Assembly: GCA_947499615.1 (NCBI GenBank)
Contig: CANMOP010000004.1
Coordinates: 38,501 to 102,500 of the forward strand
Origin: Chloroflexota bacterium
GTDB lineage: Bacteria > Chloroflexota > Dehalococcoidia > UBA2979
Direction: 5' to 3'
DNA: 64,000 nucleotides
Of the stretch, positions 1-64,000 are shown piece after piece. Below the pieces are notes generated by a model, which was not told where the DNA came from, ran no database searches, and saw nothing but the letters and a program-made list of their open reading frames with translations. Position numbers and translations under genes: made by a program. How positions within the stretch are numbered: the first letter of the stretch is position 1; each line of letters opens with the position of its first letter.

Positions 1-27
1 ACTCGACGCTCGCGCTACCCTGCACGT

Positions 28-900
28 ATGCCCTCTCGCATCCCTCGAGTGACTCGCACCGAGGCGATCGTGCTCCGTCACCGCCGGTTGGGCGAGGCGG
101 ATCGCATCGTCAGCCTGCTCACGCCGCTGCAGGGCAAGGTCGACGCCGTCGCTAAGGGGGCGCTCCGGCCCCGCAGCAAGCTCGCCGGGCACCTGGAGCC
201 GCTGACGCGCGTCGATGTGCTCCTGGCGCACGGGCGCACGCTCGACGTGGTCACGCAGGCGCAGATGCTGGACGGCTTCCCGGCGTTGCACAGCGACCTC
301 GATCGATTGAGCACGGCGATGTACCTGTTGGAGCTCACCGACCGCCTGACCGAGGAGCACGCGGGCGACGACGGCCGGAACCAGCAGCCGCTGTACGACC
401 TGTTGCACGCCTCGCTGGTACGGGTCGCGCGGGGCGATGGGTTGCAGTTGGCCGCGCGATCATTCGAGCTCGCGCTGCTGGAAGTGTCAGGGTTTCGGCC
501 CGAGTGGCGCGTCTGCGTGAGTTGCGGCGTCGATGTCAGCGCGGACCGCGCGAACTGGTCCGCGCTCGCGGGCGGCGTGGTCTGTCCCTCGTGCCAGCGC
601 CTCCACCCGGAAGCGGTAGCGATCGAGCCGAACGTGCTGAAGGTGCTGCGCGCGATCCAGGACGGCCCTTACGAGGAGGCCGCACGTATCCGCCTCAGCC
701 CGGAACTCGCAGGTGCCCTCGAACGCGTCATGCACACGTTGATGCGAGCGATGACGGAGCGGGCGCTCGGCAGCGCCGAGTTCGTGGCGGACGCACGACG
801 GGCCTCGGTCGGCGTGGGAGCTGCCGCAGTTGCAGCCCCGGCACCCGCCGTCGACGCACCTCACGGAGAACGGGAGCAGGGCCCGCCACCGGCGCTGTAG
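28..900 (+). CDS. recO: DNA repair protein RecO
   Basis: N-terminal OB-fold-like region and C-terminal CxxC...CxxC zinc motif (CVSCG...CPSCQ), typical of RecO. Full-length ORF. Confidence 0.88.
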   Translation: MPSRIPRVTRTEAIVLRHRRLGEADRIVSLLTPLQGKVDAVAKGALRPRSKLAGHLEPLTRVDVLLAHGRTLDVVTQAQMLDGFPALHSDLDRLSTAMYLLELTDRLTEEHAGDDGRNQQPLYDLLHASLVRVARGDGLQLAARSFELALLEVSGFRPEWRVCVSCGVDVSADRANWSALAGGVVCPSCQRLHPEAVAIEPNVLKVLRAIQDGPYEEAARIRLSPELAGALERVMHTLMRAMTERALGSAEFVADARRASVGVGAAAVAAPAPAVDAPHGEREQGPPPAL

Positions 901-903
901 GCG

Positions 904-1407
904 CTACCGACGCTCCGTACGCTGGACGCCCCGCCCGGGGTGCCACTGATCGATCACGAGGTGATCCGCGGGTTGCCCGAGGCGCGTCAGCACCACCTCG
1001 CTCACCTGAACACGGAACAGGTGGGACGCCGTGGCGGCCTCCTCCAATTGTTCCTCGCTGACTTCGGCGTCCGGTGCGGTGTGCATCAGCCGTCGCAGCA
1101 GCGCAGGGTCGCGGACGAGGATGGCCAGCCCCGCGATCTTGGCATCGCCCTCGACCATCGAGGCGTCGATCGTTGCGCAATGGATCGCGAGTCGCGGGTC
1201 GCGTAGCAGGTCACGCGCCTTCATCGATCCGGGCATCATGCCGAGCCACAACTCGCCGTCGAGGAACGTGGCTTCCGTACCGCTGATGCGCGGGGAACCG
1301 TCGCGCCGGATCGTAGCGAGCGTCTTGTGCCGGTATGCATCGAAGCGAGCACGCACGGCCGCTGCCAGCGTAGGCGCCTCGCGCTCGACGTCGGACCAGC
1401 TTGTCAT
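904..1407 (-). CDS. pyridoxamine 5'-phosphate oxidase family protein (FMN-binding split barrel)
   Basis: 167-aa ORF with PNPOx-like pattern (RRDGSPRISG...LWLG). Functional class assigned by family resemblance only. Confidence 0.55.
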   Translation of the reverse strand: MTSWSDVEREAPTLAAAVRARFDAYRHKTLATIRRDGSPRISGTEATFLDGELWLGMMPGSMKARDLLRDPRLAIHCATIDASMVEGDAKIAGLAILVRDPALLRRLMHTAPDAEVSEEQLEEAATASHLFRVQVSEVVLTRLGQPADHLVIDQWHPGRGVQRTERR

Positions 1408-1419
1408 CGGTGACCGGGC

Positions 1420-2442
1420 CTACGAGCGCCGCGCGAGCACGTACTCGACCACGCCCTCAAGGGTGTCGCGTGGGTCGCCGGCCGGCAGCGCGGTCAGCGC
1501 TTCGAGCGCGCGATCCGCGAATCGCCGCGCTGTCACCATCGATTCCTCGAGGATGTCCGAGGCGCGGATTTCGGTGATGGCACGCTGCAGGTTCTGGCGG
1601 CGGCGCACCCCGTCGAACGCTCGGCGTACCGGGTTGTCGTCCGGGGAGCGGCCCATGTACAGCATGGCGGGGAGTGTCACCGTGCCCGAGAGCAGGTCGG
1701 ACCCGGCAGGCTTGCCGAGTTCCTCGCTCGTCGCGGAGAAGTCGAGGATGTCATCGACGATCTGGAACGCCATCCCGAGTTGTTCGCCGTAGCGGCGCAT
1801 CGGCTCGACGAGGTGCTCCGGGGCGCCCGTCACGATCGCGCCACACTCGGCCGCCGTGGCGAACAGCGAGGCGGTCTTGCCGGAGATGCGGTCGAAGTAG
1901 CGTTGCACGTCCGCGGAATACTCGAACGCGCTCATGTCCTGCGTCAGTTCGCCGTTCGCCATCACACGCAGCGTGTCCGCGAAGTTGCGAATGACGCGGA
2001 TGTTCCCGGTGCGCGCCACAAATTCCGCGGCGTGCGCAAACATGTAGTCCCCCAGCATGACGCTGGAGGCGTTGTTGAACAGCGCCGCAGCAGTCGGGCG
2101 GCCTCGACGTTCCGGCGCGGCGTCGATGACGTCGTCGTGAATCAGCGTCGCGGTGTGGAGCAACTCCACGCTGGCCGCCAACGGCACCAGCGGGCCGAGG
2201 TCGTAGGTGCCGAGCCGTCCCGCAAGCAATGCGATGGCGGGGCGCATGCGCTTCCCACCGCCGCCGAGAACGGACTCCAGCATGCGGCGCAGCCAGGGAA
2301 ACTCCACGCGCTGCAGATCGGTCAGCATCGTCTCCACCAGCGGCAGGTCGCCAGTCACGGGGCCGTAGAGGTCTACAGCGTCTGTGCGGACGTCCACCGT
2401 GGGGTCGCCGGATGTAGTGGTGCTGGCGTGTGACTGCGTCAT
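1420..2442 (-). CDS. polyprenyl diphosphate synthase (trans-isoprenyl diphosphate synthase family)
   Basis: Two DDxxD motifs (LIHDDVIDAAPERRGRP and FQIVDDILDF). Start taken at MTQSH. ATGA overlap with the tatD stop. Confidence 0.85.
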   Translation of the reverse strand: MTQSHASTTTSGDPTVDVRTDAVDLYGPVTGDLPLVETMLTDLQRVEFPWLRRMLESVLGGGGKRMRPAIALLAGRLGTYDLGPLVPLAASVELLHTATLIHDDVIDAAPERRGRPTAAALFNNASSVMLGDYMFAHAAEFVARTGNIRVIRNFADTLRVMANGELTQDMSAFEYSADVQRYFDRISGKTASLFATAAECGAIVTGAPEHLVEPMRRYGEQLGMAFQIVDDILDFSATSEELGKPAGSDLLSGTVTLPAMLYMGRSPDDNPVRRAFDGVRRRQNLQRAITEIRASDILEESMVTARRFADRALEALTALPAGDPRDTLEGVVEYVLARRS

Positions 2443-3239
2443 AGCGAGAATCCGAAGAGCCGAGCCGCGTTCTCCGCCGTCGCCTGAGCCACCTCGTCGA
2501 GGTCGCACCCGCGGAGGGCGGCCACAAAGCGGGCCGTCTCCACCACGTAGGCGGGCTCGTTGCGCGTCCCACGGTGGGGGCGCGGTGCGAGGTAGGGAGC
2601 GTCCGTCTCCACGAGCATAGCGGCAAGCGGCACACTGCGCGCCACACCCTGTCCGCGGTCGTTCTTCTGGTAGGTGACCGTCCCGGGCACCGAGATCAGG
2701 AAGCCGAGCTCGACGTACCGCGCGGCCAGCTCGGCGTCCCCGGAGAAGCAGTGCAACATCCCGACCTCACGGTCTGGCCCAAGGTATCGGCCGACGCGCG
2801 CAGCCCACGCCGAGATCTCGGCGTACGACTCCGCATCGGCATCGCGCGAGTGGATGACCACCGGGCGCTCCACCTCGCGCGCCAGGTCCAGTTGCCAGCG
2901 GAACGCCTCGAACTGCGCCTCGCGCGGCGAGCGGTCGCGGTAGAAGTCGAGCCCGATCTCGCCGACGCCGACGTACTCGCCGGTCTCCAGCAGCGTCCGG
3001 AGCACCTCGCGCTCTTCGGCGAAGCGGGACGCGCCGTGCGGGTGGAGCCCGGTGACCGCGTGCAGCCTTGGGTCGCGACGGGCGAGCTCCAGCGCGCGCA
3101 TCCCCGATGCGACGTCGTCGCCAACCTCGACGATCGCCACCAGTCCGGCGTCCCAGGCGCGCTGCAGCATGGCCTCGCGATCGTCCGCGAATTCTCGCGA
3201 GGTGATGTGCGAATGTGCATCGATGACGGGAGCGGTCAT
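2439..3239 (-). CDS. tatD: TatD family metal-dependent DNase/hydrolase
   Basis: HSH motif at the N-terminus (IDAHSHI) and conserved E/H/D metal ligands. 266 aa. Confidence 0.85.
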   Translation of the reverse strand: MTAPVIDAHSHITSREFADDREAMLQRAWDAGLVAIVEVGDDVASGMRALELARRDPRLHAVTGLHPHGASRFAEEREVLRTLLETGEYVGVGEIGLDFYRDRSPREAQFEAFRWQLDLAREVERPVVIHSRDADAESYAEISAWAARVGRYLGPDREVGMLHCFSGDAELAARYVELGFLISVPGTVTYQKNDRGQGVARSVPLAAMLVETDAPYLAPRPHRGTRNEPAYVVETARFVAALRGCDLDEVAQATAENAARLFGFSL

Positions 3240-3249
3240 GGGCGGAGCC

Positions 3250-4935
3250 TCACGTGCCGAGCCGCGCTTCTTCCTCCTCGACGAGCGAGTCGTCGAGCTT
3301 CAGGAAGAGCGGCCCAGGCTCCGGCAGGGAAATGCCACCCGCGATGGGACTGCGCTGCCAGCCAGCCGCCTGCAATTCGCCGACGTTCCCGGCCAGCGCC
3401 CACGCGCGCGACGAGGTGGACGGCATGAACGGCTGGAACAGCGTCGCGAGCCCGCTGATGACATTGATCGCGGTCCACAGCGTCTCCGCTGCCGAGTCGC
3501 GGTCCTGTTTGATCGCCGTCCACGGTACGCGCTCGTCGAGGTAACGGTTGGCGTCCTGCGCCACTGACATCGCGGTCTGCAGGGCGGCGCGCAACTGCAC
3601 AGCCTCGATGTGCGCACCCGCCTCGGCAAACGCAGCGTCGATGCGCGCGAGCATGCGTGCCGAGGACTCGGACAGCGTCGATGGCGCATCGGGTACCTTC
3701 GCGTCGAAGTTACGACGGGTGAAGGTCAGCACGCGGTTGACGAGGTTGCCCCAGGTCGCGACCAACTCATCGTTATTGCGGCGGACGTACTCTGCCCATG
3801 TGAAGTCGGAGTCGGAGGTTTCCGGCATGATCGCGGAGAGCATGTAGCGCAGCGGGTCGGCCGCGTGGCGGTCCAGGTAGTCCGGCATCCACACCGCCCA
3901 GTTGCGACTGGACGACGCCTTTGCGCCGGACATGGTCACGTACTGGTTCGCCGGTACATCGAACGGCAGATTCAGCGCCGTACTGCCAGGCGCCTCGGCG
4001 CTGCCGATGAGCATCGCGGGCCAGATCGTCGTGTGGAACGGGACGTTGTCCTTGCCTTGGAAGTAGTACGTGCGCGCCGCCGGATCCTCCCAGAACGCGC
4101 GCCAGGCCTCGGGGTCGCCGGAGGTCTGCGCCCACTCCTTGGAGGCGCTGAGGTAGCCGATCACGGCCTCGAACCAGACGTACAGGCGCTTCCCCTCGTA
4201 CCCCTCGACGGGCACGGGGATGCCCCAGTCGATGTCGCGGGTGATCGCGCGGTCATGCAACCCCTCGCGCAGCAGGCCGAGCGTGAAGTTGCGCACGGCC
4301 GGGCGCCAATGCGCCTGCGCCTCCACCCATGCCATCAGCCGCTCGTTGAACGTGGACAGCTTCAGCAGGAAGTGTTCGGACTCGCGAGGCTCCGGCGTAG
4401 CGTCGGACAGCCGCGAGCGTGGGTCGATGAGCTCCAGTGCGTCCAGGGTGGAGCCACAGTTGTCGCACTGGTCGCCTCGCGCGCCGGTATCGCCGCAGCG
4501 AGGGCAGGTGCCCTCCACGTAGCGATCGGGCAGGAAGCGCTGCATCTTGGGGTCGAACAGCAGCGTCTGGGTGGCGGGGTAGATGTACCCGGCAGCCCGC
4601 AACTGCTCGAAGAGCTCCTGCGCGACCTGGGCGTGGTTGGCCGTAGCCGTGGAGGTGAACAGGTCGAAGGAGATGCCGAACCGCTCGAACGTGTCGACGA
4701 ACGAGGCGTGATTGCGCGCCATAACCGCCTGCGGCGTGATCCCCTCTTGCTCGGCGCGCACCGTGATCGGCGTGCCGTGGGCATCGGAGCCAGAGACCAT
4801 CAGCACGCGATTGCCGCGCATCCGGTGGTAGCGGGCGAAAATATCGGCGGGCAGGTAGGCACCGGCCACCTGGCCGGCATGCAACGGGGTGTTGGCGTAC
4901 GGCCAGGCAACGCAAACAAGAATCGTCTCAGGCAT
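3250..4935 (-). CDS. metG: methionyl-tRNA synthetase
   Basis: Class I HIGH-type motif (PYANTPLHAGQ), Zn knuckle CPRCG...CDNCG and KMSKS-like region. Start taken at MPETILV; the upstream extension in the ORF track was ignored. Confidence 0.9.
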   Translation of the reverse strand: MPETILVCVAWPYANTPLHAGQVAGAYLPADIFARYHRMRGNRVLMVSGSDAHGTPITVRAEQEGITPQAVMARNHASFVDTFERFGISFDLFTSTATANHAQVAQELFEQLRAAGYIYPATQTLLFDPKMQRFLPDRYVEGTCPRCGDTGARGDQCDNCGSTLDALELIDPRSRLSDATPEPRESEHFLLKLSTFNERLMAWVEAQAHWRPAVRNFTLGLLREGLHDRAITRDIDWGIPVPVEGYEGKRLYVWFEAVIGYLSASKEWAQTSGDPEAWRAFWEDPAARTYYFQGKDNVPFHTTIWPAMLIGSAEAPGSTALNLPFDVPANQYVTMSGAKASSSRNWAVWMPDYLDRHAADPLRYMLSAIMPETSDSDFTWAEYVRRNNDELVATWGNLVNRVLTFTRRNFDAKVPDAPSTLSESSARMLARIDAAFAEAGAHIEAVQLRAALQTAMSVAQDANRYLDERVPWTAIKQDRDSAAETLWTAINVISGLATLFQPFMPSTSSRAWALAGNVGELQAAGWQRSPIAGGISLPEPGPLFLKLDDSLVEEEEARLGT

Positions 4936-5001
4936 GGCCGAATCGTAGCATGCGCGACCGACACGTCCGAGGCACCCCGCGCCGCCGTCGATCAACGCGC
5001 T

Positions 5002-5027
5002 GATCTGCTCACTGCCCATAGCAGATC
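5002..5027. promoter_or_regulatory. perfect 8-bp inverted repeat (GATCTGCT-N10-AGCAGATC) in the metG/guaB3-like divergent intergenic region
   Basis: Seen directly in the sequence. Candidate operator or hairpin. Confidence 0.25.
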
Positions 5028-5165
5028 GTTGACGCTCGCAGACGTGCGGCGTACCCTCCTGCAACTACATGCAGCGGCAAGGCATCGTCGGCACGACGCC
5101 GAGGTCAACCATATGCAGGATCACTCGCAGTCGACCCCTCTCGCACAGGGGGTTGGTGCGCGTAC

Positions 5166-5189
5166 AGGCCCCTCGCCAACGAGGGGCCT
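5166..5189 (+). promoter_or_regulatory. stable hairpin (10-bp stem AGGCCCCTCG / CGAGGGGCCT, 4-nt loop) in the leader of the guaB3-like gene
   Basis: Seen directly in the sequence. No gene on the + strand ends here, so it is not a simple terminator. Possible leader regulatory structure. Confidence 0.3.
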
Positions 5190-5230
5190 CTGTGTATCCG
5201 TTGACCCGGACGCATTCGTGGGCGACGCAT

Positions 5231-6409
5231 GTGCGTGCGGACGAGGGCGAAGGGCGGGGTGAGATGGCAGCGCGCAAGAGTCTGGAACACGCATATGGCT
5301 TCGACGATGTAGCCATCGTCCCGGGGGCGGTGACCACCAACCCGGAGATGGTCACCCCCGAGTTCAGCCTCGGCAACCGTACCTACAGCGTCCCGATCTT
5401 CGCCTCGGCGATGGACGCGGTGGTCGACCCGAAGTTCGCGATCACCTATTCGAAGATGGGCGGGATCGCCGTCCTCAACCTCGACGGGTTGCAGGCACGC
5501 TACGACGACCCCGCCGAGGTGTTGGACAGCATCGCCGCGGCGAATCTGGCGGACTCGACCGAGATTATCCAGCGCGTCTACCAGCAGCCGGTGCGCGAAG
5601 ACCTGATCGCGCGTCGCGTCGACGAGATCAAGCGCGGCGGCGGCATCCCGTTCGTGAGCACCACGCCCCAGAACACCAAGCGATTCGGCCCGATCGCGAT
5701 CGATGCTGGCGCGGAGTGCCTCGTCGTGCAGTCCACGGTGACGACGGCACGCCACCTCTCGCGCTCGCTGAAGGGGCTCCAGCTGGCGGAGTTGGTGCAG
5801 GAGCTTGGCTCGATCCCGGTGCTGGTCGGCAACACCGTCGACTATCAGGCGACGCTGGAACTGATGGAGACCGGCGTCGCGGGCATCCTCGTCGGCGTCG
5901 GACCGGGTGCTGCGTGCACCTCGCGCGAGGTACTCGGCATCGGCATCCCGCAGATCACCGCGAGCATCGACACTGCGTTCGCGCGTGACGAGTATTTCGA
6001 GCGCACCGGCCGCTACGTCCCGATCATCACTGACGGCGGCTTCCGCACCGGCGGCGATATCTCCAAGGCAATCTGCGCGGGCGCGGACGCGGTCATGATC
6101 GGCTCCCCGTTCGCGGGCACCGAGGAAGCACCCGGCCGCGGCTACCACTGGGGCATGGCGACCCCGAACCAGGAGCTGCCGCGCGGCGTACGCGTGCACA
6201 TCGGGCAGGGGCACAGCCTCCAGCAGTTGCTGTTCGGCCCCACCTCCCGCACGGACGGCACGGAAAACCTCGTGGGCGCACTACGCACCTCGATGGCAAC
6301 GTGCGGCGCGCAGACGATCCGCGACTTCCACACCTCGAGGATGGTGATCGCGCCATCGATCAAGACAGAAGGCAAGATCTACCAGATCAGCCAGCGCTCG
6401 CGGGACTAG
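5231..6409 (+). CDS. IMP dehydrogenase family protein, GuaB3-like (no CBS insert)
   Basis: IMPDH/GMP-reductase TIM-barrel motifs ([19 protein letters not shown], catalytic loop region). A start at GTG 5231 gives a GuaB3-like N-terminus; the alternative ATG is at 5264. Confidence 0.8.
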
Positions 6410-6414
6410 CGCGG

Positions 6415-6876
6415 ATGGCGACTCCGGAAGTCGACGCCACTCGCCGCCTGCTGTTCGATGCGGTCGACCGCATGGTGGCGGGCACGCAGGGGATAGACGC
6501 CGCTGCACTCCAGTGGCGGCCGTCCGCGCCGGAAGCGAACAGCCTCGCGGCGATCGTGGGGCACGCCTTCGGTGCGTTGGAGCAGAACGTCATCCAGTCG
6601 CTCGCGCTGCTGCACGAGGTGGAGCGCGACCGCGAGGCTGAATTCGCGGCGGTGGGCCACACGAGTGAGGCGATCGCCGCGCACTGGGCGACGCTCCGCC
6701 CCCAACTCGATGCTGCGCTCGAGGCGCTGACGGCCGCCGACCTCGATGACCAGCGGCCGCACCCTCGCTTCGGCGCGATGGATGGTCACGAACTGCTCGC
6801 CCGCGCGGTCACACACATGTACGAGCACGCCGCGCACGTGGAACTGACCCGCCAACTACTCGACGCGCGCGAGTAG
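6415..6876 (+). CDS. DinB/YfiT-like (DinB_2) four-helix-bundle metal-dependent protein
   Basis: 153 aa with spaced His residues (HAFG..., HMYEHAAH) typical of DinB_2 / mycothiol-dependent maleylpyruvate isomerase N-terminal-like proteins. Confidence 0.55.
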   Translation: MATPEVDATRRLLFDAVDRMVAGTQGIDAAALQWRPSAPEANSLAAIVGHAFGALEQNVIQSLALLHEVERDREAEFAAVGHTSEAIAAHWATLRPQLDAALEALTAADLDDQRPHPRFGAMDGHELLARAVTHMYEHAAHVELTRQLLDARE

Positions 6877-6883
6877 CCGAGCG

Positions 6884-7792
6884 CTAGTAGCCCACGCGCG
6901 CCTCGACGACGCGCTCGATGCCTGCGAAGTCACGGTGCACCGCGACCACTGCGTCGCCACCCAACGCGCCCGCCAGCGTCCTCGCCACCTTCTGCGCCTG
7001 CCCCGCACCGACCTCCAGCAGCACCGCGCGCGGCCCGGCGACGAGGTGCTCCGGGACGCGGTAGATCAGGCGGCGCACAAGGTCCAGTCCGTCGCGACCG
7101 CCGTTGAGCGCCCAGCCCGGCTCCCAGTCGCGCACCTCGGGAGCCAGCGCCTCGATCTCCACCTGCGGGATGTAGGGGAGGTTCGCCGTCACCACCTCAA
7201 CGCGCTCCGGCAGCGACTCGAAGAGGTCGGAGACCAGTAGCACCACGCGGTCGAGCAGGTCGAAGCGCTTGCGATTCTCCCCCGCGATCGCCAGCGCGCG
7301 ACTCGAGCGGTCGAGGCCGTACACCTTCGCCATCAGCGCGTGCTTCGCCACCGCCAGCGCGATGACGCCGCTGCCGGTGCCAACATCCGCCACGCGCACG
7401 AGCCGTCGCGCCGAAGGGTGTTCGCGCACGGCAGCGAGCGTGCGCTCGATCAGCAGCTCGGTCTCCGGACGGGGGATCAGCGCGCCGCGTCCGATGATGA
7501 AGGTCATCCCGTAGCACTCGCGGCGGCCGAGGATGTACGCGAGCGGCTCGTGCTGCAGGCGGCGGGCGAGCAGCGCCTCGAAGCGGGCGAGCGCCTCGAC
7601 GTCCGGCGTATCGCCTCCACGCGCGATCACCTGCGCGCGGTCGAGGCCGGCAGCTTCGCCATATAGCAGATCGGACTCCAGCCGCGCCTCGTCGAGGTTG
7701 TCGTCGCAGTGCGCGGCCAGCAGCGAGAGCGCGGCATTGTGAATGGTGATGCGGAGCGGCGGGACAGGCGGCAGAGGCGGCACAGTCGTCAC
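6884..7792 (-). CDS. prmC: release factor glutamine N5-methyltransferase PrmC (HemK)
   Basis: SAM motif VGTGSGVIAL and NPPY motif (TANLPYIP). Lies immediately downstream of prfA, as is typical. Confidence 0.88.
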   Translation of the reverse strand: MTTVPPLPPVPPLRITIHNAALSLLAAHCDDNLDEARLESDLLYGEAAGLDRAQVIARGGDTPDVEALARFEALLARRLQHEPLAYILGRRECYGMTFIIGRGALIPRPETELLIERTLAAVREHPSARRLVRVADVGTGSGVIALAVAKHALMAKVYGLDRSSRALAIAGENRKRFDLLDRVVLLVSDLFESLPERVEVVTANLPYIPQVEIEALAPEVRDWEPGWALNGGRDGLDLVRRLIYRVPEHLVAGPRAVLLEVGAGQAQKVARTLAGALGGDAVVAVHRDFAGIERVVEARVGY

Positions 7793-7811
7793 AGGTGTCC
7801 GCGCGCGTCGG

Positions 7812-8876
7812 TCACCCGACGGCGGCCAGCGCCTCGGCCTGCTCCGCGAGCGCGACGGCGTCGATCAGCCCCTCGATCTCGCCGTCGAGGATGCGCGGCA
7901 TCGAGTGCAGCGTGAGGTTGACGCGGTGATCGGTGACGCGATCCTGCGGGAAGTTGTACGTGCGAATCTTCTCGGAGCGTTCGCCGGTGCCGACCTGCGC
8001 CTTGCGATTGCCGGCCTGCTCCGCAGCCGCTCGCGCGCGCTCCATCTCGTAGATGCGCGCGCGCAGCACGGCCTCGGCCTTTGCGCGGTTCTTGCCTTGC
8101 GAGCGCTCGTCCTGGCACTGCACAACGATGCCCGTGGGCATGTGCGTCATGCGCACGGCGGTGGAGACCTTGTTCACGTTCTGCCCGCCCGCGCCGCCGG
8201 AGTGGAAGATGTCGATGCGCACGTCGTCCCAGTTGATGTCGACATCCACCTCGTCGACCTCGGGCAGTACGGCGACCGTGGCCGTCGAGGTGTGGATGCG
8301 GCCCTGCGCCTCGGTCTCCGGGACGCGCTGCACGCGGTGCACGCCGGACTCGAACTTCAGCCGTGAGTACGCGCCCTGGCCGTGCACCTCGAAGACGATC
8401 TCGCGGTAACCGCCCGCGCCCGCCTCGGCGGTGTCGATGATCTCGGTCTTCCAGTGGCGACGCTCAGCGTAGCGCTGGTACATCTTGAACAGGTCGGCGG
8501 CGAACAGCGCTGCCTCCTCGCCGCCGGTGCCGGCGCGAATCTCGACGATGACGTCGCGGTCGTCGGCGGGGTCCTTCGGCAGCAGGCTGAGCTTCATCTC
8601 TTCTTCGAGGCGCGCCACCTCGAGGGTCAGGCGCTCCTCCTCCTCGCGGCCGAGCGCGCGCACCTCTTCGTCGGCGTCGCGAGCGAGCATCCGCGCCTCA
8701 TCCAGCGCCGTCGAGCTCTCGCGGTACAGCCGATAGGCGCGCACCGTCGCCTCGATGCTGGCGCGCTCGCGCCCGATCTCCTGCACCCGCCGATGGTCGG
8801 CGAGCACCTCGGGATCGGCGAGCAGCCGCTCCAACTCCTCGTAGCGCGCTTCAATGTCAGCTAGTCGTTCGAACAT
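7812..8876 (-). CDS. prfA: peptide chain release factor 1
   Basis: GGQ motif (SGGAGGQNVNKV) and PxT-type RF1 tripeptide region. 354 aa. Confidence 0.95.
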   Translation of the reverse strand: MFERLADIEARYEELERLLADPEVLADHRRVQEIGRERASIEATVRAYRLYRESSTALDEARMLARDADEEVRALGREEEERLTLEVARLEEEMKLSLLPKDPADDRDVIVEIRAGTGGEEAALFAADLFKMYQRYAERRHWKTEIIDTAEAGAGGYREIVFEVHGQGAYSRLKFESGVHRVQRVPETEAQGRIHTSTATVAVLPEVDEVDVDINWDDVRIDIFHSGGAGGQNVNKVSTAVRMTHMPTGIVVQCQDERSQGKNRAKAEAVLRARIYEMERARAAAEQAGNRKAQVGTGERSEKIRTYNFPQDRVTDHRVNLTLHSMPRILDGEIEGLIDAVALAEQAEALAAVG

Positions 8877-8914
8877 GCGCTCAGGATAGCAGGGGGCGCG
8901 GGTTAGGGCTGAAC

Positions 8915-8960
8915 CAAGTGGATTCGAACCCGCCTCAACTCGCTTGATGCAAGGCGGCGG
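8915..8960 (-). other. tRNA-like fragment (canonical T-loop GGTTCGAATCC with disrupted T-stem and no foldable anticodon arm)
   Basis: On the minus strand the sequence reads ...GAGGCGGGTTCGAATCCACTTGG. The 11-mer is the canonical tRNA T-loop, but the flanking stem does not pair. It sits at the left edge of the low-GC island. Confidence 0.3.
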
Positions 8961-9037
8961 ACTTTCTCACCAGCACCCGGTTTGCCTATTCTCCGCGACA
9001 CTTCTGGCGCAGATCGTCCCGTGCGGGGCTTGGCCAT

Positions 9038-10117
9038 ATGGGCACGAGTCGGATGTATAGTTCACCCGTGATCATCGTGCTGGACTCCACCGAGGTCTTC
9101 GAAGACTACGAGCTAGGGAAGCCGTGGATTCGTGGGCTGGCATTGTACGCGAAGGCCGAAAGCGTCCAGGTAATCGTTCCCGAGGTAGTCATTCAAGAGT
9201 TGATGAGGCAAGCCCGAGATGACCTTTGGATCCCCGCGAACAGGGCTTTGAACAGACTGAGGCGAACCACGGGTATCAACTCCGAATTGCCTCCTCAGAC
9301 TGGATTCTTGGCCGATCTTGAAAGCCGCTTCCGGGCGCGCCTAGTTGAAGTCGGCTTCGAGGTTGGAGTTATACCGAACGTTCCACACGCGGAAGTGCTT
9401 TCGCGCATGAACGCGCGCCTACACCCGTTCCGAAGTGGCTCTCCTGATCTCGAGAAGGGCTATAAGGACTATCTCATCTGGAGAACGGCACTGGCAGCCG
9501 GGCACGCGGGTGAAGAAGTCGTCTTAGTATCAAGAAACAACGACTTCGTCCATGGCGGGGCAGGACTGCATCGGGACTTGGCTGACGAAGCTGCATCTTT
9601 AGGTGTGACCGCAAGCGCCTACAAGGGCTCCGAATTCATGCTCGAAACGTTGGTCAGGCCGTGGATGAAGAAAGCCGCTGGGCTTCTTAGGCGTCTTGAG
9701 CGGCATGAGGAGCAGCTGCAAGTTGCCGAGCAACTGTCCAAGTCCGTAAGCGACGTTCTAGGCGGGGTTGAATGGAATCCCGGCGAAATCAACTTGGATC
9801 CGGAGTTGGACACAGTCTACGTCTCAAACTTCGATCCCATGTTGCCCCTTGAGAACATCGACGCATCGGAAATCAGTGACCATGAAGTCTTGCTGAGCTT
9901 CACTGTATCGGGCGACGTTCTTCTTGACGCGTATCCTCCTAAGGAGGTGGCGTACTACCTCAATGATCCACGGGTCTACGTGTCTGACTGGGATTGGAAC
10001 AACCACTGCGTTGCTGCGGAGATCAGTGCGGAGGCGACGTTCGAGATCCGGCTGATTGTGGATCCTGACAGCCTCGAAGTGCAGAAGACGGAAGTTGTAT
10101 CCATTCAGGTGGAATAG
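9038..10117 (+). CDS. PIN-like nuclease domain protein with uncharacterised C-terminal domain (foreign, low-GC)
   Basis: GC is about 52% against about 69% flanking, and AGA/AGG/TTx codons are used. The N-terminus shows alternating beta/alpha PIN topology with conserved acidic residues (VIIVLDS..., VIVPEVVIQEL, DYLIWRTA, VSRNNDF). The C-terminal roughly 190 aa have no recognisable motif. Confidence 0.6.
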   Translation: MGTSRMYSSPVIIVLDSTEVFEDYELGKPWIRGLALYAKAESVQVIVPEVVIQELMRQARDDLWIPANRALNRLRRTTGINSELPPQTGFLADLESRFRARLVEVGFEVGVIPNVPHAEVLSRMNARLHPFRSGSPDLEKGYKDYLIWRTALAAGHAGEEVVLVSRNNDFVHGGAGLHRDLADEAASLGVTASAYKGSEFMLETLVRPWMKKAAGLLRRLERHEEQLQVAEQLSKSVSDVLGGVEWNPGEINLDPELDTVYVSNFDPMLPLENIDASEISDHEVLLSFTVSGDVLLDAYPPKEVAYYLNDPRVYVSDWDWNNHCVAAEISAEATFEIRLIVDPDSLEVQKTEVVSIQVE

Positions 10118-10222
10118 CGACCGCTTCCGCTGGGTGACGAACTCACCAATGTGGCGAGTTCTGGCCGCCGTTATAGGGTCGCATGAGATACACGCGCAAC
10201 GCGTTCGCCTCGGCGGTCGTAC

Positions 10223-10261
10223 GCGAAGGAGGCGCGCGCCGTCATCGCACCCTCCTCCTTC
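10223..10261. other. extended inverted repeat (CGAAGGAGG...CCTCCTTCG) on the right flank of the low-GC island, in the hisS 3' intergenic region
   Basis: Paired arms, 9 bp each, with a 21-nt spacer. Whether it is a transcription terminator or a boundary motif of the inserted segment cannot be decided from sequence. Confidence 0.3.
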
Positions 10262-10320
10262 GATACACGGTGATGCACCGCATTGGGTCGCTGCCGCGAG
10301 CTACGAAAGTGGCATGGCAG

Positions 10321-11580
10321 TCACGTGATCGCGCCCGCCAGCTCATCGAGGCTCACTTCGCGCTGCTCGCCTTCGCCGCTCACCAGCTTGAGCTGCACGA
10401 CGCCGCGGGCGGCCTCGGCGTCACCGATGATGGCGATGTAGCGCGCGCCTGAGGCTTCGGCGGCGCGGAAGTGGGCGCGCATGCTGCGGCCGGGGAAGCC
10501 CGCACGCACGACGAGGCCCGCGGCCCGCGCGCGCCGTGCAGCGTGCATCGCGGCGACGCCGACTGCCTCGCCCAGCGGCGCGACGTACAGGTCGACGGTG
10601 GTCTCGGGCAGGGGCGTGGAGCTCGCACGTGCCTTGAGGTTGAGCATGATGCGCTCGATGCCGGTGGCGAAGCCGACGCCGGGGGTGTGCGGGCCGCCCA
10701 GCAGCTCGATCAGCCCGTCGTAGCGGCCGCCCGCGCCGACGGTGGACTGACCGCCCGCGCCGGCCGGCTCGAACTCCCAGACCGTGCGCGCGTAGTAGTC
10801 GAGGCCGCGCACGATGCGCGGGTCCACCTCGTACGCCACGCCCAGGCCGTCCAGCAGCCCGCGAACCTCGGCGAAGTGGGCCTGGTCGCCCGCGTCGAGG
10901 TAGTCGAGGATGCTCGGCGCGCCCAGCACTGCCGAGTGCGCCGCGTCCTCCTTGGAGTCGAGGATGCGCAGCACGTTCGTCTCGAAGCGCCGCTGCGAGT
11001 CGCGGGAGAGCGTGGCGACGTGCGGGGCGAAGTGCTCGTGCAGCGCTGCGACATAACGATGCCGCGTCTCAGCGGTGCCGATAGAGTTGATGCGCAGTTT
11101 GAGGTCGCCCAACCCCAGTTCCTCGTACAGCGTGCGCTGGAGTTCGATCACCTCGACGTCCGCGGCGGGCGAGGGGTCGCCGATGCACTCGACGCCGAAC
11201 TGCCAGAGCTGGCGGTAGCGGCCGGCCTGCGGGCGGTCGTAACGGAACATCGGGCCGAAGTAGAACAGCCGCACCGGCTGCGGGCGGGAGCCCATGCCGT
11301 GCTCTAGGTAGGCGCGGCAGACCGCCGCCGTACCCTCCGGCCGCAGCGCGAGGTGGTCGCCGCCGCGATCCTCGAAGATGTACATCTCCTTGGAGACGAT
11401 GTCGCTCTCGTCGCCCACGGTACGCAGGAAGACCGAGGAATCCTCGACGATTGGCGTGCCAATCAGGCGGTAGTCGAAGAGGCGGGCGACGCGCTCCGCC
11501 GTGTCCCGGACGAAGCGCCAGAGCTCCTCATCTTCTGGGAGCAGGTCGTGCATGCCTCGGGGTGCGCGTGGACCAGCCAT
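10321..11580 (-). CDS. hisS: histidyl-tRNA synthetase
   Basis: Class II aaRS motifs (FRYDRPQAGRYRQ motif 2, GGGRYDGL motif 3) and N-terminal MHDLLPED. 419 aa. Confidence 0.95.
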   Translation of the reverse strand: MAGPRAPRGMHDLLPEDEELWRFVRDTAERVARLFDYRLIGTPIVEDSSVFLRTVGDESDIVSKEMYIFEDRGGDHLALRPEGTAAVCRAYLEHGMGSRPQPVRLFYFGPMFRYDRPQAGRYRQLWQFGVECIGDPSPAADVEVIELQRTLYEELGLGDLKLRINSIGTAETRHRYVAALHEHFAPHVATLSRDSQRRFETNVLRILDSKEDAAHSAVLGAPSILDYLDAGDQAHFAEVRGLLDGLGVAYEVDPRIVRGLDYYARTVWEFEPAGAGGQSTVGAGGRYDGLIELLGGPHTPGVGFATGIERIMLNLKARASSTPLPETTVDLYVAPLGEAVGVAAMHAARRARAAGLVVRAGFPGRSMRAHFRAAEASGARYIAIIGDAEAARGVVQLKLVSGEGEQREVSLDELAGAIT

Positions 11581-11681
11581 GCGCCGAGTCTACGCCGCGC
11601 CGAGGCGAGCGACGACCCGATCCGCCGCGGCGCGGTAGGATGCTGACGTGCGCGTGATGTTTGTGGTAGGCTGGCGACACG

Positions 11682-13853
11682 ATGGTCGTCTCTGAGCACG
11701 CTCCATCCGACGTCGAAGCGCTCTTTGAGACGCTCTCCCTTTACCTGCCCGCAGATCGCATCCCCGGCGTCCGTGAGGCGTACGAGTTCGCGCTGCGCTG
11801 CCACGAGGGCCAGAAGCGGCTCTCCGGCGAGCCCTACATCATCCATCCTGTCGCCGTCGCCCAACTGGTCGCTGAGTTGCGCATGGACGCACCGACGATC
11901 ACTGCTGCGCTGCTGCACGACGTCATCGAGGACTGCGGCATCAAATCGGAGGAGATCGCGCGCCGCTTCACGGCGGATGTGGCCCACCTCGTCGACGGCG
12001 CAACGAAGATCGAGCATCTGCCGACGCCCCAGCCGGGGGTGGTGACATCTGTCGACGCGGAGACGCTGCGCAAGATGTTCGTGGCGATGGCCGAGGATGT
12101 GCGGGTGGTGATCATCAAGATCGCCGACCGACTGCACAACATGCGCACGCTGGAACACCTCTCGCCGGTGCGCCAGCAGGCGATCGCACGCGAGACCATG
12201 GACATCTACGCGCCGCTCGCCGCCCGCCTCGGCATCTGGCAATTCAAGCCAGAGCTCGAGGATCTCGCGTTCTCCTACCTGGAGCCGGAGGAGTACCGCC
12301 GGGTCGCCGAGATGGTGGCCGCCCGCCGCACGGAGCGTGAACGCTTCGTGAAGCGCGTTGAGGCCGACCTCGGCGCCGCGCTGGAAGCCGCCGAGGTGAA
12401 GGCCGAGATCAGCGGTCGTGTGAAGCACCTCTACTCCATCGCCGGAAAGATGAAGCGCTACGCCGCCGACGGGAAGTCGTTCGATCAGATCCACGACCTG
12501 CTGGCCTTACGGGTGTTGGTCGACACCGTCGGCGATTGCTACAACGCGCTCGGCGTCGTGCACCAGACCTGGCACCCGCTCCCCGGCGGCTTCGATGACT
12601 ACATCGCTAACCCGAAGGAGTCGCTGTACCAGTCGTTGCACACCAACGTCATGGGCCCGAACGCGCGACCCTTCGAGGTGCAGATCCGCACGTACGAGAT
12701 GCACGAGCTGGCTGAGTACGGTGTCGCGGCACACTGGCAGTACAAGGCGGAGCCCCGCAAGCGCGACCACCAGTACGAGGAGCGCATGTCCTGGCTCCGC
12801 CACCTCATCGAGTGGCAACAGGAGGCATCCGGTACGGAGGACTTCCTGGAGTCGGTGAAGACCGACATCTTCCGCGACCAGGTCTTTGTGTACACGCCGC
12901 GCGCCGAAGTGCGCGTGCTGCCCGCCGGATCGACGCCGATCGACTTCGCGTATCGCGTGCATACCGACCTCGGCAATCGCTGCCAGGGCGCGCGGGTGAA
13001 CGGGCGATTGGTGCCGCTGACCACCAAGCTGCAGAACGGCGACATCGTCGAGATCGTGCGGGGCAAGGCCGACCGTGGCCCTTCCCGCGATTGGATGATC
13101 CCGACCCTCGGCTTCCTCGGATCGAGCCATTCGAGGCAGAAGGTGCGCCAGTGGTTCCGCAAGGCCGAGCGCGGCGAGAACATCGCGCGCGGCCGCGAGC
13201 TCTTCGACCGCGAGCGCAAGCGCCTCGGCATCACGGACATCCCATCCGCGTTCGCCTCGCAACTGGGGTACGAGGGGTTCGACGACATGCTGGCGGCGAT
13301 CGGCTATGGCGACGTCTCGCATCAGCAGCTGGTGCAGCGCCTCGCGGAACTCGCGCCACCGGCCCCGCCACCGTTACCGCGCACAGTGGAACGTCGACGC
13401 CTGAACGAGCCCGAGGGCGTGCGCGTCCTGGGCGAGGCGGGATTGCACGTGCTGATCGGGCGCTGCTGCACACCGCTGCCGGGGGACGGCATCATCGGTT
13501 ACATCACACGCTCGCGAGGCGTGACCGTACATCGTCGCGACTGTCACAACGTCGTCGGCCTGCGCTTCGAGGCGGAGCGGTTGGTGGAGTGCGACTGGGG
13601 TCACTCGGGTGAGCTCTACTCGGCCGCCGTGTTGGTCCACGCGTGGGATCGCGTTGGCCTCCTGCGCGACGTCGCCACGATCGTCGCCTCGGACGGCGTG
13701 AACATGGTGGGAGTGCGCACCCAAGAGCACGACGACCGCACCACCACCGTACACATCACACTGGAGACCAGCGGCCGTATGCAGGTCTCGCGGCTGATGT
13801 CCCACCTCGAAGGATTGCGCGGCATCATCGCCGTCTCGCTCGCCGAGATCTAG
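11682..13853 (+). CDS. rel: bifunctional (p)ppGpp synthetase/hydrolase RelA/SpoT
   Basis: HD hydrolase domain (HPVAVA...HD), synthetase domain (RVKHLYSI...), TGS and ACT C-terminal domains. 723 aa. Confidence 0.95.
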   Translation: MVVSEHAPSDVEALFETLSLYLPADRIPGVREAYEFALRCHEGQKRLSGEPYIIHPVAVAQLVAELRMDAPTITAALLHDVIEDCGIKSEEIARRFTADVAHLVDGATKIEHLPTPQPGVVTSVDAETLRKMFVAMAEDVRVVIIKIADRLHNMRTLEHLSPVRQQAIARETMDIYAPLAARLGIWQFKPELEDLAFSYLEPEEYRRVAEMVAARRTERERFVKRVEADLGAALEAAEVKAEISGRVKHLYSIAGKMKRYAADGKSFDQIHDLLALRVLVDTVGDCYNALGVVHQTWHPLPGGFDDYIANPKESLYQSLHTNVMGPNARPFEVQIRTYEMHELAEYGVAAHWQYKAEPRKRDHQYEERMSWLRHLIEWQQEASGTEDFLESVKTDIFRDQVFVYTPRAEVRVLPAGSTPIDFAYRVHTDLGNRCQGARVNGRLVPLTTKLQNGDIVEIVRGKADRGPSRDWMIPTLGFLGSSHSRQKVRQWFRKAERGENIARGRELFDRERKRLGITDIPSAFASQLGYEGFDDMLAAIGYGDVSHQQLVQRLAELAPPAPPPLPRTVERRRLNEPEGVRVLGEAGLHVLIGRCCTPLPGDGIIGYITRSRGVTVHRRDCHNVVGLRFEAERLVECDWGHSGELYSAAVLVHAWDRVGLLRDVATIVASDGVNMVGVRTQEHDDRTTTVHITLETSGRMQVSRLMSHLEGLRGIIAVSLAEI

Positions 13854-13873
13854 GCAGTCGGCCGCGACGACGA

Positions 13874-14206
13874 ATGACCGATGACTTCTATTGCGAGCAG
13901 GTCCTGAGCGGGGCGACTGCCGTCGAAGTCGTAATCGAGACCGCCGATGTCATCGCTTGCCACCACACGAGACCGTACTGGCCGGTGCACATCGTCGTCA
14001 TCCCGAAGAACCATGTGCCGTCGCTGCTCGACCTCGGTTCGGGCGGGGAGGCCATGCTCACCTCGGTGTTCGCGGTCGTGCGGCAAGTCGCGGCAGCGAT
14101 GGTTGCGGAGCACGGTGCCTGTCGCGTGGGCACCAATCTGGGCTCGTACCAGGACTCGAAGCACCTGCATGTCCACGTCGCGTGGGGCGAGCAGCTGCAC
14201 ACCTAG
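13874..14206 (+). CDS. HIT family (histidine triad) protein
   Basis: HxHxHxx motif (KHLHVHVAWG) at the C-terminus. Start taken at MTDDFY. Confidence 0.8.
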   Translation: MTDDFYCEQVLSGATAVEVVIETADVIACHHTRPYWPVHIVVIPKNHVPSLLDLGSGGEAMLTSVFAVVRQVAAAMVAEHGACRVGTNLGSYQDSKHLHVHVAWGEQLHT

Positions 14207-14303
14207 CAGCTGCCCGCCGCCATCGGCCACGCGTGCCGAGGTCAGAGCGACCGACTATGCTGCGTGCCTGAGTCCGCTGCGTCCCTCGCGCTGGAGCCTG
14301 ACG

Positions 14304-15821
14304 ATGCCGCTTGCCCGCGTCCGCTCCGGCGCCCTGATGGGCATCGAAGGCATCCCGCTGGATGTCGAGGTGGACATTGGCTCGGGCTTGCCCGCGTTCA
14401 ACATCGTTGGCCTGCCGGACGCCGCGGTGCAGGAGGCGCGCGAACGCGTGCGCGCTGCGATCCGCAACGCCGGATTCGAGTTCCCGCTGCGCCGCATCAC
14501 CGTGAACCTCGCGCCCGCTGACGTGCGCAAAGAGGGACCGATCTACGACCTGCCAATCGCGGTCGCAGTACTCGCCGCGTCGGGTCAGATCTCCGCATCC
14601 TTTCACGATGTCGCGCTCCTCGGCGAGCTCTCGTTGGACGGGACACTGCGCCACGCGGACGGCGTGCTGCCGCTGGTCGCGATGTGCGCGCAGGCGGGGA
14701 TTCGTCGCGTCGTCGTGCCAGCCGTCGATGTCGCCGAAGGTCGGCTGATCGATGGAGTGGAAGTGCTGGCGTTGAGCACCCTCGCGCAACTGCGTGAGCC
14801 ACCCGAGAGTTGGGCGACACCCGAGCCCGCGCCGCCCGTGGAACGCCTGGAGATCGAGGCGAACGACCTCTCGGTGGTACAGGGGCAGGAGCACGTGAAG
14901 CGCGCGCTGGAAGTCGCGTGCGCCGGCGGGCACAACGTGATGATGCAGGGCCCGCCCGGATCCGGAAAGACATTGCTTGCCCGCACCATGTCCGGACTGC
15001 TGCCGCCGCTGACAACCAACGAAGCGCTCGAGGTGACGAAGATCCACTCGGTCGCGGGCATGCTCGGGCGGGGCCGGGCGATGGTGCTGGAGCGACCGTT
15101 CCGCTCGCCGCACCACACCATTTCGCACGCGGGACTGGTGGGCGGCGGCAGCCGTATCCGGCCAGGCGAGGTCTCCATCGCGCACCGCGGCGTGTTGTTC
15201 CTCGATGAGTTCCCGGAGTTCGGCGGGACCGCGCTGGAGGCGCTGCGCGAGCCGTTGGAGTCCGGCGCGGTCACGATCTCGCGTGCTCGCGGCTCCGCCA
15301 CGTTCCCCGCGCGCTTCCTCCTCGTCGCCGCGATGAATCCCTGCCCGTGCGGCTACCACGCCGACGCCCGCCGCCCGTGCTCCTGCGCGGAGGCTACGGT
15401 CACGCGTTACCAGCGACGTATCTCCGGGCCATTGCTGGACCGCTTCGACATCTTCATCGAGGTGCCGCGCGTGGAGTATCGCGAGCTCGCGAGCACCGAG
15501 CCGACGGGTGAACACTCGTCCGCCGTCCGTGAGCGCGTCGCCGCCGCACGCGAGGTGCAACTGCGACGGCTGGCCGGGACGCCCTACCTCACCAACGCCG
15601 AGATGGGGCCGCTCGCCGTCCGCGAGCACTGCCAACGAAAACTCGCTCCCGCGGCACAGCCGCTGCTCGCCGCCGCGATGGAGCAGTTGGCGCTCTCAGC
15701 CCGCGCGTTCCACCGCGTGCTCAAGGTCGCGCGCACGGTCGCCGATCTGGCGGGCGCCGACATCATCGAGACTGCACACCTCGCGGAGGCGATCCAATAT
15801 CGCCGCCGTGGGCGCGATTAG
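14304..15821 (+). CDS. comM: YifB/ComM family Mg-chelatase-like AAA+ ATPase
   Basis: N-terminal Lon-protease-like ChlI domain, Walker A GPPGSGKT, Walker B LFLDEF, sensor/arginine finger and Cys-rich C4 motif CPCG...CSC. Confidence 0.9.
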   Translation: MPLARVRSGALMGIEGIPLDVEVDIGSGLPAFNIVGLPDAAVQEARERVRAAIRNAGFEFPLRRITVNLAPADVRKEGPIYDLPIAVAVLAASGQISASFHDVALLGELSLDGTLRHADGVLPLVAMCAQAGIRRVVVPAVDVAEGRLIDGVEVLALSTLAQLREPPESWATPEPAPPVERLEIEANDLSVVQGQEHVKRALEVACAGGHNVMMQGPPGSGKTLLARTMSGLLPPLTTNEALEVTKIHSVAGMLGRGRAMVLERPFRSPHHTISHAGLVGGGSRIRPGEVSIAHRGVLFLDEFPEFGGTALEALREPLESGAVTISRARGSATFPARFLLVAAMNPCPCGYHADARRPCSCAEATVTRYQRRISGPLLDRFDIFIEVPRVEYRELASTEPTGEHSSAVRERVAAAREVQLRRLAGTPYLTNAEMGPLAVREHCQRKLAPAAQPLLAAAMEQLALSARAFHRVLKVARTVADLAGADIIETAHLAEAIQYRRRGRD

Positions 15822-15830
15822 GCACCGAGG

Positions 15831-16952
15831 ATGGCGTTCCGTCCGTTCCGCATCGAGTTCACCCAGCGTTCGATCGACGACCTGCATCGACGCCTGGACG
15901 CGACCCGCTGGCCACAACTGCCATTCTCCACCGGCTGGGACGCGGGCACCGACGATGCCGCGATGACCGAGCTGGTGCGGTACTGGCGCCGAGAGTTCGA
16001 TTGGTTCGGCTGGCAGCGCCGCTTCAACGAGCACGCGCACGTGCGCGGCCCCATGGGCACCGATGAGGAGATGCACGCGGTGCTGATCGCGGGCGCGAGG
16101 GCCGACGGGCTCGCTCGCGTTCCGTTGCTGCTCATGCACGGTTGGCCCGGCTCGTTCATCGAACTACTGCCAGCGGCAGAACGCCTCGCCGCGAAGGGCT
16201 TCGATGTCGTCGTACCGTCGCTGCCGGGCTTCGGGTTCTCCGATGCGCCCCGCGCGCCGGGTGCCCACCCCGGCTACGTGGCGGAGCGCATGCACCTGCT
16301 CATGCGTGACCTCGGGTACGCGAGGTACGGCGTGCAGGGCGGGGACTGGGGCGCACACATCGGCGCGCGGCTGGCGCGTGCGCATCCGGAGGCGGTGGCC
16401 GGGCTGCACCTCAACTTCCCCGCGGGTCTCGTTGCGCGTGAGACGGACACCGAGCCGTCTGCGGTGGAAGCCGATTGGGAACGCCGCATGGCCGCGTTCC
16501 GCGATCGCGAGGGCGCGTACAGCCGACTGCAGCGCACGAAGCCCCAAACGCTCGCCTACGCGCTGCTCGACTCGCCGGTCGGACTGCTCGCCTGGGTGTT
16601 GGAGAAGTTCCACGGTTGGACGGATCACCGTGGCGACCTCTTCGATGCGGTCGACCGCGAGACACTGCTCGCGAACGTCACGCTCTACTGGCTGACTGGC
16701 ACCGCACTCTCCTCGGCGCGACTCTACTACGAGGCGGAGCATGAAACGCCGCCGTTCGTCACGGCGCGCTGCGAGGTGCCCACGGCCTTCGCACGCTACC
16801 CCGGCGAGCCGTGGGAGGTTCCGCGAGAGGTGATAGAGCGTTCGTACCACCTCGTGCGGTGGACCGAACTCGATCGAGGCGGACACTTCGCCGCGCTGGA
16901 GCAGCCGGAGCCGTTCGCCGAGGATGTAGCGGGATTCTTCGGGGCGCTCTGA
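15831..16952 (+). CDS. epoxide hydrolase (alpha/beta hydrolase, microsomal EH N-terminal domain type)
   Basis: N-terminal EHN-like region (RPFRIEF...RLDATRWP), HGWPGSF oxyanion motif and nucleophile elbow GGDWG. Confidence 0.8.
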   Translation: MAFRPFRIEFTQRSIDDLHRRLDATRWPQLPFSTGWDAGTDDAAMTELVRYWRREFDWFGWQRRFNEHAHVRGPMGTDEEMHAVLIAGARADGLARVPLLLMHGWPGSFIELLPAAERLAAKGFDVVVPSLPGFGFSDAPRAPGAHPGYVAERMHLLMRDLGYARYGVQGGDWGAHIGARLARAHPEAVAGLHLNFPAGLVARETDTEPSAVEADWERRMAAFRDREGAYSRLQRTKPQTLAYALLDSPVGLLAWVLEKFHGWTDHRGDLFDAVDRETLLANVTLYWLTGTALSSARLYYEAEHETPPFVTARCEVPTAFARYPGEPWEVPREVIERSYHLVRWTELDRGGHFAALEQPEPFAEDVAGFFGAL

Positions 16953-17174
16953 CTCTCGCCAGCACTAGCGCCACAAAGTAGACCCCGAAGATGACCTGTA
17001 GCGTCCACAGCAGACGGGGGATGAGCTATCCCCTTCGTCTGGTCAGCAACGACGCCGCGATGAGACAACGGCGTGTTCCGGCACAGGATGCTACTCAGGA
17101 TCGCGCCGCGATCCGGCAGCGCCCGGGAGAAGTTGGACGGGCGCGGACGTGCCGGGTACGATCGAGCGCAGCAT

Positions 17175-17249
17175 GCCCTCGTAGCTCAGTGGATAGAGCA
17201 CCGGCCTCCGGAGCCGGTGGCGCAGGTTCGAGTCCTGCCGGGGGCACCA
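17175..17249 (+). tRNA. tRNA-Arg (anticodon CCG)
   Basis: Cloverleaf folded by hand: acceptor GCCCTCG/CGGGGGC (one G-U), D-arm GCTC...GAGC, anticodon loop CT-CCG-GA, T-arm GCAGG-TTCGAGT-CCTGC, encoded CCA. Confidence 0.9.
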
Positions 17250-17300
17250 TTCGCTCGCTGGACGCCGTTTCCGGCCGCGGCGGCGCAGGAGGCGACTGCC

Positions 17301-17804
17301 GTGTCCGAGTACGCCCCGATCTCGACGTACCGCGAGGTGATTTCGCCGCCGAAGTGGTTCGTCGTCGCCATCGCGCTGCTGGCACTGGCTCCGCTCTGGG
17401 GCGTCCAAGCTGCGCTGCGTGACGATTCGCTTTCCACTGCGCGACGCGTGACCCTGACAGCAGCCGCGCCGGTTGTCGCCGGAATGCTGCTCTGGTTGGC
17501 GCTCGTCGGCTCGCACCTCACTGTCGAGGTCGTGGCGGAGCGGGTCCGCTTCCGCTTCGGGCCATTTGGCCGCACCCTGCGTAGTAACGACATCACTGCA
17601 GTGACGGCCGAGCCCTACAACGCGTGGGCGTTCGGCGGTTGGGGCTGGCGATTGGGCTGGGGCGGCGCGCAGGCGTTCACCGTGCCGTTCCTCAGGAGCG
17701 GCGTGATGCTGGGTACCGCTCGTGGTCGGTTCTATCTCTCCAGCCGGACGCCAGAGCGACTGGCGGAGGCTGTCCGGTACGTTGCCCATCTGGGCACGCA
17801 GTAG
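17301..17804 (+). CDS. hypothetical membrane protein (two N-terminal TM helices plus soluble domain)
   Basis: GTG start 8 nt after AGGAGG. Hydrophobic segments FVVAIALLALAPLWG and VVAGMLLWLALVG. No recognisable catalytic motif. Confidence 0.45.
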   Translation: MSEYAPISTYREVISPPKWFVVAIALLALAPLWGVQAALRDDSLSTARRVTLTAAAPVVAGMLLWLALVGSHLTVEVVAERVRFRFGPFGRTLRSNDITAVTAEPYNAWAFGGWGWRLGWGGAQAFTVPFLRSGVMLGTARGRFYLSSRTPERLAEAVRYVAHLGTQ

Positions 17805-17815
17805 GAAGGGCTGGC

Positions 17816-18625
17816 ATGAGCGAGGAGCGTAGGCGACAACAGCGCCAGGAGCGCATCCGACGGCGACGCCGTCCGGGCCCGGTAGTCTACGAGTCGGCCG
17901 ACAAGACCCCGGAGATGCCCGGCATCTTTGGGTGGATGCAGCGCAACGGTCGCGTATTCATCCTGGCCGGCATTTTCGTCATGCTCGCAAGCCTCGGCGG
18001 CTCGTTCCTGGCAGGTGCATTCACCGGCAGCACGGGCGGCAACACCGCGACCGCGACACCGATCCCAACCGTGCAGGGCGGGCAGCCGGTCGGCACGCCG
18101 GGCCCCGACGGCGTGGTGCGCCGCTACTCGGGCGCGCCCGCTGTAGGGATCGACGCCAAGAAGCAGTATGAAGCTGTCCTGCACACCGAGAAGGGCGACA
18201 TACACATCACGCTGCTCCCGGACGCCGCTCCGCAGGCGGTGAACAACTTCGTGTTCCTGGCGCGTAATCGCTTCTTCGAGGGGCTGACGTTCCACCGCGT
18301 CGTCGCGGGCTTCGTCGCGCAGGGCGGCGACCCGCTGGGGAACGGCACCGGCGACGCCGGCTACAAGCTGCCCATCGAGCGTAACGACATCCACTTCGAT
18401 GCCGGCGTGCTGGCGATGGCGAAGTCGGCGACGGGCGTGAGCAGCTCGCAGTTCTTCATCACGCTGGCGCCCCAGCCACAGCTGGAGCTGGATTTCGCCG
18501 CGTTCGGCCGTCTGACCTCCGGCATGGAGGTTGCGCAGGCGCTCACGCTGCGCGACCCGAATGAGAAGGGCCAACCGCCCGGCGACCGCATCCTGAAGGT
18601 CGACATCATCGAGAAGAGCAGCTGA
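17816..18625 (+). CDS. peptidyl-prolyl cis-trans isomerase, cyclophilin type, membrane-anchored
   Basis: Basic N-terminus followed by a TM helix (VFILAGIFVMLASLGG), then a cyclophilin domain (FHRVVAGFVAQGGDP...SQFFIT). Confidence 0.85.
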   Translation: MSEERRRQQRQERIRRRRRPGPVVYESADKTPEMPGIFGWMQRNGRVFILAGIFVMLASLGGSFLAGAFTGSTGGNTATATPIPTVQGGQPVGTPGPDGVVRRYSGAPAVGIDAKKQYEAVLHTEKGDIHITLLPDAAPQAVNNFVFLARNRFFEGLTFHRVVAGFVAQGGDPLGNGTGDAGYKLPIERNDIHFDAGVLAMAKSATGVSSSQFFITLAPQPQLELDFAAFGRLTSGMEVAQALTLRDPNEKGQPPGDRILKVDIIEKSS

Positions 18626-18627
18626 GC

Positions 18628-19149
18628 ATGGCAAAGCAGTACGACTCGGCCCCGCCGATGAGCATCGACGCGGCGGGGCAGTACCGGGCGGTGCTTCACA
18701 CCGCTCGGGGCGACGTGACGCTCCGGCTGCTCCCAGAGATCGCGCCGCAATCGGTGAACTCGTTCCTGTTCCTCGTACGCGAGGGCTTCTATAACGGCTG
18801 CACATTCCACCGCGTCATTCCCGGCTTCGTCGCGCAGGGCGGCGACCCAACGGGCAGCGGTACGGGCGGGCCGGGCTATCGCATCGCCGATGAGCTCTCC
18901 GACCATCCCTTCGGCACGGGGACGGTGGGCATGGCGAACGCCGGCCCCAACACAAACGGCTCGCAGTTCTTCATTGGTCTGGCACCCGCCGGCCATCTGA
19001 ACGGGCGCTACACGGTGTTTGCGGAAGTGGAGGACGGCATGGGCGTCGTGCTCTCGCTCGCACCTCGTGACCCCGCGACCAGCGACACCACTGGCGACAT
19101 AATCGAATCAGTCGAGGTCATCGAAGTCATCGAGGACGTCGAAGCCTAA
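18628..19149 (+). CDS. peptidyl-prolyl cis-trans isomerase, cyclophilin type (cytoplasmic)
   Basis: Cyclophilin motifs FHRVIPGFVAQGGDPTG and GSQFFI. Acidic VEVIEVIEDVEA tail. Confidence 0.9.
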   Translation: MAKQYDSAPPMSIDAAGQYRAVLHTARGDVTLRLLPEIAPQSVNSFLFLVREGFYNGCTFHRVIPGFVAQGGDPTGSGTGGPGYRIADELSDHPFGTGTVGMANAGPNTNGSQFFIGLAPAGHLNGRYTVFAEVEDGMGVVLSLAPRDPATSDTTGDIIESVEVIEVIEDVEA

Positions 19150-19322
19150 GCGACGGCCACACATATCACAGGCGTCGATCTGCGGATCGCACCCACTTCA
19201 CCCGACCATTAGGACATCCCGCGCACGGCGGCTGGACGCACACGCGCGCCCGGCCTCGTCTGTCCGTCCGTCGTGGGGAGAGGGGGCCGCTCAGTCGGCT
19301 CGCGGCCAACGTGGGCGAACGG

Positions 19323-19529
19323 TTAGCGGCGAGCAGCTTGCCCAGCAGCGGCGCGACGTTCGGCATAGACCATCACGCCAAACGATGGCAGAAAGCCGGC
19401 GAACGCGAGCAGCGAGGGCAATATCCACCCGCCGATCAGTAGCAGCAGTCCGATGGCAATGGACAGCGCCATCCCGAGGATCGATCCGATCCTGGCGACG
19501 AGCACGTAGGGGGGAAGTCCGTCTGGCAT
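19323..19529 (-). CDS. possible small membrane protein (about 68 aa, two TM segments), divergent from the GGDEF gene
   Basis: Hydrophobic ORF MPDGLPPYVLVARIGSILGMALSIAIGLLLLIGGWILPSLLAFAGFLPSFGVMVY. Its start overlaps the annotated start of the GGDEF ORF by 2 nt, so one of the two starts is probably wrong. Confidence 0.25.
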   Translation of the reverse strand: MPDGLPPYVLVARIGSILGMALSIAIGLLLLIGGWILPSLLAFAGFLPSFGVMVYAERRAAAGQAARR

Positions 19530-22500
19530 GTGGTATGACCGGATCGTAACAGCCGTCCTGACGCCGGACAACGTCGACGCCCCGCAGCCCGTGCGGGAAC
19601 GGCTGGATGACATACGCCCGATCTTGGTCATCACTCGAATGATCGCCGCTGGTTGGCTGCTGGGGGTCACGGTCGGTGCGCTCGTCGGGGCGGTGTCGTG
19701 GGAGCGATGTGCAGCGGCGGTCGCCTTGATACTCATCATCGAGTGGCGGGTGCAGTGGCCAGCGTCGGCGCGAACCATCGATAGTCTCGACCGACGGCTA
19801 TTGGTGTGCGCGCTGGCGACGCTGGCGTGGGTCGCCACCATTCAGGCGGTCAGCGACACACCAGCGTGGCTCTGGCTGATGCCGTACGTCTTCGTGCTCG
19901 GCGCGTACGCGCCCGCCCTCCGGTCGCGTTCGCTGGCAATCATGACTGCGGTGGCAGTTGTCCTACTGATCGGCGAGGTGTTGAGCACCCAGGCGGGATG
20001 GCTAGCAGTTCAGCCCACTGCGGAGCCACCGTGGTGGGTGACTGTGGCCCGAGCCGCCATCGGCATCCCGATCATCGCGGGGCTGATGGCCGCAACGCCG
20101 CTCCGCCTGCGCGTGACGCGTGCCGGGTTACAGGTCCTCGCCGCCGCACTACAGCGCGCCGAGCGCGAGCTCTCCGAGTCACACACACAGCTGCAACGCT
20201 GGAACGATGAACTCCACGACGCAGTTCGCGCGCAGACCAGGGAACTGGAGGAGCGCAACCGTCAGCTCGCCGCGCTGAACGGTGTCACCTCGGCGCTCGC
20301 CGAGGATATGGAAGACGAGCGCTGGCTGGAGCGGTCACTCGCCTTCATAGCCCAGGTGATCGAGGCCAGCTCGGTCAGTTGCCTGGTGGACGCCCCGCGT
20401 GGCGAGGGCATCACCCCACAGTCCATTACCATCGCGGGGGATACCTCGGAGGTCGTCCCTGCCTGGCTGATGGAAGATGTGGTGGCCACAGGGCTGCCAC
20501 GGTATTCGGGCCCACACGTGGGCACGCACGCCGGCTCTGCGGCGCTTCCGCCGCGCTACGCAGTCATCCCGCTGCGCGCGCAGGGACGGTCCAGGGGTTC
20601 CCTGGCGGCGGTGGTGCCGGGTGACAAGGCGTGGACCGAGAGCGAACTCCAGATGCTGGAGACCATCGCGGCAGACCTTGCCACCGCGATCGAGAGCAGA
20701 GAGTTGTACTCCGTCACCGTCGCTCGCGCGCGACGCGAGGCGATGCTGGCTGACGTGATTGAACTCCTGGACGGCGGGATGAAATCGACCGAGGCGGTTC
20801 GACTCGCCCTGCAGCGCGCCGGCGATTTGCTGGGAGCGATGGTGATGGCGGTGGTGGTGCCACGCGCCGACACACAGCCGGCCCGTATTGCCAACCGTGT
20901 CGTCTTCGAGGGCCGAGCCACGATGCTCCGTGCCAACTCAACTGCGGTGGATGCCGCGCTCATGGCCGCACCCGGACTCGTGTCGGACCGAGTGCACCCG
21001 CTGGTCTTCGGCGCGGGCGGCGAGGTGCCCGTTTCCGGCAGCATGCGTGACTTGGGAGTCCAGGCATGGCTCATCTGCCCGCTCGCCAATCCGCACGGAG
21101 CCCGAGGTGCGTTGGTGCTGTTGGGTGACGGCAGCGTTCACTACGGCGCGGATGAGCGCGAGATGATCGAGCGATTGGCGCGAATGTTGTCGCACCGCAT
21201 CGCCTCCGACGGTCTGTTCCAGCTGCAGGAGCGCCGCATCGTCGAACTGTCTGGACTCGCCCAGATCGCCGACGTCATCCAGTCGACGTCCGACGTGAAC
21301 CGATTACTCGACGGCTTCGCACGCGGCATGCGTCAGTTGTGCGCGTACACGGATATCTTCTTCGCGCGCCTGGACGAGTCAAACGGGGACGCGGTGCAGA
21401 TATCGCACTACGGCGCAGACCGCCACCCGATCGCACAAGTGGTTGGCGGTGCCGACCTCCTGCTACACCCATGGTTCGCACTACGTGGAGCGATCCCCTG
21501 GAGCAAAATCGACGGGGCACTGCCCGAGTTCTGCGCGAGTATCGAACACCCGATGCTGGTGGTTCCGCTCCGCCTGAAAGGCCAGGTGCTGGGTGTCGTG
21601 GCGCTGGCGACAACCACACCGCCCAGCGCAGAAGAGGCCGCGCTGATTGCGCACGCCGTAGGCCAACTCGGGTTGGTGTTGGACAGCATCTCGCTGTACC
21701 GGCAGGCGACGGAGCGCGCCGCACGCATTCAGGTGTTCGGGAACCTCGCACGCATCGTGGCCTCGGTCGTCGATGTGCGCGATGCGTTCACCGGCTTCGT
21801 GGAAGAGGTGCGATGGCTCCTGCCGTTCGACGCGGCGGTGATGCTGCGGGTCGACCCAGCGCGCGGGATCGCGACACCGTTCGCGGCGTATCCGGAGGAT
21901 CACGAACGCTCCTCGCAGGCATTGCCGCTCGCCGATTCCGCGTTGGCGGCCGCTGCAGAGTCGCGGCGCATCCTGATGGTGCGCGTGGGCGATCCCCAGT
22001 TCTCACGCCACGACTGGTCGATGTTCGGGATCGACACTCTGGAGCGTCGGGCAGGTGGAGCGGGCGCGGCGGGGCGCGGCGATAGTGCGGACAGTGGCAG
22101 CGGAGAGTGGGCTATTGTCCCCATCCTTCGCGGCGACGTCTGCACTGCGGTGCTCGTGCTGGCGCATTCGGATCGGATCCCAGACACCAACGACGAGATC
22201 ACGGCACTGGAGGAGGTAGCTCGACTGCTGGCCGTCAGCATTGAACGTGTGGACCTGTTCGCACAGACGGAACACAGCGCGCGCCACGACCTCCTCACCG
22301 GCTTGCCGAACTACCGCTACCTCCAGGAGCGCCTACGCGAGGTCCAGGCTGGTGTGAGCGCGCCAAGCAGTACCTCGCTGTTGATGGTGGACATGGACGA
22401 CCTGAAGCTGTTCAACGACACACTGGGTCACGGTGCCGGCGATGACGCGATTCAGGCTGTGGGCCGCGCCCTGCGCGCGGTCTGTCGAACAGAGGACTTC

Positions 22501-23289
22501 GTCGCACGCGTCGGTGGCGACGAATTCCTGGCGGTGTTGGAAGGCGCAGACGCTCCGACGGCTGTCGCGATCACCGAGCGACTGCACGATGCGTTACGCA
22601 CCGCGCACCTCGGCATCCCGAACGCGCCGGCGGCGGTACGCGTCTCCGCGGGAGTCGCCTCGCTGCCGCTGGATAGCGAAACCATCGAGGACCTGCTCCA
22701 GGCGGCGGACATGGCGATGTACGAGGCGAAGTTCGCGGGTGGTGGTCGCACCGGAGTGGCATCGGAATTGCCGGCGACACGCCACAAGCGAGGCTTCACT
22801 GGCCGACCTGACCGCGTGGTGGAGACCGTCATTCGCGCCGTCAGCGCCTCGGCTTCCCTTCACGAGCGCGACGCCGTGGCGTTGGCGCAGCGCTACGCCG
22901 TGGGCACCGCGATCCGACTGGGCGTGCCGCCTCACGATGCGGAGCTACTGCGCATGTTGGTTGCGCGCCATGCCGCCCCCGGACTGGCCGACGCTCGCCC
23001 TGGACTGGATGGCATCCTGGCGGCGCGCATGTTGGATGGTCTGGCCACAGACTGGATGTCGCGGGACGCGGAGTCTGCGGCCATTGGACAGATGGTCGTC
23101 ACTGCGGCGCTGGATCTCGCGTGGCTACAACTGGAAGCGCCGGCAGGCGCGGGCTACACGCTGGAGGCGGCGCTACAGCAGATCCGTCGCTCCGCGAGCG
23201 GTGCGCTGGGCGCCACTGTCCGCCGCGAGCTGGAGGTCATCGCGGTCGCGGAAGCGGAACAGTCGGAAGCGGGTCAGCGCGCCGCGTGA
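19528..23289 (+). CDS. membrane-anchored multi-GAF sensor diguanylate cyclase (GGDEF) with C-terminal degenerate HD-GYP-like domain
   Basis: The N-terminus has about 6 TM helices, followed by a coiled coil, several GAF-like repeats and a GGDEF domain with an intact RVGGDEF A-site. The C-terminal roughly 250 aa are helical with LHERD/HD-like remnants but no GYP motif. The true start may lie downstream of 19528. Confidence 0.85.
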   Translation: MWYDRIVTAVLTPDNVDAPQPVRERLDDIRPILVITRMIAAGWLLGVTVGALVGAVSWERCAAAVALILIIEWRVQWPASARTIDSLDRRLLVCALATLAWVATIQAVSDTPAWLWLMPYVFVLGAYAPALRSRSLAIMTAVAVVLLIGEVLSTQAGWLAVQPTAEPPWWVTVARAAIGIPIIAGLMAATPLRLRVTRAGLQVLAAALQRAERELSESHTQLQRWNDELHDAVRAQTRELEERNRQLAALNGVTSALAEDMEDERWLERSLAFIAQVIEASSVSCLVDAPRGEGITPQSITIAGDTSEVVPAWLMEDVVATGLPRYSGPHVGTHAGSAALPPRYAVIPLRAQGRSRGSLAAVVPGDKAWTESELQMLETIAADLATAIESRELYSVTVARARREAMLADVIELLDGGMKSTEAVRLALQRAGDLLGAMVMAVVVPRADTQPARIANRVVFEGRATMLRANSTAVDAALMAAPGLVSDRVHPLVFGAGGEVPVSGSMRDLGVQAWLICPLANPHGARGALVLLGDGSVHYGADEREMIERLARMLSHRIASDGLFQLQERRIVELSGLAQIADVIQSTSDVNRLLDGFARGMRQLCAYTDIFFARLDESNGDAVQISHYGADRHPIAQVVGGADLLLHPWFALRGAIPWSKIDGALPEFCASIEHPMLVVPLRLKGQVLGVVALATTTPPSAEEAALIAHAVGQLGLVLDSISLYRQATERAARIQVFGNLARIVASVVDVRDAFTGFVEEVRWLLPFDAAVMLRVDPARGIATPFAAYPEDHERSSQALPLADSALAAAAESRRILMVRVGDPQFSRHDWSMFGIDTLERRAGGAGAAGRGDSADSGSGEWAIVPILRGDVCTAVLVLAHSDRIPDTNDEITALEEVARLLAVSIERVDLFAQTEHSARHDLLTGLPNYRYLQERLREVQAGVSAPSSTSLLMVDMDDLKLFNDTLGHGAGDDAIQAVGRALRAVCRTEDFVARVGGDEFLAVLEGADAPTAVAITERLHDALRTAHLGIPNAPAAVRVSAGVASLPLDSETIEDLLQAADMAMYEAKFAGGGRTGVASELPATRHKRGFTGRPDRVVETVIRAVSASASLHERDAVALAQRYAVGTAIRLGVPPHDAELLRMLVARHAAPGLADARPGLDGILAARMLDGLATDWMSRDAESAAIGQMVVTAALDLAWLQLEAPAGAGYTLEAALQQIRRSASGALGATVRRELEVIAVAEAEQSEAGQRAA

Positions 23290-23339
23290 GCGTGTCGACG
23301 CGGGTAGGCGCGCTTGCGCAGGCCGCCGCGTGCCACGCG

Positions 23340-24170
23340 CTACTCCGCATCCACCTCAGCGCCCAACGCCGGGCGGATCAGTGAGTCGTACAGCAGCGCC
23401 CCAATCGGCGCACCTACCAGCGGCCCGACGATGTACACCCAGAAGCCGCCGGCCGGACCGGGAATCGCCACGCCCCCCCAGCCGGCGAGGTACGCGACCA
23501 ACCTCGGCCCGAAGTCTCGTGCGGGATTCCAGCCGGCCTGCGTGAGCGGCGCGAACAGCGAGATCAGCACCGCCACCGTGAAGCCAATGAAGAACGGCGC
23601 GAGCGCTCCCGGTCGCGCGCCGCTGCGGCGATCCGTGAGCGCAAGGATCATGAACATGAGAATGCCGGTGCCCAGCGCCTCGATTCCCACCGCGGCCAGC
23701 GGGGAGACGAGGGCCCGCGCCGCGCCGTCGGTTCCGAAGATCGCCGGGTTCGGGAAGTACTCACCGAACACCATCGCTGAGAGCTCGGAGCCAGCGGCAC
23801 CACGCGTGATCGTGTGTTCCGCCTCGAAGCGCGCGAGGAACGGGCCAAACGTTGCGAGCACCACCGCGCCTGCCAGCACCGCACCGGTGAACTGCGCCAC
23901 CCAGTACGGCAGCACCCGCCCGAACGGGAACTCGCGAGGTCGCACGATTGCCAATGCCAGCGTGACTGCCGGGTTGAGGTGCGCACCGGAGACGGAAGCC
24001 GTCGCGTAGATCGCGAGCGTGACACCGAACCCCCACACCACCGCCACCTGCCACAACCCGCTCATCGCGCCGGTCAGCACCGCAGAAGCGACCGCTCCCG
24101 TCCCAAAGAGCACGAGCAGGAACGTCCCCACGATCTCCGCGAGGTACCGACGTGACCACGATTCCTGCAT
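23340..24170 (-). CDS. MIP-family aquaglyceroporin (GlpF/AqpS-like)
   Basis: Two NPA boxes (HLNPAVT and NPARD) and 6 TM helices. Its adjacency to arsC suggests an arsenite channel role. Confidence 0.9.
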   Translation of the reverse strand: MQESWSRRYLAEIVGTFLLVLFGTGAVASAVLTGAMSGLWQVAVVWGFGVTLAIYATASVSGAHLNPAVTLALAIVRPREFPFGRVLPYWVAQFTGAVLAGAVVLATFGPFLARFEAEHTITRGAAGSELSAMVFGEYFPNPAIFGTDGAARALVSPLAAVGIEALGTGILMFMILALTDRRSGARPGALAPFFIGFTVAVLISLFAPLTQAGWNPARDFGPRLVAYLAGWGGVAIPGPAGGFWVYIVGPLVGAPIGALLYDSLIRPALGAEVDAE

Positions 24171-24221
24171 CTCACCCTCTTCCCATGATGTGGCGCGCCC
24201 AACAGACTGGGGCGTACGAGG

Positions 24222-24650
24222 CTACACCGGCCCGGTGCTGTCCATCTCGCTCAACAGCGATGCGATACGAGCGCGGATGTCGTCGCGCACGGCACGCACC
24301 ACCTCGATTGGTTGGCCAGCGGGATCGTCTAGCTCCCAGTCTAGGTAGCGCTTGCCGGGGAGGATCGGACAGGCGTCCCCGCACCCCATCGTGACCACCA
24401 GGTCCGCGGCACTCACGACGGCGTCTGTGAGGCCCTTCGGTGTCTCCTGAGAGATGTCGAGGCCGCACTCGCGCATGGCCGCTACCACGACAGGATTCAC
24501 GACGCTCCCCGGGGCGGATCCCGCCGATTGTGCGCGCAGCGTGACACCCGCTCGCGCACTGCCCAGCACCGTCGCGAACGCCGCCGCCATCTGCGAACGC
24601 CCGGCGTTGTGGATGCAGACGAACAACACCGTGATCTGCTGCTTCGGCAT
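24222..24650 (-). CDS. arsC: arsenate reductase ArsC (LMW-PTP / thioredoxin-coupled family)
   Basis: CX5R P-loop LFVCIHNAGRSQMA and downstream Cys pair (GCGDACP). Start taken at MPKQQ. Confidence 0.85.
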   Translation of the reverse strand: MPKQQITVLFVCIHNAGRSQMAAAFATVLGSARAGVTLRAQSAGSAPGSVVNPVVVAAMRECGLDISQETPKGLTDAVVSAADLVVTMGCGDACPILPGKRYLDWELDDPAGQPIEVVRAVRDDIRARIASLLSEMDSTGPV

Positions 24651-24784
24651 CTGACCTCCGTAGCGCCCCCTCGTAGCGGCGACATCTTCTACCGACACCG
24701 CAGACCACGCGCGGGCGAGCGTACCGGCGACGCGTTAGCGTGCCGTTAACGGGGTGCGAGCAGCCGAGGGCGAAGAGCGGAGTA

Positions 24785-25639
24785 CTAGTCGAGCAGTGCG
24801 TCGACTTCGGTGGTGAGGTCGGCGGGGAGGGCGGGCGCACCGTCCGCGTCCAGTACGCGCGCCCCCGAGGTGCGAAGACGACCCGCACCGAATTCGCGCA
24901 GGGTCGCGACCAGCAGTGGCGACTCGCGCAGCACGCCAAGCGCCCGGATCGCACCGAACAGCGGCGTTGCATCCAGCGCCTCATCGCTCATCGTGGCGGG
25001 CTCGGCGGGGAGCGCAGCCCGCAGGTCGTCGAGCGCCGGCGTACGCAGCGCGTATCGGCAGTAGGCGACAACCGGGCCCTGATCCACCGCTGCGATCGCG
25101 AGGTGCAGCATCACACCCGATTCCGTCGCCCGCTCCCGGATCAGGCGGCGGATGACCTCGCGCCAGGTGCCGGCCGGGCCGCCGGGCAGCGCGGGGTGGA
25201 GGTTCAGCAACGGATGGCGCTGCACGAACTCGTGTCCGAACACCAGCATGTAGCCAGCGAGCACTCCGAGGTCGAACTCATACGGCGCCAGTGCCGCATC
25301 GACGGCGCGGTCGAACTCCGCTCGCCACGCTGGAAGGGGAGCGCCGTGCGCCGAACGCTCGCCGCCCGCACGTCGGCGGAAGCCGACCGATGAGACGGTC
25401 ACCAGCGGGATCGAGGCATCGCGCACGCGGTCGAAGAAGGCGTCAGTCACAGCGTCTTCGCCGCTCTCGCGGTTGCAGACGACTGCGACCACCTGTGCGT
25501 CGAGCGTCCCTTCCGAGATCGCCCCGAGGACGGCCTCGAACATCGCGCGAGAGCCAGAGCCACGCGCCGTCGTAAACCACGCGAGTCGGAGTGTCACAGC
25601 TGCGGCGATCCCACGCGCACGATCACCGCTCCGCCCCAT
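24785..25639 (-). CDS. formyltransferase family protein (PurN-like N-terminal domain with C-terminal extension)
   Basis: Catalytic-triad region NLHPALPGGPAG / VMLHLAIAAVDQGPVV resembles the PurN N/H/D motifs. An extra C-terminal segment of about 90 aa is present. Overlaps the xseB end. Confidence 0.55.
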   Translation of the reverse strand: MGRSGDRARGIAAAVTLRLAWFTTARGSGSRAMFEAVLGAISEGTLDAQVVAVVCNRESGEDAVTDAFFDRVRDASIPLVTVSSVGFRRRAGGERSAHGAPLPAWRAEFDRAVDAALAPYEFDLGVLAGYMLVFGHEFVQRHPLLNLHPALPGGPAGTWREVIRRLIRERATESGVMLHLAIAAVDQGPVVAYCRYALRTPALDDLRAALPAEPATMSDEALDATPLFGAIRALGVLRESPLLVATLREFGAGRLRTSGARVLDADGAPALPADLTTEVDALLD

Positions 25640-25850
25640 CCTCGTAGGTGTCGCGCAAGCGCTCGATGCGCTGCTCGACCTGCGCGAGCATCGTCTGGCA
25701 GTGCTGCGCCAGTCGCATGCCTTCTTCGTACAGCGCGATCGAATCCGCCAGCGGCAGGTTCCCGGCCTCGAGGCGCATGCTGACCTCCTCCAGCCGGGAG
25801 TAGAGCGCCTCGAATGTCGGCTCGTCGGTTGCGCCAGTGCTGCTGGTCAT
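25623..25850 (-). CDS. xseB: exodeoxyribonuclease VII small subunit
   Basis: 75-aa helical protein (FEALYSRLEEV...LPLADSIALYEEG) immediately downstream of xseA with ATGA overlap. Confidence 0.85.
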   Translation of the reverse strand: MTSSTGATDEPTFEALYSRLEEVSMRLEAGNLPLADSIALYEEGMRLAQHCQTMLAQVEQRIERLRDTYEDGAER

Positions 25851-27055
25851 GGGGTCACTCCGGGCTGGTCTGCTTCGATACGTGCGGCGCGTGTGCCATC
25901 GTGCATACGTAACGCGACATGCTGTCCTGTTGCCAATTCCGCCGCCGAGGTTGCTGCGGCTCCGTCTGCTCTCAGCACCAGCGCGTACCCACGCTCCAGC
26001 GTGGCCAGCGGCGAGAGCGCGCGTACCCGCGCAGCCAACGCCTCCGTTCGCTCGCGCGATCGCATATGGGTCAGCGTGACGGTCCGCGAGAGTGCGCCGG
26101 CACGGTCACGCAGTCGCGATCGGATCGAGGCGACGTCGGGCAGAGAGCGGCTGAGCACGGCCGCGTGATGCTCGATGGCGTCGCGAGCATCGGCAGCGGT
26201 GCGAATGATCTGCAACTCCGCGTGGCGCTGGAACGCGGCGATTGCCCGTTCCACATCGAAACGGTCGGGCGCGACCAGTTCGGCGGCGGCAGACGGCGTC
26301 GGAGCGCGCAGGTCGGCGACGAGGTCCGCAAGCGTCGTGTCGGTCTCATGACCGACGGCCGAGATCACGGGGACCGGGCAGCCGAAGATCGCGCGCACCA
26401 CCGGCTCTTCGTTGAACGCCCAGAGGTCTTCTGCGGCACCACCGCCGCGCGCGACGATGACGACATCGGGCGACTGATCGCGCGCGATCACGCGGATCGC
26501 CTCGGCGATAGAGAGCGCGGAGCCTTCGCCCTGCACCGGCGTCGGTTGCAGCAGCAGCGTGCCCAGCGGCCACCGTCGTCCGAGGACATCCGCGATGTCA
26601 TGGAACACTGCGCCGGTCGGCGAGGTCACCACGCCAATGCGCTGTGGGAAGCGCGGCAGCGGGCGCTTACGCTCCGGCGCGAACAGCCCTTCGGCTTCGA
26701 GCGCGGCCTTGCGACGCTCGAACTCGGCCGCCAGCGCGCCGGTTCCCTCCGGCTGCACGAAGTCAACGATGAACGAGAGCTCTCCGCGCTGCTCGTATAC
26801 GGAGAGCGACCCGTACACGACGACCGACATGCCCTCTTCCAGCTGCGTGCGCTGGCCGAGGTTGCGGTTCCGAAAGAAGGCGCACCGTAGCGCGCTGGTA
26901 GCATCCTTCAGCGTGAAGTAGATGTGCCCGGAAGAGGCACGCGTCAGGTTGGAGACCTCCCCGGCCACCCAGATCTCGGTGAGATGGCGATTGCTTTCCA
27001 GCAACTCGCGCAGGTACCGGGTGACCTGGTGGACGGGGTAGACCTCCGGCGGCAT
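25847..27055 (-). CDS. xseA: exodeoxyribonuclease VII large subunit
   Basis: N-terminal OB fold (IWVAGEVSNL), central catalytic region (VVARGGGAAEDLWAFNEE) and long C-terminal helical tail. Start taken at MPPEVYPV. Confidence 0.9.
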   Translation of the reverse strand: MPPEVYPVHQVTRYLRELLESNRHLTEIWVAGEVSNLTRASSGHIYFTLKDATSALRCAFFRNRNLGQRTQLEEGMSVVVYGSLSVYEQRGELSFIVDFVQPEGTGALAAEFERRKAALEAEGLFAPERKRPLPRFPQRIGVVTSPTGAVFHDIADVLGRRWPLGTLLLQPTPVQGEGSALSIAEAIRVIARDQSPDVVIVARGGGAAEDLWAFNEEPVVRAIFGCPVPVISAVGHETDTTLADLVADLRAPTPSAAAELVAPDRFDVERAIAAFQRHAELQIIRTAADARDAIEHHAAVLSRSLPDVASIRSRLRDRAGALSRTVTLTHMRSRERTEALAARVRALSPLATLERGYALVLRADGAAATSAAELATGQHVALRMHDGTRAARIEADQPGVTP

Positions 27056-27056
27056 C

Positions 27057-27620
27057 TCAGGCGGTCGCGACGCGCTCGATGTACCCGCGGGTGGAGGTGG
27101 ACACCTTAATGGTGTCACCCTCGTTGATGAACAGCGGCACGTCGACGACGAGGCCGGTCTCCATGGTCGCGGGCTTCGTCGCGCCGGTCGCCGTGTCGCC
27201 CTTCGCGCCCGGGTCGGAGCGCGTGATCTTCAACGTCACGGATGCCGGCAATTCGACGCCCAGCGCCTCCTCGCCATACAGGAGGACCTGCAGGACGTCG
27301 CCTTCCTTGATGAAGTCCACCGCGTGCCCTGCGATGTTCCGCGGCACCGTGAATTGCTCGAAGGTCTGGGTGTTCATGAACGTCAGCCCGTCCACGTCGC
27401 CGTACAGGTACTGCATGTCCAGGCGCTCCACACGGGCGGAGGCCAACTTCTCGCTCGCGTTGAAGCTGCGCTCAATGATGTGACCGGCGCGGAGGTCCTT
27501 CAGCTTTACCTTATAGACGGCAGACCTCTTGGTCTTGACGTGCTGCACCTCAATGACCTGATAGAGGTTGCCGTCCACCTCCACAGTAACGCCCTTCTTG
27601 ATCTCGCCAGTGCCAATCAC
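27057..27620 (-). CDS. efp: elongation factor P
   Basis: EF-P three-domain signature (KKGVTVEVDGNLYQV...KTKRSAVYKVK). 187 aa. Confidence 0.95.
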   Translation of the reverse strand: MIGTGEIKKGVTVEVDGNLYQVIEVQHVKTKRSAVYKVKLKDLRAGHIIERSFNASEKLASARVERLDMQYLYGDVDGLTFMNTQTFEQFTVPRNIAGHAVDFIKEGDVLQVLLYGEEALGVELPASVTLKITRSDPGAKGDTATGATKPATMETGLVVDVPLFINEGDTIKVSTSTRGYIERVATA

Positions 27621-27698
27621 GTTTGCCTCCGTCGGGGACTACGTTCGTCCAGTGCGCTCAGTTCGATGTGCCGACCCGCGCGGGCCGGTCCGATGCCG

Positions 27699-28787
27699 TC
27701 AGTTCAACTTCGAGGCGGTCGAGAGCCGCCGGATGCGACCACCCTCGATCACGCATTGATCCTCAATGCGGACGCCACCCCACCCCGCAATGTAGATGCC
27801 CGGCTCCACTGTCACCACCTGCCCGTCCGCCAGCACGTCCGTTGAGCGTGGTCCGAGCCGCGGCGCCTCGTGGATGTCGAGGCCCACGCCATGCCCAAGG
27901 CCATGCCCGAAGTGCTCTCGGTAGCCAGCCTCGGCGATGACGGTCATGGCGATCTCGTGGGCCTGTTCGCCGGTCATCCCGGACTCGATGCGCTCCTCAG
28001 CCATCATCTGCGCGGTCAGCACCACGTCGTAGACGCGACGAAACTGCGCATCCGGTTCGCCGAGGAAGATCGTACGCGTCAGATCGGAGCAGTAGCCATC
28101 CACGACTACCCCCAGGTCCATCACGACCCCCCGGCCAGCCTCCAGCGGCACGTCACGCGGGTACGCGTGGGGGAGAGCGCCCCAGGCGCCACCCGCGATG
28201 ATCGTCGGGAACGAGAGCGCTTCGGCGCCGTGCTCCATCGCGTAGCGCTGGATCTCCCAGGCGAGTGCGCGCTCCGTCATCCCGGGCTGCGCCACCGATG
28301 CCGCGTGCTCACACGCGGCGTCTCCAAGCAGCACCGCACGCGTGAGCGCATCTAGCTCGTCCGGCTCCTTCAGTGCGCGTAGTGCCTCGATGGCGTGGGG
28401 CGCAGGGGCGAGGTGCGGGCGAGCCGACTCCGGCAAGGCGGCGACGGACTGTATCCACTCCTCGTACGCCGCAACGGTGAGGTGGGACGGCTCGTACCCG
28501 ATCTGCTTGCCCCCGAGGCCCTCGAGGAGCAGCGGCACCCACTCCGACATCGGACCATTCGCACGCAGCAGCGTGCAGTCGGTGGCCTGCGTGCCCACCT
28601 GCTCGAAGTAGCGCGCATCGGTTGCCAGCAGCGCGCGATCGCGGCTCACCAGCACCACCCCGGCGGTGCCGGTGAAGCCGGACACCCAGCGGCGGTTGGA
28701 GGGCGTGGTCACCAGCAGCGCGTCCAGCCCCAACTCCTCGAGGCGAGCGCGCACACGGTCGATGCGGTGCGCCGTCGAGACACTCAT
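27699..28787 (-). CDS. pepP: Xaa-Pro aminopeptidase (M24B family)
   Basis: N-terminal creatinase-like domain and pita-bread metal ligands ([22 protein letters not shown]). Start taken at MSVSTAHR; the upstream extension in the ORF track was ignored. Confidence 0.85.
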
Positions 28788-29227
28788 GCGGTCGGCCGCT
28801 CGGCCAGCCGCCGCTCCAGCGCGTTCAACGCAGCCAGGTAGCCGAGGTAGCCCAGCCCGCTGATCTGTCCCCACGCGACGGGGGCGATGTAGGAGTGGTG
28901 CCGGAACTCCTCGCGAGCGTAGATGTTGGAGAGGTGTACCTCGACGGTCACGATCTGCGTCGCCTGGATTGCGTCGCGGATCGCCACCGAGGTGTGGGTG
29001 TACCCCCCGGCGTTCAGGATCAGCCCGTCCCAGTCCCCGTGATCCTGGATCAACGTCACCAGCTCGCCCTCGTGATTCGACTGGAAGCACGCGATCTCCA
29101 CGCCGAGCTCGTCCGCGCGAGTTCGCAGCAGGCGCTCGATGTCAGCCAGCGTCTCGTGCCCGTAGATTGCGGGCTCGCGGCGACCGAGCATGTTCAGGTT
29201 GGGGCCGTTGAGCACAAGGATGCGCAT
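28784..29227 (-). CDS. aroQ: type II 3-dehydroquinate dehydratase
   Basis: [12 protein letters not shown]...GGYTHTSVA...HLSN signature. 147 aa. Confidence 0.92.
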
Positions 29228-29248
29228 AGCGATGGTTCCTCTCGGTCG

Positions 29249-30250
29249 TTACGCGCCGGTACCGGAGCGCGGACGTTCCACCTGTTCGACCTCACGCGCA
29301 TGGCCGAGCGCGGCCGTCACGATGGTCTCCTGACGACGTTTGGTGACGGTAGTGTATATCTGCGTCGTGTCTGCGGAGGCGTGCCCGAGTAGTTCTTGCA
29401 CGACGCGCAGGTCGGCGTTGCCCTCGATCATATGCGTGGCGAAGGTGTGCCGCAGCACGTGTGGATGCACGGCGCGACCGAGCGCGGCCTGTACGCCCAT
29501 CCGGTGCACGATGTCCTGCACCGTGCGCACGCTGATGCGGTGGCCCTCGCGGCCCAGGAACAGCGACGGCTCTGCGCCGGTCGCGAGCGCGGGCCGCGCC
29601 AGCGCGATGTAGTCACGCAGCGCCGCCGCCGCCGGCTCCCCGAAGATCGCGATGCGGGTCTTGTCGCCCTTACCGGTGACGCGCACCTGCCGGTTCGTCA
29701 GGTCGAGGTCACGCCCGTCGACGCCGACAAGTTCGCTCACACGTAGCCCTGCGCCCCACAGCAGTTCCAGCATCGCGTGGTCGCGCAGCCCGCGAGGCGT
29801 GCCGGTGTCGGGCGCATCGACAAGCGCCTCAGCCTCGTCGATGGAGAGAACCTGCGGGAGCAGCTTGGGCACCTTGGGGTAGCGCAGCATCAGGATCGAG
29901 TCGCCCGGAGTTGCGGGCGGCAGCATACCTTCGTGGTCCAGCCAGCGGTAGAACGCCTTCACGGTCGTCGCCTGGCGGCGCACGGAGGCGGGTGCGACCT
30001 CCGCCTCATGCTGCTGGGCGAGGAAGCCTCGGGCATGGCCGCGTCCGGCCCGATCGAACTCGACGCCACGTGATGCGAGGTAGGCGAAGAACGCTCCGAG
30101 GTCGCTCTGGTAGTTGCGCAGGGTGTACTCGGAGCGATTCAGCACGCCACCGAGATGCAGCGCGTAGCGAGCGAACGCGTTGTCCGCCCGCGCTCGCAAC
30201 GTCTGGCGCTCGATGGCTGTTGGCGCACCGGCGAGGCGAGGCCGTGGCAC
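29249..30250 (-). CDS. xerC: tyrosine site-specific recombinase XerC/XerD
   Basis: Catalytic R..HxxR..Y region (LRHTFATHM, LGHASADTTQIYT) and N-terminal core-binding domain. Adjacent to topA and dprA. Confidence 0.85.
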   Translation of the reverse strand: MPRPRLAGAPTAIERQTLRARADNAFARYALHLGGVLNRSEYTLRNYQSDLGAFFAYLASRGVEFDRAGRGHARGFLAQQHEAEVAPASVRRQATTVKAFYRWLDHEGMLPPATPGDSILMLRYPKVPKLLPQVLSIDEAEALVDAPDTGTPRGLRDHAMLELLWGAGLRVSELVGVDGRDLDLTNRQVRVTGKGDKTRIAIFGEPAAAALRDYIALARPALATGAEPSLFLGREGHRISVRTVQDIVHRMGVQAALGRAVHPHVLRHTFATHMIEGNADLRVVQELLGHASADTTQIYTTVTKRRQETIVTAALGHAREVEQVERPRSGTGA

Positions 30251-30258
30251 GGTGCGCG

Positions 30259-33105
30259 CTAGGCGGAGCGCCGCGTGGCGCCCGGCCGACGTGGGGTGGT
30301 GCTGCGTGTGGCCGCGCTCTTCGTTGTCGTGGCACGCGGCTTGGCGGTCCGGGTGCCCGCGCTCTTGGTGGCGGCGCTCCGCGTGCTCGTCGTCTTGGAG
30401 GTCGTGCGCCGCGTCGAGGTGCGGGCGGTACCCGGCTCGATGCCCTGCTCCCGCATCCGCTGTGCCCTCAGCGCCAGCAGGTCGAGGCCTTCCTCGAGGG
30501 TCAGTGTGGCAGGGTTGCGCCCGTTCGGGAGGGAGGCGTTCACGACGCCATCCGTCACGTACGGCCCGAACCGCCCGCTCCGCACCACCACCGGCTTGCC
30601 ACTGTCGGGATGCACGCCGAGCTCGGCAAGCGCGGAAGCAGCCTGCCCCCGGCCTCGCGTCTGCCGCGGCTCCGCGAGTATTGCGACGGCCTCGTCGAGG
30701 GTGACGCTGGCCAGGTGGTCGTGGTCACGCAGGCTGCGGTTGTCGGTGCCGCTCTTCACGTATGGACCAAGCGGCCCATCCTGCACGGTGACAGGCTCGC
30801 CGCTGACCGGGTGCACGCCCAGCGTGCGCGGGTAGGACAGCAGCATGAGCGCCTGCTCAAGGGTCAGCGTCGCGATGTCGAGCGTCGGCCAGATGGAGGA
30901 ACGCTTCGGCTTGCCGTCGTTCGCATCGTCCTCGCCGAGCTGCACGTAGGGGCCGTATCGCCCGACCTTCGTGTAGACCGCTAGTTCACTCTCCGGGTCG
31001 ATGCCGAGCGGGTGTTCGCCAAGCGCAGCGCGCTCCAGCAACTCCAGCGCGCGAGGCAGATCGACCTCGTCCGGGGCAGTGTCGTCCGCGATGTTGGCGC
31101 GCACTTCCTCGTCGCCGGCCTGGATGTACGGGCCGTACCGCCCGACGCGGATCGCGACGATGCGGCCCTGCGCGTCGACGCCGAGCGGGATCGACGACAC
31201 CTCGCGGGCGTCGATCGCTTCCCAGCCGGATCCGATACGTCGCTGCAACCCCTCGCCAGCCAGCGTCTCAGCCTCGGCGCCGGTGGCCTCCGGGTTGCCG
31301 AAGTAGAAGCGGCGCAGCCAGGGTGTCGCTTCGAGGCTGCCGTCCGCGACGGAGTCCAGGTCACCCTCCATGCGCGCCGTGAAGTCGAGGTCGACGAGCT
31401 CCGGGAAGTGCTGCTCCAGGAGGTTGACGACCGCGAACGCGAGGAACGTAGGAACGAGGGCGGTGCCCCGCTTCTGCACGTACCCACGATCCTGGATCGT
31501 CCCGATGATCGACGCGTACGTCGAAGGTCGTCCGATCCCGCGCTCCTCCAGCTCGTGGATCAGACTGGCTTCGGTGTAGCGGGCGGGCGGCTGTGTTTCG
31601 TGCCCGCGCGCCTCGGTGGAGACGGCGTCCAGCAACTGGCCCGCAGTCATCGCGGGGAGCAATCGTTCCTGCTCCTCCAGCTCTGCGTCCGGGTCGTCTG
31701 AGCCCTCGACATAGGCGCGCAGGAAGCCGGGGAACTGAATCACCCGCCCTGACGCGGTGAGCACCGCCGTGCCCTGTGCGCCGGCGTCGGCCTGCAGGCG
31801 GACGTTGGTGCGCATCCCGCTGGCGTCACGCATCTGCGAGGCGACGGTGCGCATCCACACCAGCTCGTACAGCCGGAAGGCGTCGCCATCGAGCTCTCGA
31901 CGCACGCTGTCGGGAGTGCGGAAGGCCTCGCCAGCGGGGCGTACTGCCTCGTGCGCCTCCTGTGCGCCGCGAGCGCGGGTCGTGTACTGCCGAGGTTGCG
32001 GCGGGAGGTAGTCGTCGCCGTACAACTCGCGCACTTGCGCCCGAGCGGCGTCCAACGCCTGCGTCGAGAGGTTCGTCGAGTCGGTACGCATGTAGGTGAT
32101 GTAGCCGTTTTCGTACAGCTGCTGGGCCACGCCCATCGTGCGTTGCGCCGTGAAACGCAACTTGCGCGCGGCTTCCTGCTGCAGGGTGGAGGTGATGAAC
32201 GGCGGCGCGGGGCGCTGAGTGAACGGTCGCTCCGCGACCTCCGCCACAGTGGCCGTCGCACCCTCGAGGGTGGCCGAGGCTTGCCGTGCGGCCGCCTCGT
32301 CCAGCAGCGCGACGTCAGTGCCGCCCGACAGGGCGCCGGTGGTCGGGTCGAAGTCGCGGCCACTGGCCACGCGCTTCCCACCCAACTCCGCGAGGCGCGC
32401 AGAGAAGTTAGTGCCGTCCGCGGTGCGAACCCGCAGTGTGGCGTCGACGTCCCAGTAGGAGCCCGCCACGAAGCGCATCCGCGCTCGCTCGCGCACGACG
32501 ACGACACGGATGGCGGCAGACTGCACGCGGCCAGCGGAGAGCCGAGGGCGCACCTTGCGCCAGAGCACCGGCGACACCTCGTAGCCGAACAGGCGATCGA
32601 GGATGCGACGTGCCTCCTGCGCCTGCACCAGATGTTCATCGATGGCGCGCGGGTGCTCCAGCGCGGCTTCGATCGCCTGCTGGGTGATCTCGTGGAACAC
32701 CATGCGGTGGATCGGCACCTTCGGGTCCAGCACCTCGCGCAGGTGCCAGGCAATCGCCTCGCCCTCGCGGTCCTCGTCTGTTGCGAGGTAGATCGCGTCG
32801 GCGTCCTTCAGCAGCAGCTTGAGCTTGGTGACCTGCGCCTTCTTACCGGCGGGGACGATGTAGACCGGCTGAAAGTCGTGGTCGACATCAACACCCAGGC
32901 GTGCCCACTTCTCCTTCTTGAGGTTCGCGGGGATCTCCGCGGCGCTCGAAGGCAGGTCGCGCACGTGGCCAATCGACGATTCGACGATGTAGCCGGCACC
33001 GAGGTAGCGCGAGATCGTGCGCGCCTTCGCGGGCGACTCGACGATGACGAGGCTCTTGCCAGAGGGCGTGCGGGCGCGCGAGCGGGGTCGGCGTTCAGTT
33101 GTCAC
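30259..33105 (-). CDS. topA: DNA topoisomerase I (zinc-finger-less type with Topo_C repeats and basic tail)
   Basis: Toprim (IVESPAKA...DEDREGEAI) and catalytic Tyr region. Four C-terminal GRYGPY/GRFGPY-type repeats. No Cys4 clusters. Lys/Arg/Thr-rich tail. Confidence 0.95.
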   Translation of the reverse strand: MTTERRPRSRARTPSGKSLVIVESPAKARTISRYLGAGYIVESSIGHVRDLPSSAAEIPANLKKEKWARLGVDVDHDFQPVYIVPAGKKAQVTKLKLLLKDADAIYLATDEDREGEAIAWHLREVLDPKVPIHRMVFHEITQQAIEAALEHPRAIDEHLVQAQEARRILDRLFGYEVSPVLWRKVRPRLSAGRVQSAAIRVVVVRERARMRFVAGSYWDVDATLRVRTADGTNFSARLAELGGKRVASGRDFDPTTGALSGGTDVALLDEAAARQASATLEGATATVAEVAERPFTQRPAPPFITSTLQQEAARKLRFTAQRTMGVAQQLYENGYITYMRTDSTNLSTQALDAARAQVRELYGDDYLPPQPRQYTTRARGAQEAHEAVRPAGEAFRTPDSVRRELDGDAFRLYELVWMRTVASQMRDASGMRTNVRLQADAGAQGTAVLTASGRVIQFPGFLRAYVEGSDDPDAELEEQERLLPAMTAGQLLDAVSTEARGHETQPPARYTEASLIHELEERGIGRPSTYASIIGTIQDRGYVQKRGTALVPTFLAFAVVNLLEQHFPELVDLDFTARMEGDLDSVADGSLEATPWLRRFYFGNPEATGAEAETLAGEGLQRRIGSGWEAIDAREVSSIPLGVDAQGRIVAIRVGRYGPYIQAGDEEVRANIADDTAPDEVDLPRALELLERAALGEHPLGIDPESELAVYTKVGRYGPYVQLGEDDANDGKPKRSSIWPTLDIATLTLEQALMLLSYPRTLGVHPVSGEPVTVQDGPLGPYVKSGTDNRSLRDHDHLASVTLDEAVAILAEPRQTRGRGQAASALAELGVHPDSGKPVVVRSGRFGPYVTDGVVNASLPNGRNPATLTLEEGLDLLALRAQRMREQGIEPGTARTSTRRTTSKTTSTRSAATKSAGTRTAKPRATTTKSAATRSTTPRRPGATRRSA

Positions 33106-34246
33106 CAGCCGCCTCCGTTCCGTCTGCGGCGTATTCCGCCGCCTCCTCGCGCACTCGGACGTACTGCATTCCGCCCAGATCGCGCACGAGCCCTTTCAGT
33201 TCCAGCAGTGCGAGCGTACCTGACACGGTGGCCGCCGCCAAACCCGCCGCCCGCGCGATCTCATCGATGTGCCTCGGCTCGCGGCTCAGGGCGGCCATCA
33301 GCGCGCGCTCGTCGGGGTCGGTGGCGGGCATCGCGCGCCCGAAATCGAGCTGCGCACCGACCATCGTGAGGTTGAGCGCCTCAAGGATATCGTTCGCAGA
33401 GGCGACGGGTGTCGCGCCATCCTTGAGCAGCGAGTGTGGCCCCCTCGACTGCGGCGAGAAGATCGAGCCGGGCACGACGAAGACCTCGCGGCCCTGTTCC
33501 AGCGCGAAGCGAGCGGTGATCATCGCGCCCGAGTCGTAGTCCCCCTCGACCACCAATGTACCGAGTGCGACGCCGGACATAATCCTGTTGCGCCGGGGAA
33601 AGAAGTCGGCGCGCGGCTTCGTGCCGAGCGGGTAGTCGCTCATCAGCGCGCCCTGCTCCGCGATCTCGTCCGCCAGCCGGGCGTTCTCCGGCGGGTAGAC
33701 GCTGTCGAGGCCGTTCGCGAGCACCGCGTGCGTGCGCCCGCCGGCATCGAGCGCCGCGCGGTGGGCGATGGTGTCGATGCCGCGCGCAAGGCCGGAGATG
33801 ACACTGACCCGGTTCGCGGCCAGCCCTCGAGCCAGTTCGCCCGAGGCTTGTCGGCCGTACGCCGTCGCGCGCCGGGTGCCGACAACCGCCACGCTCCATT
33901 CGTCCTCGGGGAGCCAGGTCCCACGCAGGTACAGCAGCGGCGGCGCGTCCGAGATCTCGCCAAGTCGCGAGGGGTAACGCGGGTCGTCGGGTGCAAGCGC
34001 CGTCACGCCCGCGCGATCCAGTCGTTCGAGTTCCGCGAAGGGGTCGGTCTCGCCCTGGGCACGGACCACAGCCTGCGCGGTGCGGTCATCGAGGCCGGCG
34101 GCGCAGAGTTCTGCGTACCCCGCGCGCCACGCCGCCTCGATGGACCCGAGCGCGGCCTCGACGATCGCGAAGCGGGCAGCGCCCATCCGGGGCACGCGAT
34201 GCAGCGCGACGCGGTAGGCCAGATCGTTTGTTCGTTCCTCGGTCAT
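33095..34246 (-). CDS. dprA: DNA processing protein DprA (Smf)
   Basis: Rossmann-like core GLARGIDTIAHRAAL...VVEGDYDSGAMITA plus C-terminal winged-helix-like DML1 region. Start taken at MTEERT. Confidence 0.85.
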   Translation of the reverse strand: MTEERTNDLAYRVALHRVPRMGAARFAIVEAALGSIEAAWRAGYAELCAAGLDDRTAQAVVRAQGETDPFAELERLDRAGVTALAPDDPRYPSRLGEISDAPPLLYLRGTWLPEDEWSVAVVGTRRATAYGRQASGELARGLAANRVSVISGLARGIDTIAHRAALDAGGRTHAVLANGLDSVYPPENARLADEIAEQGALMSDYPLGTKPRADFFPRRNRIMSGVALGTLVVEGDYDSGAMITARFALEQGREVFVVPGSIFSPQSRGPHSLLKDGATPVASANDILEALNLTMVGAQLDFGRAMPATDPDERALMAALSREPRHIDEIARAAGLAAATVSGTLALLELKGLVRDLGGMQYVRVREEAAEYAADGTEAAGDN

Positions 34247-34339
34247 TACGCGCAGCGTACCAACGCATCGGCCGGGTGGACACCCGGCGCTCCCCACATC
34301 GCGTCTGACGATTGTCGTTGGGGGTGCCGCCGGAACGGA

Positions 34340-35632
34340 TCAAGCAGTGTCGGTGGAGACCTCGGTGGCCGCACGAGTGACGCGTACCTTCTTAATGCGC
34401 CGCCCGAGGATCGAGAGCACACGGAGCGTGAGCCGCCCGTCCTCACTGACCACTTCGTCACCGGGGACGGCGAGGCGGCCGAGCAACGAGAGGATGAGCC
34501 CGCCGACGGTGTCGAAGTCTTCGCTATCGAATTGCATCCCGAATAACTCGTTGAGATCGTCGATCGGCAGACGCGCGTCGAGGATCGCGACATCTTCGGA
34601 GAGTTGCTGCACGTCGACGGCCTCGACGTCGTACTCATCGCTGATCTCACCGACGATCTGCTCGATCAGGTCTTCGACCGTGACGACGCCTGCCGTCCCG
34701 CCGTATTCATCGACGACGATCGCCATGTGCACCTGATCGCGGCGGAGCTCGGAGAGCAGGTCGTCGACGCGCTTCGTCTCGGGCACGAAGTACGCAGGCC
34801 GGGCGATCTCTCGCAACGCCGGCCGAACCGCCTCGGCCGCGCCGGGACGGAGGTACGCCAGCAGGTCTTTCGCATAGATGACGCCCACCACGTGGTCCAG
34901 CGAATCCTCATAGAGCGGGATGCGACTGAAGCCACTGCCGGTGATCACGATCAGCACGTCCTCCAGGCTGCCCCCCGTAGCAACGGCAGCAATGTCCGTG
35001 CGAGGCGACATCACCTCGCGAACGGTCTGATCGGACATCGCGAGGATGCCACGCATCATCCGGCGCTCCTCGGACAGGCTGGTGCCATCTCCGCCCGCCT
35101 GGTCCAGCAGCGCCAGCAGCTCGCCGGACGGATCCGGCTCGGTCGCATCGGGATCGCCGCCAAAGAGTCGTGCCGCCGCGCGGGCGGGGGCACTGGCGAC
35201 CCAACCGATCGGCCCGAAGACGAGTTGAAGCGTCCGAATCAGGCCGCTGAGTCGCGCACCGGTCGCCTGCGGGTTGGTCAACGCCAGCGCGCGAGCGCTC
35301 TGACGAAGGAACGTCAACAGGAAGACAGCCCCTGCCGCGGCAGCAATTGTCCGGCGGTCGTGCAGCCAATCGGTGCCAGTGAGCAGCGCCACCAGGGAGA
35401 TCGTTGCGACGACGGTCGTGAACGTGGCCGCCACACCGAGCGCGGGCAGGATGCGCTGTCGATGCCGGATGTAGGAGTCGACCAGCACGCTCATCCCGCT
35501 TGGTCCGGGCTGGCTGGGCTGAATGCGCGTGCGACTGATCGCGCCAACCGCAGCCTCTGCCGCAGCCACGATCGCAAGCAATACCGCGGAGGTGAGCAAC
35601 AGAGTGAGCGCAATGGTCGAGTTAGTATCCAA
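34340..35632 (-). CDS. hemolysin-family / CNNM-type transporter-associated protein (DUF21 TM domain, CBS pair, CorC_HlyC)
   Basis: N-terminal four TM helices, CBS-pair region (VREVMSPRTDI...) and C-terminal CorC/HlyC transporter-associated domain. Confidence 0.8.
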   Translation of the reverse strand: MDTNSTIALTLLLTSAVLLAIVAAAEAAVGAISRTRIQPSQPGPSGMSVLVDSYIRHRQRILPALGVAATFTTVVATISLVALLTGTDWLHDRRTIAAAAGAVFLLTFLRQSARALALTNPQATGARLSGLIRTLQLVFGPIGWVASAPARAAARLFGGDPDATEPDPSGELLALLDQAGGDGTSLSEERRMMRGILAMSDQTVREVMSPRTDIAAVATGGSLEDVLIVITGSGFSRIPLYEDSLDHVVGVIYAKDLLAYLRPGAAEAVRPALREIARPAYFVPETKRVDDLLSELRRDQVHMAIVVDEYGGTAGVVTVEDLIEQIVGEISDEYDVEAVDVQQLSEDVAILDARLPIDDLNELFGMQFDSEDFDTVGGLILSLLGRLAVPGDEVVSEDGRLTLRVLSILGRRIKKVRVTRAATEVSTDTA

Positions 35633-35655
35633 GCCTGATCAGCCCTGGTCGGGCC

Positions 35656-37077
35656 TCAGTCCGCCTTTCCGGTCAGTGCACCGTCCGAGGACTCGCCGCC
35701 TGCGGTTTGGGGGCGAGCAGGCACGCCCACGACGAGCGTCCCGGCGGGAACATCGTGCGTCACGACGGAGCCTCCCGCAGTGTGCGCCCCGGCGCCGATG
35801 GTGATCGGCGCGATCAGGATGGAGTCGCTGCCGATGAACGCACCGTCGCCGATGATGGTGCGGTGCTTCGTCACGCCGTCGTAGTTCGCGGTGATCGTGC
35901 CCGCTCCGATGTTCACGTCGGAGCCGACATCGGAGTCGCCGAGGTAGGAGAAGTGCCCCACGGCGCTGCGTGCGCCGATGCGTGACGCCTTCACTTCCGC
36001 GTAGTTGCCCAGGTGCACGTCGTGCTCAATCGTCGAGCCGGGGCGAACGTGGCAGTAGGGCCCGACGGTGACATCGTCGCCGAGCGTCGACTCCTCGAGG
36101 GTCGATCCGCCGATGACGCAGCGCTCGCCGACGTGCATGTCGCGCAGCACAGCCGCCGGCCCGATGCGACAGCCCGCGCCGATCTCCGTATCGCCGAGCA
36201 GATGCACCCCGGGCAGCAACGTCGTATCCGGACCGACAGTCACGCCGGCATCGATGTACGTCGTCGCCGGGTCTTGCAGCGTCACGCCGGCCAGCATCAG
36301 ATCCTTACGGATGCGCTCGCGCATCAACTGCTCGGCGCGCGCCAACTCCACACGGGTGTTCACCTGCTGCGCCTCGGCGGACTCCACCACCTGGTAGGCC
36401 TGCGCGCCGCCATCCTGCTCCACGGCGCGGGCGATGATATCGGTCAGGTAGCGCTCACCTCGGGGGCCGGGCTGCAGCGCCTCCAGGGTCGGCCAGAGCC
36501 AGGACGCCTCGGCGGCGTAGAGGCCGACGTTGACCTCGGGCTCGCCGCGCGTCGTGGCGTCGGTCTCCGTCTCCTCCACGATTCCGCGCACGCGGCCGTT
36601 CTGGCGCAGCACGCGACCGTAGCCGGTGGGGTCTTCGAGGTATGCAGTGAGGAACGTGAGCACGGACGGGGAGGCGGCGTGCCGTCCCATCAACTCACGC
36701 ATCGTCCGAGCCGTGAGCAACGGAAGGTCTGCGTTGAGGATGAGCACGCGGCGGACACCGGCGGCCGCGGCCCGAGCGGCAAGGGCGGCGTGCCCGGTGC
36801 CCAGCGGCTCACCCTGCGGCGCGATGCGTACGTCCGGCACGGCGGCCCGCACAGCCTCGGCGACCTCATCGGCCTCCGTGGCGGTCACCACGATGATGCG
36901 TTCGCAGCCGGCGGCGCGCAGCGTGTCGCAGACCAGCCGCACCATCGCGCGTCCGGCAACCGGGTGGAGCACCTTCGGCAACTGCGAGCGCATGCGCGTG
37001 CCACGGCCGGCGGCCAGCACGACCGCGATCCACTCGGAGGGATCCGGGGGAGGCGCGTCCTTCACGGAGGCAGTCAT
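35656..37077 (-). CDS. glmU: bifunctional UDP-N-acetylglucosamine pyrophosphorylase / glucosamine-1-phosphate N-acetyltransferase
   Basis: Nucleotidyltransferase motif LAAGRGTRM...KVLH. C-terminal left-handed beta-helix hexapeptide repeats. Confidence 0.9.
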   Translation of the reverse strand: MTASVKDAPPPDPSEWIAVVLAAGRGTRMRSQLPKVLHPVAGRAMVRLVCDTLRAAGCERIIVVTATEADEVAEAVRAAVPDVRIAPQGEPLGTGHAALAARAAAAGVRRVLILNADLPLLTARTMRELMGRHAASPSVLTFLTAYLEDPTGYGRVLRQNGRVRGIVEETETDATTRGEPEVNVGLYAAEASWLWPTLEALQPGPRGERYLTDIIARAVEQDGGAQAYQVVESAEAQQVNTRVELARAEQLMRERIRKDLMLAGVTLQDPATTYIDAGVTVGPDTTLLPGVHLLGDTEIGAGCRIGPAAVLRDMHVGERCVIGGSTLEESTLGDDVTVGPYCHVRPGSTIEHDVHLGNYAEVKASRIGARSAVGHFSYLGDSDVGSDVNIGAGTITANYDGVTKHRTIIGDGAFIGSDSILIAPITIGAGAHTAGGSVVTHDVPAGTLVVGVPARPQTAGGESSDGALTGKAD

Positions 37078-37279
37078 GCGGTTGCGCCCGTCCGCACCGC
37101 GTGGTGCGTAGCGTCGCGGTGGAACGCGAGACGTAGCGAAGGCTCGACGGTCGCGATCGTGATGTCTCCACGCATTGCATGAACACAGTGGCGGGGCGAA
37201 ATTGACTCGCCCGATTGAGCCATTTTACACTCCCGCGGAGCCCTGCTACCAGCGAATCGCCACAACCGAAGGCCTACCC

Positions 37280-39973
37280 GTGACCGTAGACGAACTGCGC
37301 GACGCGTTCCTCGCCTTCTTCGAGGAGCGCGGACACCGCCGCATCCCTTCCTCATCACTCGTCCCGCACGGCGATCCGTCGCTGCTGTTCACCTCCGCGG
37401 GGATGGTGCAGTTCAAGCCGTACTTCATGGGCCTGGAACAGCCACCGGCGCGCCGCATGACCTCGGTGCAGAAGTGTTTCCGCACGACCGACATCGAGGA
37501 GGTGGGCGACGCCTCCCACCTGACCTTCTTCGAGATGCTCGGAAACTTCTCGATCGCCGACTACTTCAAGCCGGAGGTTATTCCCTGGGCCTGGGAGTTC
37601 CTGACGGGCGTCCTCGGCATCGACGCCGATCGGCTCTGGGCAACGGTGTTCACCGACGACGACGAGGCGTACGACCTCTGGCGGGGGCTCGGCGTGCCGG
37701 AGCGGCGCATCCTGCGCTACACCTCCGAGCAGGGAAACTACTGGTACTCCGGCGAGACGGGGCCATCCGGGCCGTGCTCGGAGCTGCACTACGACTTCGG
37801 CGCCACGTCTGGCTGCCCCGCGTGCGCCGAGGACGCCTGCCACCCTGACGTCGGTTGCGGGCGGTTCCTTGAGATCTGGAACCTCGTCTTCATGGCGTAC
37901 GACCGCCAGCCGGACGGCTCTCGCGTGCCACTGCCCGGCCAGAACATCGACACCGGTGCGGGCATCGAGCGGGTGGCGTGGGTGCTGCAGGGCGTCCGCT
38001 CCGTGTACGAGACCGACCAGTTGCGCGCGATCCTCGCAAGCGCCGAGGCGGTCTCAGGCCGCGCGTACGACCCCGACGCGACGCCCGATGACGCGCGTGC
38101 GTTGCGCGCCATCGCGGAGCACGCCCGCGCGGTCACCTTCCTGATCGCCGACGGCGTCTTCCCGGCGAACGAGGGACGCGGTTACGTGCTGCGACGTGTC
38201 CTGCGCCGCGCGGTGTACTTCGCGTACACGATCGGCGTGCGCGAGCCGTTCTTCGGCACGGTGGTCGGCGCGGCGATCGACGCATCGCTACACGCGCACC
38301 CAGGGTTGGCGCAGCAGCGCGACCTGATTCTGCGCATCGCCGGCCTGGAGGAAGCGCGATTCCAGCAGGCGCTCGCGCGCGGGCTGGAGCTGCTGGACGA
38401 GGTGCTCGAGCGCGAGCAAACCTCGAGGCTCGTCCCGGGCCGCGAGATGTTCACGCTGTACGACACTCACGGCCTGCCGCCTGAGCTCACCGTCGAGGTC
38501 GCCGCGTTGCGCGGCTACGCCGTCGACCGCGAAGGCTTCGAGGCGGAGATGGCGGCCCAGCGGCTGCGCTCGCGTGGCGAGGGTACCTTCGGTGCGTTCG
38601 AGGATCCGCGAGCTGAGCGCTATGCCGCGCTCGGCCTGAGCAGCAGTTTCGTCGGGTACGAGTTGCTCACCGCAACCTCGACGGTCGCACACATCCTCGC
38701 GGACGGCGTCAGCGTCGACCGCCTCAGCGCCGGACAGGCTGGCGAGGTGGTGCTGCCGCAGACCTCGCTGTACCCCGAGGGCGGTGGCCAGGTCGGCGAC
38801 CACGGCGAGATTGTAACCGCCACCGGTCGCTTCCATGTGGACGACACGCAGCGCATCGGCAACGTGATCGCACACGTCGGCAGCGTCGTGGAGGGGCATA
38901 TCGCCACTGGCGACGCCGCCACGACCATCGTCGATGGGACGCGGCGCGTGGACAGCGCGCGCAACCACACCGCCACGCACCTGCTGCACGCAGCGCTGCG
39001 CACGGTGCTGGGCGAGCACGTGCGACAGGCCGGCTCCTACGTCGGGCCGGATCGACTGCGCTTCGACTACACGCATCCCGAGGCGCCATCGTCGGCCGCG
39101 CTGCGCGAAGTGCAGCATCTGGTGAATGCGAGAGTGCGCGACGACATCGTGCGCGAGACGATTGAACTGCCATACGAGGAAGCGATCGAGCGCGGCGCGA
39201 TCGCCTTCTTCGAGGATCGCTACGCAGCTGACGTGCGCATGGTGGAGTACTGCGAGTCGCACGCGCACAACCCCGGCGCTCCGGATGCGGACGGACACGC
39301 GCACGGCGAGTGCTTCAGCCGCGAGTTGTGCGGCGGAACGCACCTGCACTCCACCGGCGGCGTTGGCGTGCTGGTCGTCGTGAGCGACACGAGCATCGGA
39401 GCCGGAATGCGCCGCATCGAGGCGGTCACCGGGCCGGAGGCCGAGCACTACATCGATGAGCGCCTGGACGTGGTGAACGCGCTGGCGCTCCGCTTCAAGG
39501 CTCCAGCCGACGAGATCGGCTCGCGCGTGGACGCACTGGAAGCGCAACTCACCGAGGAACGTCGTCGCGCCACGATGCTCGCTCGACGTGCCTCCGCCGG
39601 GGTAGCCGACGAGCTCGCCGCGGACGCCGAAGAGATCGGCGGCGCGCGGCTGGTGGTGGCTCGCATCGAGGCGGACGACGCCGACGCGATGCGCGCGCTC
39701 GGCGACCGACTGCGCGACCGCTTGCAGCCCGCAGTCATCGTGCTCGGTGCTGCCGTCGGCGACCGCCCGTTGTTCCTGGCGATGGTCTCCGATGAACTGG
39801 TCGAACGCGGCGTACGGGCGGACGAACTCGCGCGTGCCGCAGCGACCGAGGCCGGCGGTGGCGGTGGCGGGCGTCCACAGCTCGCGCAGGCGGGCGGCCG
39901 CGACCTCGCGAAACTCGATAGCGCGCTCTTCGCGGCGCGCGTGGCCGCGAGGGCGCGGCTGACGGGCGGGTAG
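37280..39973 (+). CDS. alaS: alanyl-tRNA synthetase
   Basis: Class II AlaRS catalytic core (FTSAGMVQFKP), editing-domain HxxxH/CxxxH Zn motif (HTATHLLH...CGGTH) and C-terminal DHHA1-like region. GTG start at 37280 chosen over the upstream ORF-track start. Confidence 0.93.
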   Translation: MTVDELRDAFLAFFEERGHRRIPSSSLVPHGDPSLLFTSAGMVQFKPYFMGLEQPPARRMTSVQKCFRTTDIEEVGDASHLTFFEMLGNFSIADYFKPEVIPWAWEFLTGVLGIDADRLWATVFTDDDEAYDLWRGLGVPERRILRYTSEQGNYWYSGETGPSGPCSELHYDFGATSGCPACAEDACHPDVGCGRFLEIWNLVFMAYDRQPDGSRVPLPGQNIDTGAGIERVAWVLQGVRSVYETDQLRAILASAEAVSGRAYDPDATPDDARALRAIAEHARAVTFLIADGVFPANEGRGYVLRRVLRRAVYFAYTIGVREPFFGTVVGAAIDASLHAHPGLAQQRDLILRIAGLEEARFQQALARGLELLDEVLEREQTSRLVPGREMFTLYDTHGLPPELTVEVAALRGYAVDREGFEAEMAAQRLRSRGEGTFGAFEDPRAERYAALGLSSSFVGYELLTATSTVAHILADGVSVDRLSAGQAGEVVLPQTSLYPEGGGQVGDHGEIVTATGRFHVDDTQRIGNVIAHVGSVVEGHIATGDAATTIVDGTRRVDSARNHTATHLLHAALRTVLGEHVRQAGSYVGPDRLRFDYTHPEAPSSAALREVQHLVNARVRDDIVRETIELPYEEAIERGAIAFFEDRYAADVRMVEYCESHAHNPGAPDADGHAHGECFSRELCGGTHLHSTGGVGVLVVVSDTSIGAGMRRIEAVTGPEAEHYIDERLDVVNALALRFKAPADEIGSRVDALEAQLTEERRRATMLARRASAGVADELAADAEEIGGARLVVARIEADDADAMRALGDRLRDRLQPAVIVLGAAVGDRPLFLAMVSDELVERGVRADELARAAATEAGGGGGGRPQLAQAGGRDLAKLDSALFAARVAARARLTGG

Positions 39974-39977
39974 CGCA

Positions 39978-40385
39978 GTGCGCTGGGTCGGCGTCGATCC
40001 GGGCGGCGCACGCGTCGGCATCGCTGTCTGCGACGACGACGAACGCATCGCCGTGCCGGTGGAGGTTGTGCCGGCATCGGTGGCGGTCCCCGCGATCCGA
40101 ACCGTCGCCACCCGCGAGCACGCGTACGGGATCGTGATTGGGCTCGCCGTGTCGATGGACGGGCGGGAGCGAGCCTCGGCGGCAGCCGGACGGCGGCTGG
40201 GCGAGCGCGTGCGGCGCGTACTGGGTCTGCCCGTAGAATATGAAGACGAACGTCTGAGCACCGCCGCTGCGGAGCGCAGTGTCGGGCGCTCCCGACCGAG
40301 CGACGACATCGCCGCCGCGCACATCCTGCAACAGTTCATCGACCGGAGAAGGCGCGAGGGCCGGGTTGGGGAGTCGCTTCCGTGA
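39978..40385 (+). CDS. ruvX: Holliday junction resolvase-like RuvX/YqgF
   Basis: RNase H-like fold signature VGVDPG..RVGIAVCDD. 135 aa with GTG start. Confidence 0.85.
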   Translation: MRWVGVDPGGARVGIAVCDDDERIAVPVEVVPASVAVPAIRTVATREHAYGIVIGLAVSMDGRERASAAAGRRLGERVRRVLGLPVEYEDERLSTAAAERSVGRSRPSDDIAAAHILQQFIDRRRREGRVGESLP

Positions 40386-41442
40386 CCCACGGCTGCTATT
40401 CGCGCTCGCGAGCGTAACGATCGCCGTCACGGTCGCGCTCGGCTTCGCGTGCTCGACGCGCGCGACGATGGGGGCGATGCGCCTCCCGCCGCCGCCACCG
40501 CCCGAAGCGCAGGCGCCCGGCCCCGTGACCTTCGTCGTCGAACCCGGTGCGGCGCCCGACGCGATCGCGGACGCCCTGCGCAATGCAGGCATCATTACGG
40601 ACGCTCGACGTTTCCAGTTGCTGGTCGGGCTGACGGGCAGCGGGCGCGAGATCCGGGCGGGGTGCTACGTCTTCGGGGCCGGCACGCCCGCCGCCGACGT
40701 GCTGCGCCGGCTACGAGGCGGCATCACCGCGAGCCAGTTGCTCGCGATCCCCGAAGGCAAGCGGCTGGAGGAGGTCGGCGCCACGCTGGAGCGCGCGGGC
40801 ATCAGCACCAGCGATCAGTGGGAGACCGCGTTGGCCTCGGCGCCCGTCGCCAACCTGCCGTCGCCACCCCCGGCGGGGGCGTCTCTGCTGGGTTACCTGC
40901 TCCCCGCAAGCTACCCCCTGCTCTGCAAGTCGAGCGCCGACCAGATGGTGAGCGCGATGATCGACGCCTTCTCGGCGCAGGTCACCCCGACGGTGATCGC
41001 CGCAGCACGCGCACGCGGACTCAACCTCCACCAACTGCTTACGCTCGCGTCGATCGTCGAGCGGGAAGCGGTGCTGAAAGAGGAACAGCCGGTGATTGCC
41101 TCGGTGTTCCTCAACCGCCTCGCCGATCGCGTGCCCTTGCAGGCGGACCCGACCGTGCAATTCGCCGTCGCACAGGCCAATCCGCCGAGGCCGGGCGGCA
41201 CCTGGTGGAAGACCGATCTGACGGAGACAGACCTGCGCATCAGCTCGCCGTACAACACCTACCGCAACGCCGGCCTACCGCCCGGCCCGATCGCGAACCC
41301 GGGCATCGGCGCGATTACCGCAGTGGCCAACGCCGCGCGTACGGACTACTACTATTTTGTGGCGAAGGGTGACGGCTCACACGCATTCTCGCGTACGCTT
41401 GCGGAGCACAATGCGAACGTCGCGCGGTATCAGCGGCCATGA
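40279..41442 (+). CDS. mltG: endolytic murein transglycosylase MltG (YceG-like)
   Basis: Single N-terminal TM helix followed by a YceG domain (ASIVEREA...FLNRL...YNTYRNAGLPPGPIANPG). Start is uncertain; the ORF overlaps the ruvX 3' end. Confidence 0.78.
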   Translation: MSGAPDRATTSPPRTSCNSSSTGEGARAGLGSRFRDPRLLFALASVTIAVTVALGFACSTRATMGAMRLPPPPPPEAQAPGPVTFVVEPGAAPDAIADALRNAGIITDARRFQLLVGLTGSGREIRAGCYVFGAGTPAADVLRRLRGGITASQLLAIPEGKRLEEVGATLERAGISTSDQWETALASAPVANLPSPPPAGASLLGYLLPASYPLLCKSSADQMVSAMIDAFSAQVTPTVIAAARARGLNLHQLLTLASIVEREAVLKEEQPVIASVFLNRLADRVPLQADPTVQFAVAQANPPRPGGTWWKTDLTETDLRISSPYNTYRNAGLPPGPIANPGIGAITAVANAARTDYYYFVAKGDGSHAFSRTLAEHNANVARYQRP

Positions 41443-41500
41443 GTAGCATCGCTGTCGCGAGGGCGGCCACCACCAGTTCGGCAACCACGGGAGCGACCCC

Positions 41501-42382
41501 ATGACCAGCACCGTCGCGCTCATCGGACACCCCGTCTCGCACTCCATCTCGCCGAGGTTCCAGCAGGCGGCGTTCGATGCTGCGGGCATCGACGCGCGCT
41601 ACGAGGCGTGGGACGTGCTCCCGGAGGACATCGGCGTCACGCTGGAGCGCTTGCGCAGTGGCTCCATGCTGGGCGCGAACGTCACGATCCCGCACAAGGA
41701 AACGGTCGCACGGCTCGTCGAACGCCCTGACGCGCTGGTCGAGTGGATGGGCGCAGCCAACACCATCGTGCGACGTGACGGCGTACTGCACGCGACGAAC
41801 ACCGACGTGATCGGAATCACGCGCGCACTGGAAGATGCTGGGGTCGAACTGCGCGGACAGAGCGTGTTGCTGCTCGGCGCCGGCGGCGCGGCCCGCGCGG
41901 TGGTAGTCGCACTGCGTCGAGCAGGCGCGGCACGCCTCTGGATCGCCAACCGCACTGCCGACCGCGCTCACGCGATCGCCACGCTCGCTGGCGACGACGT
42001 GTCGACGAGCGTCGTCCCGCTGGACGCTGCGGATCCTGCGCTCGAGGCGGCGGCGCGTGCCGCCACGGTGATCGTGAACTCCACCTCGCTCGGGATGCGC
42101 CACGGCCCCGGCGCGGAAGAAACGCCGTTGCCCGAAGAGTTGTTCGCGCCTGGGCAGGCCGCCTTCGATCTGGTATACGTGCCGGAGCGCACGCCGTTCC
42201 TCGCCGCCGCGGAGCGCGCGGGAGCACGTACCATCGGTGGGCTCTCCATGTTGATACACCAGGGTGCCGAGGCGTTCCGGCTCTGGACCGGCGTCGAGCC
42301 GCCGATCGACGTGATGTTCGCCGCCGCACGCGCGGCGCTACGCGACGCCGAGGCCGGCGCAGCCTCACGCGACGGGCGCTGA
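41501..42382 (+). CDS. aroE: shikimate dehydrogenase
   Basis: N-terminal substrate domain (IGHPVSHSISP...NVTIPHK) and NADP Rossmann motif LLLGAGGAARAV. Confidence 0.9.
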   Translation: MTSTVALIGHPVSHSISPRFQQAAFDAAGIDARYEAWDVLPEDIGVTLERLRSGSMLGANVTIPHKETVARLVERPDALVEWMGAANTIVRRDGVLHATNTDVIGITRALEDAGVELRGQSVLLLGAGGAARAVVVALRRAGAARLWIANRTADRAHAIATLAGDDVSTSVVPLDAADPALEAAARAATVIVNSTSLGMRHGPGAEETPLPEELFAPGQAAFDLVYVPERTPFLAAAERAGARTIGGLSMLIHQGAEAFRLWTGVEPPIDVMFAAARAALRDAEAGAASRDGR

Positions 42383-42386
42383 CCGC

Positions 42387-43067
42387 GTGATCATCCTCGG
42401 CATCGTTGGATTCCTGCTCATCACGGCGGTCGTCGGGTTCGCGATCGTCTCGTCGGCGTTCTCCCAACGCCATTGGAAGCACGTGATCGCGGAGGGCGAC
42501 CGGCCGACGCTGGTAGCCGCTGTCGAGGAGGCGTTCGAGACGTTCCGCCAGATGCGCGCGCCTCGAGGGGTGCCCCCCGCGGACTGGCTGGGACTCCAGT
42601 CCGCCACCGTCGTCGCCGCCGACCGCGACCGATGCCGCGTCACAGTCGTCGTCGAACCGGATCTGCGCGTCGTCGATGGCGAACGACGCGAGGTTGGGCC
42701 GGCGCAGGCGGTGGCTCGACGGGTGGCGGTACGCATGGTGGAACGGCTGCTGTACGAGATCCCATTGGCGCGCTTTGAGGCCGTTCAGGTGGACGTCTAC
42801 ACCGAATATCGAAGCGCCGCAGGGGCAATCCAGACCGACTGCCTGCTGACCACACGCGTCTCCCGCGAGCTTGGCAGCGAGACGGAGTGGGACGAGCAGG
42901 AAGCAGGCGCTATCCTCGCCCTCTGGCATACACGCGAAGCGGCAGCCGGTACACCCGTCGACCCGGGTGCCGCCGCAATCATTCGCCCGGACGAGTTCGA
43001 GCTGCCGGCCCGCGATGATGCGCGCGATAGCGACGAGACGGACAACGTGAAGGACGGCCCGCGATGA
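42387..43067 (+). CDS. hypothetical membrane-anchored protein embedded in the aro cluster
   Basis: GTG start. One N-terminal TM helix (IILGIVGFLLITAVVGFAIV) plus an acidic soluble domain. Starts 4 nt after the aroE stop and overlaps the aroC start. Confidence 0.5.
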   Translation: MIILGIVGFLLITAVVGFAIVSSAFSQRHWKHVIAEGDRPTLVAAVEEAFETFRQMRAPRGVPPADWLGLQSATVVAADRDRCRVTVVVEPDLRVVDGERREVGPAQAVARRVAVRMVERLLYEIPLARFEAVQVDVYTEYRSAAGAIQTDCLLTTRVSRELGSETEWDEQEAGAILALWHTREAAAGTPVDPGAAAIIRPDEFELPARDDARDSDETDNVKDGPR

Positions 43068-44245
43068 CTGAGTTCCGCTTTCTGACCGCCGGAGAATCGC
43101 ACGGCAAAGGCCTCACCTCGATCGTCGAGGGCGTACCGGCCGGGTTGCCGCTGACGGAGGGGCAGATCGCGTTCGACCTCGCGCGGCGACAGCAGGGCTA
43201 CGGTCGCGGTCGCCGCCAGCAGATCGAGCGCGACTTCGCGGAGCTGACCGGCGGTGTGCGGCACGGCCTGACGATGGGCTCGCCCATCGCGATGTGGATC
43301 GCGAATGCCGACCACAAAAACGCCAATTGGCAGGTGCGCATGGCGGCCGGCCCGGTGGACGAGGAAGTGGAGCGCGTCACGCTGCTGCGCCCGGGGCACG
43401 CTGACCTTGCCGGCACGCAGAAGTACGGCATCGATGATGTCCGTCCGATCCTGGAGCGCTCCAGCGCACGCGAGACGGCGCAACGCGTCGCCGTCGGCGC
43501 GATCGCTCGCGCGCTGCTCGCGGAGATCGGCATCACCATCCGCTCGCACGCCGTCGTGATCGGCGATGTGGAAGCGAACGTGCCGGAGCGCATCGATTGG
43601 GACGCGGTGGAGGTGTCGCCAGTACGCGTCGCCGATCGCCAGGCAGAGGCCCGCATGATCGCAGCGATCGATCAGGCGAAGGAGGACCTCGACAGCATCG
43701 GCGGCATCTTCGAGGTGCGTGCGAGCGGTGTACCGTTCGGCCTAGGCAGCCACGTAATGTGGGACCGTCGGCTGGACGGCAAGATCGCGCAGGCGTTCCT
43801 CTCCATCAACGCGGTCAAGGGCGTTGAGATCGGCGACGGATTCGCGAACGCTCGCAAGCCGGGCTCGGAGGTGCAGGACATCATCCTGCCAGCGCCGGAG
43901 TGGGAGCGCCGCCCATGGGAGCACGCCACCAATCGCGCAGGCGGCATCGAGGCGGGCATGACCAATGGCGAGGACATCGTCGTGCGCGGCGCGCTCAAGC
44001 CGATCTCGACGATCCCGCGACGCCTCCAGTCCGCCGACCTGCTGACGGGCGAAGAGGCGCAGGCGATGTACGAGCGCTCCGATGCGTGCGTGGTGCCTGC
44101 GGCCGGCGTCATCGGCGAGGCGATGCTCGCGATCGTGCTGGCTCAGGCGGCACTCGAGAAGTTCGGCGGCGACCACGTCGATGAGTTCCGCCGCAACTTC
44201 CAGGCGTTCAACGCCACCGTCGGCCCGCGGGAGCGCCGCGAGTGA
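43064..44245 (+). CDS. aroC: chorismate synthase
   Basis: Signatures GESHG and RSSARETA. 393 aa. Confidence 0.95.
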   Translation: MTEFRFLTAGESHGKGLTSIVEGVPAGLPLTEGQIAFDLARRQQGYGRGRRQQIERDFAELTGGVRHGLTMGSPIAMWIANADHKNANWQVRMAAGPVDEEVERVTLLRPGHADLAGTQKYGIDDVRPILERSSARETAQRVAVGAIARALLAEIGITIRSHAVVIGDVEANVPERIDWDAVEVSPVRVADRQAEARMIAAIDQAKEDLDSIGGIFEVRASGVPFGLGSHVMWDRRLDGKIAQAFLSINAVKGVEIGDGFANARKPGSEVQDIILPAPEWERRPWEHATNRAGGIEAGMTNGEDIVVRGALKPISTIPRRLQSADLLTGEEAQAMYERSDACVVPAAGVIGEAMLAIVLAQAALEKFGGDHVDEFRRNFQAFNATVGPRERRE

Positions 44246-45954
44246 CCACCGGGCCTCAATCGGCATCCGTGCAATCGGCGCAGCAGATCGTGCTGGTCGG
44301 GCTCTCCGGCGTCGGCAAGTCAACCGTGGGGGCGATTCTCGCGGCCCGTCTCGGCTGGCCGCTGCTCGACACGGACGACCTCGTGCGGGCGAGCGAGGGC
44401 CAGACCGCCGCGCAGATCATCACGACGCGTGGCGAGCCTGCGTTCCGCGAAATCGAGGTCCGCGTTGTCGTCGACGCCGCGCAGCACGTGCCCGCGGTGA
44501 TCGCGACCGGCGGAGGTGCGTTCCAGCACCCGGCCGCGCGACAGGCGTTGGGTCGACGCGGGCTGATCTGCTACCTCGACGCCACGCCGGCGGAGATCGC
44601 GCGACGCGTGCGCGCGGTGCCGCAATCGAGCGAGCGCCCACTGATCGCCGGCGAGGACATGGAGGGTCGGCTCCAGGCGCTGGATGACGAGCGCCGCCCC
44701 GCCTACTCCCACGCCGATATCTGGGTGCCGGTCCAAGGGATGACACCCGAGGCGGCCGCGAACCGCATCCTGCAGGCGTGGGCCGGCGACGCTGCTTCCG
44801 CACTCGCGCTGCCGCTGCGGCTGGACCGCCTGAGTTCGGCACGCCCCTCCGGCGTGCCGGCCGCGATCGTCGACACCGGTGCCGAGCGCTACCCGATCTG
44901 GGTTGGCCCCGGCCAACTGGAGCGGCTGCCCGAGCGGCTGCGCATGTTGGGCCTGAACGGCCGCGTCTTCCTGATCACCGATGCCAACGTGATGGCCGCG
45001 CACGGCGAGCAGGTCGCGAAGGTGCTGGATGCCGCTGGCATCGCAGGCGCCGCATATATCATCCCCCCCGGCGAGGCCTCCAAGTCCTTGCGCGTCGCCG
45101 AGGAGGTGTACCGCTGGCTGGCCGAACAACGCGCGGAGCGTCGTGACACGATCCTCGCGCTCGGCGGCGGGGTGGTCGGAGACCTCGCGGGGTACGTCGG
45201 CTCGACGTACCTGCGCGGAATGGCAGTAGTGCAGGCACCCACCTCGGTGCTGGCGATGAACGATGCCTCGATCGGCGGCAAGGTCGCGGTCGATCTGCCA
45301 CAGGGCAAGAACCTCGTCGGCGCGTTTGCGCAGCCGCGCGCGGTGATCGCGGACACCGACACGTTGCGCACACTCCCGCGTCGCTCGCTCGTTGAGGGCT
45401 ACGGCGAAGTGATCAAGCACGCACTGATCCTGGACCCCGCGCTGTTCCACGAGTTGGAGCGGCACGCCGGCTCACTCTCCACCGGCACCGCGGATCCGGA
45501 GCTGGTCGCGACGCTGTTCGCACGCTCGGCGCGGCTCAAGGCGCTGATCGTCTCGACCGACCCACGCGAGCAGGGCATCCGCGCGATCCTGAACTACGGC
45601 CACACCATTGGGCATGGCGTGGAGACGGCGACGGCGTTCGACGGGCAGTACCTGCACGGCGAGGCCGTCTCCGTCGGCATGATGGGCGCTGCCCGCATCG
45701 CCGTGCGCATGGGACTGCACGACGAGGAACTACTCGCGCGGCAAGCCGACTTGCTGCGCGCGTTCGGGCTGCCACTTGCGGCGCCGGGCGTCGACGCTCG
45801 TGTCGTGCTCGACGCGATGCGCCTCGACAAGAAGGTGGAAGGCGGCACGATGCGCTTCATCCTGCTGGACGAGATAGGCAGCGCGCGTGTGCACGCCGAT
45901 GTGCCGGAGCCACTGGTCGGCGAGGTGGTGCGCAGCCTGGTCGCGAGCGGGTGA
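44242..45954 (+). CDS. aroKB: bifunctional shikimate kinase / 3-dehydroquinate synthase (AroK-AroB fusion)
   Basis: N-terminal P-loop kinase (LVGLSGVGKSTVG...LDTDD) fused in frame to a DHQ synthase domain (LGGGVVGDLAGY...NDASIGGK...HTIGHGVE). Confidence 0.9.
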   Translation: MTTGPQSASVQSAQQIVLVGLSGVGKSTVGAILAARLGWPLLDTDDLVRASEGQTAAQIITTRGEPAFREIEVRVVVDAAQHVPAVIATGGGAFQHPAARQALGRRGLICYLDATPAEIARRVRAVPQSSERPLIAGEDMEGRLQALDDERRPAYSHADIWVPVQGMTPEAAANRILQAWAGDAASALALPLRLDRLSSARPSGVPAAIVDTGAERYPIWVGPGQLERLPERLRMLGLNGRVFLITDANVMAAHGEQVAKVLDAAGIAGAAYIIPPGEASKSLRVAEEVYRWLAEQRAERRDTILALGGGVVGDLAGYVGSTYLRGMAVVQAPTSVLAMNDASIGGKVAVDLPQGKNLVGAFAQPRAVIADTDTLRTLPRRSLVEGYGEVIKHALILDPALFHELERHAGSLSTGTADPELVATLFARSARLKALIVSTDPREQGIRAILNYGHTIGHGVETATAFDGQYLHGEAVSVGMMGAARIAVRMGLHDEELLARQADLLRAFGLPLAAPGVDARVVLDAMRLDKKVEGGTMRFILLDEIGSARVHADVPEPLVGEVVRSLVASG

Positions 45955-45958
45955 GGCG

Positions 45959-46261
45959 ATGACCAGCAGGGCAGCCAACCGACCACCTCGACGTATCGTG
46001 GCGAAGGCGATCGGGCGCGTGCAGGGCGTGGGCTTCCGCGCCTTCTGCGCCGACGAGGCGATGCGCCTGCATGTCGATGGCTACGCGAAGAACCTGAGCG
46101 ACGGTCGCACCGTCGAGGTGGTCGGCGAGGCCGACGAGCCGACGCTGCGCCGCTTCGTCGAGCGCCTCCGCGCAGGCCCGCCGATGTCGCACGTCGCCGA
46201 TGTCGAGTTCCGCTGGGAAGAGCCGACCGGCGAGTTCCACGGCTTCGAGTCGGTCATCTAG
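45959..46261 (+). CDS. acyP: acylphosphatase
   Basis: Signature GRVQGVGFR at the N-terminus and the betaalphabetabetaalphabeta length (about 100 aa). Confidence 0.8.
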   Translation: MTSRAANRPPRRIVAKAIGRVQGVGFRAFCADEAMRLHVDGYAKNLSDGRTVEVVGEADEPTLRRFVERLRAGPPMSHVADVEFRWEEPTGEFHGFESVI

Positions 46262-46436
46262 GCTCGCCATCGGGTCGATCGGCTGCCCGTCCCATCGTCG
46301 GGCATACGCCACCCGCCATCCCTCGCAACGAAACTTGCTGCGGACGATGCAACGCGCCTATAACCATCGTAATGACCACGCCACAGCGCGATGGTCGAGG
46401 GTGCATGAGCGTCTACGAACCGAGAAGGAGCGAACG

Positions 46437-46805
46437 ATGCAACAGCCCGGAAATTCCAGCAGCAGTGCCTCAAACGACAACGTGATCGCAGGCATTTGCT
46501 ACATCATCGGTTTGTTCAGTGCGATCTTCCTGTTCATCGCGCCATACAGCACGAACCCAACGGTGCGCTTTCACGCGATGCAATCGATCGTGCTGCAGGT
46601 CGTGGTCGTCGTTGGCTTTATTGTGCTCAACGTCGCACTCGCAGTGATCACGAGCATCATGCCGTTCGCGTTCTTCCTGTATCTGCTTATGCCGCTCGTC
46701 TGGCTTGGCGTAGTCGGCGTGTTCATTCTGTTGGCGATCAAGGCCTTCCAGGGCAACGGCATCGAGGTTCCGGTGGTCAGCGATTGGGCGAAGCGGTTCG
46801 CGTAG
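46437..46805 (+). CDS. DUF4870-like small integral membrane protein
   Basis: 122 aa with three or four TM helices (IAGICYIIGLFSAIFLF..., VVVVGFIVLNVALAVI..., LVWLGVVGVFILLAI). Local GC is about 54-55%. Confidence 0.6.
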   Translation: MQQPGNSSSSASNDNVIAGICYIIGLFSAIFLFIAPYSTNPTVRFHAMQSIVLQVVVVVGFIVLNVALAVITSIMPFAFFLYLLMPLVWLGVVGVFILLAIKAFQGNGIEVPVVSDWAKRFA

Positions 46806-46840
46806 ATGCGTCACTTGATACACGCCCGAGAGCTGCCGCG

Positions 46841-47890
46841 ATGATGCTACGCCCACCGCTGCTGTGGCTGGTCGCGGCGATCCTCGGCGCAGCGCTGCTC
46901 GCGGCGTGCAGTGCACGGCGGGCCGTCGAATCGCCGCCCGCGACCCCGTCCGATGCTCCCCGTGCCGCTACACCGCGCTCCGAGCCCACTCGCCTGCCGA
47001 CCCGCAGCGGAGAGGCCGTCACGCCGCCCGTTGGCGCACAGCCCTCGACGACGTCCGACACCACACGCGCCGCCTCACCTCGCTCCGAGCCATCGGCGCG
47101 CATTGACCTCACTCGCCTGCCCATCGGCGACGGGCGCGTGACGTCGTCGGCCCAGATCGGCAGCGTGTTCTCGTGCCAGCGCCAGTTCGGGGGAGGTGGG
47201 GCGTTCCGCGACGGTCCTTGGATTCGCAGCGACGGCACGTTCGACCTCACGGCCAAGATCGCGGTCAGCGGTACGGTGGGCCTCACACGTCAGTTCCAGC
47301 TGAGCATCAGCGGTGAGACGCGTGCGATCACCGGGAACGGGTTGCCATCCCACCCGGTCGGCACCTTCCCGGTCGCCCCGTCGGATCCGACGTACCAATA
47401 CGACCGGAACACGAACACCATCCGCGCGCAGGCCATCAGCCAATCGATCGCCGCGCGCCCGACGACGGCCGTCCAACCATCGTGCTTGCCGATGGGTGCG
47501 ATTGGCGTGACGCTGAACGGCGTGGTGTTCTTCAATGCGCTCGACGCGCTCGGACGGGACGCCGTCGCGCATGAAATCCTCGACGGGTGCGGAGGACACC
47601 CGGAGCGCAGCGGGCAGTACCACTACCACGACCAGGCGAGGTGCATCGATGACACGGGTAGCGGGCACTCGCCGCTGATCGGCTACGCGCTCGATGGCTT
47701 CGGATTGTTCGGACATCGAGGGGAGAACGGCAACGCCGTGGTGAACGCTGACCTCGACGCCTGCCACGGCCACACACACGCCATCGACTGGGACGGCGTG
47801 ACAACGGTGCTCTACCACTACCACGCCACGTATGAGTACCCGTACACGCTCGGTTGCTATCGCGGCACTCCGGCGCGCCGCGGTCCCTAG
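46841..47890 (+). CDS. YHYH-motif lipoprotein
   Basis: Signal peptide with lipobox LLAACS. Pro/Ser/Thr-rich tandem repeat. C-terminal YHYH / HYHATYEYPY motifs typical of YHYH proteins. Confidence 0.7.
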   Translation: MMLRPPLLWLVAAILGAALLAACSARRAVESPPATPSDAPRAATPRSEPTRLPTRSGEAVTPPVGAQPSTTSDTTRAASPRSEPSARIDLTRLPIGDGRVTSSAQIGSVFSCQRQFGGGGAFRDGPWIRSDGTFDLTAKIAVSGTVGLTRQFQLSISGETRAITGNGLPSHPVGTFPVAPSDPTYQYDRNTNTIRAQAISQSIAARPTTAVQPSCLPMGAIGVTLNGVVFFNALDALGRDAVAHEILDGCGGHPERSGQYHYHDQARCIDDTGSGHSPLIGYALDGFGLFGHRGENGNAVVNADLDACHGHTHAIDWDGVTTVLYHYHATYEYPYTLGCYRGTPARRGP

Positions 47891-48435
47891 CCGCCGCTGC
47901 GCCCGAACCACCGCCCGAGGCGTGCCAGCGCGCTCTCACTGGGAGCCGCGATCGCGCTCTCGCCGCCCAACAGCCGCGCCTCTATCGTCGCGACGAGCGT
48001 CACAATCGGCGATGGGCCGGTCGTACCGAAGCCGCGCGCGACCTCGTCGGCGGTGACCGTCGCCAGAAGGTCGGCGGGCGGCGTGCGCGGCTTGTCCAAG
48101 GCGGCACGCACGACCTCGACGGCCGGGAAGCCGGTGGCCTCGACACCTTCGGCGAGCAGCAGCACCGCGCGCGGGTCGAGTGACCGCACGAGCGTGCTCA
48201 GCGCCGCGAGGTCGGGCGGGCGCTCGATGGTGACACGCGCGCCAGTGGAGAGTGTGAGCACCGTGGCCGCGTCACCTCGTGGTGCGCAGTTCGCGACGAA
48301 GTAGCCACGCTCACGCATCGCTTCGGTGAGTGCGGCGATCAGCAGCGTCTTGCCGACGCCCGCCGCGCCGACGATCCGCAGCACCGGCAGGGGAGCCGCG
48401 GCGGCCCGAGCGCCCCCGCCCGCTGGCCCCATCAT
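47887..48435 (-). CDS. mobB: molybdopterin-guanine dinucleotide biosynthesis adaptor MobB
   Basis: P-loop GAAGVGKT, small size, and overlap with the moeA stop. Confidence 0.75.
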   Translation of the reverse strand: MMGPAGGGARAAAAPLPVLRIVGAAGVGKTLLIAALTEAMRERGYFVANCAPRGDAATVLTLSTGARVTIERPPDLAALSTLVRSLDPRAVLLLAEGVEATGFPAVEVVRAALDKPRTPPADLLATVTADEVARGFGTTGPSPIVTLVATIEARLLGGESAIAAPSESALARLGRWFGRSGG

Positions 48436-49745
48436 CGATGTGCCGCGAGCGCCTCGTCGAGCAGGATGACGTCGCATTGCTCGCCAGCCTCGATGGCATC
48501 GACGCCCTCCGGGCAGATCGCGTAGCCGTTCGCCAGCGCCATCGAGGTGAGCACGCCGGAGCCCTGCGGCCCAGTGAGACTAGCGACATAACCATTACCA
48601 TCAAACCTAACAATAGCGCGCGCATAGAAGCGGCGACCATCACCGCTGCGGATACGCTCGGCAGCGCGGGCCCGCACGATCGGGCGAAGCCAGCCGTCGG
48701 GATTGCCGAGCATCGCGTACAGCGCAGCGCGTCCGAACAGTTCGAAGGTCATCAGCGCCGAGACCGGGTTGCCCGGCAGCCCGAGGTGGGGGACGACGCG
48801 TCCGTTAGCCTGGAACGTCCCGAACGCGAGCGGCTTACCAGGGCGCATCCGCACCGTCCAGAAGCCGACCTCGCCCTCCCGCGCCAGCACTTCTTTCACC
48901 ACGTCGAAGTCGCCGCGGGAGACTCCCGCCGAGGTGATGAGCAGGTCAGCGTCCTCCAGAGCCTCGTGGATGCGGGCGGTCAGCGCCTCGACGGTGTCGC
49001 GGGCGACGTCCAGCACGTGCGGGATGCCACCACAGGCGCGCACCGCGGCGGCGAGGCTGAAGGCGTTGGCGTCGTAGATCTTGCCGGGGGTCAGCGGCTC
49101 GCCGGGGCGCAGCAGCTCGTCGCCGGTGGAGAGCACAGCGACGCGCGGACGTCGATGCACCGGCGCGCGGTCGAGACCGAGCGAGCCGAGCACGCCCACC
49201 TGCGCGACCCCGAGCACGGTGCCCTTCGGCAGCACCACCTCGCCGGTGCGCACGTCCTCGGCGACCTCGCGAATGTTGGCGCGCGGCCCCGCGGCGACGT
49301 CGATGCGCACGCTGTCGCGCGAGGTCTCCTGCCAGCGGACGCGCTGCTCCTCCTCGTCAGTCTCCTCGAACGGCACGACGGCGTCGGCACCATCGGGGAT
49401 CGGCGCGCCGGTCATGATGCGCACCGCCTCGCCCGGACCGACGGCACCATCGAACGTGCCGCCGGCCGCGAGGTAGCCGATCACGCGCAGCGTGCGAGGT
49501 GTGGCGCTCGTCGCGCCGACGGTGTCAGCAGCGCGCACGGCGTAGCCGTCCATCGAGGTGTTGGCCATCGGCGGGATGTTGAACGTCGCGACCACGTCCT
49601 CGGACAGCACCTGGCCCACGGCCTCCAGCAGCGGCACGTACTCCGTCGGCAGTGGCGCGAAGCGGGCGAGGATGCGGGCCCGCGCCTCCTCCACCGAGAT
49701 CATGTCGGTCGGCAGGATGGAGCGCGGCTCCTCGGTTGTCGTCAT
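48432..49745 (-). CDS. moeA: molybdopterin molybdenumtransferase MoeA
   Basis: MoeA N-terminal region, MoCF-binding GGVSRGDFD motif and C-terminal domain. 437 aa. Confidence 0.9.
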   Translation of the reverse strand: MTTTEEPRSILPTDMISVEEARARILARFAPLPTEYVPLLEAVGQVLSEDVVATFNIPPMANTSMDGYAVRAADTVGATSATPRTLRVIGYLAAGGTFDGAVGPGEAVRIMTGAPIPDGADAVVPFEETDEEEQRVRWQETSRDSVRIDVAAGPRANIREVAEDVRTGEVVLPKGTVLGVAQVGVLGSLGLDRAPVHRRPRVAVLSTGDELLRPGEPLTPGKIYDANAFSLAAAVRACGGIPHVLDVARDTVEALTARIHEALEDADLLITSAGVSRGDFDVVKEVLAREGEVGFWTVRMRPGKPLAFGTFQANGRVVPHLGLPGNPVSALMTFELFGRAALYAMLGNPDGWLRPIVRARAAERIRSGDGRRFYARAIVRFDGNGYVASLTGPQGSGVLTSMALANGYAICPEGVDAIEAGEQCDVILLDEALAAHR

Positions 49746-49786
49746 CGTGGTTCCATTCTTCGCGTCAGTGACTCAGCCCAGTCCGA

Positions 49787-50038
49787 TCAACCCAGCATCA
49801 CCGAGAGGCATGTCGTGGTGCGCTGCACGCCGGGAACCTGCTGAATGTCCTCCGTGATGCACCTGCCGAGCAGGTCGATGTCGTCCGCCTCCAGTTGCAC
49901 GATCACGTCGTACGGCCCGGTGACGGTGTCGACGGCCAGCACGCGCGCGGCATCAGGCCGCAGATCGCGCATGGCGCGGCCGACCGCTTGCGTCCGCCCG
50001 ACCTCGGTTTCCACCAGGATGTAGCCGCGAATCGCCAT
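49787..50038 (-). CDS. stand-alone Lrp/AsnC C-terminal (RAM) domain protein
   Basis: 83-aa betaalphabetabetaalphabeta domain (YILVETEVGR...PYDVIVQLEADD) with no HTH portion. Confidence 0.55.
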   Translation of the reverse strand: MAIRGYILVETEVGRTQAVGRAMRDLRPDAARVLAVDTVTGPYDVIVQLEADDIDLLGRCITEDIQQVPGVQRTTTCLSVMLG

Positions 50039-50151
50039 CGTCTGTGCGCTCCTTCAGGGTCGAGGCACGTCGAATCACATCGAGGTGCGTCGCACCGATT
50101 GTAGCGGAGGGCGGTGGGAATCGAACCGGTGCGCGGCCGGGGGCCAAGGGC

Positions 50152-50970
50152 CTATCGCGTCGCCGTCACCACCCAGGAGGCAGTGGGGCAGTCGTACGTG
50201 CCCTCGGCGGTGCGGTAGCGGGCCAGCGACTTCGTCACCTCCGCGACGTACGAGGCGCGCTCGGCGGCGTCGAGCGCGGCGAATGCGGGGGCCACTGGCA
50301 GCGTGGTGACCTGTCCGGCCGCGAAGTGCTCCATCGGCGGGAACAGCAGGCGCACGACCACCTGCTCGGCGGTGGCATCCTCGAAGCCCGCCGCCGTCAG
50401 CGCATCGCAGACACGCATCGGGTCGAGGCGGAACGCGCCTGCGAGCCCGTCAACGGCCGGCCCGAGGCGGCGGCGCAGCCCAGCGATCTGCACCTGAAAG
50501 TAGGTCTGCTCCCCCAGCTCCGCCCAGAACGAGACGGCAAGCCTCGCACCCGGCGCGGCGACCCGCGCCATCTCCGAGGCGGCCAACCCCAGGTCCGGGA
50601 AGAACTGGATGCCCTGCTGGCAGAGCACGACGTCAAACTCGCCGTCCGCGCACGGCAGCGCCAGCGCCGAGCCCTCGCGCCACTCGATCGGTGCGACCGA
50701 TGCGCCGGTCGGGTCGCCGAGGCTCCGCGCAACCGCGAGCATGCCCGGATTGAGGTCCAGCCCCACGACGCGCCCCTCGGCACCGGCCTGCATCGCAGCC
50801 CGCCGCGTCACCAGCCCAGTGCCGCACGCGAGATCGAGCACGGCGTCGCCCGGCCGGATCCCCACGCGCGCAATCACCGCCTCCACGAACGGGGCCATGA
50901 TCAGCGGGTTGTAGTCCTGGTACGCCTGCGCGGCCGCCGCTGCGATCTGGAATCCGGACTGCTCGACCAT
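50152..50970 (-). CDS. class I SAM-dependent methyltransferase
   Basis: Motif I VLDLACGTG and post-I acidic residue. Start taken at MVEQSG; the ORF-track N-terminal extension is Pro/Ser-rich and probably untranslated. Confidence 0.75.
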   Translation of the reverse strand: MVEQSGFQIAAAAAQAYQDYNPLIMAPFVEAVIARVGIRPGDAVLDLACGTGLVTRRAAMQAGAEGRVVGLDLNPGMLAVARSLGDPTGASVAPIEWREGSALALPCADGEFDVVLCQQGIQFFPDLGLAASEMARVAAPGARLAVSFWAELGEQTYFQVQIAGLRRRLGPAVDGLAGAFRLDPMRVCDALTAAGFEDATAEQVVVRLLFPPMEHFAAGQVTTLPVAPAFAALDAAERASYVAEVTKSLARYRTAEGTYDCPTASWVVTATR

Positions 50971-51322
50971 GTGGTGTGCTCCTCGAGGCTGTGTGTCGTT
51001 GTCGGCCGCGAGTATGGCACGGGAGCGTGCTAAGGCACGGTTGGCGGGCGCGCTCGACCTTGGCGCCGCGGGCGAGGGAGGGATCAGCGCGTAGAGCCGC
51101 GAGCCGCCGCTGCTCTCGCACGAGCCTGAGCTAAGGCGATTACCACGAGCAAGCTGTGTGGGCGGGTGCGAAGGTAAAGGAAGATACACTCGACACGCGC
51201 CCTGCATCGGCAGAGAATTACGAATACAGGGTGCACATGCGCCGGCGGGCGAGCCCGGGAGGTAGCGATGAGGCAGTTGAGCCGTTGGCAGTGGGCGTGG
51301 AAGAGCAGGGTGGGGCTGGGCG

Positions 51323-52363
51323 GTGCTTGCCGTGGCCATTACCGGGCTCTTGGCGGTCTCGGTCGTGCAGGCGGCGGGGGTGTTTCAGGATCGGCAGACG
51401 CGCCCGATCCTCCTCGGCACCTCGGGGGGCAACATCAATGCCTTTTCCGGGCTGTTCTGCTCGAGCGGGACGCTTGGTGCGCTCGTCCAGAAGGGCGGCA
51501 GCCAGTACATCCTCAGCAACAACCACGTGCTGGCGCGCGAGAATAAGGCGAAGATCGGCGACGACATCACCCAACCGGGCCTGATCGACACCTCTCCTGT
51601 CTGCCAGAAGGAGCCCTTAGACGTCGTTGCTGATGTCACCGCGTTTGTGACCCTGCAGTTCGGAAAGCGGACGACCGCAGCGGACGCCGCCATTACGCTG
51701 GTACGCTCTGGCCAAGTGAATGCGGACGGCGCAATCCTCGCGCTCGGCGCCGACGGGAGCCCAGGTACCGTGAGCAACATCGTCTCCTCCGACACGTTGG
51801 GCTGCGCGGTGCAGAAGAGCGGGCGCACCACTGGCCACACCACAGGCTCGATCTCGGCGGTGGATGCGACAGTCATCGTGAAGTACTCGGGCGGCCGGGC
51901 AACGTTCACCAACCAGTTCTTCGTCACCCCGTCCAGCTTCAGCGCGGGCGGCGACTCCGGCTCGCTGATCGTGCGCGACGGTGGGCCGAATCCGCGGCCG
52001 GTCGGGCTGCTGTTCGCAGGCAATGGCACCTCGACAATCGCGAACCCGATCCAGGACGTGCTGACGGCGCTGGGAGTGAGCATGGTTGGCAGTGACGATG
52101 GCAACACCTCAGGCGACTGCCCACCAGCGTCCCAAGCCACGCAGACGGCGGTTGCAACCGGCCGCGCGGCGAAGGCTAAGCACGTCGATGCGCTGATGAA
52201 CCTCCCGGAGGTGGTCGGCGTCGCGGTCGGCGCGGATGGCGCGGATGGCGCGGTGGAGGTCTACCTCGAGCGCGACAATGCCTCGACCCGCCAGCAGGTT
52301 CCGGCCGCGCTGGACGGCGTCCCGGTGCGGGTACAGGTCACGGGGGCCTTCGAGGCGCGGTAG
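51323..52363 (+). CDS. secreted trypsin-fold (S1, alpha-lytic/streptogrisin-like) serine protease
   Basis: Signal peptide (LAVAITGLLAVSVVQAAG). His region SNNHVL. Catalytic Ser motif AGGDSGSLIV. Gly/Ala-rich C-terminal domain. Confidence 0.72.
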   Translation: MLAVAITGLLAVSVVQAAGVFQDRQTRPILLGTSGGNINAFSGLFCSSGTLGALVQKGGSQYILSNNHVLARENKAKIGDDITQPGLIDTSPVCQKEPLDVVADVTAFVTLQFGKRTTAADAAITLVRSGQVNADGAILALGADGSPGTVSNIVSSDTLGCAVQKSGRTTGHTTGSISAVDATVIVKYSGGRATFTNQFFVTPSSFSAGGDSGSLIVRDGGPNPRPVGLLFAGNGTSTIANPIQDVLTALGVSMVGSDDGNTSGDCPPASQATQTAVATGRAAKAKHVDALMNLPEVVGVAVGADGADGAVEVYLERDNASTRQQVPAALDGVPVRVQVTGAFEAR

Positions 52364-52386
52364 CCCCTCGGATGGTGCGAGCAAGC

Positions 52387-52414
52387 GAAGCGCCGGGTTG
52401 CAGCCCGGCGCTTC
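52387..52414 (+). terminator. putative intrinsic terminator hairpin after the protease gene (11-bp perfect stem, 6-nt loop, no U-tract)
   Basis: GAAGCGCCGGG-TTGCAG-CCCGGCGCTTC. High-GC genomes often lack the U tract. Confidence 0.35.
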
Positions 52415-52472
52415 TGCGTGTGGGAGGGTGGCGAAGATGAGCCTGCGCCGATCCCCCGCTACACTCCCTCTC

Positions 52473-53522
52473 ATGACCACTGACGCCATCACCACCATCG
52501 CCGACGAGGCACGCGCCGGGCTGCAGGCTGCGGGGGACGAGGCCGCGCTCGAGGCGTGGCGGACCGCCACGCTCGGGCGGAGCGGTGCGCTCACCTCGGT
52601 TCTGCGCAGCCTTGGCACGCTCGCACCGGAGGAGCGTCGCGCCGTCGGCCAGGCGGCGAATGTGCTGCGCGACGAGTTGGAGGCGGCGTTCGAGGTGCGG
52701 CGCGAGACGCTGCGGGCGGCGGCGCTGCACGCCTCGGTGGCGGCGGGCGCCATCGACGTCACGCTGCCGGGTCGGCCGCAGCCGCGCGGTGGGCTGCACC
52801 CGGTGACGATCACACTGCGCGAGATCCTCGCGGCGTTCACGCGCATGGGCTTCGATAGCGTCGAGGGCCCCGAGGTGGAGCTGGACGAGTACAACTTCGA
52901 GCGGCTGCGTATCCCGGAGGACCACCCGGCGCGCGACATGTGGGACACCTTCTGGCTCAACCCGGCCACGGCTGGTGAGCGCGCCTCGACGCTCCTTCGC
53001 ACGCACACCTCGCCGATGCAGATCCGCTACATGGAGACGCACACGCCGCCGATCCGCATCGCGGTGCCCGGCCGCTGCTACCGCTACGAGGCGACCGACG
53101 CCACCCACGAGTGGATGCTGACGCAGGTGGAACTGCTCGTCATCGACGAGGGCATCGGGATGGCGGACCTCAAGGGGACGTTGCAGGAGTTCGCGCGCCA
53201 GCTGTTCGGGCCGGACACGCGCGTGTTGCTGCGCAACTCGTACTTCCCCTTCGTCGAGCCGGGCGTGGAGCTCGCCGTCTCCTGCTTCGCCTGCCCCGGC
53301 ACCGACCCCGCGTGCTCGGTCTGTCGAGGTTCCGGCTGGCTGGAGATCATGGGCGCGGGCATGGTGCACCCGGAGATCATCGAGGCTGCGGGCTACGACT
53401 CCACGCGCTACACCGGCTTCGCGGCGGGGATGGGCGCGGAACGCATCGCGATGCTGAAGTACGGCATCACCGACATCCGCCACTTCTACCAGAACGACCT
53501 CCGCTTCCTCGGCCAGTTCTGA
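52473..53522 (+). CDS. pheS: phenylalanyl-tRNA synthetase alpha subunit
   Basis: Class II motifs (FRTHTSPMQIR, GAGMVHPE...GFAAGMGAERIAM). Start taken at MTTDAI; the alternative start is MSLRRS at 52437. Confidence 0.93.
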   Translation: MTTDAITTIADEARAGLQAAGDEAALEAWRTATLGRSGALTSVLRSLGTLAPEERRAVGQAANVLRDELEAAFEVRRETLRAAALHASVAAGAIDVTLPGRPQPRGGLHPVTITLREILAAFTRMGFDSVEGPEVELDEYNFERLRIPEDHPARDMWDTFWLNPATAGERASTLLRTHTSPMQIRYMETHTPPIRIAVPGRCYRYEATDATHEWMLTQVELLVIDEGIGMADLKGTLQEFARQLFGPDTRVLLRNSYFPFVEPGVELAVSCFACPGTDPACSVCRGSGWLEIMGAGMVHPEIIEAAGYDSTRYTGFAAGMGAERIAMLKYGITDIRHFYQNDLRFLGQF

Positions 53523-53576
53523 CCGCCAGCGGTCTCTTACGGTTTCGGACGCGCTCCGCGCAGCGCGTCTGTGGTC

Positions 53577-53621
53577 CCAGCCCCTCTCCCCTCGCCCCGT
53601 CGGCGGGGAGATGGGCTGGGG
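53577..53621. promoter_or_regulatory. long imperfect hairpin (16-nt arms, 15/16 paired) in the unusually long pheS-pheT spacer
   Basis: CCCAGCCCCTCTCCCC ... GGGGAGATGGGCTGGG with a 13-nt loop that itself contains GCC...GGC. A second 6-bp inverted repeat (CGCGTG...CACGCG) lies at 53647-53671. Confidence 0.3.
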
Positions 53622-53683
53622 GTGAGGGCTCCGCGTCCCTCCCCCCGCGTGAGGCCAAGCGCGACACGCGGTAGCATGACAGC

Positions 53684-56122
<2,439 letters not shown>

Positions 56123-56132
56123 GGGTCGAGCG

Positions 56133-56387
56133 ATGGCCATCTACACCGTCGTGCTCGTCCCCGATCGCGACAAGGGCGGCTACTCGGTCTCCGTTCCCGC
56201 GCTACCCGGCCTGCTGACACAGGGTGACACGCGGGAAGAGGCGCTAGACGCCGCCTGTGAAGCGATTGCGTTCCACCTCGAATGCCTCGCAGAAGAGGGC
56301 ACGCCGATCCCGAGCGATGACAGTGTCGTCGGCGATCCCGCCGGAGTTGGTGTCCTCATCGAGTTGATCGAGGTGCCATCGACCTAA
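56133..56387 (+). CDS. HicB-like antitoxin (UPF0150 family), apparently orphan
   Basis: Sequence MAIYTVVLVPDRDKGGYSVSVPALPGLLTQGDTREEALDAACEAIAFHLE matches the HicB_lk_antitox N-terminal consensus. No HicA-like small ORF is present on the same strand on either side. Confidence 0.7.
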   Translation: MAIYTVVLVPDRDKGGYSVSVPALPGLLTQGDTREEALDAACEAIAFHLECLAEEGTPIPSDDSVVGDPAGVGVLIELIEVPST

Positions 56388-56423
56388 TCCAGCCGCAGGG
56401 CGCCTGGCTCACAATGACATAAC

Positions 56424-56451
56424 AAGAAGGCGGCCGTGAGGCCGCCTTCTT
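56424..56451. terminator. bidirectional intrinsic terminator hairpin (12-bp perfect stem, GTGA loop) between hicB-like (+) and rplT (-)
   Basis: AAGAAGGCGGCC-GTGA-GGCCGCCTTCTT. Lies downstream of both convergent transcription units. Confidence 0.6.
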
Positions 56452-56480
56452 CGCGTACAAACGAATGCCGAGGTCGATCG

Positions 56481-56849
56481 CTACGCAGCGACGGCGGCGA
56501 GAGCGGCCTTGGCCTGCTCGGCGACGCGGGCGAAACTGGCGGGCTCGCGGACGGCGAGGTCGGCGAGGGCCTTGCGGTCCAGCTCGATGCCGGCCTTCGA
56601 CAGGCCGTTGATCATGCGTCCGTAGGTGAGGCCGTGCAGCCGGGCGGCGGCGTTGATGCGAATGATCCACAGGCGGCGGAAGTCGCCCTTGCGGTCCTTG
56701 CGGTGGTCCGTGGAGTACCGCAGGGCGTGCATGACCGACTCATGCGCGACCTTATAGTTTGTGTGGCGCTTGCCCCGATGGCCCGCAGCCAGGTTGAGGA
56801 TCTTCTTGTGGCGGGCGTGCGCGGTAACTCGGCTGCGTACTCGGGACAT
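56481..56849 (-). CDS. rplT: 50S ribosomal protein L20
   Basis: Basic, highly conserved L20 sequence ([16 protein letters not shown]...). Confidence 0.95.
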
Positions 56850-56890
56850 GGGGAACCTCGATCGCTACGTGCTGGGTTGTGGCCGGCGCG

Positions 56891-57094
56891 CTAGATGCGC
56901 GCGTATGGGAGCAGTCGACGCAGGCGATCCGCGTGGACGTGGGAGACGATCTCCATGCCACGGATCGCGTAGTGCTGCGACGGGCCCTTCTTCATCCGCT
57001 TATTGTTGCGGTGGTGGGCCATCATCATCACCTTGCCCGTGCCGGTGATCTTCACCCGCTTGGCGGTGCCCTTGTGGGTCTTCATCTTCGGCAT
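56891..57094 (-). CDS. rpmI: 50S ribosomal protein L35
   Basis: MPKMKTHKGTAKRVKITGTGK signature. 67 aa. Start taken at the internal Met of the listed ORF. Confidence 0.95.
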   Translation of the reverse strand: MPKMKTHKGTAKRVKITGTGKVMMMAHHRNNKRMKKGPSQHYAIRGMEIVSHVHADRLRRLLPYARI

Positions 57095-57110
57095 CGTGTG
57101 AGCCGCCTCC

Positions 57111-57734
57111 TCAGGCGGTAGCGGTCTCTGCATCAGGCTCAATCGCGGCTTCCGTAGCCTCCGAGGAGGACACGGTCGACGCGGCTGACTCTGCGGGTCG
57201 AGCACTCGCCGTAGGCGGGCGCTCACGCTTTACACCGGGCGTCACGACGATGGAGAGCATGCGGCCTTCCATGGCCGGGTTACGCTCCATCGACGAGACG
57301 TCGCGGATCTTCTCGTAGAACCGGTCGAGCAGTTCTCGACCGATCTCCGGGTGCGTGATCTCACGCGCCCGGAACATCACCGACACCTTCACCTTGTCGC
57401 CGTCGGCCAGCAGTTTGCGAGCCGTCCGCGCCTTGAAGTCGATGTCGTGGTCGTCGATCTTGACGCGCATGCGCACCTCGCGCAACTCGGAGTGCTTCGC
57501 GCCTTTGCGAGACTCCTTCTCGCGCTTCGACTGCTCGTACTTGAACTTGCCGTAGTCGAGGATGCGGCAGACCGGGGGGTCAGCCGTCGGGGCGACCTCC
57601 ACGAGGTCAAACCCGGATTCCTCGGCCAGCCGCAGCGCGTCATTGCGCGGCACGATGCCGAGTTGCTCCTCACCGCGGATCAGTCTGACCCGGGGGGCGA
57701 GGATTCGCTCGTTGATGCGCAGTTCCTTAGCGAT
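57111..57734 (-). CDS. infC: translation initiation factor IF-3, apparent AUC start codon
   Basis: IF3 N- and C-domains align from IAKELRINERI. The reading frame is closed by an in-frame TAG 5 codons upstream. AGGAGG lies 8 nt upstream of ATC. No ATG/GTG/TTG is available in the frame. Confidence 0.85.
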   Translation of the reverse strand: MAKELRINERILAPRVRLIRGEEQLGIVPRNDALRLAEESGFDLVEVAPTADPPVCRILDYGKFKYEQSKREKESRKGAKHSELREVRMRVKIDDHDIDFKARTARKLLADGDKVKVSVMFRAREITHPEIGRELLDRFYEKIRDVSSMERNPAMEGRMLSIVVTPGVKRERPPTASARPAESAASTVSSSEATEAAIEPDAETATA

Positions 57735-57841
57735 GAACGGTGCCTCCTACCAGGAGACGGCGCGATCACTGCGCCGCCAATCGACTGATTCTAGCATCCG
57801 GGCCGTTTGAGCCACAACGGACGCTCGCTCCCCGTGGCGTG

Positions 57842-58363
57842 TTACGCCGGAGGGGCCTCATCCGGTGTGTACTCAAGAACAACCGCGCCCTGCTCCACGC
57901 GGCCGCCCTGCTCACAGCGGATGCTGGTGACGGTACCGGCGTGCGCAGACTGGATCTCGTTCTGCATCTTCATCGCCTCGATGACCAGCAGCGTCTGGCC
58001 AGCCTCGATGTGGGCGCCGACGGCGACGCGCAGTTCCGTCACCACGCCTGCCAGCGGCGCGGTGACCTCGCCGGCACGATCCTTGGCGCCCAGGGCACCC
58101 CGCTGCCGTCCTGCCGGCGCCGGCGCGATCTGGAAGCGCCGCCCGCCGACCACCACCTCGTGACCCGCACCACGGCGAGCGACGTAGGCGGTCTCCGGGT
58201 GACCGTCGATGAGCATCGAGAATGTACCGGGCATCCCGGTGGTAGCGAGATCGACCTCGAAGGCCGGCTCGTCATCGATCGCCACAGTGAGCCGCCCGCC
58301 GATCGTGTCGACCACGATCGTGCGTTCGCGCCCGTTGACTAGGAAGCGGTGCCGCGTCGCCAT
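57842..58363 (-). CDS. biotin carboxyl carrier protein (biotinyl domain) with about 90-aa N-terminal extension
   Basis: C-terminal biotinylation motif EAMKMQNEI inside a biotin/lipoyl hammerhead. The N-terminal extension is of unknown function. Confidence 0.75.
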   Translation of the reverse strand: MATRHRFLVNGRERTIVVDTIGGRLTVAIDDEPAFEVDLATTGMPGTFSMLIDGHPETAYVARRGAGHEVVVGGRRFQIAPAPAGRQRGALGAKDRAGEVTAPLAGVVTELRVAVGAHIEAGQTLLVIEAMKMQNEIQSAHAGTVTSIRCEQGGRVEQGAVVLEYTPDEAPPA

Positions 58364-59892
58364 CCGCTGCCCCCTCCCGCTGAAGACCGCAATTGCATCG
58401 CACGTGCCCGTCCCTGTGCCGCCCAGGTGCTCCCGGAGACACCAGCCGACGGTGTACCCGAGGCCTGCTTCGCGCCGCCCATCCCAGCAGCCAGAGCGGC
58501 GGCAATGAGAGCCACGCGCTCCCGCGGGTCGTCCTCCTGCAGTTCCGGCATGGTGAACGAAGCTTCCAGCCACCCGGTGTGAATCGCGCCGGACATGAAG
58601 TCGGCGTTCTCAAACAGCGCGAGGTGGAACGGGATGTTGGTATCGATACCGACGATCAGCAGGTCGCGCAGGGCACGCCGCATGCGCCGGATTGCCAGGT
58701 CGCGATCCTCCGCCCACACGATGAGCTTGCCGAGCAGCGAGTCGTAGAAGATCGGCACGTCGAGCCCATCGAAGAGCATCGTGTCGAAGCGCGTGCCGGG
58801 GCCCAGCGGCGGCTGCATGTGCTCCACCAGCCCCAGGCTCGGCATGAAGTTGCGGTAGGGGTCCTCGCCGTTGATGCGGCACTCAATCGCCCAGCCTCGA
58901 GGCTCAATCGGGCCCGGGTACGGCGGTAGTGGCTCACCAGCGGCAACCATCAGTTGCTGCTTCACCAGGTCAACGCTGTAGACCAGCTCGGTGACCGGGT
59001 GCTCCACCTGCAGGCGAGCGTTGACTTCCAGAAAGTAGAACTCCCCGTTCGCGTCCAGCAGGAACTCCACCGTGCCTGCGTTCTGGTAGCCGCAGGAGCG
59101 CACCGCGGCGATAGCCGCATCGCACATGCGCTTGCGCAACTCCGGTGAGACGGCGACCGACGGCGACTCCTCCACCAACTTCTGGTGGCGTCGCTGCACG
59201 GAGCACTCGCGTTCGCCGTAGGCGCGCACGGTGCCGTGCGTGTCCGCCATGATCTGCACTTCGACGTGGCGGGCGTTAGTCACGTACCGCTCGAGGAAGA
59301 TGGTGGCGTCACCGAACGACGCGCCAGCCTCGGCGCCCGAGGCCCGCATGGCGCCCTCGAGGTCCTCCAGCCGCTCCACGAGTCGAATGCCGCGCCCACC
59401 GCCGCCGGCAGCGGCCTTCACCAGCAATGGGAAGCCGATGCGCTGCGCTTCCGTGCGAGCACGCTCCACGTCGTTGACATCGATGTCGTTCGCGCCGGGA
59501 ACCACCGGCACGCCGGCGTCCTCCATCAGTTTGCGCGCGGACACCTTGTCGCCCAGCGCGCGCATGGCCGCGCCGGGCGGGCCGATGAACGCGATCCCGG
59601 CTTCCACGCACGCATCAGCGAAGCGGGAGTTCTCCGACAAGAAACCATAGCCGGGATGAATGGCCTGGGCCCCGGTGTCCTTCGCCGCCTGGATGATCTT
59701 CTCGATCACCAGATACGACTCCGCAGCAGGGCCGGCACCAATGCAGACTGCAGCGTCCGCATTACGTACGTGCAGCGCGTTGCGATCGGCCTCTGAATAG
59801 ACCGCAACCGTCTCAATACCCAGTTCGCGACAAGTGCGCTGGACACGCAGCGCGATCTCGCCTCGGTTCGCAAGCAGAATACGGGTGAACAA
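58339..59892 (-). CDS. accC: biotin carboxylase subunit of acetyl/acyl-CoA carboxylase
   Basis: ATP-grasp motifs (ILLANRGEIA, GYGFLSEN, KAAAGGGGRGIR). TTG start preceded by GGGAG. About 65-aa Gly/Ala/Ser-rich C-terminal tail. Confidence 0.85.
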   Translation of the reverse strand: MFTRILLANRGEIALRVQRTCRELGIETVAVYSEADRNALHVRNADAAVCIGAGPAAESYLVIEKIIQAAKDTGAQAIHPGYGFLSENSRFADACVEAGIAFIGPPGAAMRALGDKVSARKLMEDAGVPVVPGANDIDVNDVERARTEAQRIGFPLLVKAAAGGGGRGIRLVERLEDLEGAMRASGAEAGASFGDATIFLERYVTNARHVEVQIMADTHGTVRAYGERECSVQRRHQKLVEESPSVAVSPELRKRMCDAAIAAVRSCGYQNAGTVEFLLDANGEFYFLEVNARLQVEHPVTELVYSVDLVKQQLMVAAGEPLPPYPGPIEPRGWAIECRINGEDPYRNFMPSLGLVEHMQPPLGPGTRFDTMLFDGLDVPIFYDSLLGKLIVWAEDRDLAIRRMRRALRDLLIVGIDTNIPFHLALFENADFMSGAIHTGWLEASFTMPELQEDDPRERVALIAAALAAGMGGAKQASGTPSAGVSGSTWAAQGRARAMQLRSSAGGGSGWRRGTAS

Positions 59893-60008
59893 GTTCTCGC
59901 TCCCGCCGTCGCAGATGCTTCGCGGTAGCCTCGCACGTCCCCTGCGGTGCGGCAACCACGGGCCGAATGCTGCTGATCCCAGCGGGCCATCGTGGTAGCG
60001 TCGAACGT

Positions 60009-60605
60009 ATGAAACACACGAGGCGGTGGGTCGCGATTCTTGGGTGCGCACTGGTCGTCGCGGCGCTGGCAGTAGGGTGCTCCGGCAGCTCGATCGGCCC
60101 GCAAGCAACGGGCTCACGCACGCCAATCCCACGCGTGGACATCACGCCCACCCCGTCCGCCACCCCCGGGCCGCTGCCGATGCCGACGACGCCGCCCGCC
60201 TCCGCCGCCGTCCCACCCAGTGGCGATGACCGCTCCTGCGCGGCCTCTCACCCTTGGGGCAGACCGGTGACCAGCGGCTTCGTTTGCGTGGATGGCCCGC
60301 CGGAGGTGGGCGACGGCCTGAATGGGCGTCGGGTCAACGTGCGAGGCTTCGCAGGCGGTGCGCCGAACGATCAATTGTTTGTTGAGTGGCAGGTGCGGTC
60401 TTCGGAAGGGCGACTCTCACCGGAGGCCCCGGCGCGCACGCTGTGGTCATTCAGCGCCCCGGCGCCTGGTCAGCCGGGCGGCTGGGTCATGTCCATCGAC
60501 CAGGCCAGCAATGTGGCGGGATCCACCCTGGTATTTACCGCGGTGATGCAGTCCGCCGACGATGTTCGCATCGCCGAGTCGAAGCTCGAGGTTCCGATCC
60601 GATAG
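60009..60605 (+). CDS. hypothetical lipoprotein
   Basis: Signal peptide with lipobox LAVGCSG. Pro/Thr-rich linker. Single Cys pair. No recognisable domain. Confidence 0.5.
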   Translation: MKHTRRWVAILGCALVVAALAVGCSGSSIGPQATGSRTPIPRVDITPTPSATPGPLPMPTTPPASAAVPPSGDDRSCAASHPWGRPVTSGFVCVDGPPEVGDGLNGRRVNVRGFAGGAPNDQLFVEWQVRSSEGRLSPEAPARTLWSFSAPAPGQPGGWVMSIDQASNVAGSTLVFTAVMQSADDVRIAESKLEVPIR

Positions 60606-60652
60606 GCCAGTCGTCCGGCAGGCTGATGACAACCCGCCGGACGCGCCCTCTG

Positions 60653-62419
60653 CTACCATTCGGACGATTGAGCCGCCCGCGCGTCGCGCTCCTCGGCGAG
60701 CCGCGCTGCCACCTCGTCCAGGCCGCGAGCGCCCAGGTCGCCGCCACCGCGGGTGCGCACGGAGACTTCCCGCTGCTCGGCCTCCCGGTCACCGACCACG
60801 AACATGTACGGCACCTTCTGCAGTTGCGCCTGCCGAATCTTGGCACCCATGCGCGCCGGCCCGTCGTCCACCTCGGCGCGCAATCGACGAGTGCGCAACG
60901 ACGCGGCTACCTCGCGTGCGTACTCCACGTGCCGATCCGCGATCGGGATCACGACGGCCTGAACGGGCGCGAGCCACAGCGGGAACCGTCCCTCGGTGTG
61001 CTCCAGATACACCCCGAGGAACCGCTCCAACGAGCCAAGGATGGCTCGATGCAACATGGCTGGCTGGTGCTCTTGCCCGTCGTCACCGATGTAGGTGAGC
61101 GCGAAGCTCTCCGGCATCTTCATGTCCAACTGCACGGTGCCCACTTGCCATGATCGGCCCAGGGCGTCGCGGAAGTGGAACTCCACCTTCGGGCCGTAGA
61201 ACGCGCCCTCGCCGGGGAGCAGCCCACACTCCCAGCCGGCGGCCCGTACCGCCTCCTCCAGCCGACGCTCACCGAGCGCCCAGTCTTCGACGGTTCCGAC
61301 GTATCGCTCCGGCCGCCCGGCAACGAACACCTCGACACCCTCGATGCCCAGCGCGGTGTACACGCGCATCGTCATCTCGAAGAACTTCGCCAGCTCCGAC
61401 TCCACCTGGTCGGGTGCGCAGTAGATGTGCGAGTCGTCCTGCGCGAAGGAGCGCACGCGAGTCATGCCGTGCAGCACGCCGGACCGCTCGTTGCGATGCA
61501 ACCGCGAGAACTCCGCGAAACGCAGCGGCAGATCGCGATAGGAGCGCAGCGCCGAGCGGAAGAAGAAGCAATGTCCGGGGCAGTTCATCGGCTTCACCGC
61601 CAACTCGCGGTCGTCAGCCTCGAACATGAACATGTCGTCGCGGAAGTTCTGGTAATGCCCGGACGTCTTGAACAACTCGGCATCGAAGATCTGCGGGGTG
61701 ATGACTTCCTGGTAGCCGTATTCCAGGTACAGGTCGCGGATGTAGTCCGTGAGGCCGTTGTAGAGCACGGTGCCCTTCGGGTGATAGAAGGGGGAGCCGG
61801 GTGCGATCGGGTCCAGGTGGAAGAGATCCAACTCGCGGCCCAGTCGACGATGGTCGCGCCGCTCGGCCTCTTCGCGCTGCAGCAGGTAGGCGTCCAGCTC
61901 CGCCTGCGTGGGATAGAGCGCGCCGTAGATGCGCTGCAACATCGGCCGATGCTCATCGCCACGCCAATAGGCGCCAGCGACGTGCGTCAGCGTGAAGGCC
62001 CCGATCTGGCCGGTGCTCTCGGTGTGTCCACCTCGGCAGAGGTCGTGGAACTCGCCATGCTCGAAGTAGCCGACAGTCTCGTCGGTGATGTCCGCGATCA
62101 GCTCCAGCTTGTATGGCTGGTCCGCGAAGATGCGGCGCGCCTCGTCCTTCGAAATCTGCGCGCCGCGGATCGCGAGATCGCGAGCCACGGACACGTGCAT
62201 GCGCGCTTCCAGTGTCACCAGATCGTCCGGGTTGAGGGGGCGAGGGAGGTCGAAGTCGTAGTAGAACCCATGCGCGATCGGCGGGCCGATCGCGTATTTC
62301 CCGTCCGGGAACATCTCCAGCACGGCCTCCGCCAGCACGTGAGCCGCAGAGTGGCGCATGCGGAACAGCCGCTCCTCCGGGGGAAGCGCGTCGAAAGACT
62401 GATCGTGTCCGTCCACCAT
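60653..62419 (-). CDS. thrS: threonyl-tRNA synthetase (N-terminally short form lacking TGS domain)
   Basis: Class II motifs (HRNERSGVLHGMTRVRSF, FYGPKVEF), Zn site CxxxH...H, editing-domain remnant and anticodon-binding domain. Start at MVDGHDQ gives about 588 aa. Confidence 0.9.
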   Translation of the reverse strand: MVDGHDQSFDALPPEERLFRMRHSAAHVLAEAVLEMFPDGKYAIGPPIAHGFYYDFDLPRPLNPDDLVTLEARMHVSVARDLAIRGAQISKDEARRIFADQPYKLELIADITDETVGYFEHGEFHDLCRGGHTESTGQIGAFTLTHVAGAYWRGDEHRPMLQRIYGALYPTQAELDAYLLQREEAERRDHRRLGRELDLFHLDPIAPGSPFYHPKGTVLYNGLTDYIRDLYLEYGYQEVITPQIFDAELFKTSGHYQNFRDDMFMFEADDRELAVKPMNCPGHCFFFRSALRSYRDLPLRFAEFSRLHRNERSGVLHGMTRVRSFAQDDSHIYCAPDQVESELAKFFEMTMRVYTALGIEGVEVFVAGRPERYVGTVEDWALGERRLEEAVRAAGWECGLLPGEGAFYGPKVEFHFRDALGRSWQVGTVQLDMKMPESFALTYIGDDGQEHQPAMLHRAILGSLERFLGVYLEHTEGRFPLWLAPVQAVVIPIADRHVEYAREVAASLRTRRLRAEVDDGPARMGAKIRQAQLQKVPYMFVVGDREAEQREVSVRTRGGGDLGARGLDEVAARLAEERDARAAQSSEW

Positions 62420-62575
62420 GAAATGCTCCTGTCCGACTCGCCGTACGCGGGCGTGGACGGCTGGGACCGCCGACACGACGACAGTAGCGCGGGCGGCTGG
62501 CGTGGGGAACAGGCAGCGCATCAGACGACGCGACGGGCCGAGGAGATCAGGGCGATTCGGAAGGAGAGGGGCCGG

Positions 62576-62652
62576 TGGTGGGCGATACTGGATTCGAACC
62601 AGTGACCTCTGCGATGTCAACGCAGCGCTCTAACCAACTGAGCTAACCGCCC
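62576..62652 (-). tRNA. tRNA-Val (anticodon GAC)
   Basis: Cloverleaf folded by hand on the minus strand: acceptor GGGCGGT/ATCGCCC, D-arm GCTC-AGTTGGTT-GAGC, anticodon arm CTGCG-TTGACAT-CGCAG, T-arm ACTGG-TTCGAAT-CCAGT, encoded CCA. Confidence 0.9.
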
Positions 62653-62744
62653 CTGCCGGAACGGAGCGTATCGCCGTGTGCAAGGCACAGTCAACGCGCC
62701 GTGGCGGTTCTCACTGTGCACGTAAACAGTTGGTATTGGATTCG

Positions 62745-62773
62745 TTGACACGCATTAGGGTGCCTGATAACGT
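62745..62773 (+). promoter_or_regulatory. candidate sigma70-type promoter for the tRNA-Lys/tRNA-Leu cluster (TTGACA, 17-bp spacer, TG-extended TAACGT)
   Basis: Perfect -35 hexamer in a locally AT-richer patch about 55 nt upstream of tRNA-Lys. The -10 is weak (3/6). A mirror-image TTGACT...ATACGC lies on the minus strand upstream of tRNA-Val at 62666-62694. Confidence 0.3.
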
Positions 62774-62831
62774 CCGGCCTCACGGAGTCGACCTCCAACA
62801 GGTGGAAGGAATCTGGGTATCCGTTTTCTGT

Positions 62832-62906
62832 GGGCCTCTAGCTCAATGGTAGAGCAGCTGACTCTTAATCAGCCGGTTCAGGGTTCGAGCCCCTGGGGGC
62901 TCACCA
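62832..62906 (+). tRNA. tRNA-Lys (anticodon CTT)
   Basis: Acceptor GGGCCTC/GGGGCTC (two G-U), D-arm GCTC-AATGGTA-GAGC, anticodon arm GCTGA-CTCTTAA-TCAGC, T-arm CAGGG-TTCGAGC-CCCTG, encoded CCA. Confidence 0.85.
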
Positions 62907-62984
62907 CACAGACGCCGACCGTACCCAAGAAATTCCACCCGGGCCGAGGAGTCTACCGCCGACCAGCAGGGTTTCGTCCGCCGG

Positions 62985-63069
62985 GGGGAAGTGTCGGAAC
63001 TGGCAGACGAGCATGATTTAGGATCATGTGCCGCAAGGCGTGGGAGTTCGAGTCTCCTCTTCCCCACCA
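62985..63069 (+). tRNA. tRNA-Leu (anticodon TAG), class II with long variable arm
   Basis: Acceptor GGGGAAG/CTTCCCC, anticodon arm CATGA-TTTAGGA-TCATG, long variable stem-loop GCCGCAAGGCGTGG, T-arm GGGAG-TTCGAGT-CTCCT, encoded CCA. Confidence 0.85.
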
Positions 63070-63135
63070 GGGCTGAGGACAATCTCATCCGGAGAGCGGG
63101 CATCCACCAACGCGGGCAGGCTGAAGGAGGGGCAA

Positions 63136-64000
<865 letters not shown>

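Follow-up and report, generated by a model that had tools for sequence, protein, structure and literature searches.

The question raised by this locus is what a single gene of anomalous composition is doing between prfA and hisS, two essential translation genes, and what its product might do. In the 64,000-nucleotide stretch of DNA that was analysed (the window), the prfA-hisS gap spans positions 8877-10320 (1,444 bp) and contains one intact open reading frame. The gap is bordered by the start codon of prfA (7812-8876, minus strand; NCBIfam equivalog, 506 bits) and the stop codon of hisS (10321-11580, minus strand; NCBIfam equivalog, 448 bits), and prmC was identified as a further neighbour in the same way (218 bits). 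The reading frame (9038-10117 including the stop codon, plus strand) encodes a two-domain, 359-aa protein of the PIN_12/DUF4935 family, and only 364 bp of non-coding DNA lie beside it within the gap. An independent Logan assembly of SRR7054680 contains the identical gene. The gene is monocistronic, as prfA is divergent, hisS is convergent and no neighbour is co-oriented. A reading made earlier from the sequence only had described it as solitary, and a survey of open reading frames that included the spacers agrees: no partner gene, antitoxin or integrase was found among the reading frames of the prfA-hisS locus, and no defence genes lie next to it. When spacer reading frames of at least 20 aa were considered as antitoxin candidates, the only one was a 44-aa basic frame (8903-9037, minus strand), antisense/divergent to the PIN_12 gene and judged spurious.

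The composition of the gene sets it apart from its surroundings. Its GC content is 55.3%, as compared with a window mean of 68.2%, and a scan of the 64 kb in segments of 1,080 bp (SD 2.5%) identified it as the lowest-GC stretch, approximately 5 SD under the mean; the left and right spacers are at 62.7% and 64.0%, respectively. GC3 is 65% vs. 87-91% in four neighbouring genes, codons ending in A or T make up 35% vs. 11%, and AGA/AGG account for 8 of 23 arginine codons (35%) vs. 2 of 183 in the neighbours (1%). A CAI-like index is likewise low, at 0.33 vs. 0.68-0.75. The low-GC island and the rare AGA/AGG and A/T-ending codons noted in the sequence-only reading are therefore real, although the GC value is 55.3% and not the ~52% it had given.

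Relatives of the host provide empty sites. In six relatives with the same relA-hisS-prfA-prmC order, hisS lies directly upstream of prfA with no PIN gene between them, and the intervening spacers measure -8, 37, 37, 71, 71 and 412 bp. Because these syntenic loci lack the gene, the window gene is an insertion, as had been proposed. Across all prfA loci of relatives, these six included, a PIN_12 gene was missing at 160 of 160. In L001, the closest relative by prfA (70%), the neighbourhood is rearranged and unusable as an empty site, and a metagenome scan recovered no closer host relatives above 59% prfA identity; sequence comparable to the right spacer was not present after hisS in the relatives. 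The hisS-prfA junction of an uncultured high-GC Chloroflexota bacterium (Dehalococcoidia/Tepidiformaceae-like) has taken up ~1.3-1.4 kb of foreign DNA. The earlier description of a "recent foreign acquisition" holds as to "foreign", which composition, codon usage and synteny all support, but not as to "recent". Since 12 of 13 family genes examined also have a GC content below that of their own flanks, GC alone cannot date the transfer.

The N-terminal domain belongs to a described nuclease family. Residues 13-170 (9074-9547, plus strand) match Pfam PIN_12 (PF16289, formerly DUF4935) over positions 1-172 of 172, scoring 52.2 bits where the curated gathering threshold is 32 (E 1.3e-13), and the precomputed Pfam label of the identical database protein is also PF16289. 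HMMER detected 1,251 relatives with alignments over residues ~13-356, and most of the top 150 matches are 350-380 aa long. D16 (9083-9085), E54 (9197-9199) and D144 (9467-9469) are invariant in a 58-sequence alignment, N167/D169 (9536-9544) are at least 90% conserved, and all are present in the window protein. These residues fall within the motifs LDS, PEVV..E, DYLIW and RNNDF, respectively, which had been singled out from the sequence as the acidic signature of a PIN fold. An AlphaFold (AF2) model of high confidence (pLDDT 94.5, pTM 0.90) contains two domains, of which the PIN part is VapC-like; the best structural neighbour of this domain, 1y82, is common to the window protein and to Cosus, a family member discussed below. 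With the profile match above threshold, the D16/E54/D144/D169 tetrad intact and a VapC-like model, the assignment of the N-terminus as a PIN nuclease domain is upheld.

The same family was described by Matelska et al. (2017, NAR 45:6995; PMC5499597) as proteins of ~350-380 aa. Their N-terminal PIN domain is of the VapC group and has 4-5 conserved acids, with strand 2 followed by a long helical insert and strand 3 by two helices; the C-terminal alpha/beta region of ~180 aa is without a sequence relative of known structure. The genes were usually monocistronic, and their function was then unknown (PMC5499597). The window protein resembles this description in full: the profile matches end to end, the two-region architecture and monocistronic layout are the same, and a helical insert of 57 residues (49-105) follows beta-2. 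It differs in being very divergent, with a best identity of about 30% (no higher than 30-32%) among 1.8 billion representative proteins, and in its host, as Chloroflexota were absent from the phyla listed in 2017. A word-indexed protein search returned only the window protein itself. The window protein is, by sequence, a very divergent member of the known PIN_12/DUF4935 family, and what had appeared to be a new fusion of a PIN domain to an unknown domain is the standard architecture of a family with over 1,000 relatives. The compositional anomaly can therefore be filed under a described family and no longer counts as a candidate new system. No match for the window protein came from NCBIfam, PHROGs or PADLOC (2023); nothing can be read from the PADLOC negative, since Cosus and other family members, used as controls, were missed too.

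Downstream of the nuclease domain, the AF2 model assigns residues 171-251 (9548-9790, plus strand) to beta-5 and a helical linker, and residues 252-359 (9791-10114, plus strand) to an all-beta sheet domain. The long helix 223-241 of the linker packs on the C-terminal sheet in the model, and together they would form an alpha+beta roll of the cystatin/latexin/NTF2-like type. Conserved family residues in this domain are K302 and a D-W-D-W-N-x-H motif (317-323). The sequence-only reading had found a beta-rich C-terminus with no recognisable motif, and searches agree that it has no recognisable sequence family: the domain alone had no match in Pfam, the family profile matched nothing meaningful among PDB sequences, and Foldseek found no PDB match at E<1e-3. 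Cystatin/monellin/latexin-like and NTF2-like rolls are 1-13% identical to the domain and have no sequence motifs in common with it, and a search of the window domain for protease-inhibitor loops identified none. The likeness seen in the model concerns the fold and does not speak for homology or inhibitor function; even so, a confident model would now place the C-terminal region of this family in the cystatin/NTF2-like roll class.

Cosus (Brc24) provides the functional reference point. It was published as a single-gene phage-defence integron cassette (bioRxiv 10.1101/2024.07.02.601719), and was recovered here as ALG87191.1 on the IncC plasmid pKAZ2 (KR827391.1), a 382-aa protein with a PIN_12 match at E 2.4e-36. 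Alone, the Cosus gene confers complete resistance to T7, and defence drops more than 1e5-fold in a D14A mutant; mutagenesis identified T12, D14 and D96 as needed for defence, whereas the other PIN acids were not listed among the strong-loss mutants (10.1101/2024.07.02.601719). A hexameric assembly is predicted for Cosus. Cosus and the window protein are only 16.9% identical (~17%), and pairwise BLASTP gave no signal. Comparison of the Cosus subfamily with the window family nevertheless aligned 247 collinear columns (hhalign probability 94.7%, E 5.9e-8), including the linker, which is collinear with Cosus residues ~186-250; the family profile against the single Cosus sequence gave a probability of 89.4%, and the C-terminal domains alone produced a weak match (P 1.4e-3, probability 18%).

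Both proteins are encoded by lone genes, with self-sufficiency established for Cosus, and both consist of a PIN_12 domain, a helical linker and a beta-rich C-terminus (382 vs. 359 aa). An invariant D, E and D and a P-F motif are common to both: D14, E52, D153 and P140-F141 of Cosus correspond to D16, E54, D144 and P130-F131 of the window protein. The fourth acid is shifted, as Cosus D177 aligns with N167 and D169 with Cosus N182. Of the residues needed for Cosus defence, D14 is kept as D16, whereas T12 and D96 are replaced by V14 and F90 and are not conserved in the window-type subfamily. The genes also differ in setting, since Cosus is an integron cassette from Gammaproteobacteria and the window copy, from Chloroflexota, has no attC. 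With only the catalytic core conserved between the two, this very divergent, naturally solitary homolog should be a useful comparator for identifying which features of Cosus are essential.

The neighbourhoods of other homologs point in the same functional direction, although the survey, of ~11 contexts, is anecdotal and has no statistical standing. PIN_12 members adjoin Hachiman, AbiH, Lamassu-like, retron-like and ICE genes. The contexts include an integrase/DUF3987 element with RT, PIF1 helicase, WYL and AAA_15/21; Imm63 and DUF4062; NNH5/PIN-TPR and Schlafen-AlbA_2; DUF4238, CTD7-MC3-LmuB_C and Upx-like genes on an ICE; HEPN_AbiU2; Hachiman HamA/HamB on a conjugative transposon; and AbiH. 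The closest relatives of the window gene (L171 and L174) are, like it, solitary low-GC genes among housekeeping genes; single-gene inserts in such positions are a recurring form of this nearest branch of the family.

Since Cosus acts against T7 and homologs lie beside defence genes, defence is the best reading of the window gene. On balance we favour, by analogy, defence against phages or mobile elements by a Cosus-type nuclease that needs no second gene as the likeliest function of its product; and because so distant a member as Cosus blocks T7 alone, this would be an ordinary defence nuclease and not a new system. The earlier guess of a single-gene antiphage system or solitary toxin agrees with this evidence at the level of the family, and for the window copy it holds by analogy. 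The known range of PIN_12/DUF4935 now extends to an uncultured high-GC Chloroflexota lineage, where the protein would presumably provide Cosus-like single-gene defence. That the window copy acts as a nuclease and in defence, what it cleaves, how it is switched on and what its C-terminal domain does, we infer as follows. The protein would be a metal-dependent endonuclease of the VapC group with D16, E54, D144 and D169 as predicted catalytic residues; its PIN site would most probably cleave RNA or single-stranded/structured nucleic acid, belonging either to the invader or to the infected cell; and the C-terminal domain may hold the enzyme, up to infection, in a silent, oligomeric or target-specific state. 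A bolder and rather doubtful extension is that the C-terminal roll, with K302 and the D-W-D-W-N-x-H patch, is a built-in sensor/autoinhibitor, making PIN_12 proteins single-chain "toxin plus cis-antitoxin" immune nucleases in which the PIN site is freed or assembled once the roll has bound a nucleic acid or a phage protein. In that case the window protein would stand for a deep, previously unsampled Chloroflexota branch of the mechanism, and genes of this kind would spread as naked single-gene mini-islands (cf. L171 and L174), following a tRNA-linked path with hardly any trace left behind.

The alternative that survives best, though we regard it as unlikely, is that the gene encodes a solitary PIN toxin or a selfish addiction-type product, a VapC-like RNase whose antitoxin is missing, located elsewhere or supplied in cis by the C-terminal domain, and which acts to arrest growth or to maintain an element instead of defending against phage. 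The locus offers little for such a function, as no antitoxin-like gene lies upstream of it or overlaps it, the small frame at 8903-9037 being divergent and apparently spurious, and a single-gene insert leaves an addiction module nothing to stabilise. VapC toxins of type II VapBC modules (~130-150 aa) are also smaller, the protein being ~2.5 times their size and differing from them by an extra C-terminal domain, the 57-residue helical insert and the lack of a VapB-like antitoxin gene or operon, and its two-domain monocistronic layout is conserved over more than 1,000 proteins. In mechanism, a solitary toxin overlaps with abortive-infection defence. A VapBC type II module as such was rejected, given the lack of an adjacent antitoxin gene and a 359-aa protein with an extra domain.

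The edges of the insert bear on its origin. The left part of the inserted DNA (8909-9037, 60.5% GC) precedes the PIN_12 gene and presumably carries its promoter and 5' UTR. It includes a tRNA T-arm-like fragment (8911-8936, minus strand), in which the T-loop 11-mer GGTTCGAATCC is exact at 8920-8930 (minus strand) and has its sole other exact copy in the window in tRNA-Val. The T-arm fragment reported earlier is thus partly sustained: the T-loop is perfect, but the T-stem is broken and no tRNA can be called. Neither ARAGORN at default settings nor Rfam (E<=10) found a tRNA or tmRNA at the left edge, and relaxing ARAGORN to 80% stringency yielded sub-threshold, implausible guesses only. On the right, the spacer between the convergent 3' ends of the PIN_12 gene and hisS (10118-10320, 64% GC) contains a hairpin, CGAAGGAGG...CCTCCTTCG (10224-10262). 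What had been taken for a long inverted repeat amounts to a 9-bp perfect stem within 16-nt arms that are 81% complementary, and the spacer does not fold significantly better than shuffled sequences (z = -1.36). The tRNA fragment and inverted repeat therefore mark the boundaries of the island weakly. No direct repeats of at least 8 bp between the edges and no terminal inverted repeats were found, and a search for R''/L''...L'/R' sites with RYYYAAC and GTTRRRY cores found no attC core or inverse core in either spacer, with matches only inside the reading frame. Without direct repeats, attC sites or a recombinase, the description of the locus as a typical integration hotspot is unsupported. An integron gene cassette was rejected as there is no attC site downstream of the reading frame, as was a tRNA-targeting genomic island, there being no tRNA within 7 kb, direct repeats or recombinase reading frame.

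Less likely again is an origin by decay, in which a larger integrative element (for example a prophage, an ICE or a tRNA-targeting island) lost its other genes by deletion and the insert is all that remains, with the PIN_12 gene as surviving cargo. The exact T-loop 11-mer at the left edge is consistent with such an origin, as are the nearest relative, whose gene in L171 lies 54 bp from an intact tRNA-Ala, and the other family members that are cargo of integrase-bearing elements and ICEs. Compared with the arrangement in L171, however, the strand of the T-loop piece is reversed, and no tRNA can be recognised in it; the 364 bp of non-coding DNA contained no pseudogene fragments, integrase, direct repeats of at least 8 bp or attC cores. 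The family is also almost absent from phage genomes: tblastn against 50,697 records gave no match for the window protein and one weak match for Cosus. As a statement on where the insert came from, this alternative would fit any function.

We consider it very improbable that the protein is a native housekeeping or regulatory RNA-processing nuclease whose odd composition stems from sequence constraints acting across the family instead of from horizontal transfer, given the empty prfA loci of relatives, a nearest homolog that is only 30% identical, and a family that is patchy by taxon with members on plasmids, integrons and ICEs; the excess of AGA/AGG arginine codons is hard to explain by constraints on the protein. 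A decaying, non-functional reading frame, a dead passenger gene, is scarcely credible either: consensus scans revealed no recognisable promoter or terminator, but they are not calibrated for Chloroflexota, whereas the frame runs unbroken for 359 aa, fits the family profile along its whole length, keeps every catalytic and structural invariant and gives a very confident AF2 model.

As to transcription signals, consensus scans, uncalibrated for Chloroflexota as they are, found no sigma-70 match upstream of the PIN_12 gene and no intrinsic terminators; the hairpin at 10224-10262 is a possible bidirectional terminator, though without a T-run. The prfA-proximal spacer (8877-8908, minus strand) is host-like at 72% GC and, to judge from its sequence, probably native. 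A -10-like element, TATCCT, ends 8 nt before the prfA ATG and may serve as part of a promoter. The spacer resembles the ends of the 37-bp hisS-prfA spacers in two relatives (L025 and L040), which carry AATAG-type hexamers 7-9 nt before the ATG.

Positions 8877-10320 coincide exactly with the space that separates the prfA start (7812-8876, - strand) from the hisS stop (10321-11580, - strand). This gap consists of noncoding DNA and one gene, a 359-aa PIN_12 ORF (9038-10117, + strand) that is the sole long ORF of the gap; prmC lies past prfA and relA/spoT past hisS. ORF calling, GC measurement and codon analysis showed that the low-GC, single-gene gap described in the sequence-only reading is real, although the GC content given there (about 52%) was too low. 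The ORF measured 55.3% GC against a window mean of 68.2%; no other 1,080-bp stretch in the whole 64 kb is as low in GC, and the ORF lies ~5 SD under the mean of such windows. Codon usage differed from that of four neighbouring genes in GC3 (65% vs. 87-91%), A/T-ending codons (35% vs. 11%), AGA/AGG among arginine codons (8/23 vs. 2/183) and a CAI-like index for which the neighbours served as reference set (0.33 vs. 0.68-0.75). An independent Logan assembly of SRR7054680 contains one contig that is 100% identical to window positions 8323-10677, so the arrangement does not stem from a chimeric assembly of the window. A weak Rfam match to YrlA (Y RNA-like) inside the hisS coding region (10345-10457, - strand; 22.6 bits vs. 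a gathering score of 69, E 0.07) is almost certainly due to chance.

The host is an uncultured member of the Chloroflexota, of the Dehalococcoidia/Tepidiformaceae type, and its closest prfA matches are 70% identical in GTDB (one genome per species) and 59% identical in JGI metagenomes. Six of 160 fetched prfA loci have the gene order of the window: hisS directly precedes prfA, and both are encoded on one strand. These six are distant from the host (prfA 56-58% identical), and four of them have relA beyond hisS. The spacer from hisS stop to prfA start, 1,444 bp in the window, measures 37 bp in L025 and L040, 71 bp in L097 and L144, -8 bp in L103 and 412 bp in L104, and none of the six contains a PIN_12 gene. 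As the final ~30 nt ahead of prfA are host-like (72% GC) and similar to the ends of the L025 and L040 spacers, the native part of the spacer is short and the inserted DNA amounts to ~1.3-1.4 kb. We consider it highly probable that the PIN_12 gene was inserted horizontally. At 12 of 13 family loci (L082-L088, L170-L176), among them L171, L174 and L175, which carry the three closest relatives, the GC content of the PIN_12 gene falls 0.5-14 points below that of the flanking DNA. AT bias relative to the host looks like a family-wide trait, and GC alone is a poor clock for the insertion. At L001, the nearest sampled prfA relative (70%), the neighbourhood is rearranged, with hisS not nearby and a SpoU-family rRNA methylase (L001:7085-7927) between prfA and prmC, indicating that gene order around prfA is fluid in the host clade. 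Three of the syntenic spacers (L097:3850-3920, L104:4583-4660 and L144:2463-2533) have in common an extended -10-like box, TGnTAnAAT, with a GC-rich hairpin after it and a U-run on one of the three; the element could be a promoter, leader or attenuator conserved ahead of prfA.

The left edge of the insert had been described as a broken tRNA-like T-arm and the right edge as a long inverted repeat. At 8920-8930 (- strand) the sequence matches the T-loop consensus exactly (GGTTCGAATCC); the window contains just one further exact copy, within tRNA-Val. The flanking T-stem sequences are not complementary, however, and no tRNA was called in this region by ARAGORN (default settings) or Rfam (E<=10). 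The gene for P0002, the nearest relative (30% identity; L171), is flanked by an intact tRNA-Ala(GGC) 54 bp upstream and by crcB 12 bp downstream, which makes a tRNA-linked history conceivable; the two loci differ in orientation, however, and tRNA adjacency occurs at only 1 of 12 family loci. On the right, the inverted repeat reduced to a hairpin with a 9-bp perfect stem and no T-run (10224-10262), located where the PIN_12 gene and hisS converge at their 3' ends, in a spacer that overall folds no better than shuffles. Searches found no recombinase gene at the insert, the spacers were free of attC core sites, and no direct repeats of at least 8 bp joined the two edges. The suggestion of an integration hotspot is unsupported, varied spacer length among relatives being its sole backing. 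A very basic 44-aa ORF (8903-9037, - strand), back-to-back with the PIN_12 start codon through a shared CATATG, extends across the T-loop-like element and stops 27 nt short of prfA; it appears to be spurious.

Residues 13-170 matched all 172 profile positions of PIN_12 (PF16289, formerly DUF4935; Pfam, 52 bits vs. a cutoff of 32), and membership in this family is virtually certain. A word-indexed search of 5.8 billion clusters returned only the window protein itself, and exhaustive HMMER comparison with 1.84 billion representatives yielded 1,251 relatives at E<=1e-3 and 261 at E<=1e-10. Nearly all top HMMER matches are 350-380 aa long, with alignments spanning roughly residues 13-356 (24-32% identity); to judge from these alignments, the PIN plus C-terminal arrangement is the standard layout of a large family and not a new fusion. 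DUF4935 proteins were described as ~350 aa, usually monocistronic, with an N-terminal VapC-group PIN-like domain in which acidic residues are conserved and strand 2 is followed by a helical insert, and a C-terminal alpha/beta part without a relative of known structure; their function was then unknown (Matelska et al. 2017, PMC5499597). Across 58 aligned sequences, D16, E54, P130, D144 and W148 were invariant, G141-Y142-R143, N167, D169, F170, K302 and N321 were at least 90% conserved, and the window protein had every catalytic residue. An AlphaFold2 model built from the family alignment was very confident (mean pLDDT 94.5, pTM 0.90); neither a Pfam family nor a sequence relative in the PDB was identified for the C-terminal domain.

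Defence, conflict or mobile-element genes neighbour the family in 8 of ~11 independent contexts: an integrase/DUF3987 element with reverse transcriptase, PIF1 helicase, WYL and AAA_15/21; HTH-Imm63 with DUF4062; NNH5/PIN-TPR-GreABC, DUF4062 and Schlafen-AlbA_2; DUF4238, CTD7-MC3-LmuB_C and Upx-like genes on a relaxase-bearing ICE; Lsr2 with an RHS toxin; HEPN_AbiU2; Hachiman HamA/HamB on a conjugative transposon; and AbiH. Homologs occur on three Rhodococcus plasmids and are essentially absent from phage genomes. The closest relatives resemble the window copy in being solitary low-GC genes amid housekeeping or metabolic genes (P0002, L171:51-1616, 57.9% vs. ~71% GC in flanks; P0003, L174, among metabolic genes, 59.5% vs. 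69.9%).

A full-text literature search for DUF4935/PIN_12 led to Cosus, the product of the single-gene integron cassette brc24, which contains a PIN12 domain and confers complete T7 resistance at high and low MOI with an 11% fitness cost; T12A, D14A and D96A each lost >1e5-fold of protection ("Mobile Integrons Encode Phage Defense Systems", 10.1101/2024.07.02.601719). The cassette was taken from the preprint supplement and an error-free gene from plasmid pKAZ2 (KR827391.1, ALG87191.1, 382 aa), whose product is a strong PIN_12 match (E 2.4e-36). Pairwise BLASTP between Cosus and the window protein gave no match. The window-type family profile matched the Cosus sequence at 89% probability and the Cosus-subfamily profile at 94.7% (E 5.9e-8, 247 collinear columns), pairing window residues 39-297 with Cosus 37-302. 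In a joint alignment, Cosus D14/E52/P140/D153 correspond to window D16/E54/P130/D144, positions that vary little or not at all across both groups, whereas the fourth acid is offset and T12 and D96 are not conserved. The window protein is unusually divergent, yet already covered by a described family and one experimentally validated relative; the sequence-only reading was essentially right, though of a known family. Some close Cosus homologs (P0276, P0280, P0286 and P0293; 462-467 aa) have an N-terminal cold-shock domain (PF00313) fused to PIN_12, a domain pairing consistent with a single-stranded nucleic-acid substrate.

Because of one distant homolog, Cosus, and anecdotal neighbourhoods, defence is the best-supported reading of the window protein's function, and we lean slightly towards it. 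The protein would act as a metal-dependent PIN endonuclease on RNA or on single-stranded or structured nucleic acid, with the C-terminal roll domain, and possibly oligomerisation, gating or targeting it. The main rival, a solitary toxin-like or selfish PIN nuclease, is unlikely; it overlaps mechanistically with abortive infection. Somewhat more doubtful still is that the insert is a remnant of a larger element, a claim about origin that is compatible with defence or toxin function; relatives do reside on such elements, and the insert itself holds one gene. A native housekeeping RNase, at odds with the syntenic relatives, and a dead gene, at odds with the intact catalytic residues, are both very unlikely.

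In L088:4221-9095, L173:4525-10230 and L176:61-3735, the PIN_12 gene is tightly packed behind defence genes: 13 bp past the CTD7-MC3-LmuB_C cluster in one, 22 bp past Hachiman HamB and overlapped by a DUF3800 gene in another, and 51 bp past AbiH. It may sometimes be part of multi-gene systems. A DUF4062 gene adjoins it in two unrelated Bacteroidota genomes, once on each side (L086:9250-10443 and L087:6882-7778), a possible recurrent association.
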